Below, piece after piece: positions 1 through 44,566 of a DNA stretch of 44,566 nt (position 1 is the first letter of the stretch; each line of letters begins with the position of its first letter). Source of the DNA: Candidatus Staskawiczbacteria bacterium (lineage in GTDB: Bacteria > Patescibacteriota > Minisyncoccia > Minisyncoccales > Staskawiczbacteraceae); assembly GCA_049513595.1 (NCBI GenBank), contig JBEKVX010000003.1, positions 1-44,566 of the forward strand, read 5' to 3'. The notes beneath the pieces are model-generated. The model was not told the origin of the DNA, made no database searches, and was given only the letters and a program-made list of their open reading frames with translations. The position numbers were made by a program, and so were the translations under genes.

Positions 1-201
1 GGCAACAGTTATGGAAGCAGCCAAAACCATTCCCAGTCCAAAAAGATAGCAAACATAATCCCCAGCAGAGGAAGTGTCATTTATAGAATGTCCCAAAACG
101 CTGGGATAATTAACCTCTAAGGCCAATACAAAACCGGCCTTGAAAAAGAATACAAAAATTATTCCTAAAAAAAGAATTACTTTTTGGATTTTTTTATTCA
201 T
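1..201 (-). CDS. Partial (N-terminal part only) CPR-type pilin-like membrane protein (TrbC/VirB2-like)
   Basis: ATG at 201, open to the window edge: MNKKIQKVILFLGIIFVFFFKAGFVLALEVNYPSVLG...YVCYLFGLGMVLAASITVA. Signal-peptide-like start then a hydrophobic segment, downstream of the VirB4 cluster. Confidence 0.6.
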   Translation of the reverse strand, partial: MNKKIQKVILFLGIIFVFFFKAGFVLALEVNYPSVLGHSINDTSSAGDYVCYLFGLGMVLAASITVA

Positions 202-202
202 C

Positions 203-604
203 TTAAAGCACCGCATAAACAAACCCGATCCACGAAGTTGGCAGTTTGGCTCCGACAGCTATACCAATCAAACTGATAAATGGAGCCACATCATCTATAT
301 AGGGGATAGCCTCTAATATAAGGCCTAAGAAGAATTTCCACCAACCTTTTCTTTTGGTAACAAGCATCCATATACTAAAGAAAATCGCTGCAATTATGTC
401 AGATATTAGTTCAATTATCCACCCGATAACAGGAATAAAACCCAGAAGCCCTACAAGGTCAAAAAGTCCTCCCATACACATCATTATAATTCCTTCAGGA
501 GATGCTATGCTCCCCTTTTGTCCGATACCTCCCTCTGCCGCGCCCTCCTCTGTTTCTTCAGAGGTCTCCTCAATATTTTCTGTCTGATTTTCTTCTGTTG
601 CCAT
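203..604 (-). CDS. Hypothetical membrane protein of the VirB4 cluster
   Basis: Acidic N-terminus, then several hydrophobic helices. Starts 3 nt after the VirB4 stop. Confidence 0.75.
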   Translation of the reverse strand: MATEENQTENIEETSEETEEGAAEGGIGQKGSIASPEGIIMMCMGGLFDLVGLLGFIPVIGWIIELISDIIAAIFFSIWMLVTKRKGWWKFFLGLILEAIPYIDDVAPFISLIGIAVGAKLPTSWIGFVYAVL

Positions 605-607
605 TTT

Positions 608-2419
608 TTAGTTTTGAGCTGATTCTAATTCTTTTTTTGCCTTTCTGTTTTGTAAAACCTCTTGAGGATTGGTTGTTATTATTTGGTTTTCTGTCTGGCT
701 GGCAACAACTGACAAATAAACGTGTTTTCTTCCAGCAAAAAATAATCCTTCTCCAACCGATGCCTCAACTAAGAGATATTTTTCCTGCTCTGTTAAGTTA
801 AAAATTTTTTGCACTGAGTCAATGTCAGCAGTTGATTGTTTCATTAAAAGTTGCAGAGATGAGTTTGTGATAATCGCCTTGCCATAATCGGACTTCGTAA
901 AATCAGCCACATCCTGGGTAATAGTTGTCACTCCCAGCCAATATTTTCTGCCTCTTTTTACCAAGCCGAAAAGAAAAGAAGCGCCGTCATCTGTTTGCAT
1001 CAGCCACCAGGCCTCATCAATAACCAAAATTCTTTTTTTTAGTTTTGACCTGACCATGTTCCATATATATCTCATAATAATGTACAGGGCGATGGGCCTT
1101 AACGAATCCTCCATATCCCTTATTCCAAAAACAACAAAATTTTTATCTATGGAAATATTTGATTGCTGGTTGAAAAAATCAGCAAAAGTTCCTTTGGTAA
1201 ATTTTTTCATGCGATTTACCAGCGACTCGGTTCCTGTCATGCTTTCTAAAACCTCCTGGAAGTCAGACATCAAAGGAGTGTTGTTTGCCCAGGTTTTTGG
1301 GTCCGACTGCGGAGTAATATCTCTTACGGCATATGTCTCCGTAAGCGCTTCGTCTAAAATGCTGTCTTCCTCTGGCGTTAATCCGCCCAGCATAATTCTT
1401 AAAAGTCCGACCAAATTTATAACATTGGACCTTAAAACATCTTCTGGATTGTCGCCTTCGCCCGGCAGCGGCAAATCAAAGGGATTGACATGGTTTGCAG
1501 AAGTTAAAGAAATTTTAAAAAATGCACCACCCACAGAGTCAGATAAAATTTCATATTCATTTTCCGGGTCAATGATAATTATATCAACTCCCTGCATTAG
1601 ATATCTCAATATTTCTAATTTTATGGCATATGATTTTCCTGCGCCTGCTTTTGCAAAGACCACCATGTTGGCGTTTTCCAAACTGAATCTATCAAACAAA
1701 ACCAAAGAATTATTGTGCCTGTTTATGCCGTATAAAATTCCTTCGTTGGAACTCAAATCAAAAGAAATAAACGGGAAACAAGTTGACAGGGGGGCTGTGT
1801 CCATTGGCGTGTGAACCTCTATTAAATCCATGCCATACGGGCTGCAGGAAATAAATCCTTCTTTTTGTTTGAATAAAGCGGCCTTTATATAAATTAATCG
1901 CGATTCAAAAATTGACCTTAGCGTTAACTCCGTGTCCCGCAGCCCTTTTTCAGATGTTTCATAAACCGTGATATAAACGCCCAGACGGAACATTTTTTCC
2001 TGAGCAGTCATCAAATTATCTCTCAGGGTTTCGATATCTTTGTATGCGGTTTCAAGAGCCGGGTCGCGAATCAGCCCTTTTTCTTCTCTTTCCAAAATTT
2101 CTGACGAGACCTCTGTAATTTTTTTTCTTAATTTTTTTAAAATTAATTCCGAACTGACAGGATGTATAAAAAACGAAATATCCATCGGCGTGCTTAAATC
2201 AATGACAGGCGAAAACCAGCCGGTGTTTAAATACCTTGGATAAGAAAAAACAAAAAACGACTTGGCAAATCTCTCTCCCAATTTTATGTGGTCTTGCGTA
2301 ACTCCAATATATGGCGGAGCAATAATGTCTTTTACGTCAAAGGCCTCTTCCTGAAAAATTTTATCTTCTGCCAAATTTTCCTGTTTTTTTCCAAAAAGGT
2401 TATTTAAAAATGAAGCCAT
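608..2419 (-). CDS. virB4: VirB4/TraC-like type IV secretion ATPase
   Basis: Walker A AKAGAGKS, IIIDPENEY, NPFD, Walker B ILVIDEAW, and GRKY..TTITQ motifs. Confidence 0.9.
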   Translation of the reverse strand: MASFLNNLFGKKQENLAEDKIFQEEAFDVKDIIAPPYIGVTQDHIKLGERFAKSFFVFSYPRYLNTGWFSPVIDLSTPMDISFFIHPVSSELILKKLRKKITEVSSEILEREEKGLIRDPALETAYKDIETLRDNLMTAQEKMFRLGVYITVYETSEKGLRDTELTLRSIFESRLIYIKAALFKQKEGFISCSPYGMDLIEVHTPMDTAPLSTCFPFISFDLSSNEGILYGINRHNNSLVLFDRFSLENANMVVFAKAGAGKSYAIKLEILRYLMQGVDIIIIDPENEYEILSDSVGGAFFKISLTSANHVNPFDLPLPGEGDNPEDVLRSNVINLVGLLRIMLGGLTPEEDSILDEALTETYAVRDITPQSDPKTWANNTPLMSDFQEVLESMTGTESLVNRMKKFTKGTFADFFNQQSNISIDKNFVVFGIRDMEDSLRPIALYIIMRYIWNMVRSKLKKRILVIDEAWWLMQTDDGASFLFGLVKRGRKYWLGVTTITQDVADFTKSDYGKAIITNSSLQLLMKQSTADIDSVQKIFNLTEQEKYLLVEASVGEGLFFAGRKHVYLSVVASQTENQIITTNPQEVLQNRKAKKELESAQN

Positions 2420-2423
2420 AAAA

Positions 2424-3083
2424 TTATTTTAATAACTCCGGTAGAATTTCCGGGTAATATCCGATTTCCGCCTGGTCTGGATGGTGTATTGACCAAAAAA
2501 GTTCAATAAGCTCTGGCGTTGTTAAGGGCACGGCCTCCAGTCCGCATCTTCTCAGTCCCATTGCCAGGTATTCCATTCTTTGCCATAGCTGTGTTTTGCA
2601 CCTTTGAAATTCGTCGTCTCTCATCGGCTGTTCTTGCTGCGCATTTCCGGAAAGTTTTTTAAAAATATTTTTCTCCGCGGACTTTATTCCCAAAATTTCC
2701 GTTAAATTATAAGGCACAACCACATAAAAATTTTTTGTCATAACCATATCTCCAACAACCATATTTTTTATAAACTCCCTGTATGACGCTGTTTGTTTTC
2801 TTAACAATTCATTGGCTTGTTTTTCTTCCAAATCCTTTAAGCTGTCCAAGTATGGAGTAATATTTATATTCCTTGATTGGATGACAATCTGGCAGAAAAA
2901 ATCCAAAGAATTCAAAAAGTTCTGAAAGGCAAAAACAATAGCCGTCTGCTCCTCGTCTGATTTCAAAGCAAAATTTATTGAAGAGACCATCAAAACTCCT
3001 CTTATAGAATTATTTTTTAAAAGCAAAATTCCCTCTCTTATGTCCTGTATTTCTAAAAATTGTTGTGTCGCTGTTTCAGGCAT
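2424..3083 (-). CDS. Conserved CPR protein accompanying VirB4 (TraC N-terminal-like)
   Basis: TQQFLEIQDIREG / SSINFALKS..EQ / FYVVVPY pattern. Lies between PrgI and VirB4. Confidence 0.7.
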   Translation of the reverse strand: MPETATQQFLEIQDIREGILLLKNNSIRGVLMVSSINFALKSDEEQTAIVFAFQNFLNSLDFFCQIVIQSRNINITPYLDSLKDLEEKQANELLRKQTASYREFIKNMVVGDMVMTKNFYVVVPYNLTEILGIKSAEKNIFKKLSGNAQQEQPMRDDEFQRCKTQLWQRMEYLAMGLRRCGLEAVPLTTPELIELFWSIHHPDQAEIGYYPEILPELLK

Positions 3084-3110
3084 AACTTTTATAAATTTTA
3101 AAAATTAAAA

Positions 3111-3518
3111 TTATTTTGTGCGCAGCTCTACTGCTATTTTCGTCTTTTTTAACTGGCTTGTCTGCGCCTGCAAAACAGGCCCTTGTTCTATTTTTTTAAT
3201 CTGTGTTTTTTTAATCGGCTTAAAAGGATATGGGGACTCTTTCTTTTTCCAGGTGTAATCCTTGCCGCCCATAGAAAAACCAACTGCTCCTAAAATCATA
3301 TTTAATATGGGCACGCCGTTTACTGTTGCAAACGCCAGTACTATGGTGGCGATAAAAACTATAGCGCCTATAACGTAAAAAAGAAAATGGGGCAAAATAA
3401 AATATAGAAAAAAACAAAGAACGCCTGCTCCCACAAGATAAAAAAACTGCCTGAAAGAGATAAAGAAAGCGATTTTGCCTTCCTGCTCAATAAATTGCGG
3501 TATAGGATATTGTTCCAT
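3111..3518 (-). CDS. PrgI-family (VirB3-like) membrane protein
   Basis: Likely start ATG 3518: MEQYPIPQFIEQEGKI..ISFRQF, followed by two TM helices. The longer ORF call (to 3599) runs into the promoter region. Confidence 0.8.
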   Translation of the reverse strand: MEQYPIPQFIEQEGKIAFFISFRQFFYLVGAGVLCFFLYFILPHFLFYVIGAIVFIATIVLAFATVNGVPILNMILGAVGFSMGGKDYTWKKKESPYPFKPIKKTQIKKIEQGPVLQAQTSQLKKTKIAVELRTK

Positions 3519-3634
3519 TTTTTTCTTACTAATTACTAATTTTAGCGAATTACGAATAACGGATTTGTAATTCGTAGAGTTTTTTATATTATACCACAAC
3601 CAAAATAGGTAAATACAACATGGTTATCAACATA

Positions 3635-3663
3635 TTGACAAGATAAATATATTATGATATAAT
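3635..3663 (+). promoter_or_regulatory. Consensus sigma70 promoter
   Basis: TTGACA (3635-3640), 17-nt spacer, TG-n-TATAAT (3658-3663). Confidence 0.8.
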
Positions 3664-3756
3664 TAAAGAGTGTAAAGTTTGACAAATATGGCTAAAAAAT
3701 ATGCAGAATGTTCTGCATCAGCCATCAACGTCCGTTTTTTTGAAGGAGTTTTTGCC

Positions 3757-4920
3757 ATGGATTCTTTAGTGCATGCACTGTTGTGCGCGTTGGGTTCTGC
3801 GGTTTTGATCGTCCCATTTTTGTGGGCGGTCGGAATTATCTCTGACTGCATCGTTAAGCAGTCCAGAGGGGCGGCGTTTCTGCGCCTGGGTCAGTTGGTC
3901 TATTTCGTTTTGGGCACTGGCTATCATTTTGATCCGGACGAATCTATCGTGCCAGATCACGACCCAAACACGGGAGCTGTCACCTATGGTCCGAGAAGCA
4001 TCGGCAGGTCTTGGTTCATTGAGCAGTTCTTTGGCCTGGTACTCTACCTCACAGGAATGGTGGAGCCCGCCAAATACTCGGACTTTAACGATGCTGGCGA
4101 TGGTTTCGGCGATGGCGAGTTTTTAGTGATTCTCCACGAACAGTTGGTGGAGGTAAAACTCACAAAAGCCGAAACCAGATTCGGCGTGACCGGCGCTGAG
4201 GCCGTGCCTCTGGACTTGGAAATGTTTTTCAGGATGAGACCGGTCAACCTGAGAAAGTTTCTGACCATGTCCCCTAAAGACGTGGTCAGCCAGGTGAAAA
4301 AGCGTATGCAGTCCCTGTTCCAGGGCTGGGTCAAAGAGCATACGCCTGCAGAGATTCATGCCGCAAGGGCTAGCGGGAAAGCGGGCATCTGGAACGCCAT
4401 CTACGACGCGCCTATGCTTAACGACAAGGGCCAGCCAGTATATGATAGCGCAGGTAATCGTATGCCCGGTAATGGTCAGCTAGAAATCGATGACATGGAA
4501 AAAGCTTGGGGCGTGGAGATCGTCCCCAACAGCATCGAGATCCGCGACATCGGCTACCAGCCCGCAGACCAAGAGGCGCAAGAGTCAAGCCAGCGCCAGG
4601 GTTGGTTAGCGAAAGGATTAGCCAAGAGGATGATGGGATCTGTGCTGGAACTTGTGGCAATGCGTCACAGTCTCCCGGGAGGAGCTGACGAGGCGCAGAG
4701 ATTGCTGGACAGCACGCCCGATGGGAAGAAATTCCTTGACGACATGCTGGCCGCAAGCAGCCAAATCGTGCTGCAGACCGAGCTGGGTCCTGCGTTCAAA
4801 AAGCTTGACCTCACGGGTCTAGGCGGCGGAACTGGCGTGGATACCCTTGTCGCACGCGGAGCTGCAATTGTGCAGACCTTGACGCAACCGCCAACGCCTC
4901 CTCCACCCCCAGGTCCCTGA
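3757..4920 (+). CDS. GC-richer orphan membrane protein, possibly divergent SPFH/band-7-like
   Basis: AAGGAG at 3743-3748 before ATG 3757. N-terminal TM segment, 'AET..VPLDLEMFF' and 'WGVEI...IEIRDI' SPFH-like segments, poly-Pro C-terminus. Confidence 0.55.
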   Translation: MDSLVHALLCALGSAVLIVPFLWAVGIISDCIVKQSRGAAFLRLGQLVYFVLGTGYHFDPDESIVPDHDPNTGAVTYGPRSIGRSWFIEQFFGLVLYLTGMVEPAKYSDFNDAGDGFGDGEFLVILHEQLVEVKLTKAETRFGVTGAEAVPLDLEMFFRMRPVNLRKFLTMSPKDVVSQVKKRMQSLFQGWVKEHTPAEIHAARASGKAGIWNAIYDAPMLNDKGQPVYDSAGNRMPGNGQLEIDDMEKAWGVEIVPNSIEIRDIGYQPADQEAQESSQRQGWLAKGLAKRMMGSVLELVAMRHSLPGGADEAQRLLDSTPDGKKFLDDMLAASSQIVLQTELGPAFKKLDLTGLGGGTGVDTLVARGAAIVQTLTQPPTPPPPPGP

Positions 4921-4965
4921 CCTGACTGATTGTACAAAAGGGCTGCTCGCCCCAAGAGCAAATAA

Positions 4966-5005
4966 AGGCGGCTTTCAACATCTTGTTGGAGCCGCCTGTT
5001 TCTTT
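4966..5005 (+). terminator. Intrinsic terminator between convergent genes
   Basis: AGGCGGCTTTCAACA-TCT-TGTTGGAGCCGCCT followed by GTTTCTTT. Confidence 0.7.
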
Positions 5006-5013
5006 GCAAATTT

Positions 5014-5562
5014 TTACTCAATCGGTTCGCGATAATTATCTGGTCCTGTTTTTTGCCTTGGTTTTGGCGAAGAATATTTATTTTCTTCCGGCTTTTTTAT
5101 TTTTTCAGAATTTTGGGTTGTTCTGCCCCCCGGTTCTTTTTTGGGAATTGGCACTTCAAAATCCGGTTTATTTTTATCCGTGCCTGAAGGAGGTTTAATT
5201 TTTGGAAAAAGATCTAAGTCCTTTTCTTCTCCAACCCCCCTTTTTATTTGTCCTGCATTATCTGCAGGATTTTTTTCTTCTGAATATTTTCCCAATGTAG
5301 GTATAAGATTATTTATAATTTCCTTTACTATTTGTTCTGCTGTCTGTTGGGGAATATTAATTTCTTTTTGGATAGAAGCAACAAATTCTTTCTCTGATAT
5401 TTCTTTACGAGAAAAATACATTGTAAATTTTGTCAGAACTAAGTTGATGAATATGTCGTCTAGGTTGTTAATCCCGCCCTCTAAATTATTTTTTTTCATT
5501 ATTTCGGCAAGTATTGCATCGGACTTGTCGGTAAATGTTGATGAGATATTATTGGTGTCCAT
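5014..5562 (-). CDS. Hypothetical protein
   Basis: 182-aa ORF ending GPDNYREPIE, a D-x-Y-R-E-P-I tail recalled as typical of Parcubacteria proteins. Confidence 0.7.
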   Translation of the reverse strand: MDTNNISSTFTDKSDAILAEIMKKNNLEGGINNLDDIFINLVLTKFTMYFSRKEISEKEFVASIQKEINIPQQTAEQIVKEIINNLIPTLGKYSEEKNPADNAGQIKRGVGEEKDLDLFPKIKPPSGTDKNKPDFEVPIPKKEPGGRTTQNSEKIKKPEENKYSSPKPRQKTGPDNYREPIE

Positions 5563-5599
5563 TTTTTATTTAAGAAATTAAAAATAAACGTAAAAGTAA

Positions 5600-7627
5600 T
5601 TATGTTAATTTTTGCGCCTCGGCTCTTAATTCCTTCAATCTTCTTATCTCATTGATATTCTTCTCTTGGTATGCCTTACGCAATGCAGCATCTATGGCAG
5701 GACAATTAGGACCTGCAGGGGCTAAATCTGCTTCGGCAGAGCTAGCATTTGCGCCTGCCTTGCCTCTTATGTGAGTCCTGGTAGCGTGTCCAGCAGGAAG
5801 CACATTTCTGAAGGCCTTTAAGTCCTCGCCCTTTCTTGACAAAATAAAGTCATCGTCGAGCAGAGAAGAATCAACATTGCCGCGTTCGCCTTCGCTCATG
5901 CCGCTCCAATTTGACTTAAGCTGTGTTTGGTTAGCTTTCTTTCGTGCATCAGCCATTGCTGTAGGTCCCAACCTTCTTGTTGCGGCAGAAACTCTCTGAG
6001 CTGCTGTGGCTGTTGCAGGGACAATACCTTGACTGGTTAATTCGCTGTCTACAGTGGTTTTCCAACCATTTGCAGTCAATGCTTTATCTACCTTGTTATC
6101 ATTAAATTGCGCCAGTTGGTGATTTTTATCATCAAATGTTTTTCTCTCATAGCCGAATTGGCCGGCATGCGATACAACTCGATTCATATCATTTAATCCT
6201 GCGGCAGTGTTGTTCGGATTTATTATCTTGCCCAGTTCGCCTCTTTCATTTGCCTTGGCAACTGCAGCAGCTCCCAATGCTCCGGTGGGTCTTCTAACGA
6301 GCTGCTCAAATCGGTTTCTATCGCCAGAGCCAGCCGGAGCCGCAGCCATAGCATCCACTTGTTTGTCTGCCGCTGCCGCTCTTTGTTTTCTTTGCTCGGC
6401 AGCGTGACCCTTTGGCGCAAGGAACATTCCTTCAGCTGTTACAGCTTTTGCATTTGAAAGCCACTCCTGGGTTCTTCGTCCCCTATCTGTTCTGCCCATT
6501 GCTTCCAGACCCATTCCAGTTGCCTTTTTAGTGACAAAACTAGTTGCACCCATGGCAAGCCCCATAGCTCCGCCTGCTAATCCCATAACCGCTCCAGCTC
6601 CCATTGCGCTACTTTTCCTGATAATTTTAAATCCGATAATTAAAAACAGCAAGATAACCATTAAATCAGACACATTTACTGATGCCAATCCTGTCGTCGG
6701 GTCTATGGTGGTGCCAATGCTTTTCATAGCGCCGGCAGAAATATTTAAAACAAGAGCTCCTCCCACTCCAACAAAAGACCATTTAATAAAATTTTCCCAC
6801 CATTCAGTCCATATTTTTTTTGTGAAAGCCAAAGGAAAAACCCTGCAAATAAAAGCAAGCGGCGACAACACAAACAAGAATGCGAGTACCGCATATCTTG
6901 CGATAAATATGATAGCTAGATAAAAAAAGGTAGCCGCGACAACAAACCAAATAAATGCAACCGTGATATCAGCTATAAAGTATTTAGTATTGTCCTTATA
7001 TATTGACGTATCTGATGCGAAAGTTTTATTTGCAAAGTTGACGACCATATTATAATATTCAGTGCCCGCATTATTTACCCCTCCTTGCGATATAAGGCCT
7101 TTCGTTAGTATGTTTGAGCCATCAATAATTAAGCCACAAAACAAGCCCGAAAAATTTATTAAAAGAGCCATTATTATCAAGGGTATCAAAAGTTTTTTGG
7201 CTTCATAATCTCTCATTCTTAAGGCAGTGGCTATTCCAATAACAACAAAACCCAAAACAACCAGCATATTACTAAAACCTCTCACAGAATTCCATCCGGC
7301 AACGAAAGCAGGATTTGTTGTAATGTCCTTATTTAGTAGCCAATTTAGAGCTGTATCAAAAATATCAGTAGCTGTCCAACATAAAAATCTGCATATATAA
7401 TAAATTATGTCACCTACTCCTGTTAATAATCCTGCTATAAAATCAACAGTTGCCTGAGATAGCGCACTTTTTCCAGCCCACCAAGCTGTTGCAAGACCGA
7501 TAAGTGCTATTCCGCCCCATATTAATACGGGGATAAATGCCAATCCCTTTTCTCTGTTCCTTGATTTGAATAATAATAAAAATCTTCCAGTTTTACCTTT
7601 TATTTTTGAAGAATGAAAAGTTTTCAT
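5600..7627 (-). CDS. VirB6/TrbL-like polytopic membrane protein with long soluble C-terminus
   Basis: GW..VR..SNM, ALLINFS, 'LFVLSPLAF..WTEWW..F' motifs, Gly/Ala-rich linker. Co-oriented with the VirB4 cluster. Confidence 0.65.
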   Translation of the reverse strand: MKTFHSSKIKGKTGRFLLLFKSRNREKGLAFIPVLIWGGIALIGLATAWWAGKSALSQATVDFIAGLLTGVGDIIYYICRFLCWTATDIFDTALNWLLNKDITTNPAFVAGWNSVRGFSNMLVVLGFVVIGIATALRMRDYEAKKLLIPLIIMALLINFSGLFCGLIIDGSNILTKGLISQGGVNNAGTEYYNMVVNFANKTFASDTSIYKDNTKYFIADITVAFIWFVVAATFFYLAIIFIARYAVLAFLFVLSPLAFICRVFPLAFTKKIWTEWWENFIKWSFVGVGGALVLNISAGAMKSIGTTIDPTTGLASVNVSDLMVILLFLIIGFKIIRKSSAMGAGAVMGLAGGAMGLAMGATSFVTKKATGMGLEAMGRTDRGRRTQEWLSNAKAVTAEGMFLAPKGHAAEQRKQRAAAADKQVDAMAAAPAGSGDRNRFEQLVRRPTGALGAAAVAKANERGELGKIINPNNTAAGLNDMNRVVSHAGQFGYERKTFDDKNHQLAQFNDNKVDKALTANGWKTTVDSELTSQGIVPATATAAQRVSAATRRLGPTAMADARKKANQTQLKSNWSGMSEGERGNVDSSLLDDDFILSRKGEDLKAFRNVLPAGHATRTHIRGKAGANASSAEADLAPAGPNCPAIDAALRKAYQEKNINEIRRLKELRAEAQKLT

Positions 7628-7662
7628 AAATTAAATTTTTGAAAGCGATTATCCAATATAAC

Positions 7663-8286
7663 TTATTCTTTAGCAAAAAGAATAAATCTATGCATCAACC
7701 TCATCGTTTTTTTAACCAATTTTAAGTTAGCCGCCTCGGCCATTTTTTTTAATTCTTCTATTTTGGGGAATACAGAATATTCTTCTAAATTGAAAAATAA
7801 CAATCGGGAGATAATTTGTATTTGTTTTAAAATAAATTTTGGGAATATATCTATGGCTGGATAAAATAAAAATAAATAATGTTTTGATTTTAATACCCTG
7901 GAACACTCTTTTAGCGCCGCTTCTTTGTTTTGAAAATAGTAAAAGGCGTCTATAACAGTAATCAAATCAAAGGAATTATCTTCAAACGGAATTTTTTCTG
8001 CGCTTGCCACACTGAAATTGATATTACCGGGCTTTTGATCGGCGATGGCTATCATTTTTTCGCTATTGTCTATCCCAAAGAGCTTAAGTCCTGCCCATTG
8101 TTCTTCTATTTTTTTTAAAAAAATTCCCGTTCCGCACGCAACATCCATCACCTTCAAATCATCTTCTATATAATTTTTTAAAAAGTTGATACAAGATCTA
8201 TGAGCCCAAAAATAAAAGAATTGGAAAATCGGAGTGTTGTAAATTTTGGCAATTTTGTCAAACTTGTATACAGTACTTTTCTCCAT
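7663..8286 (-). CDS. Class I SAM-dependent methyltransferase (UbiE-like)
   Basis: VMDVACGTG, GIDNSEKM, AEKIPFEDNSFD, RVLK motifs. Confidence 0.85.
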   Translation of the reverse strand: MEKSTVYKFDKIAKIYNTPIFQFFYFWAHRSCINFLKNYIEDDLKVMDVACGTGIFLKKIEEQWAGLKLFGIDNSEKMIAIADQKPGNINFSVASAEKIPFEDNSFDLITVIDAFYYFQNKEAALKECSRVLKSKHYLFLFYPAIDIFPKFILKQIQIISRLLFFNLEEYSVFPKIEELKKMAEAANLKLVKKTMRLMHRFILFAKE

Positions 8287-8298
8287 TTTAAATTTTTT

Positions 8299-9123
8299 TT
8301 AGCTAAAGCTTTTTATTAAATTTATCCAATCGGAAATATCAAGCGTTTCTGCTCTTTGATTTGGATTTATTTTATTTTTTAAAAGCCATTCAGAAATTTG
8401 TTCTTTTGTTAATTTTACACCATTTAAAGATTTCAAGGTAGTCAAGTTATTAACAAGCTGTTTTCTGGGTTGGACAAATCCGGCTTTCACAATCTTAAAA
8501 AATAAATCTGCCGAGACATCGCGCTTTTTTACTGGCGTAATTTTTATAATTGCCGAATCAACCTTGGGAGCCGGCCAGAAACAATTTTTTGAGACATAAG
8601 AAATAATTTTTGCATTTGTATAAAATTGCACAGATACTGCCAGCAAACTCATGCGAGGCGGTTTTGAGCAAATTCTTTGGGCGACTTCTTTTTGGAGCAT
8701 TAAAATCATCGTGCTTGGCTGGTTTTCCGATTCTAAAAATTTTCTAATTAATGGCGAAGTCAGATAGTATGGAATATTCGCGACGACTTTATAATTGGAA
8801 AATTTATTGAAAATTTTTAGAATGTCGGCATGAATTACTTCTACATTTTTAAAATCTTTCAAAGTTTCTTTTAAAATTTCAATCATTGTTTTGTCTTTCT
8901 CAACGGCAATCACCCTTGTTGATTTTTTGGCAAGCTCCTGCGTTAAAGTTCCTATGCCGGGCCCCACTTCTAAAACAATATCGTCTGATTTTATGTTGGC
9001 TGCATTAATAATTTTATCTAAAATATTTTTATCTATTAAAAAATTTTGGCCCAGGCGTTTTGACGGCCGTGTCTCGTATTTTGAGAGAAGCTGTTTTATT
9101 GCTGTTGGCGAAGTTAAATTCAT
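8299..9123 (-). CDS. rsmA: 16S rRNA m6,2A dimethyltransferase
   Basis: KRLGQNFL, VLEVGPGIG, VANIPYY, PAPKVDS, RAETL. Likely start ATG 9123. Confidence 0.95.
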   Translation of the reverse strand: MNLTSPTAIKQLLSKYETRPSKRLGQNFLIDKNILDKIINAANIKSDDIVLEVGPGIGTLTQELAKKSTRVIAVEKDKTMIEILKETLKDFKNVEVIHADILKIFNKFSNYKVVANIPYYLTSPLIRKFLESENQPSTMILMLQKEVAQRICSKPPRMSLLAVSVQFYTNAKIISYVSKNCFWPAPKVDSAIIKITPVKKRDVSADLFFKIVKAGFVQPRKQLVNNLTTLKSLNGVKLTKEQISEWLLKNKINPNQRAETLDISDWINLIKSFS

Positions 9124-9163
9124 TTTGTTATAATAACACATTTTTTATCTGTGCATAAATTTC

Positions 9164-9192
9164 TTGACCGGGGGTCTTGTAAATGGTAAACT
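9164..9192 (+). promoter_or_regulatory. Sigma70-like promoter of the LysM/M23 gene
   Basis: TTGACC, 17-nt spacer, TG-n-TAAACT. Confidence 0.5.
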
Positions 9193-9201
9193 AAACTTAC
9201 A

Positions 9202-10356
9202 TTGTTAAAAATATTTAGCAAAGTTTTCATAGGGATAAAAAACGCCCTGCTTTCTGTAAAAGAGGCGTTAAAATTGTTTGATTTAAGAGGATTGCACAAA
9301 AATCCTTTGTTTTTATTTGGTCTCGCCTGTTTTATTCTTTTTGGTTTTATGTACGCTTCATGCGGCAGCTCGTCTGGCATAAATGGTTTAAACAACAGCC
9401 GCGTTGTATTTTTTAATTCTTTTTTTAATAGAGCCAGCAATTTAAATGCAGACACTTTGTTTTCCAGCCCGGCAAACGCGGTTCCTTTGGAAACTCCGGA
9501 TTTAAAAATAGTTCAAGACAATACTCTTTGCGCAATTTCAACTCCATGCATTGTTTCCGGAAAGGTTTTGGGAGATGCATTTGGTTCAAATAATCAAAAC
9601 AAAAAAGATGTGGTTGACTACACGGTTCAGCCGGGAGACACTTTGCAGTCAATTGCCGACTCTTATAATATATCCATTAATACTCTGCTTTGGGCAAACG
9701 ACATGACATCTTCTTCAACAATAAAAGTTGGACAGAGCTTAACTGTGCTGCCAATAGATGGTGTTTTGCACGTTGTAAAATCTGGAGACACCATTTCAGG
9801 AATTGCCCAAACATATAAAGCGCAGTCAGATGATATAATTTCCTACAATGATTTGGCTAATCAAGATGACATTTATATTGGTGACATTTTAATTGTACCG
9901 GGAGGCGTAATGCCGAAGAAAGCAGCGCCCCTGATGAGCAATCAGGTTCCTTTGGCTGACAACTTCTTTATTTTTCCGACGCAGGGACGCATCACTCAGG
10001 GGCTTCACTACTTTAACGCTGTAGATACCGCCAACAAATGCGGGACTCCGATTTATGCAGCAGCGGCTGGCGTTGTGCAGAGAGCGCTTTCAAATGGCGG
10101 ATGGAATATGGGCATGGGAAATTACATAACAATTTTACACAGCAATGGAACAGTTACTTATTATGGCCATTTGATGGCTTTGCTGGTAAAGCCAGGAGAT
10201 AAAGTTTATACTGGCCAGAACATTGCTTTGATGGGCGGAGCTCCGGGTATGGCTGGGGCTGGCGACTCCACGGGTTGCCATCTGCACTTTGAAGTAATTG
10301 GCGCCAGAAATCCTTTGGCAGCATATCCAGTTGGTTCAAATATAAGCTACAAATAA
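9202..10356 (+). CDS. LysM-repeat M23 family peptidase
   Basis: Two LysM repeats (YTVQPGDTLQSIA, HVVKSGDTISGIA) and M23 motifs H..VD, YGHL, STGCHLHFE. Confidence 0.9.
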   Translation: MLKIFSKVFIGIKNALLSVKEALKLFDLRGLHKNPLFLFGLACFILFGFMYASCGSSSGINGLNNSRVVFFNSFFNRASNLNADTLFSSPANAVPLETPDLKIVQDNTLCAISTPCIVSGKVLGDAFGSNNQNKKDVVDYTVQPGDTLQSIADSYNISINTLLWANDMTSSSTIKVGQSLTVLPIDGVLHVVKSGDTISGIAQTYKAQSDDIISYNDLANQDDIYIGDILIVPGGVMPKKAAPLMSNQVPLADNFFIFPTQGRITQGLHYFNAVDTANKCGTPIYAAAAGVVQRALSNGGWNMGMGNYITILHSNGTVTYYGHLMALLVKPGDKVYTGQNIALMGGAPGMAGAGDSTGCHLHFEVIGARNPLAAYPVGSNISYK

Positions 10357-10359
10357 TTT

Positions 10360-10399
10360 TAAAAACAAAAACGGGGCAAATGCCCCGTTTTTGTTTTTA
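10360..10399. terminator. Bidirectional intrinsic terminator
   Basis: Perfect inverted repeat TAAAAACAAAAACGGGGC-AAAT-GCCCCGTTTTTGTTTTTA between convergent genes. Confidence 0.85.
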
Positions 10400-11920
10400 G
10401 TTCTCTCTGATTCTGTACATTAATGCCTCGGCGATGTGCTCATATTGGATGTTTTCAGAATCAGCCAGGTCAGCAATTGTTCTGGCAACTTTTAAAATTC
10501 TGTGATAACCCCTGGCTGATAATTTTCCAGAATCAACATATTTTTTTAGAAGATTTTGCGACTTGTCATCGTGCCCGCAATACTTTTTAATTTCAGGAAT
10601 ATTCATTTCCGAATTTGTTAAAATGCGTTCGTTCTCAAATCTCTGTTTTTGTTTTTCTCTGGCTTTTTCAATTTTTTCTCTTATCAAACCGCTTTGATTT
10701 TGAGAATTATTGGACGCTAATTTTTCATATTTTACCGCCGGCACTTCAATGAACAAATCCACCCTGTCCATTAAGGGTCCGGACATTTTCCTTCTGTACA
10801 TTGCTACTTGCGAAGGGGTGCAGGTGCAATTTTTTTCAGGGTCGTTGAGGTATCCGCAAGGGCACGGATTTGAGGCGGCCACCAGCATAAAACGTGAAGG
10901 CAAAACAAAATTATATTTTGCCCGGGACACAGAAATTTTTCCGTCTTCAATGGGTTGGCGCAATGATTCCAAAACATCTTTGTGAAATTCCGGAAACTCG
11001 TCTAAAAATAAAACCCCGCGGTGGGCTAAAGTTATTTCCCCAAGTTTTAACGGGCTTCCGCCGCCGATTAATGCAACGTCAGAAATAACGTGGTGCGGCG
11101 AACGAAACGGCCTGGCATTTATAATCGCCTGATTTTCTGAAAGCAGTCCGGCGGCAGAGTAAATTTTTGTAACTTCCAGCGCCTCGGCAAAATTGAGTCG
11201 TGGCAGAATTGACGGCAATGCCTTTGCCAGCAAACTTTTTCCTCCTCCCGGCGGTCCAAACATAAATAAATTATGTCCGCCGGCAGCCGTAATTTCCAAC
11301 GCGCGTTTTGCATATTCTTGCCCTTTAACCCAGCCAATGTCAACTTGGTTGTCGGAATCCAAAAAAATTTTCTCTTCTTTAAATTCTGTTCCTAAAATTT
11401 CTTTTCTGCCTTCTATATAAGCCAATGTCTCTGGCAAGGAATCAACGCCAACAATTTTTATTTCTTTTATCAAACTGGCTTCTCTGGCATTCTGTTTCGG
11501 TAAAACTATTTCTTTAAATCCCAATTTTTTTGCCATTGATGCAAAAGACAAGGCGCCTTTTATCGGCCTTAATTTTCCATCCAAAGAAAGTTCACCTAAA
11601 AATATTTTGTCAGTTGCATTAAAACTTGTTTGTTTTGACGCAATTAAAAATGCCAAGGCAATTGGCAAATCATAAATTGAGCCCTCTTTTTTTAAATCAG
11701 CCGGCGCCAAATTTACCAAAACCTTAAAAGTTCTTCCATGCGGCGACAATAATTTTGCGCTTTTAATTGCCGAGTCAACCCTTTCTTCTGATTCTTTTAC
11801 GGCTTTGTCGGGCAATCCAACAATAGAAAAAGACCGCAGCCCTTGCGACACGTCAATTTCCACTTCAACAAGTTGCGCGTCTAATCCATTTATTGCTCCT
11901 GAAAAAACTTTACTCGGCAT
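10397..11920 (-). CDS. comM: ComM/YifB Mg-chelatase-like AAA ATPase
   Basis: IVGLPD..VKES, NLAPADLKKEG, GPPGGGKS, RPFRSPHH, LFLDEFPEF, NPCPCG. Confidence 0.93.
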   Translation of the reverse strand: MPSKVFSGAINGLDAQLVEVEIDVSQGLRSFSIVGLPDKAVKESEERVDSAIKSAKLLSPHGRTFKVLVNLAPADLKKEGSIYDLPIALAFLIASKQTSFNATDKIFLGELSLDGKLRPIKGALSFASMAKKLGFKEIVLPKQNAREASLIKEIKIVGVDSLPETLAYIEGRKEILGTEFKEEKIFLDSDNQVDIGWVKGQEYAKRALEITAAGGHNLFMFGPPGGGKSLLAKALPSILPRLNFAEALEVTKIYSAAGLLSENQAIINARPFRSPHHVISDVALIGGGSPLKLGEITLAHRGVLFLDEFPEFHKDVLESLRQPIEDGKISVSRAKYNFVLPSRFMLVAASNPCPCGYLNDPEKNCTCTPSQVAMYRRKMSGPLMDRVDLFIEVPAVKYEKLASNNSQNQSGLIREKIEKAREKQKQRFENERILTNSEMNIPEIKKYCGHDDKSQNLLKKYVDSGKLSARGYHRILKVARTIADLADSENIQYEHIAEALMYRIREN

Positions 11921-11942
11921 ATTCAGGCATTATATCATAAAT

Positions 11943-11974
11943 AAAAAACCCGAGAAATAACCCCGGGTTTTTTT
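11943..11974. terminator. Intrinsic terminator
   Basis: AAAAAACCCG...CGGGTTTTTT just downstream of the DksA-like gene. Confidence 0.65.
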
Positions 11975-11979
11975 AATTT

Positions 11980-12339
11980 CTATTTTTCGTTGCACCTAAG
12001 GCAGGTTCTGGCTTCGGGGCAGGCGAGCAATCTTTCTTCGGTAATTTTTTTGCCGCATTTTTCGCAAATTCCATAAGTCCCCTTTTCAATTTTTTCTAAA
12101 GCCATGTTCACATCTTTTAGTTTTAACTCCAAACTATATTCCAAAGAAAGCGCGTTATCGTATTCCTGAACCTCATCTGCCTCCTCGTCTTTGTCGCCAT
12201 CTTCCCTGTTTGGATATCTTGTATCCCAATTATGTTTTAAATTTGGGTCTTCTGACGCAAAACTTTCCAATTCTTTTTTAATTGATTTTTTTTCAGATTC
12301 TAATTTTGTTTTTAGCTCGTCAATTAATTTTTTATCCAT
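11980..12339 (-). CDS. TraR/DksA C4-type zinc finger protein
   Basis: GTYGICEKCG..I..ERL.A.P.ARTCLRC. Likely start ATG 12339 (MDKKL), directly after the upstream stop. Confidence 0.85.
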   Translation of the reverse strand: MDKKLIDELKTKLESEKKSIKKELESFASEDPNLKHNWDTRYPNREDGDKDEEADEVQEYDNALSLEYSLELKLKDVNMALEKIEKGTYGICEKCGKKITEERLLACPEARTCLRCNEK

Positions 12340-12340
12340 G

Positions 12341-13360
12341 TTATTGTATATCACTTTTTTGTTGCGGCTGACCTTTTGTCTGGCTTGCCTGCTCCACGTC
12401 TTGCAAAAACTTTTTTCTTTGTTCATCTTCTGCAGTAAATGATTTTGTCATAATTTTTTTGGCTGGAACCGGAATCTGCGCCACACTTTTTTGCGCAGGT
12501 GCTGTTGGATGGGACCATTGCTGCCTTTGAACTTTTTCATTTTCTTCTGCTCTTATTTTCGCCAGCGCTTCTCTCTTGGCTATCTGCTCTTGGCTTTGGC
12601 CCCTTCTTTTTTCTTCTTCCCTGGCCATAACAGCGGAATAAATTTCTCTTAACGACTTGTCAGCGCCCAAAATTTTATCCCGTAAGCCATTTTTTTCTGT
12701 CACAAGCATATCTGAATTTCTATCTATCTGGCTTACTTTGGCGTCAAAATCCTGAATTTGTTTTTCTGCCTCCCATCTCTTTTTTTCCACATCTTGTATT
12801 TCTTTATCTAAATCCCATCTCCTTGATTCCAAGCCCTTTCTTTCAGATGGGATAGTTGTTGTTTGAGATTTTTCTGCAATAAATTTTTGCTCGTCTTCTA
12901 ATTTTTTTTCCTGTTCCAAAATTGCATTTAATTTTGCCTGCCAGTCGCGTTTTTGCAATAATATTTTATTTTTTTCTAATTTTAGCGCAGGATCCTTTTC
13001 CTTGTCAATTGAGTCAATCTGTTTTTCAAAACCCAGGCGCTGGGATTCCAATAAAAATATCTGCTGGCGTTCTTGTTCGGTTGCATAATTTTTCAAGTCT
13101 TTTTCAGCTATTTTTTCCTGTCCTTCATTTTTTGTCAGAACTTCTTCTCTGCCAACTTTTTCTTGTCTGGCTTGCGCTTCTTTTGCAATTTCCATTTTTC
13201 TTTCTTCCAGCTGCTCTTCCAAAGTTTTTATTGTGGCAATTTTGTCTCTTTCTTTTAACGAATCAACCTCTCTTAATGCCAAGAGGTCTTTTTTCATAGT
13301 CCTGATTTCCGCCCGTTTCAGAAATTCTTTGGCTTGTGTTTCTTCTGCTTGCGTCGGCAT
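12341..13360 (-). CDS. Hypothetical coiled-coil protein
   Basis: E/K/Q-rich heptad sequence with an IRTMKKD N-terminal motif. Confidence 0.75.
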   Translation of the reverse strand: MPTQAEETQAKEFLKRAEIRTMKKDLLALREVDSLKERDKIATIKTLEEQLEERKMEIAKEAQARQEKVGREEVLTKNEGQEKIAEKDLKNYATEQERQQIFLLESQRLGFEKQIDSIDKEKDPALKLEKNKILLQKRDWQAKLNAILEQEKKLEDEQKFIAEKSQTTTIPSERKGLESRRWDLDKEIQDVEKKRWEAEKQIQDFDAKVSQIDRNSDMLVTEKNGLRDKILGADKSLREIYSAVMAREEEKRRGQSQEQIAKREALAKIRAEENEKVQRQQWSHPTAPAQKSVAQIPVPAKKIMTKSFTAEDEQRKKFLQDVEQASQTKGQPQQKSDIQ

Positions 13361-13377
13361 AAAATTAATTTAATTAT

Positions 13378-14154
13378 TTATTGTTGCGGCGGGCAGGCTT
13401 CTTGCTTCGTAGAAACTATTTTCCCATCGTTATATTTATCTATGGTAATTCTGGGATTTCCGTCATTCATAATATTATCGGGACAACAATGTTTTTCTTC
13501 ATCTTGAGTAAGAGCATACCCTCCATTTATAAAAGAGAAAATTTTTCGGCTAGAGACCATACCCACGCATCCTCCGCTCATATCAGTTGAGATTGTTTTT
13601 GCGGTTGCATCAAAAACTGGGTCGACGAGATTTTGCAACACCGGATCTTTTTCAAATTTTCCTGTTGAAGGATCATAAATGTAAAAATCGAAAATTCCCG
13701 GATTATCGGCTGGTATAAATGTAAGAACTTGCAAATCTTTATATCCGTCAAAATTAATGTCATTATCCGACGAAACAACATCTTTGATTTGCGGATTGCT
13801 ATTCCAATTAAATATATCTTCATTTAAGGGAATTTTTTGAATTAATGCTCCAGAGTTTTCATCAGTTATTTCAATATTTTTATTAACTATGCGGATCAAA
13901 ATCTCGTGGTTACCAATATTAAATGTTTCGTTGGTTGGGTTTGTGTTTGCAGTTTGGTTTGTTGTCGGTTCGCCCGCGAGGGGAAATGGCTTATTAAGAA
14001 TTTGTTGAGCTGACAAGGAAGGAGAGGCAACAGGAAATTTTATCTGCTTTAAAGCAAAATATTGATAGGTAAAAACACCGCCAAAAAGAATTACAATTTC
14101 AACGAGAATAATTATAATGCCGGTTAAAGTTGAAGTTCCTTTTTGCTTTTGCAT
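13378..14154 (-). CDS. Membrane-anchored/secreted protein with pilin-like N-terminus and DxNFDG motif (XAC2610-related-like)
   Basis: MQKQKG-TSTL followed by a hydrophobic helix. DINFDGYKDL, YDPSTGKF, several Cys. Confidence 0.55.
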   Translation of the reverse strand: MQKQKGTSTLTGIIIILVEIVILFGGVFTYQYFALKQIKFPVASPSLSAQQILNKPFPLAGEPTTNQTANTNPTNETFNIGNHEILIRIVNKNIEITDENSGALIQKIPLNEDIFNWNSNPQIKDVVSSDNDINFDGYKDLQVLTFIPADNPGIFDFYIYDPSTGKFEKDPVLQNLVDPVFDATAKTISTDMSGGCVGMVSSRKIFSFINGGYALTQDEEKHCCPDNIMNDGNPRITIDKYNDGKIVSTKQEACPPQQ

Positions 14155-14165
14155 ATTTTTGATTT

Positions 14166-16352
14166 TTATCTCCTGAAAAATCCTCTTTTTTGCGGCCGAT
14201 CTTGGCTTGCACGCACACGGGACTCAATATTTTTTTCTGGTTTAAATCCTGCGTCAATTGCCGAAAGATTTATTCTGCCCTGGTCATCAATGCCGGTTAC
14301 TTTTACCGGAATTTTATCTCCTTCTTTTACAACATCTGAGACCCTTTCAATTCTTTGCGGAACAAATTTTGAAATGTGAACCAATCCAGATTGTCCAGGC
14401 AGAATATCAACAAATGCGCCAAAGTCCATAATTTTTCTGACAACGCCCTGATATATTTTTCCAACTTCAACCTCTTCCACAATTCCTTTTATCCAATTTG
14501 CAGCTTTGTCCACATCTTTCTGATTTTGTCCGGTGACCGAAACCAATCCCGAATCCTCAATATCAATTGCCACTCCACCGCATTCCGCAATTATTTTATT
14601 TATCATACTTCCTTTCGGTCCAACCACTTCTCCAATTTTTGAAGGGTTAATCATCATTGAAAATATTTTCGGCGCGTATGGCGACAATTCTTTTCTTGGT
14701 TCTGGTATTTCTTTCTTTATTATATCAAGAATTTTCAATCTTGCATCTTTTGCGCGGTCCAGCGCTTCTTCCATAATTTTTTTATCAATGCCGTCAATTT
14801 TGATATCCATCTGAATTGCGGTAATTCCATTTTTTGTTCCAGCAACCTTAAAATCCATGTCTCCATAGTGGTCTTCCGGTCCCTGAATATCTGTTAGCAC
14901 TTTATATTTTCCCGATTCTTCGTCTTTTGCCAAACCAATGGAAATTCCGGCAACCGGCTCTTTAATTGGAACTCCTGCATCCATTAAAGCAATGCAAGCG
15001 GCGCAAACAGATGCTTGCGACGTTGAGCCATTTGACGAAACAACTTCAGAAACAATTCTAATTGTGTAAGAAAATTTTTCAACTTCCGGCAACATTGGCA
15101 GCAATGCCTTTTCCACCAAAGCGCCGTGTCCAATTTCCCTTCTTTTCGGACCGCGCATCGGAGCTGTTTCTCCTGAGGAAAATGGAGGAAAATTATAGTG
15201 GTGCATAAATCTTTTTTTACCAACAATTTCCATGCCTTCCAAAACTTGCTGGTCGCCAGGTCCGCCCAAAGTTAAAACAGAAAGCACTCTTGTCAGTCCC
15301 CTGTAAAAGACACCAGAGCCGTGAACTCTCGGCAAAACGCCAACTTCGCAGGACAAAGGCCTTATCTCGGTTGATTTTCTTCCGTCTGGTCTTTTATCTT
15401 TTTCTACAATATTTTTGATAATTATTTTTTCAATTTCTTTTTCGAAAAAAGCCAAAACCTGTTTTGATTTTTCTTCATTGGGATATTTTTCTGATAAATA
15501 TTTTACCAATTCTTCTTTTAAAATTTCAGTTGCTCCAAGATTTTTTTCCGACTTCGGCGCGTTGTTAATTGCTTTTTCCAATTTGTCGCCCAGCCATTCT
15601 TTTATTTCATTTTCAATATCCAGCTCAACAGCCGGCTCAAAAATATCTTTTTCTTTTCCAATTTTTTTAACTGCTTCAACTTGAACTTCAATAATTTTTT
15701 TAAGTTCCTTTTTGGCAACTTCGTATGCCTCCAAAACATCTTTTTCCGAAACTTCTTTTGCTCCCATTTCAATCATATTTACCAAAATGTCGTTATCCAT
15801 TTCTATCGCTGACAAAGTTAAATCCATTTCGCTTTCTTTTTTTTGAGCATATGTCGGATTGAATACCCAGTCCCCATTAATTTTGCTAACTCTTATTGCT
15901 CCCAAAGGTCCGTTCCAAGGAATATTTGAAGTTGCCAAAGCAAAACTGGCGCCAATCATTGCCAAAATATCCGGGTCATTTTCTCCGTCCCACGAAAGAC
16001 AAGTTACAACAACCTGAACTTCTTTTTTAAAGTCCTTTGGAAATAACGGTCTAATCGCGCGGTCAATCATTCTGGCATTTAAAGTTGCTTCTTCTGTCGG
16101 CCTGCTTTCTCTTTTCATAAACCTTGAGCCATAAATTTTTCCTGCAGCATAAAATCTTTCCTCGTATTCAACTGTTAAGGGAAAATAATCTATTTCCGGC
16201 CTGGAAAACGGACTCAAAACAGCAGTTACCAAAACTTCTGTTTCTCCGCAAGAAACCAAACAAGAACCCGATGCCTGCTCGGTCCAGTTGGTAGTTTTAA
16301 TTGTGATTGGCTTTGAGCCAACCTTTATCTCAAACGTATCTTTTACTGCCAT
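14166..16352 (-). CDS. pnp: Polyribonucleotide nucleotidyltransferase
   Basis: FPLTVEYEE, RREIGHG, SNGSTS, DMDFKVAG, plus KH and S1 domains. Confidence 0.97.
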   Translation of the reverse strand: MAVKDTFEIKVGSKPITIKTTNWTEQASGSCLVSCGETEVLVTAVLSPFSRPEIDYFPLTVEYEERFYAAGKIYGSRFMKRESRPTEEATLNARMIDRAIRPLFPKDFKKEVQVVVTCLSWDGENDPDILAMIGASFALATSNIPWNGPLGAIRVSKINGDWVFNPTYAQKKESEMDLTLSAIEMDNDILVNMIEMGAKEVSEKDVLEAYEVAKKELKKIIEVQVEAVKKIGKEKDIFEPAVELDIENEIKEWLGDKLEKAINNAPKSEKNLGATEILKEELVKYLSEKYPNEEKSKQVLAFFEKEIEKIIIKNIVEKDKRPDGRKSTEIRPLSCEVGVLPRVHGSGVFYRGLTRVLSVLTLGGPGDQQVLEGMEIVGKKRFMHHYNFPPFSSGETAPMRGPKRREIGHGALVEKALLPMLPEVEKFSYTIRIVSEVVSSNGSTSQASVCAACIALMDAGVPIKEPVAGISIGLAKDEESGKYKVLTDIQGPEDHYGDMDFKVAGTKNGITAIQMDIKIDGIDKKIMEEALDRAKDARLKILDIIKKEIPEPRKELSPYAPKIFSMMINPSKIGEVVGPKGSMINKIIAECGGVAIDIEDSGLVSVTGQNQKDVDKAANWIKGIVEEVEVGKIYQGVVRKIMDFGAFVDILPGQSGLVHISKFVPQRIERVSDVVKEGDKIPVKVTGIDDQGRINLSAIDAGFKPEKNIESRVRASQDRPQKRGFFRR

Positions 16353-16359
16353 ATTATTT

Positions 16360-16444
16360 TTGCGTGGCAGGAGTACAAATGCATGCCGTTAACACAAATT
16401 TTTATTTGTATCATCAGTATGAATTAGTACGCCTGGCTCCGCAA
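16360..16444 (-). promoter_or_regulatory. Long imperfect hairpin in the pnp leader
   Basis: Arms 16360-16399 and 16404-16444 pair in register around a 4-nt loop with isolated mismatches, ending 7 nt upstream of the pnp ATG. Confidence 0.7.
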
Positions 16445-16465
16445 TTAATTATTTTTTTTGATAAC

Positions 16466-16678
16466 TTACATCAACTTTCCGCTACATAATATTTCCGCTG
16501 AAATGGTCAATAAGTAAAGGTATGCAAAAGTTAATATTATGCCAAGAACTATGTAGAATCCAGCCCTAATACCTAACAGCATTTTTGTTTTTCTTTTGTA
16601 TAAAGTCCAAATCCCCAAAAGTATTAAAGCGATGCCCGGAAGAAAAGGAAGAAAGGCGTTGAGAGCTACAGAACACAT
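16466..16678 (-). CDS. Small membrane protein (2 TM)
   Basis: 70-aa hydrophobic ORF starting 4 nt after the NYN stop. Confidence 0.55.
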   Translation of the reverse strand: MCSVALNAFLPFLPGIALILLGIWTLYKRKTKMLLGIRAGFYIVLGIILTFAYLYLLTISAEILCSGKLM

Positions 16679-16682
16679 AATT

Positions 16683-17189
16683 TTATTTCTTCAATAAAAA
16701 TTTTGTCAGGCCGTCGTCCAAATCAATAAATTCATCGGCAGCTTCAATTAATTTTCCGGAGGTTGTTTTTCCAAATGCCATTACTTCAACTCTTTTGCCT
16801 TGATTTTTTAGATATTCAACCAAAGCAATAAAATCTCCATCGCCGGAAACCAAAACAATTACATCAAGTCCGGGAGCAGTTCTGATGGCGTCAATTACAA
16901 TTCCAACATCCCAGTCGGCTTTTTTTGCTCCGCCATAAAATTCCTGCAAGTCCCTCACTCTTGTTTCAATTCCAATTTTTGACAAAGCATCAAAAAACGG
17001 CGTTTCTTCGCCTGTTTTGGTTCTCACAACATAACCAAAGGCGCGGATAAACTTTCTGCCCGCCACCGCTTGTTTTAAGACCTCCTGAAAATTAACCCTT
17101 GCGTGGTAAAGATTTTTTGCCGAGTGATATAAATTCTGAACGTCAATTAAAACCTCTACTCTTTGTTCTTTTGGTTTTGGCTGTTGCAT
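16683..17189 (-). CDS. NYN domain (LabA/DUF88) PIN-fold nuclease
   Basis: IDVQNLY, KKADWDV, LVSGDGDF, GKRVEV, ADEFIDL. Confidence 0.9.
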   Translation of the reverse strand: MQQPKPKEQRVEVLIDVQNLYHSAKNLYHARVNFQEVLKQAVAGRKFIRAFGYVVRTKTGEETPFFDALSKIGIETRVRDLQEFYGGAKKADWDVGIVIDAIRTAPGLDVIVLVSGDGDFIALVEYLKNQGKRVEVMAFGKTTSGKLIEAADEFIDLDDGLTKFLLKK

Positions 17190-17195
17190 TAATTT

Positions 17196-17465
17196 CTATT
17201 TTCTTAACCCAATTTTTTTAATAATGGACGAATATCTTTTCTCAGATATTTTTTTCAAATAGGTCAAAAGTTTTTTTCTTTTTATGACCATTGTTATCAA
17301 TCCCTTTTTTGAATGTACATCCTGAGGATGCTTTTTCAAATGCAAAACCAGCTTGTCAATTTCTTTTGATAGCAAAGCAATCTGAACCTCCGAAGAGCCG
17401 GTGTCTTTTTCGTCATTTCCAACTTCCTTTATAATTTTTGTTTTTTCTTTTGTGGTTAAAGCCAT
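17196..17465 (-). CDS. rpsO: 30S ribosomal protein S15
   Basis: DTGSSEVQIALL, HLKKH..D.HS..GL..MV.KR. Confidence 0.97.
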   Translation of the reverse strand: MALTTKEKTKIIKEVGNDEKDTGSSEVQIALLSKEIDKLVLHLKKHPQDVHSKKGLITMVIKRKKLLTYLKKISEKRYSSIIKKIGLRK

Positions 17466-17512
17466 ATGCGCGAATTTTTAATTTAAAATTTTTAATTTTT
17501 AATAATATTGAT

Positions 17513-17541
17513 AGTATACTCTATTTTTTTAATTTTGACAA
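17513..17541 (-). promoter_or_regulatory. Sigma70 promoter of rpsO operon
   Basis: Minus strand TTGTCA, 17-nt spacer, TATACT. Confidence 0.6.
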
Positions 17542-17542
17542 G

Positions 17543-17615
17543 TGCCCCCGTTGGGACTCGAACCCAAAACCAATTCGTTAAGAGCGAACTGCTCTACCAG
17601 TTGAGCTACGGAGGC
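17543..17615 (-). tRNA. tRNA-Lys(CTT)
   Basis: GCCTCCG/CGGGGGC acceptor stem, anticodon loop CTCTTAA, T-loop TTCGAGT. Confidence 0.93.
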
Positions 17616-17620
17616 AATAT

Positions 17621-18343
17621 TTAAATATTAATTGCTCGCGAAACTTCCGTTAATTTATGCCATTCTTTCTGCGTTATTACAACCTCGGAATTTACCTCTT
17701 TCATAATTTCTTTTATCCAGCCAAAAATTTTATATCTTGCGTCAGTCCCTTTTGGGACTCTCACACTTATTGTTCCGTAATATAAATTATTTTTTTTATA
17801 ATTTTTATTTAATGGCTTAATAAAACTTTTGCCAAACCTTTCTATGGGAATGTTTGTTAGTTGCGACCAAAACTGTTTTATTTCTAAATCGTTTTGTTGA
17901 GGATAAATATTCAGCCAAGCTTTTAAATCTTTCGGCGCGATACCAAATATTTTTTCAAACCACCTAACCATAAATAAAATAAGATGAGGGTCAGAGTTTG
18001 TAATATTTAAGCCATTAGTTTTGCTTCCCTCTGCCCAATACAATGCCGCCCCCAAAATTTTATAGGTTTCTGCTGCAACAGGATTGTGGATTTCTTTTCC
18101 CGCTTCTTCTAATATTTTATCTATTTCCCTTTTTCTTCTTTCCTTTTGACTTTGCGCTCCTCTTGCCAAAATTGTTATGTTGTTAGTATAGAGCCGTTTT
18201 CTTTGCTCTTCTGTTAATAACACTTCCTTTAACCAATAACTTAACGTGCTTTTTGAAATGCTTAGTTTTTTTGCAATTTCTCCATAACTAAGCCCGTTTT
18301 TTCTAAGCTTTATTGCTTTTGTTTTTGAAAGATTATTTTTCAT
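17621..18343 (-). CDS. N-terminal HTH + single LAGLIDADG-like domain protein
   Basis: HTH (AIKLRKNGLSYGEIAKKLSISKSTLSYWL). GAALYWAEGS resembles the LAGLIDADG helix and is followed by ITNSDP, FW and YGT motifs. Confidence 0.65.
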   Translation of the reverse strand: MKNNLSKTKAIKLRKNGLSYGEIAKKLSISKSTLSYWLKEVLLTEEQRKRLYTNNITILARGAQSQKERRKREIDKILEEAGKEIHNPVAAETYKILGAALYWAEGSKTNGLNITNSDPHLILFMVRWFEKIFGIAPKDLKAWLNIYPQQNDLEIKQFWSQLTNIPIERFGKSFIKPLNKNYKKNNLYYGTISVRVPKGTDARYKIFGWIKEIMKEVNSEVVITQKEWHKLTEVSRAINI

Positions 18344-18387
18344 ACTTCCATTATATCACACAGGGGAGCCGAACTACAAGATGTTTG

Positions 18388-18403
18388 ATTGAGCTATGAG
18401 GGC
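18388..18403 (-). pseudogene. tRNA 5' fragment (acceptor 5' strand + D-stem)
   Basis: GCCCTCATAGCTCAAT is 12/16 identical to the first 16 nt of the downstream tRNA-Lys (GCCTCCGTAGCTCAAC). Both are preceded by TT. Confidence 0.65.
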
Positions 18404-18422
18404 AAGCAAATTTTTATTATTG

Positions 18423-18821
18423 CTAAAGCGACCACCAACTGCCTAAGCTATATCCAAGAAGCGTCACTAAAATAAAATTAATTATCAACCACGAACAAAA
18501 AACTAAAACCAATCCGATAATTGCAGCATAAAAAATCTTTTTGCCAGTGCCCATTAAACCCGGGTTGCCAGCTGAGACAATCATAAAAACTGCTCCTACC
18601 GTGAGTGCGATAACCGCTAAAGGCGTTGCTATATCAAATACAATAAATTGGTAAATATTTACAAGCAGTGTAAAAAAATCATTGATTGTGCATTGTCCTG
18701 TGCAATTTCCATTTTCGTCGCAGGTGGGATTGCACGGCACAATGTCGGCTTTCACTAAAAGCGGAATAAAAATCATTGATAACAAACAAAAAAGGACGAT
18801 TGATAAAAATATTTTTTTCAT
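18423..18821 (-). CDS. CPR pilin-like protein (TrbC/VirB2-like)
   Basis: Signal peptide, Cys-rich loop (IVPC...QCTINDF), then 'LAVIAL..GA...SAGNP...GKK....AIIGL..V..SWLIIN'. Confidence 0.75.
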   Translation of the reverse strand: MKKIFLSIVLFCLLSMIFIPLLVKADIVPCNPTCDENGNCTGQCTINDFFTLLVNIYQFIVFDIATPLAVIALTVGAVFMIVSAGNPGLMGTGKKIFYAAIIGLVLVFCSWLIINFILVTLLGYSLGSWWSL

Positions 18822-18828
18822 TATTTTC

Positions 18829-18903
18829 TGGTGCCCTCGGCAGGACTCGAACCCGCAACAACTGGTTCGAAGCCAGTTATGATATCCATTTCACCACGAG
18901 GGC
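18829..18903 (-). tRNA. tRNA-Arg(TCG)
   Basis: GCCCTCG/CGAGGGC stem, ACTGG-CTTCGAA-CCAGT anticodon arm, encoded CCA. Confidence 0.93.
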
Positions 18904-18977
18904 ACGAAATTAATAATTGTCTTATTTTACCTAAAAAATTGAAAAAAAGCAACTTTTAGGATAGAATAGAAAAAATC

Positions 18978-20438
18978 ATGACAATTCCGAAGGAAGTTAA
19001 AAATATAATTGGAAGATTGGAAGGCGCGGGATTTGAGGCATATATTTGCGGCGGATGCGTTCGCGATTTTTTGTTGCAAATCGAGCCAAAGGACTGGGAT
19101 GTCACAACCAACGCCAAGCCAGAAGAAATCCAGAAAGTTTTTCCAGATAGTTTTTATGAAAATAATTTTTTGACGGTTACCGCGCGCACTGGCTCAAAAA
19201 AACCGGAATCGGCGGAAGTTGAAATCACAACTTTTCGTCTTGAAGCAAAATATTCTGATAAACGGCATCCGGATGAAGTAAAATATGCAAAAAAATTGGA
19301 AGACGATTTAAGCCGCAGGGATTTTACCATAAACGCAATGGCAATGGATGAAAAAAAGAAAGTGATTGATTTATTTGGTGGGCAAAATGACTTAAAAAAT
19401 AAAATAATCAGGACCGTTGGAAATCCAGAAGAAAGATTTAATGAAGATGCTTTGAGAATGTTGAGAGCTGTTCGTCTTGCCACAACTTTGGGTTTTAAGA
19501 TTGAAAAAGAGACCGCGGATGCAATCAAAAAAAATTGTCGGGGTACCCCCTGGGTCGTGGATGCAATTTCAAAGGAAAGAATCAGAGATGAGTTTGTGAA
19601 AATAATTATGGCCGATAAAGCAGCTGATGGAGTTGAATTATTGCGTGAATTAAATTTGTTGAAATATATTGTTCCAGAATTATTGGAAAATTATGGCGTG
19701 GCGCAAAACAAACATCATATTTATGACTGCTACCAGCATGCAATAAAGTCATTGGAATATACTGCAAAGAAAAAATTTAATATGCATGTTCGCCTGGCTG
19801 CTTTACTCCACGATGTCGGAAAACCAAGGGCAAAAGCCGGCGAGGGAGAAAATGCAACTTTTTACAATCACGAAATTGTGGGTGCAAAAATTACTTTTCA
19901 GATTTTAAATAATTTAAAATTTTCAAAAAAAGATGTTGAAAAAATTACAAAATTGGTAAGGTTTCACCTCTTCTATTATAATGTTGACGAAGTCGGAGAA
20001 TCATCTGTGAGACGTCTGGTAAAAAATGTAGGACTAGAAAATATGGAAGAACTTTTACAGGTGAGAATGGCGGACAGAATTGGCTCTGGAGTTCCAAAAG
20101 CCGAACCATATAAATTGCGCCACTTAAAATATCTGATTGAAAAGGTTTCCAAAGACCCGATTTCTGCAAAAATGTTAAAAATCAACGGAAATGATTTAAT
20201 GGAAATTTTGAATGAAAAACCAGGTCCGAAAATTGGCCAGATTTTAGATATTCTTTTAGGTTATGTTTTAGATGACCCGAAAAAAAATGACAAAAAGTTT
20301 TTGGAAAAAGAAGTTGCAAAACTAGGAAGATTATCGGAAAAAGAATTAAAAAATATGGCAGAAAAATCAAAAGAAGATAAATCAGAAATTGTATCTAAAG
20401 AAGACAAAATGACCAAAGCAAAATATTGGGTCACGTAA
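18978..20438 (+). CDS. cca: CCA tRNA nucleotidyltransferase with HD domain
   Basis: GGCVRD, DWDVTT, RRDFTINA, EDALRMLRA, ERIRDE, LLHDVGK. Confidence 0.93.
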   Translation: MTIPKEVKNIIGRLEGAGFEAYICGGCVRDFLLQIEPKDWDVTTNAKPEEIQKVFPDSFYENNFLTVTARTGSKKPESAEVEITTFRLEAKYSDKRHPDEVKYAKKLEDDLSRRDFTINAMAMDEKKKVIDLFGGQNDLKNKIIRTVGNPEERFNEDALRMLRAVRLATTLGFKIEKETADAIKKNCRGTPWVVDAISKERIRDEFVKIIMADKAADGVELLRELNLLKYIVPELLENYGVAQNKHHIYDCYQHAIKSLEYTAKKKFNMHVRLAALLHDVGKPRAKAGEGENATFYNHEIVGAKITFQILNNLKFSKKDVEKITKLVRFHLFYYNVDEVGESSVRRLVKNVGLENMEELLQVRMADRIGSGVPKAEPYKLRHLKYLIEKVSKDPISAKMLKINGNDLMEILNEKPGPKIGQILDILLGYVLDDPKKNDKKFLEKEVAKLGRLSEKELKNMAEKSKEDKSEIVSKEDKMTKAKYWVT

Positions 20439-20442
20439 AATT

Positions 20443-20850
20443 ATGACAGAATTTTCAAACCGCGAAGGCGAACTACAAGAACAAAAAGAATCTGGAAAAA
20501 GGATGGGTCGTTGGAACATGACTTTGGCAACAGATAATTTTGAAGTTCCCGAAGAAGGTTATGTTTATACCGCTGACAAAGAATCAACAAGGATAATACC
20601 CGGAGAACATGTAGGGGGTTGGGCTGGCTTTGAAGAGGCAATGGCGGAATTTATTGAGCAAAATTATCATGGGAAGCTGGAAACAGGAGAATTTTTCGTA
20701 GGAGTATGGCAAGATGAAGACGAATTTTACCATTTTGACATTGTGAAAGTTTCACAATCAAAAGCTGAAGCTATGGCAGAGGCCGAAAAAAATGGACAAA
20801 GAGCAATATATGATATTAAAAACGATAAGATTATTTATATAAAAAAATAA
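20443..20850 (+). CDS. Hypothetical protein
   Basis: 135-aa acidic ORF tightly packed between cca and a tRNA. Confidence 0.7.
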   Translation: MTEFSNREGELQEQKESGKRMGRWNMTLATDNFEVPEEGYVYTADKESTRIIPGEHVGGWAGFEEAMAEFIEQNYHGKLETGEFFVGVWQDEDEFYHFDIVKVSQSKAEAMAEAEKNGQRAIYDIKNDKIIYIKK

Positions 20851-20854
20851 ACAA

Positions 20855-20925
20855 CGGGGTATAGTGTAACAGCAGCACGAGTCCTTCGGGAGGATTTAGT
20901 CTGGGTGCAAATCCCAGTACCCCGA
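20855..20925 (+). tRNA. tRNA-Pro(CGG)
   Basis: CGGGGTA/TACCCCG acceptor, AGTCC-TTCGGGA-GGATT anticodon arm, variant T-loop TGCAAAT. Confidence 0.88.
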
Positions 20926-20952
20926 CAAATAATATTATTAATTTTAAAAAAC

Positions 20953-21396
20953 ATGGACGCAAATGACAAAAAAGTAAGAGAGGTCAGGAAAGTTGAGTCG
21001 GTCATAAACCAAAACTTGTTTATTATCTGCACAATTGTCACTTTAGTGGCTATGGTTTTGATGGTGACTAACTTTTTTTCCAGAGGCGCTTTTTTGCCGG
21101 CGAAAATTGGATTTTTTTATTTAACGGTCGTGCTTATTTACTCCTTGCACAAAGAATTTATCAGGTGGCTTGGCGAAAAAAAGAGCAGGCATCAGGGAGA
21201 ATATTTTGTTTATGCCTGGATAATTTTAACAACCGTATTGTACGCTGTTAATTTTTTCAGCCATGATTATTTCAGTTATTCCAAGGAGGGCTATGCTGTA
21301 AGCACTTTGGCAGATGTTGCATACACAACAATAGAAGTTCTTGTGATTTTTGTTGTCACGCGCATTATGAAAATATTTTTTATGTTGAGAAAATAA
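20953..21396 (+). CDS. Hypothetical 4-TM membrane protein
   Basis: Likely start ATG 20953, since the longer ORF overlaps the tRNA. YSLHKEF.RW...GEYFVY.W motif. Confidence 0.7.
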   Translation: MDANDKKVREVRKVESVINQNLFIICTIVTLVAMVLMVTNFFSRGAFLPAKIGFFYLTVVLIYSLHKEFIRWLGEKKSRHQGEYFVYAWIILTTVLYAVNFFSHDYFSYSKEGYAVSTLADVAYTTIEVLVIFVVTRIMKIFFMLRK

Positions 21397-21424
21397 CATA
21401 AAATAATAAAATCAAAATTATTAA

Positions 21425-21475
21425 AAATTAGAAATTAGAAATTAGAAATTCCACTTTTGCGAAAGCAAAGTGTGG
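21425..21475 (+). repeat. (AAATTAG)x3.7 tandem repeat followed by a GAAA-loop hairpin
   Basis: AAATTAG AAATTAG AAATTAG AAATT, then CACTTTTGC-GAAA-GCAAAGTG. Confidence 0.7.
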
Positions 21476-21478
21476 TAG

Positions 21479-21552
21479 GGGCCTGTAGTAAAGTGGCATT
21501 ACGCCTCGTTCGCAACGAGGAGGCGGCAGTCCGATTCTGCCCAGGTCCACCA
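21479..21552 (+). tRNA. tRNA-Ala(CGC)
   Basis: GGGCCTG/CAGGTCC with G3-U70, CCTCG-TTCGCAA-CGAGG anticodon arm, encoded CCA. Confidence 0.92.
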
Positions 21553-22349
21553 TGAATCAAAGTTCAGAAGAATGTATAAAAATATTGATTGAATCGGAGT
21601 CGGTTTTTAAAAAAGCCGGCGAGCTTGCTGTAAAAATGCGCACCACTGCCGGCAAAAGAAATAAACACAATACCGGCGTGGCGGGAATTGACATTGTTAC
21701 TGAAGCCGATACTGCTGTGCAGGAATTTATTTTAACCGAAATGGCAAAAACTAAACTGGTCGAATGTGAATTAGTTGCCGAAGAAGACACACCATCGGTT
21801 TCAAAATTTAAGGGCACAAATGGATTGGTTTTGGCTTTAGACCCAATTGACGGCACTCTCATTTACGCCTCAACCGGCAGATTTTATTCAACAATCGTTA
21901 CCTTGCACAATAAAAAAGATATTTTATACACTTATTATAATTATCCAGAAATAAATTGGAGCAGAAGAATTTCGGGAAATAAAATTGAAGACTCCGGAAA
22001 TTTTCCGAAGATAAAAACAAAACCAGGGTTAAATTTAAAAAAAATAATTGTAACGTCAAAGCCGCAAACAAAAATTAATCCAGAAATTCTTAAAAAAATT
22101 AATGATGAAGGATACGAATTTAAAAAATTTAATAAAATTACAGACGAAGCAGTATCTTTTGCAACATTTTTTTCAGGAACAACAGCCGGTTATTATATGG
22201 AAACTCCAAATCCGTATGACGGGCTGGTTGCTTTGCACTATGGCCAAGTTAAAAAATTAAAAATTTATGGCGGCGTGGATATTTCAAAATTTGAAGTTGG
22301 CGACCACGGCCCACATTATTCGGGTTGGTATTTAGTCCTGAATAAATAA
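21552..22349 (+). CDS. Inositol monophosphatase family protein
   Basis: DIVTEAD..VQ, AEE, LDPIDGT, PYD motifs. Confidence 0.85.
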   Translation: MNQSSEECIKILIESESVFKKAGELAVKMRTTAGKRNKHNTGVAGIDIVTEADTAVQEFILTEMAKTKLVECELVAEEDTPSVSKFKGTNGLVLALDPIDGTLIYASTGRFYSTIVTLHNKKDILYTYYNYPEINWSRRISGNKIEDSGNFPKIKTKPGLNLKKIIVTSKPQTKINPEILKKINDEGYEFKKFNKITDEAVSFATFFSGTTAGYYMETPNPYDGLVALHYGQVKKLKIYGGVDISKFEVGDHGPHYSGWYLVLNK

Positions 22350-22353
22350 ATTT

Positions 22354-22367
22354 ATATCGCTACGCTA
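22354..22367 (+). repeat. Dispersed intergenic motif, copy 1 (ATATCGCTACGCTA)
   Basis: Exact 14-mer also at 32953 and 34522. Ends 9 nt before an ATG. Confidence 0.85.
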
Positions 22368-22376
22368 CGTAAACTT

Positions 22377-24272
22377 ATGGCAACAGAGAAAAATATAAAA
22401 ATACAAAAAGCAATTGTTTACCCAAGGGTCGGGCTAAAAGAAATTTTAGGCGCGATTTGGAATGGAATAAAACCGCAGAGGCGGCTGTTTTATATTTTGG
22501 TTGTTTCAATGATTTTGGGAAACATTGTTACAATTATCACCCCGCTTTTTTACAAACAATTTTTTGATATTATTGCCGCGCCCGGAGACAAGTCAGCTAT
22601 TGCGACAAAACTTTTTGTGCTGATTATTTATGTTTTGGTGTTTAACGCGCTATTTTGGCTGCTTTACCGCATTTCCACTTTGGCAAATAATTTTTACGAG
22701 CCAAAAGTAATGGCAAATTTAAAACAGCAGTCCTACGACCATTTAATGCAGCACTCTTATTCTTTTTTTGTAAATAATTTTGCCGGTTCCTTGGTGCAGA
22801 AAGTGAACAGATTTGCCAGGGCATTTGAAAGAATAACAGATGATTTGATTTGGAATTTATTGCCATTGTTTGTAAGAATTATTTCAATTGTCTTTGTTTT
22901 GTTTTTCATAAACAAATGGCTTGATTTGGTTTTGGTTGTTTGGATAGCTATATTTTTATCTTTTAATATCGGGTTTTCAAAATGGAAATTAAAATATGAT
23001 ATTAAGGCAGCTGAAATTGATTCAAAAGCAACTGGATATTTGGCTGACACAATCGGAAATCAAAACACAATACAATTTTTTAACGGATTTAAGTTTGAAT
23101 CGCAGGGATACAAAAAAGTTACAGATGAGCAGGCGGACATGACAAAACTTGCCTGGAATTTGGATGCTGTAATAGAAGGAGGCCAGGCATTTTTGAGCTT
23201 TATAATAGAATTTGTTTTATTCTTTTATGCAATAAAATATTGGCAGCAGGGGTTGATAACCATCGGTGTTTTTGTTTTGTTGCAGGCGTATGTTTTAAAT
23301 ATAATAAACCAGCTGTGGGGATTTACTCGCCTGGTGAGAGATGTTTATCAGGGCTATGCCGATGCAAAAGAAATGGTTGAAATTTTGCTTTTGCCCCACG
23401 AAATTGAGGATAAACTGGGGGCTAAAGAATTGGTTGTAAAAAATGGCGAAATTGATTTTAAGGATTTGACTTTTAGTTTCAATAAAGCGCGAGCAGTTTT
23501 AAATGATATTAATTTAACAATTAAGCCAGGAGAAAAAGTTGCATTGGTCGGGCCATCTGGCGCTGGTAAAACAACTTTTGTGCGACTGCTTTTGCGTTTG
23601 TATTCTGCAACTTCGGGAAAAATTTTAATTGACGGCCAAGATATCAGCGAAGTTGCACAAGAAAGTTTGAGAAAAAATATTTCAATGGTTCCGCAGGACC
23701 CGATTTTGTTTCACAGAACCTTGGCAGAAAATATTGCTTATGGAAAACGCGATGCATCAAAACAGGAAATTGAAAAAGCAGCCACACTGGCTCATTGCGA
23801 TGAGTTTATAAAGGACTTGCCACAGGGTTTAGAAACATATGTTGGCGAGCGCGGAATAAAATTGTCTGGCGGCGAACGTCAGCGCGTGGCAATTGCCAGA
23901 GCCATTGTAAAAAATGCGCCAATTTTGGTTTTAGACGAGGCAACTTCAAGCTTGGATTCAAATTCAGAAATGTTAATTCAGGATGCGTTAAATAATTTGA
24001 TGCAAAGCAAAACTGTTATCGTAATCGCCCACCGATTATCAACAATCCAAAAAATGGACAGAATTATTGTTATTGACGATGGAAAAATTATTGAGCAAGG
24101 CAGCCATTCAGAACTTTTGCAAAACGAAAATAGTTTGTACAAAAAACTTTGGGAATTGCAAGCCGGCGGATTTTTGAAATCAGAAAGCGAGAATGAAAAT
24201 AATGAAGAAGAATCGGAAGAAAATGATGAAGATGATTGGTCAAGCGGCGGCGCCAAAATGGTTAATTTTTAA
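22377..24272 (+). CDS. ABC exporter, fused permease/ATP-binding protein
   Basis: TM domain, then GPSGAGKT, LSGGERQR, LVLDEATSSLD, IAHRLST. Confidence 0.93.
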   Translation: MATEKNIKIQKAIVYPRVGLKEILGAIWNGIKPQRRLFYILVVSMILGNIVTIITPLFYKQFFDIIAAPGDKSAIATKLFVLIIYVLVFNALFWLLYRISTLANNFYEPKVMANLKQQSYDHLMQHSYSFFVNNFAGSLVQKVNRFARAFERITDDLIWNLLPLFVRIISIVFVLFFINKWLDLVLVVWIAIFLSFNIGFSKWKLKYDIKAAEIDSKATGYLADTIGNQNTIQFFNGFKFESQGYKKVTDEQADMTKLAWNLDAVIEGGQAFLSFIIEFVLFFYAIKYWQQGLITIGVFVLLQAYVLNIINQLWGFTRLVRDVYQGYADAKEMVEILLLPHEIEDKLGAKELVVKNGEIDFKDLTFSFNKARAVLNDINLTIKPGEKVALVGPSGAGKTTFVRLLLRLYSATSGKILIDGQDISEVAQESLRKNISMVPQDPILFHRTLAENIAYGKRDASKQEIEKAATLAHCDEFIKDLPQGLETYVGERGIKLSGGERQRVAIARAIVKNAPILVLDEATSSLDSNSEMLIQDALNNLMQSKTVIVIAHRLSTIQKMDRIIVIDDGKIIEQGSHSELLQNENSLYKKLWELQAGGFLKSESENENNEEESEENDEDDWSSGGAKMVNF

Positions 24273-24288
24273 AATAAAAAATAAAGTT

Positions 24289-24720
24289 ATGGAAGAAAAA
24301 CAAAGACCAAAAGTCGGAGTTGGCGTAATGATTTTCAAAGACGGTAAAGTTTTAATGGGTAAAAGAAAAAACGTTAATGGTGCCGGAGAATATGCGTGGC
24401 CCGGCGGGCATTTGGAAATTGGAGAATCTTTTGAATCTTGCGCAAAGCGGGAAACTATGGAAGAAGCTGGAATAGAGATTGATAATGTTCGTTTTTTGCG
24501 TTTAATGAATTTTTTTAAATCCCCGGACAGACATTATGCAGACATAGGATTGATGGCTGATTGGAAAAGCGGCGAGCCAAAAGCTATGGAACCAGAAAAG
24601 TGCGAAGGTTGGGGTTGGTATGATATAGATAATTTACCGCAACCACTATTTAGTACTATTCCGAGTTATTTAGAAGCCCTTAAAACAGGGAAAAATTATT
24701 TTGATATAATTAAAAAATAA
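24289..24720 (+). CDS. NUDIX hydrolase (NUDT15/MutT-like)
   Basis: RPKVGVGV, PGGHLE.GESFE.CA.RE..EEAG, EPEKCEGW.W. Likely start ATG 24289. Confidence 0.9.
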   Translation: MEEKQRPKVGVGVMIFKDGKVLMGKRKNVNGAGEYAWPGGHLEIGESFESCAKRETMEEAGIEIDNVRFLRLMNFFKSPDRHYADIGLMADWKSGEPKAMEPEKCEGWGWYDIDNLPQPLFSTIPSYLEALKTGKNYFDIIKK

Positions 24721-24725
24721 AAATT

Positions 24726-25682
24726 ATGGAAAATGAAAATATATCATTACCGAAAAGAAATATACCAAGGGATTTATTTTTACATCTCTTGGCAATTATT
24801 ACGCTTTATTGGTCGGCAGTAAGTTTTGTGACCTTAATCTGGCAGTTTATAAATAATTTTTTTCCAGATGTTTTAAACAATTATTATAATGGCATGTTAG
24901 AGTTAATTAGATTTTCAGTTTCTGCCATAATTATTGTTTTTCCGGTGTTTATTATTGTTTCTTTTTACTTGAATAAAATTTATGCCAGAGAATATGCTGT
25001 TAGGGAATCAAAAATAAGAAAATGGCTGCTTTATTTGACTCTTTTTATTACTTCTTTGGTTATTATTGGCGACTTAATTTTTGTCATTAATACTTTTTTA
25101 GGCGGTGAAATTACTACAAGATTTATCCTGAAAGCTTTGTCAGTGCTGGCAGTTGCCGGAGTAATTTTTGGATATTATTTGGATGACGTTAGGCGCGAAA
25201 TCCCGACAAAATCAGCAAAATATTTTGCATGGGGTTCTGGCATTTTGGTTTTGGTTGTTGTGGTTGCGGCATTTTTTGTGGTTGGCACGCCAATAACTGC
25301 GCGCTTGATTCAGTTTGACCAGCAAAAAATTTCCGATTTACAAAATATCCAATCGCAGATTGTAAATTACTGGCAAAAAAAACAAATTTTGCCTAATTCC
25401 CTTTCCGATTTAACCGACCCGATTTCTGGATTTAAAGCCCCCACAGATTCTCCGACAAAAAATCCTTACGAATATAATATAAAAGACAAAACAAATTTAT
25501 CTTTTGAATTGTGCGCAAATTTTAACAAGCCATCAACTAGCCAGGATATAAGCAACACGCCAATGCCACTCGCCGGCCTGCCAGGAAGTTATAATCAAAA
25601 CTGGACTCATGCATCCGGCCGAGTTTGTTTTGAAAGAACAATTGATAAGCAATTATATCCGCCGCTAAATAAAACAAAATAA
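24726..25682 (+). CDS. DUF5671-like membrane protein
   Basis: FLHLL.I.TLY, IRKWL.YLTL, GE.T.RF.LK, D...ISDL..I, FELCA.F pattern of a CPR family. Confidence 0.65.
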   Translation: MENENISLPKRNIPRDLFLHLLAIITLYWSAVSFVTLIWQFINNFFPDVLNNYYNGMLELIRFSVSAIIIVFPVFIIVSFYLNKIYAREYAVRESKIRKWLLYLTLFITSLVIIGDLIFVINTFLGGEITTRFILKALSVLAVAGVIFGYYLDDVRREIPTKSAKYFAWGSGILVLVVVVAAFFVVGTPITARLIQFDQQKISDLQNIQSQIVNYWQKKQILPNSLSDLTDPISGFKAPTDSPTKNPYEYNIKDKTNLSFELCANFNKPSTSQDISNTPMPLAGLPGSYNQNWTHASGRVCFERTIDKQLYPPLNKTK

Positions 25683-26060
25683 ATGGGTACAAGAGAATTG
25701 GGAAAAAAGGGAGAAGATTTGGCTTGTGAATATCTTGTGAAGAACGGGTATAAAATATTGGGGAGAAATTGTGTTTACAGCATAGGGGAAATTGATATTA
25801 TCGCGAGGAAAAGATGGGGATTATTTGTTAATAAAACAATTCATTTTGTTGAGGTAAAAAGTTTGAGCTACAAAGGCGATTTTTTTCCAGAGGAAAAAGT
25901 TGATTATAAAAAACAAAATAAATATAAACGTTTGGCGGAAATTTGGCTGGAAAAAAATGAGTTTCCACAAAATTATCCGTGCCAGGTGGACATAATCGCA
26001 GTTTCAATGGATAATGGAGAAAATAAAATTAAACATTTCGAAAATATTATTAGCAATTAA
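25683..26060 (+). CDS. yraN: YraN family (UPF0102) endonuclease-like protein
   Basis: G..GEDLA..YL...GYKIL.RN....GEIDIIA...FVEVK. Confidence 0.88.
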   Translation: MGTRELGKKGEDLACEYLVKNGYKILGRNCVYSIGEIDIIARKRWGLFVNKTIHFVEVKSLSYKGDFFPEEKVDYKKQNKYKRLAEIWLEKNEFPQNYPCQVDIIAVSMDNGENKIKHFENIISN

Positions 26061-26065
26061 AAAAC

Positions 26066-26848
26066 ATGGATCCCAACAAAACAGAAACACGGGGAAATAA
26101 GTCGCCCGAAACAAAAGCCGAAGAAGAGCTTTTACAATTTGGGCTTCAGGTTGTGCCGGAAAATATTAAAGCAATAGTAGATTTGCAAAAAGCTATGCAA
26201 CATCCTGCGGGTTATGGGGATATAGTCAAATCAGATTCTTTGGAAGATATTGGAAAAGCCATGCGGAAAAGAAAGATAAAGCAAGTTATTCACATAGAGG
26301 ATGCAAGTTTGTGGATTCATTGCAAGCTCGCGATGAAACTAGTTGAGTTTTTGCCTATTCCAGAAGAAAAAAAAGCCGACCTAAAATTAATTATGCTTTA
26401 CCATGATTTAGGCAAGGTTGGAATGAAAGATACGCAGGAAATCAGACATATACAAAGAAAAGAAATAGACAGGGGCAAATTATATAAGGTGGCAAAAGGG
26501 CATGCTTTGGAAAGACCTCAGGATATAGAAAATGGTTTTAGGGCAAACGGCATAAGCGGCCGCAAGCTGGAAGTTTTTATGAATGTTGTGCAAAACCACA
26601 TGGAAACTTCTCTGTCTGAAATGACCGGCCCCAAATTGGCAAAATTATTTGAAGGTTTTGGCAAAACAGATGACGAAAGAAAAGAGGTCGCAGAACTATT
26701 GGCATTGGCGATACAGGTTGATGGCAACGCCTGCATGCAGGTTGCATTTAACGAAAGCGGAGAATTGCAAAACCCAAAAAAAGAAAATAGAACCGGAGCA
26801 GATTTTGATAAAATTTGGGCAAAATATTTAGAAGCCAAAGAAAAATAA
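26066..26848 (+). CDS. HD-domain protein
   Basis: H.ED.SLW.H...YHDLGK...GHA...NHM...D. Confidence 0.65.
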   Translation: MDPNKTETRGNKSPETKAEEELLQFGLQVVPENIKAIVDLQKAMQHPAGYGDIVKSDSLEDIGKAMRKRKIKQVIHIEDASLWIHCKLAMKLVEFLPIPEEKKADLKLIMLYHDLGKVGMKDTQEIRHIQRKEIDRGKLYKVAKGHALERPQDIENGFRANGISGRKLEVFMNVVQNHMETSLSEMTGPKLAKLFEGFGKTDDERKEVAELLALAIQVDGNACMQVAFNESGELQNPKKENRTGADFDKIWAKYLEAKEK

Positions 26849-26851
26849 AAG

Positions 26852-26937
26852 TTGACAAGCGTTATTGGTTTTGCTAAACTGATTTAATAATCAAGTAATG
26901 AATTAATTTGTCCGATGGAAATCGGACTTTTATTTTT
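26852..26937 (+). promoter_or_regulatory. nusA promoter and leader terminator-like hairpin
   Basis: TTGACA, 17-nt spacer, TG-n-TAAACT. Then GTCCGAT-GGAA-ATCGGAC-TTTTATTTTT at 26910-26937. Confidence 0.7.
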
Positions 26938-26953
26938 ATAAACAAATATTTTT

Positions 26954-28333
26954 ATGGATATAAAAAGTTTTAAGGGAGCTTTAGCTCAAATCGCAGAGGA
27001 AAGGGGCATTACGCCAGAAAAAGTTATTGAAACTATTGAGGCGGCAATTGCCACTGCCTACAAAAAGGACTATGGCCAAAAAGGGCAGAAAATTAAGGCA
27101 AAATTCAACCCGGTGTCGGGAGATGTTAAGTTTTGGCAGGTAAAATTGGTTGTTGACGACTCAATGCTTTACACAGAAAAAGAAATTGAAGAAATGAAAG
27201 AAAGAAAAGAAATTCCGCAGGACGAAGCAAGAGCTGGCGAAGAACCGCCCAAAAAATATGTTTTTAATCCAGAAAAACATATTATGTTTGAAGACGCCAA
27301 AAAAGATTATCCAAAAATCAAAGTTGGCGAAGAAATTGAAATTCCTTTAATTTCAAAACAGGATTATGGCAGAATCGCCGCGCAAACAGCAAAGCAGGTT
27401 ATTTTGCAAAAAATCAGAGAGGCGGAAAAAGAAACAATCTCTATTGAATATAAATCAAAGGAAGGTGAAATTGTTTCGGGAATTGTGCAGAGAATTGAAG
27501 GCCACACGGTTTTTGTGGACATTGGAAAGACATTGGGAATTTTAAACAGAGAAGAACAAATTCCAGGAGAATTTTACAGGCCAGGTCAGCGTCTGAAACT
27601 TTATATTTTAAAAGTGGAAGACACGCCAAAGGGCTCGGTTGTTATGCTTTCAAGAGCATATCCAAAATTAATTTCAAAATTATTTGAACTGGAAGTTCCC
27701 GAAGTTGCTTCTGGCGTTGTTGTTATAAAAGCAATTGCGCGCGAGCCGGGATTTCGCACAAAAATTGCAGTTGTTTCCAACGAGGAAGGCGTTGACCCGA
27801 TTGGCGCCTGCGTTGGTCAGCGTGGAACAAGAATTATGGCAGTTATAAACGAGTTGGGCGGAGAAAAAATTGATGTAATTGCTTTTGAAGAAAAGCCGGA
27901 AAAGTTTATTGCAAATGCGCTGGCTCCGGCAAAAATTGTTGATGTAAAAGTTGAAGAAAAAAATACAGCAGTTGTTTTTGTTCCAGCAGACCAGTTGTCT
28001 TTAGCTATTGGAAAAGACGGCAGAAATGTCCGCTTAGCAGCGCAACTAACCGGCTGGAAAATAGACATTAAAACAAAAGATGTGCCGGCAGAAGAAGCTG
28101 AGGGAGAAGAAGAATCAGAGGGAAAAGAAAGCGAAGAAAAGAAACCCGCCATCGCTTCCGCCTCCGATAAATCTTCGGCGGACAAGAAATCTAAGGCGGG
28201 CAAGGCAAAAAAATCTAAAAAAACGAAAACAAAAAAAGTTGGAATCGATGGCGAAGCAGTTGAAGAATCTCCAAGCGAAGTGGATGCAGAAACAGAAGAA
28301 TTGCCAGCCGACAACTCAACCGAAGAAAAATAA
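26954..28333 (+). CDS. nusA: Transcription termination factor NusA
   Basis: GRIAAQTAKQVI.Q..REAE, LFELEVPE, AREPG.RTK, DPIGACVG.RG, AIGK.G.NVRLA. Confidence 0.97.
   Translation: MDIKSFKGALAQIAEERGITPEKVIETIEAAIATAYKKDYGQKGQKIKAKFNPVSGDVKFWQVKLVVDDSMLYTEKEIEEMKERKEIPQDEARAGEEPPKKYVFNPEKHIMFEDAKKDYPKIKVGEEIEIPLISKQDYGRIAAQTAKQVILQKIREAEKETISIEYKSKEGEIVSGIVQRIEGHTVFVDIGKTLGILNREEQIPGEFYRPGQRLKLYILKVEDTPKGSVVMLSRAYPKLISKLFELEVPEVASGVVVIKAIAREPGFRTKIAVVSNEEGVDPIGACVGQRGTRIMAVINELGGEKIDVIAFEEKPEKFIANALAPAKIVDVKVEEKNTAVVFVPADQLSLAIGKDGRNVRLAAQLTGWKIDIKTKDVPAEEAEGEEESEGKESEEKKPAIASASDKSSADKKSKAGKAKKSKKTKTKKVGIDGEAVEESPSEVDAETEELPADNSTEEK
28145..28204 (+). repeat. Two nested 30-bp palindromic elements in frame within nusA
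   Basis: Outer CCCGCCATCGCT|AAATCTAAGGCGGGCAAG is interrupted by inner TCCGCCTCCGATAAATCTTCGGCGGACAAG (28157-28186). Confidence 0.75.
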
Positions 28334-28351
28334 TTAAATTTATTTTTAATT

Positions 28352-29089
28352 ATGCCAAATCCAGAAAATCGCGAGCCGCAAAGAGATCCTTTTATATATA
28401 AGGATAGTATTCTGCCGGGCACAGAAGATTCTATTGATTACAAAGAAGAAAAATTGAGAGAGCTACAAAATAATCCAAATTTAATTGTTAGGAAAGAATC
28501 TTTTGTGACGAGACCGGATGATCCAAACGGTTTGGAAAAAAATATTCAAGTTTTCTCGGATCATAAAAAATATTTTAATGAATTGAGAGAAAAATACGGA
28601 ATTAATATTCCAAATTTTGATTTAGTAATTGGAGAAACTAAAAAGGGTTCACCTGCGGTTTTCATTGTAACCGATAAAATAGATGGCAAGAGCCTAGATA
28701 GAATGGAAACCTTTCCCGAAGAAGCTGAGAAAAAATTTGAAGATTTTTATTTACGATTATTGCAGGCACTATACGATGCATTTAAAAATAAAACAGCCTT
28801 TTTAATTGACATCGGGGAAAACAATTTCATGTATGGACATAGATTAAAAAAAGAAGGCGAAGAAAATAATTTTTTCGTAACCGATGTCGGGTCTCGTAGT
28901 CTCTATGGTATTATGAGTCCTGAGCGCGAACATATTAAAATCCATTATGACGCATTCCACAAAAACGTGGTTAGGAAATATAGAAAACTTTTTGATTCCT
29001 GTAAAAATAAATTTAACCCGTCATACAATTTTGATAAAATCGAGGAAAAATTAAAAGAGATCGAAGAATATGTCGACGTTGAAGAATAA
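28352..29089 (+). CDS. Hypothetical protein, probable protein-kinase-like fold
   Basis: IVTDKIDGKSL (hinge-like), DIGENNFMYG (DxxxxN), FVTDVG (DFG-like). Confidence 0.5.
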   Translation: MPNPENREPQRDPFIYKDSILPGTEDSIDYKEEKLRELQNNPNLIVRKESFVTRPDDPNGLEKNIQVFSDHKKYFNELREKYGINIPNFDLVIGETKKGSPAVFIVTDKIDGKSLDRMETFPEEAEKKFEDFYLRLLQALYDAFKNKTAFLIDIGENNFMYGHRLKKEGEENNFFVTDVGSRSLYGIMSPEREHIKIHYDAFHKNVVRKYRKLFDSCKNKFNPSYNFDKIEEKLKEIEEYVDVEE

Positions 29090-29111
29090 AAAATAATTTA
29101 ATTAGTAATTA

Positions 29112-29195
29112 AATGATTATATTGTTAAATGGTTAAATTGTTAAACTGATTTTTAAAAACAATTTATCAATATAGCAGTATAGCAATTTAGCAAC
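29112..29195. repeat. Two degenerate 8-bp tandem arrays in inverted orientation
   Basis: TATTGTTA/AATGGTTA/AATTGTTA units, then CAATTTAT/CAATATAG/CAGTATAG/CAATTTAG units, abutting the hppA ATG. Confidence 0.65.
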
Positions 29196-31172
29196 ATGAG
29201 TCTAATATATTTTCCGATAATTGTTTCGTTGTTTGCGATTGCGTTTGTGTGGTTTCTGGTTTTGCAAATCAGAAAAGCACCGGCCGCCGGAGATAAAGCT
29301 GTGGCAATTACAGCTGCGGTACAAGAGGGCGCAATGGCGTTTTTAAAAAGACAATACAAAACAGTCGGCATTGTAGGGGTCGTAATTTTTATTTTATTAT
29401 TTTTATTGGGATGGAAAATTGCAATTGGATTTTTAATTGGAGCTGTTTTGTCTGGTGTTTCTGGCTTTATTGGAATGATTGTTTCGACGCAGGCAAACAC
29501 AAGAGTTGCTGAAAGCGCGAAAAGGGGCTTGGCAAAGGCATTGGATATTTCTTTTAAGGGTGGATTGATTACTGGCTTAATGGTTGTCAGTTTAGGTTTG
29601 TTATCGGTTTCAGGATATTATTTTTTAACTGGAATTTCGGGATTAATTGGTTTGGGATTTGGCGCGTCGCTCATTTCTGTTTTTGCCAGAGTGGGCGGAG
29701 GAATTTACACGAAAGCAGCCGACGTAGGAGCGGACTTGGTTGGAAAAGTTGAAAAAGGAATTCCAGAAGACGACCCAAGAAATCCGGCAGTTATTGCCGA
29801 CCAGGTTGGCGATAATGTTGGCGACTGCGCTGGCATGGCAGCAGATATTTTTGAAACTTATGCTGTCACCACAGTTGCCACAATGATTTTAGGAGCGCTT
29901 TTATTTCCGCGAAGCCCGCAATTTATTTTGTTGCCGTTAATTTTGGGAAGCGTTTCGATTTTAACTTCTATTATTGGCAGTTATTTTGTGAAACTCGGAA
30001 AATCGCAAAATATAATGGGAGCAATGTATAAAGGAATTGCAGCAACGGTTGTTTTATCGGCAATTGCTTTTTATCCTGTAATTTCAAAATTAATGGCAGG
30101 ACAGGCGATTTCTGTAATAAATTTGTGGGCTTCTACTTTAGTGGGCTTGGTAATTACAATTGGAATGTTTATCATCACAGAATATTATACTTCAAAAAAA
30201 TATAATCCGGTAAAATCAATTGCCAAGGCATCGGAAACTGGCCACGCCACAAATATTATCCGCGGAATTGGTTTGGGAATGCAGTCAACAGCATATCCTG
30301 TTTTGTTAATTGCGCTTGGAACAATTTTAAGTTTTTGGTTAGCAGGAATTTATGGAGTGGCGCTGGCGGTTATGGCAATGTTGTCGGTTTCTGGAATTGT
30401 TGTTGGAGTTGACGCTTATGGACCAATTACAGACAACGCTGGTGGAATTGCAGAAATGGCGGGAATGCCAGAAGACATCAGAAAAATTACAGACGCGCTG
30501 GACGCAGTTGGCAACACAACAAAAGCAGTTACAAAGGGCTACGCAATTGCGTCAGCCGGCCTGGCGGCATTGGTTTTGTTTTCTGCATATTCAGAAAAGG
30601 TTGGAGTAAGCGGAATAACATTTTCTTTAAACGACCCAAAAGTTATTGCCGGACTTTTAATTGGCGGGCTTCTTCCCTATTTGTTTGCATCATTTTTAAT
30701 GGGAGCTGTTGGAAAAACAGCTGGAAAAGTTGTTGAAGAAGTTCGCAGGCAATTTAAAAATATTGTTGGCTTAATGGAAGGAACTGCAAAACCAGAATAT
30801 GGAAAATGCGTTGATATTGTTACAAAAGCAGCCATAAAAGAAATGATGGTGCCAGCTTTAATTCCAATTGCTGCTCCAATTTTAGTTGGATTTATTTTGG
30901 GACCCGAAGCTCTTGGCGGATTGTTAATTGGCGCAATTGTTACTGGATTATTTGTGGGAATTTCAATGACCACCGGAGGAGCCGCCTGGGATAATGCCAA
31001 AAAATACATTGAGGGCGGAGCTTACGGAGGCAAAGGAAGTTTTGCCCACCAAGCCGCAGTCACCGGCGACACCGTAGGCGACCCGTACAAAGACACCGCC
31101 GGCCCAGCCATTAACCCAATGATTAAAGTGTTGAATATTGTCGCGCTCCTAATTGTCGCGTTTCTAGTTTAA
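29196..31172 (+). CDS. hppA: Membrane-bound ion-translocating pyrophosphatase
   Basis: [54 protein letters not shown]. Confidence 0.96.
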
Positions 31173-31211
31173 CGAATAGCCCAAAGCCAAAAACTTTGGG
31201 CTATTAAATTT

Positions 31212-32486
31212 ATGAAAACAAATTTGGAGCCCAAAAAGGCCCAATGGCTTAACAAATACAGACAGAATATTGAGCTGGAACCATTTTTTCAAAGAGGAAC
31301 AGTTTGGAGTGATGACAAAAAGAGATATTTTGTTGATTCTCTTTTAAAGGGTTGGGGAACTCCCAAGATTTTTCTTTGGGAGATAGAAAAAGATTCTTAT
31401 GCCTGTTTAGATGGTAAGCAAAGACTTACAAGTTTGTTTAAGTTTATGGCCGATGAATTGGCATTAAAAGAAGAATATTCTACTGGTTTTGGCGGCAAAA
31501 AATATTCTGAACTTCCTGTACCCATACAAGATGCCCTTGATAATTATGAGTTTTCAATAGAATTTTTGAGCGAAGCGACAGATGATGAAGTAATAGAATT
31601 GTACAAAAGACTACAAGGGGGCACGCCTTTAAATTTTGGTGAGAAGCTTTTTGCTATGACGGGAAAAATGAACGAATTTATAAAAAACAAATTGGTCAAT
31701 AAAAATTTTTTTAAGGAAAAGATATCGCTCCCCAATACACGATATTCTCACTATGCTATTTGTGCTCAATTATCGTTATTGGTGATAAAAGGAGCAAAAG
31801 AAGATTTAAAATTGAAGAACTTAGAAAAATTTTTTAAAGATTACAGTAGCTTTAATTACAAAAGTCCCGAAGCTAACAAAATTTTCGACGTTTTAGGGCG
31901 CCTAGAAAAAGCTTTTCCAGGCAACAATGATCCTGCTCTTAGGAATCGCGCGAATGTCATTTCTATTTTTTATCTTTTATCAGATATAGCAACTCGAGGC
32001 GATATATCCGGGAAAGAAAAGGAAATAGGGTCTTTCTTCAAAAAATTTGTAAAAGATATTCAAAAAGAATTTGAAAAAAGACCAGAAGAGCGCGATCCCG
32101 AGATATTGAGCTATCAATCTGCGGTTACACAGGGAGCCGATAAAATTAAATCCATAAACATAAGGCACAATATTTTATTAGAAAAACTTGCTACTAAGAA
32201 CAAATTTTTTTATAGCCTTATTCATCCAATTTCGCCTATGGATAGGTTTATTAAAATTTATAATCTCGCAAGAATAAGGTTAAAACTAAAAAACCCAGAA
32301 AGATTTGATGAGTGGCTTATTAAAAATAAGGGTCTTTTAGATATAAAATGCCCAGCATCTCGTGGTAAAAAAGAAACATTTATTGGCCATATTCGTCATT
32401 GTTTTTCTCATCCAGAGCATGGCAATTTTACATTGAGAGACATCCAAAAAGGAAGTAAAATTTTGAACGAAATATTGAAAAAATAA
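31212..32486 (+). CDS. DUF262 (GmrS/ParB-like) domain protein with C-terminal RxxxxH motif
   Basis: PFFQRGTVW, LDGKQRLTS, YKRLQGGTPL. C-terminal IRHCFSHPE. Confidence 0.75.
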   Translation: MKTNLEPKKAQWLNKYRQNIELEPFFQRGTVWSDDKKRYFVDSLLKGWGTPKIFLWEIEKDSYACLDGKQRLTSLFKFMADELALKEEYSTGFGGKKYSELPVPIQDALDNYEFSIEFLSEATDDEVIELYKRLQGGTPLNFGEKLFAMTGKMNEFIKNKLVNKNFFKEKISLPNTRYSHYAICAQLSLLVIKGAKEDLKLKNLEKFFKDYSSFNYKSPEANKIFDVLGRLEKAFPGNNDPALRNRANVISIFYLLSDIATRGDISGKEKEIGSFFKKFVKDIQKEFEKRPEERDPEILSYQSAVTQGADKIKSINIRHNILLEKLATKNKFFYSLIHPISPMDRFIKIYNLARIRLKLKNPERFDEWLIKNKGLLDIKCPASRGKKETFIGHIRHCFSHPEHGNFTLRDIQKGSKILNEILKK

Positions 32487-32540
32487 AAAATAAATTTATG
32501 GTGGACAAAAAATAAATAAATAAAATTAAATTTTTAAAAT

Positions 32541-32936
32541 ATGAGCGCATTTAATTGGTATTCGCAATTAGTCAAACCATTTTGGGCGCCGCCGGCTTGG
32601 CTTTTTGCGCCGGTCTGGACAATTTTGTATGTTTTAATAATTATTTCTTTTGGATTTGTTTTTTACAAAACCATAAAAAAGAAATTGTCGTGGAAGGTGT
32701 CTTTGCCGTTTTTGCTGAATTTGATTTTTAATTTTGCTTTCTCGCCGATTCAGTTTGGATTGCGAAACAATTTTTTGGCTGCCATTGATATTATTTTGGT
32801 GCTGGCAACCCTTGTTTGGGCAATGATTGCGATTTACCGCCGCGTGCGATGGGTATTTTGGGCAAACGTGCCGTATTCGGCGTGGGTAACTTTTGCGACA
32901 ATTTTACAACTTACAGTTACATATCTTAATCACTAA
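32541..32936 (+). CDS. tspO: TspO/MBR family protein
   Basis: WY..L.KP.WAPP.WLF.PVW..LY, PY.AW..FA..L. Confidence 0.9.
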   Translation: MSAFNWYSQLVKPFWAPPAWLFAPVWTILYVLIIISFGFVFYKTIKKKLSWKVSLPFLLNLIFNFAFSPIQFGLRNNFLAAIDIILVLATLVWAMIAIYRRVRWVFWANVPYSAWVTFATILQLTVTYLNH

Positions 32937-32952
32937 ATTAAAAAATAAATTC

Positions 32953-32966
32953 ATATCGCTACGCTA
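32953..32966 (+). repeat. Dispersed intergenic motif, copy 2
   Basis: ATATCGCTACGCTA, ending 9 nt before ATG 32976. Confidence 0.85.
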
Positions 32967-32975
32967 CTTAAATTT

Positions 32976-33422
32976 ATGGTAAAAGAAAGATTAAAAGCAG
33001 TTCCGTCGTCATATTTGGTGCTGATAAAAGATGGAAAGATTTTGCTTTTGAGAAGGTTTAACACGGGCTACGAAGATGGAAATTATAGTTTTCCTGCCGG
33101 ACATGTTGATAAAGGCGAAAATTTTACGCAATGCATAGTCAGAGAGGCAAAAGAAGAAATTGGAGTAAATTTAAATCCAAAAGATTTGAAGGTTGTTCAT
33201 GTTATGCACAGAAATTCGGGCGAGGTAGATATAGGAAATAGAATTGATGTATTTTTCACGGCCGATAAATGGGAGGGAAATATTGAAAATAAAGAACCGA
33301 ATAAATGTGATGATTTGTCGTGGTTCGACTTAAATAATTTGCCTGAAAATATAATTCCATATATTAGGCAGGCGATAGATTGTATAAAAAATAAAATAAT
33401 TTACAGCGAATTCGGCTGGTAA
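32976..33422 (+). CDS. NUDIX hydrolase
   Basis: RRFNTGYEDG, PAGHVD.GE......REAKEEIG, EPNKCDDL.WF. Confidence 0.9.
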   Translation: MVKERLKAVPSSYLVLIKDGKILLLRRFNTGYEDGNYSFPAGHVDKGENFTQCIVREAKEEIGVNLNPKDLKVVHVMHRNSGEVDIGNRIDVFFTADKWEGNIENKEPNKCDDLSWFDLNNLPENIIPYIRQAIDCIKNKIIYSEFGW

Positions 33423-33445
33423 AATAATAATTAAAAAATAAAATT

Positions 33446-33601
33446 ATGGTAAAAGGAAATTTTATCGGCGCGGCAATTGTCGCAATAATCTACACGGTTT
33501 ATATTTTAGTGCATCCGTTTTCGCAAAAATGGCAAATGGTGTTAATATTGGTGGTTCTTAATGCTTTAACTATTGTGTTGATGTCTTTTGCATTCAAGTA
33601 A
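33446..33601 (+). CDS. Small 2-TM membrane protein (51 aa, below the ORF-track cutoff)
   Basis: MVKGNFIGAAIVAIIYTVYILVHPFSQKWQMVLILVVLNALTIVLMSFAFK fills the gap with a host-style AT-rich leader. Confidence 0.6.
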   Translation: MVKGNFIGAAIVAIIYTVYILVHPFSQKWQMVLILVVLNALTIVLMSFAFK

Positions 33602-33616
33602 AAAGTTAATTTAGAA

Positions 33617-33895
33617 ATGAAAAATAAATTTATGGAGGATGATATTAAAAAAGAAATTGAACTGATAAAGGAAAGGAATAAAAGGGTTGAGGCGGATAAG
33701 GCGTGGGAAACCAGCGGCACGCGTGTTTTTTCGATTGTGGCGATGACATATATTATTACTTCAATTGTTTTTTATTTTATCGGCGTTAAAAATTATTTGT
33801 TGAGTGCGCTTATTCCAACTGTTGGATTTTATCTTTCAACGCAATCGCTCCCCTTTATTAAAAAATGGTGGATTAAAAAATTTGTAAAAAAATAA
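33617..33895 (+). CDS. Small membrane protein
   Basis: ERNKRVEADKAWETS.TR plus two TM helices. The start may be 33632. Confidence 0.75.
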   Translation: MKNKFMEDDIKKEIELIKERNKRVEADKAWETSGTRVFSIVAMTYIITSIVFYFIGVKNYLLSALIPTVGFYLSTQSLPFIKKWWIKKFVKK

Positions 33896-33896
33896 A

Positions 33897-34517
33897 ATGA
33901 TAAAAGCAGTTATATTTGATTATGGAGGAGTATTAAAAGAACCGCACGGACTTTATGTGGATATTGCTGATTTGTACAAACTTCCGAAAGAATATGTTTC
34001 AAGCAAACGCGAAGAAGCAAAGCCAGTTATGGAGTTGTTTGATAAGGGCCTTTTAAGCGAGGAAGATTTTTGGGAAAAAGTTTCTAAAATACTCGGTCAT
34101 CCCATACCCAAAGATATAACAAAAACCGTGCGAGAAGTTATGAGGGAAACTTATAAAAAAGATTTTGCGTTTTTTCCCGAAATGCTGGAATTTAACAAAG
34201 AGTTGCGCGCTCGCGGAATTAAAACCGCGGTTTTGTCTAACATTTTAATTTTTCAGGCAGAAGTGATAAGGGAAAAAGAAGGATATAAAGATTTTGACGC
34301 GGTTATTTTGTCTTACCAGGAAGGTTTGCGCAAGCCAGGAGATTTGGATTTTTATCATTTAGCTCCAAAAAGATTGGGGGTAAAGCCGGAAGAATGTATT
34401 TTTATAGACGACAAAGAAGAAAATTTGCCTCCGGCTCAGTCCATTGGAATAAAAACAGTTTTGTTTAAAAATTCCCAGCAAGCTATAAAAGAAATTTTAG
34501 AAATTATTAAAAAATAA
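33897..34517 (+). CDS. HAD family phosphatase
   Basis: IKAVIFDYGGVL, LSN, RKP, FIDD. Confidence 0.9.
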   Translation: MIKAVIFDYGGVLKEPHGLYVDIADLYKLPKEYVSSKREEAKPVMELFDKGLLSEEDFWEKVSKILGHPIPKDITKTVREVMRETYKKDFAFFPEMLEFNKELRARGIKTAVLSNILIFQAEVIREKEGYKDFDAVILSYQEGLRKPGDLDFYHLAPKRLGVKPEECIFIDDKEENLPPAQSIGIKTVLFKNSQQAIKEILEIIKK

Positions 34518-34521
34518 TTTT

Positions 34522-34535
34522 ATATCGCTACGCTA
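34522..34535 (+). repeat. Dispersed intergenic motif, copy 3
   Basis: ATATCGCTACGCTA, ending 11 nt before ATG 34547. Confidence 0.85.
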
Positions 34536-34546
34536 AATTAAAATTC

Positions 34547-35176
34547 ATGGCAAAAGATAAAAAGAAAAAATTAAATAAGGACTTGGATGTTGCGCATTTG
34601 ACGCGCTTTTTGTTTGAGGTTGGCACTATGCGAAAAATTGCCCGCATACATCGCCAGGTTTTGTTTACAGACGATTTGTCGGACAATATCGCCACGCATT
34701 CTTTTAGGGTGGCTTTTATCGGATTTGTTTTGGCAAAAATGGAGGGAGTTGACTGGCAAAAAGTTGTTATGATGTGCCTTTTGCACGACACAGGCGAAAG
34801 CCGCAGCAACGACCATAATTGGGTTCACAAAAGATATGTCAGCGACAACGAAAATCAAATTTTAAATGAGCAGCTTGGGTCTTTGCCGTTTCCCGAACTT
34901 GCCCGGCTCGGCCGAGAATATGTTGAGCGGAAAACCAAGGAAGCCATTGTTGCCAAAGATGCGGATGTTCTTGACCAGGTTTTGCTTTTGCGAGAATACG
35001 AGTGGCAGGGCAATAAAGAGGCGGCTATTTGGCTTGTGGGAAAGCACAAAAGACCTTATGCTTATTTGGATTACACAAAAACAGAGAGCGCCAAAATTCT
35101 TGGCAAGGAAATCTACGACCAGAATCCTTCAAGCTGGTGGGACAATTTGTGGACTCGTCACCGCAAAACAAACTGA
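34547..35176 (+). CDS. HD domain hydrolase (YfbR/HDDC2-like)
   Basis: NIATHSFRV, LLHDTGE, AKDAD.LD. Confidence 0.85.
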   Translation: MAKDKKKKLNKDLDVAHLTRFLFEVGTMRKIARIHRQVLFTDDLSDNIATHSFRVAFIGFVLAKMEGVDWQKVVMMCLLHDTGESRSNDHNWVHKRYVSDNENQILNEQLGSLPFPELARLGREYVERKTKEAIVAKDADVLDQVLLLREYEWQGNKEAAIWLVGKHKRPYAYLDYTKTESAKILGKEIYDQNPSSWWDNLWTRHRKTN

Positions 35177-35370
35177 GCCGAAGCATAAATTAAAAAAAGT
35201 GAATGGCGTGAAATTTCGCTCGAGAAAATATGGAAATAAACCCTCCAAACTCTTCAGGGCAAGAAAAATGTCCGCTTTGGGTGTATGTTATCGCGGTTAT
35301 TGTGGTTTTGGCGATAATTAATTTTTTTATCAGGTCGCAGAATATATTTGTGTTTTCCGATAGAAAAATG

Positions 35371-35446
35371 AAAGCGGGCCTGCAGGCCGCTTTTTGGTTG
35401 ACAAACCGGTATAAAGTGTTAGTTTTAAAGAGGTGCAGTTCTTTGA
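35371..35446 (+). promoter_or_regulatory. Terminator hairpin abutting a sigma70-like promoter and a boxA-like motif
   Basis: AAAGCGG...CCGCTTTTT (35371-35395), TTGACA 35398-35403, TG-n-TAGTTT, GTTCTTTGA 35438-35446. Confidence 0.5.
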
Positions 35447-35480
35447 TTCCATTGTTCCCGGCTTTAACATGGAGAGTATC

Positions 35481-35987
35481 ATGAACGGTATAAAAATTTT
35501 GGGTCTTGCGCTGTGCATTGTCAGCACTGTCGGTCTGGCCTGTTTCGGCATTTCTCTTCTTAAAGATGATAATGTCGTTGGTTACGTGATGCTCACGTTA
35601 GCACTCATTGTGGGCACAAGTTTTGCCGTTGACGGAGGAGAAACTCCAAAGGGATTTGTAAAAAATGCAATTAGTTTTTCCTGCCTTATAATTTGCTTCG
35701 CCATCGTTGCAGGATTGTTATGCGCCGGCGCTTGTTTGGGAAATTTGATTGTCGAAAAATCCCACATGGTTACATACAGCTGGTACCAGCCATCTGGAGG
35801 CCCGGATATGGGCAAGTGGAAGCAGGGACCCGACATGGTTTTTTTGCCGGCAATAATTATCCTTTTCTTCGCTTTGGTTGGCGTCGCAGTGGGCATTATT
35901 GTTTCTTGGCTGCTGTCTTGGCTGTGCAGCAGATTAACCAAAAAACTGTTTGGCAAGAAGCTATGGGAGGACTATTATGGGGATTGA
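35481..35987 (+). CDS. GC-richer orphan membrane protein (about 4 TM)
   Basis: GGAG at 35471-35474 before ATG 35481. Followed by a terminator. Confidence 0.65.
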   Translation: MNGIKILGLALCIVSTVGLACFGISLLKDDNVVGYVMLTLALIVGTSFAVDGGETPKGFVKNAISFSCLIICFAIVAGLLCAGACLGNLIVEKSHMVTYSWYQPSGGPDMGKWKQGPDMVFLPAIIILFFALVGVAVGIIVSWLLSWLCSRLTKKLFGKKLWEDYYGD

Positions 35988-36011
35988 CCGCTTTTCGTAA
36001 GCGGTTTTTTT
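35987..36011 (+). terminator. Intrinsic terminator
   Basis: ACCGCTT-TTCGT-AAGCGGT followed by a T-tract. Confidence 0.75.
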
Positions 36012-36074
36012 ATTGCAGGAAGTTGATTTGTTGTAAAAAAAGTGGTAAATTAGACAATATTAAATATAAAATTT

Positions 36075-37334
36075 ATGAAAACAGAAAGTAAAAAACTGCC
36101 GAAAAGCCAAATTGAAATAACGTTTGAGTTGACGCCAGAAGAATTTAAAGAGCACATGGCGCACGCCGTGGATCATTTAAAACATCACGTAAAAGTTGAT
36201 GGATTTCGCCCCGGAAAAGCGCCGAATAATTTGGTTGAAGAAAAAATAAAACCAGAAGCGCTTTTGATGGAAGCTGGCGACCATGCGGTCCAGCACGTTT
36301 ACAGAAATTATGTGATTGAAAATAAATTGGAGCCGGTGGGAAACCCGGAAGTTAAAATAATAAAAATTGCGAATGGAAGCGAGTTTATTTTTACTGCAAC
36401 AATCACGGTTTTGCCTGACGTTGAATTGCCAAATTACAAAGAAATTGCAAAAAGTGTGAAGGGAAAAGATATTGAAGTTACAGAACAGGAAGTTCAAGAC
36501 ACTTTAAACTATTTGCAAAAATCCCGCGCAAAAATGAGTTTGAAAAATGATGTTGCCGCGTTGAAAGATTTTGTTGAGATAGAATATTCTTGCAAGGAAA
36601 TTGAGAATGGTAAATTGGTGAAAGACCAGTTTATCTTGGGTGAAGGCGGATTGATAAAAGGTTTTGAAGAAAATGTTGTTGGCATGAAGGCAGGCGAAGA
36701 AAAAACATTTATAATTAAGTTTCCAGAGAAATCTCCGTTAGCGGGAAAAAACGGAGAATTTAAAGTAAAAGTAATTTCTGTACAGAAAATGGAGTTGCCG
36801 GAAATAAATGATGAATTTGCAAAACAGCTGGGTGCTTTCGAAACATTGGTGGCTTTGAAAACCAGCATGAAAGAAGGAATTAAAATGGAAAAAACAGAAG
36901 AAGAAAAACAGAGAAAACGCGCAGAAATTTTGGAAAAAATTGCCGAAAAATCAAAGTTTGAAATGCCGGTTGCAATGGTTGAATATGAGCAGACGCGGCT
37001 TTTGGATGACTTAAAAAATAAAATTACGCAAAGCATAAAAATTAGTTTTGAAGAATATTTGGCAAGCATTAAAAAAACAGAAGAAGAAATTAAAGAAACA
37101 TATAAAAAAGAAGCGGAAAAGCGTTTGCGCGGATTTTTGGTTTTGAGAGAGCTCGGGAAAAGAGAAAATGTTGTTGTCTCTAACAAAGAAGTGGAAGACG
37201 AGGTGGCAAAATCCATAAAGAATTATTCCAAGGAAGATTTAAACAAAATTGACATAAACGAGTTAAAAGAGTATACTAAAGGCGTGATACAAAATGAAAA
37301 AATTTTTCAAATTTTGGAAAACTTTTCTAAGTAA
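36075..37334 (+). CDS. tig: Trigger factor
   Basis: GFRPGKAP ribosome-binding motif, FKBP-like domain (LIKGFEE..VGMK.GE), upstream of clpP. Confidence 0.95.
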   Translation: MKTESKKLPKSQIEITFELTPEEFKEHMAHAVDHLKHHVKVDGFRPGKAPNNLVEEKIKPEALLMEAGDHAVQHVYRNYVIENKLEPVGNPEVKIIKIANGSEFIFTATITVLPDVELPNYKEIAKSVKGKDIEVTEQEVQDTLNYLQKSRAKMSLKNDVAALKDFVEIEYSCKEIENGKLVKDQFILGEGGLIKGFEENVVGMKAGEEKTFIIKFPEKSPLAGKNGEFKVKVISVQKMELPEINDEFAKQLGAFETLVALKTSMKEGIKMEKTEEEKQRKRAEILEKIAEKSKFEMPVAMVEYEQTRLLDDLKNKITQSIKISFEEYLASIKKTEEEIKETYKKEAEKRLRGFLVLRELGKRENVVVSNKEVEDEVAKSIKNYSKEDLNKIDINELKEYTKGVIQNEKIFQILENFSK

Positions 37335-37381
37335 ATCACACGTATTAATAGTAGAATAACGAATATAAACTTAAAAATTAA

Positions 37382-37963
37382 ATGCCAATAGTACCAACTA
37401 TTGTAGAACGTTCGCAGCGCGGTGAGCGCGTATACGATATATTTTCACGGCTTTTAGAAGAGCGCATTATTTTTCTTGCGGGTCCTGTTTCCGACATGAA
37501 CGCAAACGTGGTGATTGCCCAGATGCTTTATTTAGCATCAAAGGACCAAAAAAGAGATATTAAGCTTTACATAAACAGCCCAGGAGGTTCGGTTACAGCG
37601 GGATTAGCAATTTACGATACAATGCAGTATTTAAAATGCCCTGTTTCCACTATTTGCATCGGCCTTACGGCTTCAATGGCGGCAGTTATTTTGGCAGCTG
37701 GAACAAAAGGAAAAAGATTTTCCTTGCCCAATGCTGAAACACTTTTGCACCAGGTTGCCGGAGGCATGCAAGGGCAGGCGGCAGACATTGAAATTACTGC
37801 AAAACAGATTGTAATGATGAAAGAAAAATTAAATAAAATTTTGTCAGTGCATACAGGCCAGCCAATAGCCAAGGTGGAAAAGGATACTGACAGGGACTTT
37901 TATTTAACCGCAGAAGAAGCCAAAAAATACGGACTAATTGACGAAGTAATCGGCGGAAAGTAG
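37382..37963 (+). CDS. clpP: ATP-dependent Clp protease proteolytic subunit
   Basis: [31 protein letters not shown]. Confidence 0.97.
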
Positions 37964-37996
37964 AACCTAAATAAAAAATATATTTCACGTATAAAA

Positions 37997-38024
37997 AAGC
38001 TCACCATGCTAGGTGAGTTGTTTT
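37997..38024 (+). terminator. Hairpin between clpP and rny (terminator or leader)
   Basis: AGCTCACC-ATGCTA-GGTGAGTT-GTTTT. Confidence 0.5.
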
Positions 38025-38071
38025 GTTAAAAATAACGGAAAAGTCGAAGAATAATAATAAAATAAAAATTT

Positions 38072-39604
38072 ATGGATCAGATTATATTAAGTATTATAGT
38101 GGCAGTGTCGGCCTTGATAGTCGGTTCTGTCATTGGATATTACATCAGGCAGAATTTAGCCAAAAGAAGAGCTGGCACGCTTGAGGCAAAACTGCAGAAA
38201 AGAGTTGTTGATGTCAAAGAAGAAACATCAACAATGATAAAAAATGCAGAAAAAAAGTCCGCAGAAATTTTAGATAAGTCGCAAAAAGACATTGACGAAA
38301 GAAGAAGAGAATTTTTGAAGGCGCAGCAGCTTTTATTGGGCAGAGAGACCTTGTTAAACGAACGGCTCGCTTCTTTTGAAGCAAAGGAAAAAGATATCCA
38401 GGATAAAGGCGAAAAATTGAAAGTCATAAAAGAAAATTTAGAACAATTAAGGAGCGAGGCGGAAGGCAAATTAGAAAAAGTTGCTAATCTTTCCCGAGAA
38501 GACGCTAAAAAAGAATTGCTGGCTTTGGTTGAAATTGAAAGCGAAAAAGAAATTTTAGAAAGAATGAAAAAATTGGAGGAAAGGGGCCAGGAAAAATTGC
38601 AGGCAAGAGCAAAAGAAATTGTTTCTCTGGCAATTCAAAAATGCGCGGTTCCTCAAACGCAGGAATTGACAACAACAACCGTAATTTTAGCCAACGAGGA
38701 CTTGAAAGGCAGAATTATCGGAAAAGAAGGCAGAAATATCAGGGCATTTGAAAAATTGACCGGCGTTGAACTTATTGTTGACGAGACGCCAGAGTCGGTT
38801 GTAATTTCCGGATTTAATCCAATTCGCAGGCAGATTGCCAAGGTTGCTTTAGACAAATTAATTGCCGATGGCAGAATTCAGCCGGCAAAAATTGAAGAAA
38901 AATATGAAGAAGCAAAACAAGAAATTTCCCAAAAAATAAAAGAAGCGGGAGACAAAGCTGCCTACGATGTGGGAGTTATCGGGCTAAACGACAAGCTTGT
39001 ACAAATTTTAGGACGGCTTTATTACAGGACAAGTTATGGCCAGAACGTTTTATTGCATTCAATGGAAGTAGCTTTAATTGCTGAAACAATCGCAGAGGAA
39101 TTGGGGGCTAACAGCCAGGTTGCAAAAAGAGCGGGCTTATTGCACGACATCGGCAAAGCAATTGACCAGCAGATACAGGGCTCGCACATTGAAATTGGAA
39201 TTAAAATTTTAGAAAAATTCGGCGAGTCCGAAGCCGTAATAAAAGCAATGAGGTCGCACCATGGCGACTATCCCGCAGAGACATTGGAGGCATCAATTGT
39301 TACCGTGGCTGACGCAATTTCAAGTTCGCGTCCCGGCGCCAGAAAAGACACCCTGGAAAATTATTTGCAGCGCCTAAAAGAATTGGAAGACATTGCAAAT
39401 AAATTTGAAGGCGTTGAAAAAACATATGCCATTCAGGCAGGCAGAGAAATTCGCGTGTTTGTTAAGTCAGACAGAGTTGACGACCTGGGAGCCGCAAAAA
39501 TTGCGAGGCAAATTGCAGCGGAAATTGAAGAAGAATTAAAATACCCGGGAGAAATTAAAGTTGTGGTCATCAGAGAAAACAGAGTGATAGAATACGCCAG
39601 GTAA
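38072..39604 (+). CDS. rny: Ribonuclease Y
   Basis: N-terminal TM, coiled coil, KGRIIGKEGRNIR (KH domain), LLHDIGK (HD domain), RPGAR, QAGREIRV. Confidence 0.97.
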   Translation: MDQIILSIIVAVSALIVGSVIGYYIRQNLAKRRAGTLEAKLQKRVVDVKEETSTMIKNAEKKSAEILDKSQKDIDERRREFLKAQQLLLGRETLLNERLASFEAKEKDIQDKGEKLKVIKENLEQLRSEAEGKLEKVANLSREDAKKELLALVEIESEKEILERMKKLEERGQEKLQARAKEIVSLAIQKCAVPQTQELTTTTVILANEDLKGRIIGKEGRNIRAFEKLTGVELIVDETPESVVISGFNPIRRQIAKVALDKLIADGRIQPAKIEEKYEEAKQEISQKIKEAGDKAAYDVGVIGLNDKLVQILGRLYYRTSYGQNVLLHSMEVALIAETIAEELGANSQVAKRAGLLHDIGKAIDQQIQGSHIEIGIKILEKFGESEAVIKAMRSHHGDYPAETLEASIVTVADAISSSRPGARKDTLENYLQRLKELEDIANKFEGVEKTYAIQAGREIRVFVKSDRVDDLGAAKIARQIAAEIEEELKYPGEIKVVVIRENRVIEYAR

Positions 39605-39614
39605 AGAGCAAAGA

Positions 39615-39652
39615 GTAATTCAAAAACCGCCCGAAGGCGGTTTTTGAATTAC
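39615..39652. terminator. Bidirectional intrinsic terminator
   Basis: GTAATTCAAAAACCGCC-CGAA-GGCGGTTTTTGAATTAC between convergent genes. Confidence 0.88.
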
Positions 39653-39954
39653 AATCTTTGTTTTTCTATAAACACAAATCTTCTGTCTGAAATAGTGTGC
39701 TGTAAAATAATTCCAATTCCCAATGCAATGTAAAACAATGAGTCGGGAAAATTATTTTTTAAATAAAATATAATTCCAATTATTATAAATATCAAGCCAT
39801 AAGCGCTGTGATGGACGTGATATCCGAAAAGAATTTCATGATGCCTGTAATATTTTGCCCGCAATTCTTTATTTGTTTTTAAAATGAACTCAAAAAGTAT
39901 AGTGGCAACCCAGCCAGTTAGTAATCCTGCTAAAATTATTAAAATAATATTCAT
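39649..39954 (-). CDS. Small membrane protein
   Basis: Three hydrophobic segments and a GYHVHHS.YG motif. Confidence 0.7.
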   Translation of the reverse strand: MNIILIILAGLLTGWVATILFEFILKTNKELRAKYYRHHEILFGYHVHHSAYGLIFIIIGIIFYLKNNFPDSLFYIALGIGIILQHTISDRRFVFIEKQRL

Positions 39955-40021
39955 TAAGTTATTCTACCAAAAAATCGCCCGAGCAAGAAGAGCCGGACGG
40001 TTTTTGTTTATAGAGAGAAAA

Positions 40022-40279
40022 TTATTTTTCCTGTATGCCAGAAGCATTCAAATAGCCGGATTTAAAAGCAAGTTTTAGATTTTCTAAAAACTTTATTCCG
40101 TCTTTTGGAAAAAGTTTTGCCCCTTCGTTTTTTAAATAATCAGGAATGCCTTCTTTTTTCAAGTTTTCAATGAAAATCTTTTCTCCTTCACAGGTTACTT
40201 TCTTATTTTCTAATCTGCATACTGCAATTATATCTTTTGAGCCATTGTTTTGAATTTTATAAATTTCTACAAATTTCAT
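40022..40279 (-). CDS. Hypothetical protein coupled to the kinase gene
   Basis: Starts 2 nt after the kinase stop. P.DG.KFLENL...F.SGYL.A. Confidence 0.7.
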   Translation of the reverse strand: MKFVEIYKIQNNGSKDIIAVCRLENKKVTCEGEKIFIENLKKEGIPDYLKNEGAKLFPKDGIKFLENLKLAFKSGYLNASGIQEK

Positions 40280-40281
40280 GA

Positions 40282-41181
40282 TTATTTTTTTGGCTGAAAT
40301 TTTAATTCTTTTTTAGAACCTGTTGTGATACTACCTTTACTTGCTATAATACGGCCTATTGTTTCTATGCGTCCCAAGCATGCTTCTACCTCCCCAGGTT
40401 TTAAAAGTTCTGATAATAAATCTTTTAATACCTTTTGTTTGTCTTCTTGGGAGAGAAAGCTTTCAAATTTTTCTTTCAATTCATCTGGTATGGAAACATC
40501 CCAGAATTTTCCGTAATTTCTTCTTAATTTGTCTGGCGCAAATGCTAATCCGTTATCAATTGCATATACTTTATCATCCTTCACTAAAAAATTTCCCCCA
40601 TGCCGGTCTGAATTATAAATGATATAATCAAAAATCCAAAGTTTTAATAATTCTCCTTGAAGCTGTCCGCCTTTGATTCTCTCTCTTTCTTTTCTGCCTT
40701 TTCTTTTCCATTGCGTTCCTACTAGTTCCCTTGCAAAAAGAGTTTCTGCATCAGGAACAAATTGTTGAAAACTTCCCTCGGCGCCATTTATTGTGCGGAT
40801 TACGGTTGGTGGTATTAAATCAAATCCTAAAAACTTATCGACAAGATAAGCAGCCCTTTCTCTTAAATAATAAGTGCCGGCCTCCGCATTTTTTCTTAAT
40901 GGTCTGTTTCTCTCCGGCAGAAATTTATTCTCTCCGTTTCCAGGTTTGAATATTCCCGACCCGTCATCTTTTAATTCAATAAAACAAGCTTCATTAATCC
41001 CTCCTTCTAGCCATGAACTGGTTGTGTTTTCCCTAGTTTCTAATAATTCTTCTTCAGGGGTTTCTAACGGGGACCTCGTTCTTTCTGCTTTTATTTCTTG
41101 AGGTGTTTCTTTCTGGCCCTCTGGATTTTTAGATAAGAAATCTTCTGTTTCAAACATTCTATGAGATTTTGGACCTGGCAT
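40282..41181 (-). CDS. PI3/PI4-kinase-like (type II PI4K / SCO1664-like) protein
   Basis: GIN, IFKP..GE, RERAAYLVD, PPTV, GSFQQFV, DRHGGNFL, AIDNGLAF. Confidence 0.8.
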   Translation of the reverse strand: MPGPKSHRMFETEDFLSKNPEGQKETPQEIKAERTRSPLETPEEELLETRENTTSSWLEGGINEACFIELKDDGSGIFKPGNGENKFLPERNRPLRKNAEAGTYYLRERAAYLVDKFLGFDLIPPTVIRTINGAEGSFQQFVPDAETLFARELVGTQWKRKGRKERERIKGGQLQGELLKLWIFDYIIYNSDRHGGNFLVKDDKVYAIDNGLAFAPDKLRRNYGKFWDVSIPDELKEKFESFLSQEDKQKVLKDLLSELLKPGEVEACLGRIETIGRIIASKGSITTGSKKELKFQPKK

Positions 41182-41211
41182 AGTGGCAATGTTTTAACAT
41201 TTTTATTATAG

Positions 41212-41282
41212 AGCGGGTAAGGGGAGTCGAACCCCTCTCATTAGCTTGGAAAGCTAAGGTAATACCGATATACGATACCCGC
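41212..41282 (-). tRNA. tRNA-Gly(TCC)
   Basis: GCGGGTA/TACCCGC stem, TTAGC-TTTCCAA-GCTAA anticodon arm. Confidence 0.93.
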
Positions 41283-41293
41283 ATTAATTTATG

Positions 41294-41364
41294 TCGGGGA
41301 GCCGAGATTCGCACTCGGGATAAACGCTCCCAAAGCGTTCGTGTTACTGCTACACCACTCCCCG
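41294..41364 (-). tRNA. tRNA-Pro(TGG)
   Basis: CGGGGAG/CTCCCCG stem, AACGC-TTTGGGA-GCGTT anticodon arm, variant T-loop TGCGAAT. Confidence 0.9.
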
Positions 41365-41439
41365 TTCATAAAATTATTCTAACTGAAAATATCGATATTG
41401 TCAAAGAGAAAATTTTATGATAATATTCTAAATATGAAA

Positions 41440-41511
41440 GCCCCTGTAGTTCAACGGATAGAACATAGGTTTTCTAAACCTAGAATCGAGGTTCGATTCC
41501 TCGTGGGGGCA
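41440..41511 (+). tRNA. tRNA-Arg(TCT)
   Basis: GCCCCTG/TGGGGGC stem, TAGGT-TTTCTAA-ACCTA anticodon arm, T-loop TTCGATT. Confidence 0.92.
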
Positions 41512-41530
41512 CACAAAAAGAATTAATTAT

Positions 41531-41605
41531 GGCGGCTATGGTGTAATGGCAGCACAGGACTCTGTGGCAGTCCCAGTACGGGTCCGAATCCCGTTAGCCG
41601 CCCCA
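41531..41605 (+). tRNA. tRNA-His(GTG)
   Basis: G-1:C73, GGACT-CTGTGGC-AGTCC anticodon arm, encoded CCA. Confidence 0.92.
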
Positions 41606-41639
41606 ACAGTTTCCAGCCCTTCGATAATTGGAGGTTTCC

Positions 41640-42203
41640 ATGAAAAATCTAGCGGTGTTTGTTTCGGGAACCGGCTCGCTTCTTGAGGCGATGATTGCAG
41701 ACAATCTCACTATCGCCCTCGTGCTGGCGGACCGGGAATGCCGTGGTCTGGAAATTGCCAGGGCTGCTGGAATACCGGCCGAGCTCGTTAAGCGCACAAG
41801 TTTTGGGAGGAGCTTTGATCGCCGTGCGTACACCTTGACAGTCGTCTGCGTACTCAAATGCTACAAAATCAAATTAGTAGCAATGGCGGGATTCATGACG
41901 GTGTTAGACCCTGTCATTTTCCAGCGCGGCTATCGGGGAAGAATTCTCAACACTCATCCCGCGCTGCTCCCCGCGTTCAAGGGAGACCACGCAGTTGCAG
42001 ACGCCCTGAAATACGGCGCGATGATTTCTGGCTGCACCATTCACATTGCAACCGAAGAACTTGATGCGGGAAAAATCCTTGCCCAAGAAGCGGTGGTTGT
42101 TATGCCCGGTGACACCAAAGATAAGCTTCACGAGCGTATCAAGCAAGCGGAACGCCGGCTGTATCCCCTTACGATACGGCAGTTTATGGAAGCAATCGAA
42201 TAG
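41640..42203 (+). CDS. purN: Phosphoribosylglycinamide formyltransferase
   Basis: AVFVSGTGS, MAGFM, LNTHPALLP.F.G, SGCTIH...ELDAG.I.AQ. GGAGGT before ATG 41640. Confidence 0.9.
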   Translation: MKNLAVFVSGTGSLLEAMIADNLTIALVLADRECRGLEIARAAGIPAELVKRTSFGRSFDRRAYTLTVVCVLKCYKIKLVAMAGFMTVLDPVIFQRGYRGRILNTHPALLPAFKGDHAVADALKYGAMISGCTIHIATEELDAGKILAQEAVVVMPGDTKDKLHERIKQAERRLYPLTIRQFMEAIE

Positions 42204-42291
42204 GTCTGCTGTTGCGGGCTTCTTTTTTTGTTTTTTTAGAATATTTAATGTATAGTTAAATATAATTATTAATAAAATTAAAATAAAAATT

Positions 42292-42696
42292 ATGAAAGGA
42301 TTTTGTTCAAATATAGAAAAGGATACAATAGAGAACGAAAATTTTAGAAAAGTTCTCTATACGGCAAAACATTGCCAATTGGTTTTGATGACATTAAAGC
42401 CAAACGAAGAAATTGGCATGGAAGCTCATCCTGACAACGACCAGTTTTTTAGAATTGAAAAAGGCCAAGGAAAAGTTATTATTGACGGAAACGAATATGA
42501 CATTACAGACGGTTCAGCAGCAATTGTGCCAGCCGGTGCGCAACACAATGTCATAAATGTTTCTGCCACAGACGAATTAAAACTTTACACAATTTATTCG
42601 CCGGCGCATCATGTTGACGGAATTGTTAGAGCAACAAAAGCTGAAGCCGAGGACCCTGCCAATGATGAAGAATTTGATGGCAAAACCACGGAGTAA
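42292..42696 (+). CDS. Cupin domain protein
   Basis: QLVLM.L.P.EEIG.E.H...DQFFRIE.G.G, VPAG..HNV.N. Confidence 0.9.
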   Translation: MKGFCSNIEKDTIENENFRKVLYTAKHCQLVLMTLKPNEEIGMEAHPDNDQFFRIEKGQGKVIIDGNEYDITDGSAAIVPAGAQHNVINVSATDELKLYTIYSPAHHVDGIVRATKAEAEDPANDEEFDGKTTE

Positions 42697-42713
42697 TTTT
42701 TAAGAAAACAAAG

Positions 42714-42771
42714 AACAACACCGCTAACGGCGTTGTTTTTTTGTTGACAACGTAAATATTTGTAGTAATAT
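42714..42771 (+). promoter_or_regulatory. Terminator abutting a sigma70-like promoter
   Basis: AACAACACCG-CTAA-CGGCGTTGTT plus T-tract, then TTGACA 42744-42749 and TAATAT 42766-42771. Confidence 0.55.
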
Positions 42772-42841
42772 TTTGGTAGGTGTTTGTTTTTTGTCCCCTT
42801 TTTTGAGAGGTACGCCTCTCAAAATCAGAAAGGAGGAGGGT

Positions 42842-43474
42842 ATGCCCTCAACCACAGGACTTAAACTGCTTGTTCGGAAAAGTCAGCTCACAAACAAGGA
42901 TTGGATTGCCCTCGTGGAGGCTCGCCAGAAGTTCATTAAGCCGCACTTGGATTCGTTCACTCTTATTATGCTCGGACAGTTGGAATGTCTCCGAATGGAA
43001 CACTACCAGCACGACTTGGCGCTTGATGGGCCATCTATTCAAAGCCCCGAAGGATTTTCTCTAGAGACGCAGGGAATTTTTCGCATTCAGCCGTTTGATG
43101 CGATAGAGTACTTTCCAAATACCGGCCATCGACCAGGTCGGGGCGGAATTGCAGTTCCCGATGGGATAAAACGAATTTGGGGACTCACACGTGCTGGCTC
43201 GTGGGTTGTGGCCAAAGTATCTTTTGTTGGCCAGGCTGGCTACAAAGAGCGTGGACGTGAAAGAGCGACAAACGTGGAGATCAGACCATTTGACCTGGCC
43301 GGCATGATTGCCGAGACAAAAGAAAGTCCGCAGAGGATTTTTACAGAGCTCGGTATGGCGGTCAAGAGGTGGGAAGAACGTCGTAGGCAGCTCCACAACG
43401 AAGCTCGACGCCTGTGCGATCAGTTTGAGATAGAGGCATATATGCTTTCGTTGATTGATTCTGGAAAGGAGTAA
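42842..43474 (+). CDS. GC-richer orphan protein
   Basis: AGGAGGAGGG before ATG 42842. Leader hairpin at 42801-42824. No recognisable family. Confidence 0.7.
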   Translation: MPSTTGLKLLVRKSQLTNKDWIALVEARQKFIKPHLDSFTLIMLGQLECLRMEHYQHDLALDGPSIQSPEGFSLETQGIFRIQPFDAIEYFPNTGHRPGRGGIAVPDGIKRIWGLTRAGSWVVAKVSFVGQAGYKERGRERATNVEIRPFDLAGMIAETKESPQRIFTELGMAVKRWEERRRQLHNEARRLCDQFEIEAYMLSLIDSGKE

Positions 43475-43483
43475 GGCAAACAC

Positions 43484-43512
43484 GGCCCGAAGATGGAACT
43501 CCGGGCTTTTTT
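43484..43512 (+). terminator. Intrinsic terminator
   Basis: GCCCG...CGGGC followed by a T-tract. Confidence 0.6.
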
Positions 43513-43544
43513 ATTTTTGGGCAATATTGTATAATAAAAAATCC

Positions 43545-44566
43545 ATGCAGTTTTCGAAGTGGGAAAACATTTTTGTTGTGTTAATAATGACGGCAATTTT
43601 GACAGCCGGCATTTCTTTTGCTTTGCGTGACAAAGTTAATTTTATCAGCCAGGCAGCAGCGGTTTCTAACAATACTTCAACCGCGGCAAGCCAAATTCCT
43701 GTGGTTTCTCCGCCACCGCCGCCTCCTCCGCAAAAATTATCCAATCCGCCGGAAATTATAAAATCAGTTTATGTCACCGGATATTCTGCCGGAATAAAAT
43801 CATATCTTAATTATTTGAGCTTGCTTTTCAAAAATACAGAAATAAATGCAGTGGTGGTTGATATAAAAGGCAGTGATGGTCGCGTGTCTTACGCCTCCGC
43901 TGCCGGAGATGTTAAAAAATATAATCTTACTGATTATGCAATACCGGACATTGACGCATTGGTTAAATTTTTTCACGACCAGAATATTTACGTTATAGGA
44001 AGAATAGCTGTTTTTGAAGACCCGGTTTATGCAAAAGCGCGACCCAGCTTAGCAATTTATGACAAAACAAAGACCACTGATTTGTCAGCACCAGTTTTAT
44101 GGCGAGACAATAACGGAATATCGTGGTTAGACCCTGCGTCAAAGGATGTTTGGGATTATGATATTTCTTTGGCAAAAGATGCATTTTATAATGGATTTGA
44201 TGAAGTAAATTTTGATTATGTAAGATTTCCTTCCGATGGGAAAATGGAAAATGCGGGTTATCCTGTTTGGGACCAAAAGGTGCCGATGTCAGAAACGATA
44301 AAAAATTTTTTCCAATATATAAGGAATAATTTGCCCGATGAAAAAATATCCGTTGATTTGTTTGGTTTAACGACAGTTAATTCAGACGATATGGGCATCG
44401 GCCAGGTAATTGAAAACGCCTTTGAAACTTTTGATTATGTCTCGCCCATGGTTTATCCCTCTCATTACGCCAACGGATTTATTGGTTTTAGCAATCCGGC
44501 AGAACATCCGTATGACGTTATAAAATATTCAATGACACAGGCCGAGGCCAAAGAACAAAATTTTTT
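43545..44566 (+). CDS. Putative glycoside hydrolase (DUF4015-like), 3'-truncated by the window
   Basis: Not in the ORF track because there is no stop. TM and poly-Pro linker, then INAVVVDIK..DG, GRIAVFEDP, GFDEVNFDYVRFPSDG, SPMVYPSHY. Confidence 0.8.
   Translation, partial: MQFSKWENIFVVLIMTAILTAGISFALRDKVNFISQAAAVSNNTSTAASQIPVVSPPPPPPPQKLSNPPEIIKSVYVTGYSAGIKSYLNYLSLLFKNTEINAVVVDIKGSDGRVSYASAAGDVKKYNLTDYAIPDIDALVKFFHDQNIYVIGRIAVFEDPVYAKARPSLAIYDKTKTTDLSAPVLWRDNNGISWLDPASKDVWDYDISLAKDAFYNGFDEVNFDYVRFPSDGKMENAGYPVWDQKVPMSETIKNFFQYIRNNLPDEKISVDLFGLTTVNSDDMGIGQVIENAFETFDYVSPMVYPSHYANGFIGFSNPAEHPYDVIKYSMTQAEAKEQNF

Follow-up and report, generated by a model that had tools for sequence, protein, structure and literature searches.

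The locus described here lies on the minus strand of a 44,566-nucleotide stretch of DNA from Candidatus Staskawiczbacteria, which was analysed at its full length and is referred to below as the window. A search of sequencing runs for this stretch returned 10 peat or wetland DNA runs and, among those listed, no RNA run. An earlier note on the same DNA had recognized a 5' tRNA stub, a spacer, a 240-aa open reading frame (ORF), a 5-nt gap and an intact tRNA-Lys, and all of these parts are present in that order (Table 1). The stub spans the acceptor strand, U8-A9, the D-stem and the start of the D-loop. The pilin-like gene upstream is the left anchor of a synteny, tRNA-Arg(TCG) - pilin-like - tRNA-Lys - rpsO, that is conserved across the genus. 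The 240-aa gene is present as a single copy in its own genome, in which an HNH gene precedes tRNA-Leu. The imperfect direct repeat of the tRNA 5' end reported in the note (14/18) is correct, and a repeat search returned it as 17 nt at 82% with a spacing of 788.

Table 1 Features of the locus, in coordinates of the window
Feature	Position	Strand	Basis or remark
Stub GCCCTCATAGCTCAAT, 5' remnant (16 nt) of a former resident tRNA-Lys(CTT) gene	18388..18403	-	read from sequence; TT directly before
Spacer, 44 nt, putative promoter of the cassette	18344..18387	-	contains GTAGTTCGGCTCCCC and a TGnTATAAT box
-35-like TTGTAG	18379..18374	-	18-nt spacer to extended -10
TGn + TATAAT	18358..18350	-	-10 proper at 18355..18350
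GGAAG	18349..18345	-	within the 44-nt spacer, upstream of the ORF
240-aa ORF, HTH + LAGLIDADG-like putative homing endonuclease	17621..18343	-	ORF call
N-terminal helix-turn-helix (HTH), residues 7-40	18224..18325	-	Pfam HTH_23, HTH_28
Predicted LAGLIDADG-like domain, residues about 88-225	17669..18082	-	family profile vs I-DmoI
L-Y-W-A-E-G motif, residues 101-106, invariant E105	18026..18043	-	alignments of the family
5-nt gap, ORF stop codon to tRNA position 1	17616..17620	-	read from sequence
Intact tRNA-Lys(CTT)	17542..17615	-	ARAGORN; Rfam tRNA, 69 bits
Upstream neighbour, 132-aa membrane protein, T4SS_pilin-like	18423..18821	-	Pfam PF18895, E 1e-7

A free-standing gene and its spacer

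The gene had been called free-standing, with no integrase and no intron or intein at the locus, and our annotation agrees. Rfam (E up to 10) and Pfam searches of positions 17300-19000 found no integrase, intron or intein signals, and the Rfam matches above threshold in that interval were two tRNAs and nothing else. With a start codon, a stop codon and a promoter-like box of its own, the ORF lies outside any intron or intein, as expected of a free-standing homing endonuclease gene. No IS-like terminal inverted repeats were found at the element in the repeat search. Integrase-based islands and prophages use tRNA genes as landing sites, depend on a recombinase of the tyrosine or serine type and leave a duplicate of the tRNA 3' end. 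The present element resembles them in its tRNA landing site, in a tRNA gene apparently restored by the element's copy and in the partial duplicate at the far end, but it is the 5' end that is duplicated here and the element is smaller than 1 kb; the ORF list and Pfam gave no recombinase among the neighbours such as an integrase island would require.

The composition of the 44-nt spacer suggests that it acts as the cassette's own promoter. A consensus promoter scan omitted it because its -35 matches at only 3 of 6 positions, and the block TTGYAGTTCG...TGTGATATAAT is also found upstream of homologs at loci L002, L032-L035, L039, L042, L045 and L075. The consensus scan found no promoter between the ORF and tRNA-Lys(CTT), and the two are probably co-transcribed. 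The T-arm-like GTTCG..TCC in the promoter could be an operator that mimics the target, which we offer only as a lead. Hairpins and a conserved promoter-overlapping sequence occur upstream of family members. RNAalifold returned no consensus on 14 mixed upstream regions because MAFFT set the arms out of register, and the upstream hairpin was countable solely in the Met subset of six sequences.

The protein and its family

Pfam bears out the proposed HTH, with HTH_23 (E 4.6e-6) and HTH_28 (E 1.2e-5) both past their cut-offs in the 240-aa protein and HTH_23 detected in 50 of 65 family members. The C-terminal domain appears to be LAGLIDADG-like on the strength of profile matches. Family profile A1 matches the second LAGLIDADG motif of I-DmoI at E 0.003-0.006 and profile A2 matches the same motif with a best E of 1.2e-4, its top nine matches all being I-DmoI; among nuclease structures, the family profiles match I-DmoI only, and do so over the LAGLIDADG motif. 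The note had singled out GAALYWAEG as a LAGLIDADG-like motif, and L-Y-W-A-E-G does align with LYVAEG of I-DmoI, which sets E105 opposite the acidic residue of that motif; E105 and G106 supply the acidic residue and Gly with which a LAGLIDADG helix ends. Residues Y102, E105, G106, N116, W159 and G190 are invariant in two alignments (65/65 and 48/48 sequences), and W103 is nearly invariant in the larger one. As in I-DmoI (structures 1b24, 2vs7 and others), the motif helix with its acidic residue is followed by a conserved strand and helix. Homodimeric LAGLIDADG enzymes of the I-CreI type carry one motif per chain, as does the present protein, and with one LAGLIDADG-like nuclease domain it is predicted to work as a homodimer. 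LAGLIDADG homing endonucleases have an alpha-beta-beta-alpha-beta-beta-alpha fold, two such domains forming a dimer, and cut both strands of a long target at a specific site, as would be predicted for the present protein. Unlike I-DmoI and I-CreI, it is encoded in no intron or intein and has an extra N-terminal HTH.

The protein also differs from canonical LAGLIDADG enzymes in being too divergent for the corresponding Pfam models. LAGLIDADG_1, _2 and _3 do not match it even at E values as high as 1, and Pfam LAGLIDADG is absent from the 25 most-matched families of the 65 members. When 19 canonical LAGLIDADG_3 domains from this phylum were compared with the family by hhalign, the two aligned over the same helix (P 0.0013, at a probability of only 18.6%), and an HMM of the domain alignment recovered only 1 of 25 loci with canonical LAGLIDADG_3 genes of that phylum. 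A phmmer search of the single window protein against PDB sequences gave no match, nor did tblastn against cultured phage records; PHROGs and PADLOC matched the HTH and nothing else, and the ESM Atlas returned HTH-labelled unnamed clusters only.

Homologs number 1573 at E<=1e-3. In 401 genomes sampled across the phylum, matches were found in 93, with up to 7 in one genome (9 by the domain profile), so that copy number per genome spans none to 9. Association with a tRNA was scored as a co-oriented tRNA start within 60 nt of the ORF stop codon. By this measure 22/30 loci of relatives, 32/38 phylum-wide loci and 16/19 copies in three multi-copy genomes (each copy at a different tRNA) adjoin a tRNA, compared with 17 of the 719 ORFs of the window's own genome (2.4%). 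The enrichment of homologs next to tRNAs that the note had proposed to look for is thus present. Distant subfamilies adjoin a tRNA in 9 of 15 cases when the limit is widened to 100 nt. The distance from stop codon to tRNA is mostly -15 to +15 in homologs and often -10, the stop then being a TAG at tRNA positions 8-10, and the neighbouring tRNA genes represent at least 22 tRNA species.

Mapping the downstream tRNA on the protein tree required 22 label changes; shuffled labels averaged 47.9, and 0 of 200 shuffles came down to 22. The Lys clade takes in 27 of 28 Lys rows (SH-aLRT 98). Within this Patescibacteria family, every protein clade keeps to a single tRNA gene. Protein identity shows no parallel with host relatedness: where S15 is 58-63% identical, the protein is 62-70% identical, while same-genus G015, with S15 74% identical, carries a protein 63% identical. 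The literature searched, short of supplementary files, contains no description of tRNA-flanking LAGLIDADG-type genes in the Candidate Phyla Radiation (CPR).

The ratio dN/dS is 0.05-0.17 in 10 homolog pairs, with a saturated dS of 1.2-3.0, and the gene is under purifying selection. These values, together with conservation above that of S15 in distant hosts, also fit a gene that is useful to its host and count against a selfish reading. The protein might then be a domesticated DNA-binding protein that attaches to tRNA genes, its HTH and LAGLIDADG-derived domain regulating tRNA transcription or processing in the manner of WhiA, and no longer be mobile. Its HTH is of the type found in regulators, the hairpins and the conserved sequence overlapping the promoter that precede family members suit such a role, and so does the finding that the protein is 62-70% identical even where S15 identity is no higher than 58-63%. 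WhiA-like regulators, however, are conserved throughout a lineage as a single copy in each genome and have lost the catalytic acidic residues, and domesticated LAGLIDADG proteins have as a rule likewise lost the acidic motif residue. The present family is patchy (2 of 23 genus loci, 93 of 401 genomes) and multi-copy, from none to 9 per genome, its matches in relatives contain in-frame stops in 13 of 39 cases, and its acidic motif residue is invariant in 65/65 and 48/48 sequences. Unrelated nuclease genes also occupy equivalent spots, a GIY-YIG gene in G024 and the HNH gene before tRNA-Leu of the own genome. On this evidence we consider domestication improbable.

Stubs and tRNA alleles at filled and empty sites

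The empty alleles that the note expected in relatives exist. At this one conserved site the gene is polymorphic for presence and absence among close relatives, being found at 2 of 23 comparable genus loci; of the 21 gene-free sites, 15 have only a 5-22-nt spacer between the pilin-like stop and the start of the tRNA. The window's stub begins 19 nt past the pilin-like stop, which is where the tRNA sits at empty sites. It agrees at 16/16 positions with the opening bases of a working tRNA-Lys(CTT) gene in a same-genus genome (G012, locus L071) whose site lacks the ORF, and at 16/16 with a stub in G002 (L059), as against 12/16 with the window's own tRNA.

Within the window the repeat, taken alone, is not beyond chance. 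Chance alone would supply 0.27 stub matches with three or fewer mismatches per window, at least one match arose in 25 of 100 shuffles, the local alignment of the stub with its own tRNA scores 9 (p about 0.06, 300 shuffles), and a genome-wide prefix scan gave 9 unrelated matches scoring 13 or more. A second stub candidate at 25863-25877 of the window lies antisense inside a coding ORF and was taken as chance. Such figures are what would be expected if the 16-mer were merely tRNA-like and the gene stood before a tRNA by accident, but the comparative data already contradict that reading and we find it scarcely credible: the 16/16 match to a genus allele falls at the ancestral tRNA position, stubs recur in many genomes, and tRNA adjacency is family-wide against a background of 2.4%. 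We regard the stub as real because of the G012 match, its position and this recurrence.

The note had suggested searching for stubs on the far flank of homologs. Of 23 non-redundant Lys sites that bear the gene, 12 have one, and an independent stub of 19 nt is present at a tRNA-Met site (L092) of the same family. The stubs of the window (16/16), L033 and L052 (21/21 each) and L078 (28/28) agree without a mismatch with working alleles in other genomes. The stub is nearer to another genome's allele than to its own in 16 of 17 cases, a figure biased upward because the best of 44 alleles was picked. Stub lengths range from 12 to at least 28 nt and one gapless alignment covers 38 nt. The entry into the D-loop proposed in the note is not supported as written, since with stub ends this variable the D-loop is not established as the entry point.

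Stubs also occur at 5 of the 21 genus sites without the gene. One of these, in G024 (L052), has a 21-nt stub followed at the same site by an 80-aa GIY-YIG gene (PF01541, E 2.3e-16); G002 lacks the gene but has a 16-nt stub that matches the window's in sequence and end point, together with a 49-nt hairpin and a different tRNA allele; and G021 (L050) has two tandem stubs. The note had held that its reading would fail if the stub were the remnant of a tRNA deleted independently in lineages lacking the ORF. Gene-free sites do have stubs, and 12 of 23 gene-bearing Lys sites have them as well. The presence of stubs at gene-free sites, the identical one of G002 among them, means that the window's stub may predate this gene. 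It could have been made by an earlier tRNA-Lys replacement, for example by a GIY-YIG cassette, or by decay of a tandem tRNA, with the gene arriving later. Against this order of events, stubs accompany the gene at those 12 sites in distant hosts, and in one clade, whose 8 tree rows amount to 7 distinct loci because L040 and L077 come from a single genome, 6 of the 7 loci have a stub directly adjoining the start codon and the remaining one, L043, has none. All stubs, moreover, retain the 5' part only, which is unexpected under random decay of tandem copies, and an independent stub stands at a tRNA-Met site of the same family. We judge an earlier origin of the window's stub rather unlikely; it would in any case bear on the order of events only and is compatible with a homing endonuclease.

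The tRNA allele behind the gene is most similar to those behind close homologs. The window's tRNA-Lys is identical at 72/74 positions to that of L034 and at 67/74 to that of L033, both linked to close homologs, and at no more than 65/74 to genus alleles at gene-free sites. Elsewhere tRNA alleles and protein clades are reshuffled; the tRNA of L035 is close to that of G015, and their proteins belong to different clades. The note had supposed that the tRNA gene was restored with a variant, possibly cleavage-resistant, 5' end. At several loci, however, the present tRNA differs from the source allele of the stub over its whole length, the 3' acceptor strand included, and the whole tRNA allele, beyond its 5' end, therefore seems to have been imported. 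The idea that tRNA-Lys is exceptionally diverse was dropped: among genomes of the genus, identities are 75-96% for the control tRNA-His and no higher than 88% for tRNA-Lys.

A candidate homing endonuclease proposed to travel with its tRNA

Directly before tRNA-Lys in this ultra-small bacterium stands what is probably a selfish gene for a DNA-cutting enzyme, the 240-aa ORF. We think it likely, judging from sequence comparisons, that it is a free-standing gene of the homing-endonuclease type whose cassette carries a tRNA allele along and puts it in place of the resident allele. The enzyme would cut at some point within the 5' half of a naive tRNA-Lys(CTT) gene, and the break would be repaired from a cassette-bearing copy comprising the promoter, the endonuclease gene and the linked tRNA-Lys allele. 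The resident tRNA would be displaced, its first 12-28 nt being left upstream of the cassette as a stub. The host would retain a working tRNA, because the tRNA would be transcribed behind the ORF and RNase P could release it.

The closest parallel is SegB of phage T4, which two reports (PMC2330249; PMC2988022) describe as a free-standing GIY-YIG homing endonuclease encoded in the T4 tRNA gene cluster, with a target site that takes in the conserved T-psi-C motif of a tRNA gene. Here, too, a free-standing putative nuclease gene adjoins tRNA genes and is found in some relatives but not in others; SegB is passed on with the tRNA genes next to it, as the present gene may be. The reports further describe, for T4 regulation, a hairpin that hides the ribosome-binding site and has a promoter inside it, a layout resembled by paralog subfamilies of the present family. 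The differences are that the protein is LAGLIDADG-like rather than of the GIY-YIG fold family, that it is encoded on a cellular chromosome of Patescibacteria rather than by a phage, and that it belongs to a large family with one clade per tRNA species. The gene here is also flush with the tRNA 5' end, its stop codon in homologs often falling within the tRNA sequence, the displaced tRNA appears to leave a 5' stub behind, and the nuclease role is a prediction.

Within the same phylum, LAGLIDADG genes occur in CPR rRNA insertion sequences, that is, in the intervening sequences of rRNA genes, according to PMC11270868. They share with the present gene the broad enzyme class and the use of conserved RNA genes as targets, but they lie inside rRNA genes whereas the window's gene stands before a tRNA; a term search of the paper's text returned no instance of 'tRNA', 'free-standing' or 'helix-turn-helix'.

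More tentatively, and as a possibility that we rate below an even chance, the family may form a phylum-wide guild of intron-free homing endonucleases, each specific to a tRNA gene and equipped with a replacement tRNA allele, that together with GIY-YIG and HNH genes in equivalent positions drives recurrent tRNA-allele replacement in the reduced genomes of this phylum, the displaced gene being cut down to a 5' stub that perhaps serves as a left homology arm. If the stub is such an arm, the cassette could home into any genome regardless of the upstream sequence. If the enzymes are active, they would constitute a large natural set of site-specific nucleases, each targeting one tRNA gene, and would illustrate how a selfish gene can occupy an essential RNA gene without self-splicing, by replacement and a leftover stub. 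The same reading, if true, would account for many unannotated 'HTH hypothetical proteins' in CPR genomes and for ORF calls that run into tRNA genes, and would provide a means of following gene flow between ultra-small bacteria that have not been cultured.

Organization of the tRNA-Lys locus and its encoded protein

All of the elements named in the earlier note were found to be present in the window, and the 14/18 direct repeat of the tRNA 5' end that it described is correct (repeat D6 in the repeat search). Judged within the window alone, the repeat formed by the stub, the short leftover 5' piece of a former tRNA gene, is weak; 0.27 occurrences with three or fewer mismatches are expected in the window, and aligning the stub with the window's own tRNA gave p ~0.06. 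At 25863-25877 on the minus strand, a 14/15 match to the tRNA-Lys(TTT) 5' end was considered as a second stub and taken as chance; it runs antisense inside a 125-aa coding ORF.

Features of the tRNA-Lys(CTT) locus in the window, in order of transcription
Feature	Position	Strand
tRNA-Arg(TCG)	18903..18829	minus
Pilin-like membrane gene, 132 aa	18821..18423	minus
Spacer between pilin-like gene and stub, 19 nt		minus
tRNA 5' stub, 16 nt	18403..18388	minus
Spacer after stub, 44 nt: -35-like hexamer, 18-nt gap, TGnTATAAT box, GGAAG		minus
240-aa ORF	18343..17621	minus
Gap from ORF to tRNA-Lys(CTT), 5 nt		minus
Intact tRNA-Lys(CTT)	17615..17542	minus
Good consensus promoter, then rpsO, downstream of tRNA-Lys(CTT)		minus

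The sole domain detected in the 240-aa protein by Pfam and NCBIfam is an N-terminal helix-turn-helix (residues 7-40), and a search of PDB sequences with the single protein sequence returned no match. A profile built from 65 family members (A1) matched the homing endonuclease I-DmoI with E-values of 0.003-0.006. A second profile (A2), which combined 48 C-terminal domains drawn from numerous subfamilies, reached a best E-value of 1.2e-4; its top nine matches were all I-DmoI and the next, an unrelated protein, had an E-value of 0.17. The stretch aligned in I-DmoI comprises the second LAGLIDADG motif with the subsequent strand and helix. The acidic residue of that motif, the catalytic E117, pairs with E105 of the window protein, and both E105 and G106 are invariant in A1 and A2 alike. 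When A2 was compared by hhalign with a purpose-made alignment of 19 canonical LAGLIDADG_3 domains from the same phylum, the same helix was aligned with a P of 0.0013 and a probability of only 18.6%. Based on the I-DmoI matches, the invariant residue pair and the helix alignment, the C-terminal domain is classed, on sequence grounds, as LAGLIDADG-like. Among 25 loci with canonical LAGLIDADG_3 genes, a single 226-aa ORF (L149 of genome G183, 1390-2070, plus strand), which lies above the Pfam LAGLIDADG_3 cut-off at 26.1 bits, was detected by the family domain HMM (17.6 bits). This ORF may form a link from one group to the other.

Family distribution and association with tRNA genes

Relatives of the 240-aa protein numbered 1573 at E<=1e-3 (90% clusters), and the 50% library held 3896 related representative clusters; the named sources are Parcubacteria-type CPR bacteria. 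The family is present in 20 of 41 relatives' genomes and, in a phylum-wide sample, in 93 of 401 genomes, with at most seven matches in one genome by alignment search and nine by domain profile. Adjacency was scored when a co-oriented tRNA gene begins no more than 60 nt from the stop codon. The enrichment beside tRNA genes that the earlier note had proposed to look for was evident in each set: 22/30 loci in relatives (23 once one frame was re-read), 32/38 phylum-wide and named-genome loci, and 16/19 copies from three genomes with several copies each, every copy at a different tRNA, against a background of 17/719 ORFs of at least 100 aa in the window's own genome. More distant subfamily members were tRNA-adjacent in 9 of 15 cases with the criterion widened to 100 nt. 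The distance from ORF to tRNA is very often -10 or -15, which places a TAG stop within the first 15 nt of the tRNA. In many loci (for example L005, L015-L018, L022 and L125-L133) the TAG at tRNA positions 8-10 or 13-15 serves as the ORF stop, and the terminal peptide of several database family proteins is translated D-arm sequence.

The clades of a maximum-likelihood protein tree (79 rows, four pairs of which represent the same genome twice) track the identity of the downstream tRNA. The tree requires 22 label changes compared to a shuffled mean of 47.9, a value reached in 0/200 shuffles. One clade gathers 27/28 Lys(CTT) rows and another 6/6 Gln(TTG) rows, and Met, Val, Gly, Ile, Arg and Phe have clades as well; all sets combined, 22 tRNA species were seen as neighbours. 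At 41211-41364 of the window, tRNA-Pro(TGG) and tRNA-Gly(TCC) are 10 nt apart. A family paralog is inserted between these two genes in loci L009 and L010, so the window represents an unoccupied version of this site. L023 likewise has a paralog before tRNA-Gly(TCC), but with tRNA-Arg(TCT) as the upstream neighbour.

Filled sites, empty sites and tRNA stubs

Each of the 26 genomes in the genus has rpsO. The sequence of genes from the pilin-like gene through tRNA-Lys to rpsO was readable in 23 of them, which constitute the comparable set. The search for empty alleles that had been suggested was productive, as 21 of these 23 sites lack the gene, and it occurs only in the window and in G015. The pilin-like stop is 5-22 nt from the tRNA at 15 gene-free sites, and the other six have spacers of 53-313 nt. 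Stubs without the gene occur at 5/21 gene-free sites. The spacer of G021 (L050) contains a tandem pair of 16-nt tRNA-Lys stubs, both followed by an identical trinucleotide, which suggests two successive invasions. In G007 (L053) and G002 (L059), a 16-nt stub is followed by a perfect palindromic hairpin of ~49 nt and then by more of the tRNA D-arm; the hairpin is inserted exactly past stub position 16, in the interval from the pilin-like gene to tRNA-Lys, and may be either a terminator or a small mobile hairpin. The stub of G013 lies within a 22-nt spacer. In G024 (L052), the site of the window's gene is occupied by an intact GIY-YIG gene of 80 aa (1929-2168 on the locus minus strand; PF01541, E 2.3e-16). 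It is flanked by a tRNA-Lys stub of 21 nt and by a divergent allele of tRNA-Lys, and its stop codon falls inside the tRNA at positions 8-10. Given these varied stubs and the GIY-YIG gene, the tRNA-Lys site has been a target of repeated invasion, by nuclease genes of more than one kind.

The window stub matches the window's own tRNA at only 12/16 positions, in contrast to 16/16 for the 5' end of the working tRNA-Lys gene in G012, a genome of the same genus whose site is empty, and 16/16 for the stub of G002. It also occupies the position that the tRNA holds at empty sites. As anticipated, stubs were found on the other flank of family genes: of 23 non-redundant Lys sites that carry the gene, 12 have a stub, and stub lengths range from 12 to 28 nt; one gapless stub alignment covers 38 nt and reaches the last base of the anticodon loop. 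One clade (eight tree rows but seven distinct loci, L040 and L077 being from the same genome) has no separate promoter, and the stub reaches nearly to the start codon in six of the seven loci, L043 being without a stub. Another genome's working allele fitted 16/17 stubs better than the own-locus tRNA, a comparison biased by choosing the best of 44 alleles. Despite this bias, the long perfect matches are telling: the L078 stub agrees at 28/28 positions with the working tRNA found in two members of its clade, L036 and L038, and the L033 and L052 stubs match working alleles at 21/21. The earlier note envisaged a tRNA restored with a variant 5' end. In several loci, the present tRNA is unlike the stub type in both acceptor strands, which indicates that a whole tRNA allele, rather than the 5' end alone, was exchanged there. 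The window tRNA is closest to tRNAs linked to its nearest protein relatives (72/74 and 67/74) as compared to at most 65/74 for gene-free genus alleles; outside the window's case, protein clades and tRNA alleles are reshuffled. L092, of the tRNA-Met subfamily, has its own 19-nt stub, and stub formation is therefore not a single ancestral accident.

We propose that a homodimeric enzyme would cut within the 5' half of naive tRNA-Lys(CTT) genes. Near-palindromes occur naturally in the segments of a tRNA gene that encode stem-loops, and the stub ends group at position 16/17, near 21 and in the range 27-38. Were the break then repaired from a copy that bears the cassette, the gene would be brought in along with its promoter and linked tRNA, and the resident tRNA 5' end would be left behind as a stub, retained either through left-end joining without homology or with the donor stub serving as the left homology arm. 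The window's stub could derive from this gene or from an earlier invader; that G002 has an identical stub speaks for the older origin.

Expression, selection and relation to known systems

An extended -10 box precedes the window's gene, in a block conserved upstream of its closest relatives. Since no consensus promoter was found between the ORF and tRNA-Lys(CTT) in the window, the simplest reading is that both are co-transcribed and that the tRNA would be freed by RNase P. In paralog subfamilies the -10 box is bracketed by a hairpin whose 3' arm abuts the start codon, and 18/73 upstream segments fold at z below -2. Six tRNA-Met-subfamily loci (A4: L006, L012, L015, L021, L022 and L096), a small sample of related sequences, share a 10-bp helix with 96.7% of cells paired and compensatory changes in 5/10 pairs, which 0/500 shuffles reach. 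The window's own upstream region gave no significant fold. The paralog layout is the same as that of T4 I-TevI, segB and mobE, for which PMC2988022 describes a ribosome binding site hidden in read-through transcripts and a promoter within the hairpin.

Purifying selection is apparent in the 10 pairs, out of 11, for which a value was computable (dN/dS 0.05-0.17, with synonymous sites saturated), as would be the case for a domesticated regulator whose function is under selection. This value is not decisive between a selfish and a useful gene because continued homing among lineages would also maintain it. We regard domestication as unlikely. A selfish element is favoured by the patchy and multi-copy distribution, the in-frame stops in 13/39 matches in relatives, the clades specific to a target tRNA, and a protein identity that does not track host distance. 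It is also favoured by other nuclease genes in the equivalent position, among them an HNH endonuclease gene of 156 aa in the genome of the window (C9:13522-13992, minus strand), which ends 4 nt before tRNA-Leu(TAA). In the same genome a 23S_rRNA_IVP-family gene (C1:9598-9966, plus strand) stops 29 nt short of tRNA-Lys(TTT). Small genes of other kinds, which may be selfish as well, thus sit at the 5' ends of tRNAs too.

Islands that depend on an integrase duplicate the 3' end of a tRNA and require a recombinase, neither of which applies to the window's element. A literature search covering main texts found no report of tRNA-flanking LAGLIDADG-type genes in CPR bacteria, and tRNA goes unmentioned in the text of a paper on CPR rRNA insertions (PMC11270868). 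The closest known parallel is offered by free-standing phage endonucleases, which spread by intronless homing and of which T4 SegB is the nearest; according to PMC2330249, SegB lies within a tRNA cluster and recognises the tRNA T-psi-C motif. Compared to SegB, the window's gene belongs to a different nuclease family and resides in a cellular host, docks flush at the tRNA 5' end and is accompanied by tRNA stubs, and its family is large and specialised tRNA by tRNA.

Follow-up and report, generated by a model that had tools for sequence, protein, structure and literature searches.

The window analysed here is a stretch of 44,566 nucleotides from Candidatus Staskawiczbacteria bacterium (GCA_049513595.1 JBEKVX010000003.1:1-44566). 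The sequence ATATCGCTACGCTA occurs in the window three times, exactly and always on the + strand, at 22354, 32953 and 34522, against an expected count of 0.06; at least three matches were found in none of 100 shuffles. No further core match appears in the window when up to two mismatches are allowed. The preliminary description of this DNA had reported these copies, their common orientation and their flanks correctly, and the gene pairs that it named around them (IMPase and ABC, TspO and NUDIX, HAD and HD) are confirmed by Pfam:

21552..22349, + strand: inositol-monophosphatase (IMPase) family gene, upstream of copy 1
22354..22376, + strand: copy 1 of the unit, core and canonical tail CGTAAACTT; the ATG at 22377 adjoins
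22377..24272, + strand: ABC transporter (membrane and ATPase domains), downstream of copy 1
32541..32936, + strand: TspO/MBR family gene, upstream of copy 2
32953..32975, + strand: copy 2 of the unit, core and tail CTTAAATTT; the ATG at 32976 adjoins
32976..33422, + strand: NUDIX hydrolase, downstream of copy 2
33897..34517, + strand: HAD hydrolase, upstream of copy 3
34522..34546, + strand: copy 3 of the unit, core and A/T-rich 11-nt tail AATTAAAATTC; the ATG at 34547 adjoins
34547..35176, + strand: HD-domain phosphohydrolase, downstream of copy 3

The core ends 9, 9 and 11 nt before the ATG in copies 1, 2 and 3, within the 9-11 nt given before, and begins 4, 16 and 4 nt after the end of the upstream stop codon. 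The 14-bp core is an exact repeat, as had been recognized, but the full unit is longer and comprises 23 nt, in which the core is followed by the canonical 9-nt tail. Copy 1 is the exact 23-mer, which recurs throughout the genome and in relatives, while the tail of copy 2 differs from the canonical one at 2 of 9 positions. The unit is unstructured: together with the start region it folds at -1 to -3.2 kcal/mol, not below shuffles, and neither folding nor a reading of its ends (TATCGC... and ...AAACT) reveals a palindrome, a hairpin or terminal inverted repeats. The earlier view of the motif as neither palindromic nor Shine-Dalgarno (SD)-like is borne out. Rfam at gathering score returns only 8 tRNAs in the window and matches the unit to no family; on 13 loci whose copies precede no ORF it likewise returns tRNAs only.

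The 765-kb genome contains 15 exact copies of the core, and at 13 of them a start codon follows after 7-12 nt on the same strand. The downstream genes include those for S20, L22, L5, EF-Ts and a release factor. At the sodA and C15 copies an in-frame ATG lies upstream of the motif, which makes the starts ambiguous. At khpA the copy coincides with the inferred transcription start and the ATG is 40 nt away; its candidacy as a conserved master copy was rejected, as the insert is found there in this genome only. A one-mismatch copy at C12:5708 falls within the holA coding sequence and was taken as chance.

Copy number among congeneric species ranges from 0 to 15, and this genome is the highest. Fourteen of 25 sister species have exact copies of the 14-mer, at non-orthologous sites, and so do 88 metagenome stretches and one provirus, where the exact unit with ATGG stands between structural genes. 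The exact 23-mer is followed directly by ATG in 77 of the 80 metagenome loci read. Among the matches listed in a scan of the whole collection, most were single and in unrelated taxa, and were taken as chance. The unit is limited to a single genus of Candidatus Staskawiczbacteria (Patescibacteria/CPR) and to proviruses of these bacteria. Neither strand of the 14-mer nor its RNA form appears in any of the papers searched, and no such motif came up among the listed literature on SD/anti-SD pairing and on leaderless or other translation initiation in CPR.

In the relatives, 49 of 74 copies (with at most one mismatch) have an ATG-initiated ORF within 35 nt downstream, at exactly 9 nt in 21 cases and at spacings of 3 to 35 nt overall. 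Seven of the 74 point the opposite way and precede an ATG by 9-24 nt, where a flanking ATT and the unit together make a TATAAT box, and 4 further copies are located where a convergent gene has its stop codon; action through one and the same RNA sequence is impossible at these reverse and convergent sites. Genes of translation account for 14 of the 46 distinct downstream genes in relatives, namely those for S3, S8, S9, S14, S16, S20, L11, L23, EF-G, RsgA and Map, and three aminoacyl-tRNA synthetases or synthetase-like proteins (LeuRS, AspRS, PheS/PheS-related). In one orthologous pair (G003/G005) the 23-mer is identical while the flanks, judged by eye, have clearly diverged. Some other orthologous copies have decayed at 1-3 of 23 bases (L216 vs L218; L206 vs L214).

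Comparison of orthologous junctions reveals that the unit is an insertion. At the copy 2 site of G022, aaaaaataaattt is followed directly by ATGG, which defines copy 2 as a 23-nt insert, and other empty/filled pairs likewise place the insert exactly before the ATG with the gene order unchanged. In the ribosomal-protein operon of 25 genomes, the unit occupies 9 different junctions in 6 species, none of them shared, and the same junctions in other species have gaps of 1-12 nt without the unit. The promoters and neighbours of rpsT and khpA have been retained despite the unit. The preliminary description had suggested, as its first reading, a recombination site or scar for the shuffling of gene cassettes. 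The comparison upholds a lineage-specific insertion rather than an inherited site; the shuffling is not supported, for gene order is constant at the junctions that carry the unit and no breakpoint falls at the motif at the 9 operon junctions, rpsT, khpA or the IMPase-ABC junction.

In 83 of 84 distinct unit contexts the base at +4 is a purine (G or A), against 74% of 668 ORFs, and the second codon is GCA in 27 of the 84, against 5.7%. At position -3 the unit has C, a base found there in only 9% of genes. The 16S rRNA 3' end, GGATCATTTTTTT, is devoid of CCTCC, in keeping with the loss of the anti-SD already published for part of Parcubacteria, according to the extracts of that report consulted (PMC9297842). 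No enrichment of G is seen upstream of 665 starts, and the start region is A-rich. An extended -10 box is present 6-9 nt before the ATG, the spacing of leaderless mRNA, in 34 of 657 genes. The unit shares with the SD sequence a position 7-12 nt before the start codon and differs from it in having no complementarity to the 16S 3' end and in preceding only about 2% of the genes. No complementarity of the core to 16S rRNA emerged: the duplex of the 14-nt core alone (-14.8 kcal/mol) does not exceed shuffled controls (-13.1 ± 1.6 kcal/mol).

Taken from sequence, our preferred but still tentative reading is that the unit may be a copied, unstructured, non-SD mRNA leader or intercistronic spacer that is read by a conserved trans-acting factor. 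A binding site acting at translation was the second suggestion of the preliminary description; it is kept as the best reading, in a conditional form. New copies arise species by species and land between position -1 and the A of the ATG, with the inferred transcription start of khpA as the exception. After a stop codon, the unit thus constitutes the whole intercistronic spacer; where it follows the -10 box of a gene that used to be leaderless, it would be the whole 5' leader. At 16 of 132 unit sites an extended -10 box does lie 6-8 nt before the first base of the unit; transcription may start at that base there, and the unit would be the entire leader. The invariant core would be read in the mRNA by the putative factor, a protein or an RNA common to the genus, which may support or control initiation at the adjoining AUG in a lineage devoid of the anti-SD. 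That an identical 14-mer stands at unrelated positions in 14 of the 25 sister species speaks for a conserved factor that recognises it. The position and orientation of the copies, the start context, the A-rich starts, the loss of the anti-SD, the lack of structure, the G003/G005 pair, the translation genes downstream and the provirus copy also favour this reading. We regard as rather doubtful the more specific proposal of a sequence-specific non-SD initiation signal, served by a dedicated trans factor on anti-SD-less ribosomes and spreading like a mobile element. The distribution of copies sits awkwardly with a needed expression signal: of the two nearest relatives by S20 identity, G022 has no core match within 2 mismatches and G006 has a single 2-mismatch match, so that they are nearly empty against 15 copies here. 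Also unfavourable to this reading are the failure of the core to pair with 16S rRNA better than shuffles, the reverse and convergent copies, the C at -3, the decay of some orthologous copies and the ambiguous starts at sodA and C15.

A weaker but serious candidate is a selfish or neutral mini-insertion of 21-23 nt, tolerated and devoid of a function of its own. Such an element might be copied by an enzyme in trans or by microhomology templating at T/ATG(G), and in a compact genome it might survive only in the few non-coding bases before starts, where its A-rich, CTT-ending tail keeps the gene translatable. The variation in copy number and the use of 9 different junctions for 9 operon occurrences fit this possibility. 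So do tandem arrays of 2-4 exact units, found at 6 of 80 metagenome loci with further tandem units in this genome, G005, G007 and G003, and the many other small inserted repeats that crowd the operon junctions of the genus, where spacers have a median of 9 nt and yet measure at least 40 nt in 104 of 493 cases. T is the base at -1 in 77% of 91 sites, compared with 42% of genes, which fits a TA or T/AT target; the flanks can be read as TA on both sides of the unit at these sites, while the other 23% misfit. The retention of reverse copies where a -10 box was rebuilt and the decay of some copies point the same way. Against a mini-insertion, all 9 units in the operon are forward and none is reverse over 514 junctions in 25 genomes, and among the genes that follow the unit there is an excess of highly expressed translation genes, from which a burden should have been removed. 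Decayed copies are also few in this genome (2 real one-mismatch copies against 15 exact ones), and the identity of the sequence across species needs something reading it. The unit, moreover, lacks inverted ends and a hairpin, and no reverse transcriptase or Y1 transposase was found in this genome. The Y1 transposase (PF01797) has 0 matches here, and its occurrence in 14 of 25 relatives is unconnected with copy number; an HTH_23/HTH_28 protein of the window (17621-18340), considered as mobiliser and rejected, is likewise present in 14 of 25 relatives and does not track copy number. We also considered the unit as the empty form of hairpin repeats with TCGCT feet (G016, G012, G003). This genome contains no filled hairpin-repeat form with unit-like flanks, and the TCGCT resemblance stays a lead.

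An operator for a sequence-specific DNA-binding regulator is unlikely. It would consist of the 14-bp core, with its CGCTA-CGCTA direct repeat, bound by a protein that represses transcription by covering +1 to +14 or overlapping the -10 box, or that acts as a roadblock to elongating polymerase within operons. The core does occur near promoters in both orientations, the spacing after extended -10 boxes and the position of the khpA copy are suitable, the 7 reverse copies overlap the TATAAT box, and tandem arrays could permit cooperative binding. However, 22 of 89 copies start within 6 nt of the upstream stop codon, inside operons and with no visible promoter, and any -35/-10 pair within 25 nt accompanies only 22 of 89. 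A 14-bp operator also leaves the co-conserved 9-nt tail, the ATG and position +4 unexplained, and the sites are exact rather than degenerate and non-orthologous, with no conserved regulon. It is very improbable that the unit itself is a promoter element, with TACGCT or TAAACT serving as a -10-like hexamer from which leaderless or nearly leaderless transcripts start, also inside operons. The short, fairly fixed distance between core and ATG, the presence of T1, A2 and T6 of the -10 consensus in TACGCT as read from the sequence, and the commonness of leaderless-type promoters in this genome speak for it. Yet the forward unit carries no -35/-10 hexamer pair of a sigma-70 promoter at 16-18 bp and no conserved -35, TACGCT at the modal spacing lies 10 nt from the ATG, too far for a start at its A, and the ATATCGC part would belong to the spacer. 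Many copies have a canonical promoter just upstream, from which transcription would begin at the first base of the unit, and the spacing in relatives is too variable for such an element.

The integron-like shuffling of single-gene cassettes is largely refuted and retains only a slim chance. All three window copies precede accessory genes, and the IMPase-family gene, found in 3 of 26 genomes of the genus, lies here between the tRNA-Ala and ABC genes that are adjacent in G022, G006 and G002. The single variant unit of G022 (ATATCGCGATTTTA with the canonical tail) is followed by ATG, 9 further codons and a stop, and these codons also end the upstream sequence of the metagenome locus L393. Nevertheless, G010 has the IMPase-ABC junction with a 7-nt gap and no unit, which indicates that gene and unit arrived separately, and the unit possesses no attC-type hairpin. 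Least likely of all is a relic of leader addition, in which a 23-nt leader joined to mRNA 5' ends was copied back into DNA, as are the relict spliced leaders of dinoflagellates: units at inferred transcript 5' ends (khpA and 16 of 132 sites), relict-like tandem arrays, the bias to highly expressed genes and the reverse-transcriptase gene in the unit-bearing provirus recall it, but this most copy-rich genome has no reverse transcriptase, operon-internal copies require 5' ends processed at the AUG, and no leader-RNA gene was found.

Among known systems, the start-associated sequences (SAS) of Cluster K mycobacteriophages come closest, as the extracts consulted of Pope et al. 2011 (PMC3203893) describe them. 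Both are short, asymmetric, exact repeats (13 bp in SAS, 14-23 in the unit) before the starts of unrelated genes, in nearly one orientation with rare reverse copies and with ATG preferred; the upstream stop codon often touches the repeat, and a binding partner has been proposed for each. In contrast to the unit, SAS in that account contains an AGGAG SD core able to pair with 16S rRNA, occurs in phage genomes only and is mostly retained along with its gene family; the unit resides in a cellular genome without anti-SD, at non-orthologous sites and in tandem arrays, and its sequence is unrelated to the AGGAG-containing 13-mer consensus given there. Promoter reuse in prokaryotes, in the parts of PMC3575422 consulted, similarly places near-identical upstream regulatory DNA before unrelated genes of a genome, although what is reused there is an entire promoter region, tens to hundreds of bases long, unlike a unit that lies downstream of the promoter or inside operons. 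Integron attC sites differ from the unit in arm pairing and in changing gene content or order at the site, and TA-targeting MITEs (IS630/Tc1-like) in having ends that are inverted copies. Correia and RPE elements are further small intergenic repeats. REP, REPIN and MITE-type elements, following the REP/REPIN model as extracts of PMC8049555 present it, are also short repeats, scattered through the extragenic gaps that compact genomes leave, in numbers that differ by lineage; they are, however, palindromic or bounded by terminal inverted repeats and need a RAYT or transposase, whereas no enzyme for the unit was detected in this genome and the unit keeps to start codons and follows the orientation of the gene.

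Either way, the unit marks very recent genome change and is usable as a strain-level marker. If it is selfish, the only free niche in these genomes would be the base pair before the ATG, and the unit would be, to our knowledge, among the smallest unstructured dispersed repeats. If instead the dedicated initiation signal is real, insertion would give leaderless genes, and operon genes in tight coupling, an initiation of their own. How start codons are chosen in bacteria without an anti-SD is an open question, on which an exact element adjoining the start bears directly, also before ribosomal-protein genes; sister species have acquired it separately, at different junctions of one operon. Should ribosomes be recruited or gated by the unit, it would offer a handle on initiation in CPR and a defined RNA bait for its partner.

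The core, the exact 14-mer ATATCGCTACGCTA, occurs three times in the window, always in a gap between two co-oriented genes and followed by ATG after 9, 9 and 11 nt. The copies and their flanking sequences agree with the preliminary description, and the gene pairs named there were confirmed by Pfam:

22354, + strand: exact core, inositol-monophosphatase family gene > ABC transporter gene
32953, + strand: exact core, TspO gene > NUDIX gene
34522, + strand: exact core, HAD gene > HD gene

No further match was found in the window with up to 2 mismatches. The count expected from shuffled sequence is 0.06 (shuffle mean), and 3 or more copies were obtained in 0 of 100 shuffles. The whole genome (765 kb, 51 contigs, 38% G+C, the window being contig C3) contains 15 exact copies, 18 with at most 1 mismatch and 21 with at most 2. 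In the genome-wide count proposed earlier, a start codon (12 ATG, 1 TTG) in the same orientation follows 13 of the 15 exact copies at a distance of 7-12 nt. One exact copy lies 40 nt upstream of khpA, and another is preceded, 18 nt upstream, by an in-frame ATG belonging to the gene for a small membrane protein. A one-mismatch copy at C12:5708, within the holA coding sequence, was taken as chance. The 27-mer ATATCGCTACGCTACGTAAACTTATGG is common to 6 genome copies. Sub-words of the core are nearly confined to core copies throughout the genome, indicating a discrete rather than a degenerate family. The genes downstream are mutually unrelated and encode ABC transporters, NUDIX, HD, DnaB, DUF2229, EF-Ts, a release factor, S20, SodA, L22, L5, KhpA and small unknowns.

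Two of these genes deserve a remark. At sodA (G000:C13:1018-1090, locus L016), the unit, i.e., the 23-mer composed of the core and a 9-nt tail, falls within a possible in-frame N-terminal extension whose ATG precedes the core by 10 nt; for translation to begin at the conserved LPKLPY, a TTG codon located 9 nt past the core would be needed. The release factor at G000:C10:9019-9744 (L014:3019-3744, - strand), which has its own extended -10 and unit copy, is 242 aa long; its match to the PCRF profile begins only at position 96, and domain 1 is therefore absent; contig C8 carries a full-length release factor with an open frame of 330 aa.

Among the matches listed, multi-copy core matches belong to Candidatus Staskawiczbacteria. 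Of the 25 other species in the genus, 14 carry the exact 14-mer, with 1 to 10 copies in each genome and 52 in total; none of 16 genomes from other families of the order has it, and a reversed control pattern gave no matches. The genomes rich in units are that of the window and G003, G005, G008, G017, G019 and G023. CGTAAACTTATG is nearly always attached to the core. The exact 23-mer was found in 88 metagenome stretches, and ATG follows it directly in 77 of the 80 loci examined (52 ATGG, 24 ATGA, 1 ATGC). Tandem arrays of 2-4 exact units with a 23-nt period occur in 6 of the 80. One provirus, represented by two records, carries the unit and ATGG between head-tail-adaptor-like and Neck1-like genes. 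We also note a reverse-transcriptase fragment (PHROG 1423; positions 106-462 of provirus record L291) amid phage structural genes, ~1 kb upstream of that unit.

Placement in the relatives was assessed with 74 copies at no more than 1 mismatch. An ATG-initiated ORF begins within 35 nt downstream in 49, exactly 9 nt away in 21 of these, and a short or cut ORF follows 4 more. Four copies occupy the stop codon of a convergent Cys-rich gene, and the remaining 10 are of miscellaneous placement. Seven lie in reverse orientation 9-24 nt before ATG (pgk, tsaD-like, pyrG-like and others); here the reverse strand together with a flanking ATT gives TAGCGTAGCGATATAAT, a -10 box. The stop codon of the upstream gene is located no more than 6 nt from the unit start in 22 of 89 copies, and an extended -10 ends 6-8 nt before the first base of the unit at 16 of 132 distinct sites. 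The bases adjoining the unit are biased as follows.

Sequence bias around the unit and genome baselines
Base -1, T: 77% of 91 unit sites; baseline 42% of genes
Base +4: G 60, A 23, C 1, T 0 in 84 distinct unit contexts; baseline G 30%, A 43%, C 13%, T 13%
Second codon GCA: 27 of 84 distinct unit contexts; baseline 5.7%

The 46 distinct downstream genes counted in relatives, taken from 106 available references, include 32 with an NCBIfam name and 14 translation genes, to be compared with a baseline of ~12% that is our estimate and not a computed value.

The lineage does not use Shine-Dalgarno (SD) pairing. The 16S gene ends in ...GTGGATCATTTTTTTAAAAAATG, lacking CCTCC; near this end (G000:C10, L001 2395-2420), GGATCA is followed by TTTTTTTAAAAAA where CCTCCTT is expected. 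PMC9297842 describes a subgroup of Parcubacteria that has lost the anti-SD motif. In the regions preceding 665 ORF starts, G is scarce (7-17%) and A reaches 45-59%, and throughout the genome positions -3 to -13 of start regions are rich in A; a poly-U tail might conceivably pair with A-rich leaders. In 34 of 657 genes, ATG comes 6-9 nt after the end of an extended -10 box, the spacing expected of leaderless mRNAs. The complementarity of the core to 16S rRNA, raised in the preliminary description, proved no better than that of shuffled controls. The unit and start region fold without structure, and no Rfam family matches the unit. The 16S rRNA gene itself (G000:C10:12616-15439) gives two bacterial-model matches ~960 nt apart, which suggests an intervening sequence.

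Unit sites are insertions, not inherited sites. Among 25 genus genomes, rpsT is preceded by the unit only in the window's genome (two units) and in G003 (one, with 1 mismatch); the others have a -35, 17 nt, a -10, 9-23 nt and then ATG. Metagenome locus L353, with the promoter and leader of the G022 type, two units and ATG, is a clean filled form of the empty rpsT site of G022. At the NUDIX junction G022 reads aaaaaataaattt|ATGG, where the bar marks the position of 23 additional nt in the window. The IMPase>ABC gap measures 7 nt in G010 versus 27 nt in the window, the difference being the 23-mer directly before ATG. All species have TATAAT, a short gap and then AAAGGTCGCAG at khpA, where the window's genome alone carries 23 inserted nt (core + ATCGCGATT) at the presumed start of transcription. 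By the simplest rule, the unit enters between -1 and the A of ATG; it then forms the spacer where a stop codon precedes it and the 23-nt leader where it follows the -10 box of a leaderless gene.

Several other features were observed around these loci. At 21479-22349 of the window, the ATG of the IMPase-family gene begins at the last base of tRNA-Ala(cgc) by ARAGORN, the Rfam tRNA ending 3 nt earlier; only 3 of 26 genus genomes yielded this gene. A tandem 8-nt repeat (attagaaa x4, 21418-21450) lies just upstream of the tRNA. In G022, G006 and G002, the ABC transporter gene comes directly after tRNA-Ala. Between the H+-pyrophosphatase gene and TspO, the window carries a GmrSD-N-like (type IV restriction) gene at 31212-32486. 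G022:C12:24255-24292 (L257) holds a variant unit, ATATCGCGATTTTACGTAAACTT, with ATG and then only 10 codons. In metagenome locus L393 the same codons terminate the sequence that immediately precedes the unit and thus look like a gene end, which points to a possible deletion or rearrangement with an endpoint at the unit.

The tuf-S10-spc region of 25 genomes comprises 514 junctions from tuf>rpsJ to adk>map, up to 23 per genome. Spacers have a median of 9 nt; 298 of 493 are 12 nt or shorter and 104 are at least 40 nt. The unit occurs nine times, at nine different junctions in six species, always forward and never reversed, and species without it have short empty gaps at those nine junctions. The junctions (L293-L316, G000:C30) also hold numerous further small inserts that are specific to a species and comprise both hairpin elements and A/T-rich tandem repeats, including hairpins with TCGCT in both arms and a TTAATTCCGCAGAATTACAG... 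element; insertions between adjacent ribosomal-protein genes reach 200 nt. The rpsJ>rplC (S10-L3) spacer of G000:C30 and every species examined is conserved, 100-150 nt long, with the pattern ...GATAGTTAAC...TAACAACATTGCC...GGGCA...GCCC...TTTTAGTTAA, and may be a structured leader or attenuator.

The reading that we tentatively prefer is that the unit acts at the mRNA level in initiation. It is favoured by the strict agreement with gene direction within operons, the constant junction with ATG, the biases at +4 and in the second codon, the unstructured unit, the bias toward translation genes and the loss of the anti-SD in the lineage. A tolerated selfish insertion is the main rival, which we consider only somewhat less likely; patchy copy number, tandem arrays, decaying copies, reverse copies and the many other junction inserts alongside agree with it. 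The window's genome yielded no reverse transcriptase and no Y1 transposase, and across the genus neither Y1 transposase nor the HTH_23/HTH_28 protein of the window tracks copy number. As leads only, copying might use a target of the form TA or T|AT, or else involve microhomology at T|ATGG. An operator is improbable: promoter-proximal and reverse copies agree with it, but operon-internal copies do not fit. The cassette-shuffling joint proposed in the preliminary description is contradicted by unchanged gene order at rpsT, khpA, IMPase>ABC and the operon sites, and the G010 IMPase>ABC pair without a unit indicates that accessory gene and unit arrived separately. As described there, the unit is not palindromic; a REP or MITE form was discarded, as the unit has neither palindrome nor terminal inverted repeats. 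A forward-orientation promoter was likewise rejected.

The literature searched contains no mention of the 14-mer, its reverse complement or its RNA form. The closest described counterpart is the start-associated sequence of Cluster K mycobacteriophages, which, as described in PMC3203893, resembles the unit in position, asymmetry, orientation and ATG preference and in having no established function. Unlike the unit, it contains the SD core, is phage-borne and travels with gene families. The presence of an identical sequence at non-orthologous sites in many species implies that something conserved reads it; this reader could be a partner acting on mRNA or DNA, or a copying enzyme.
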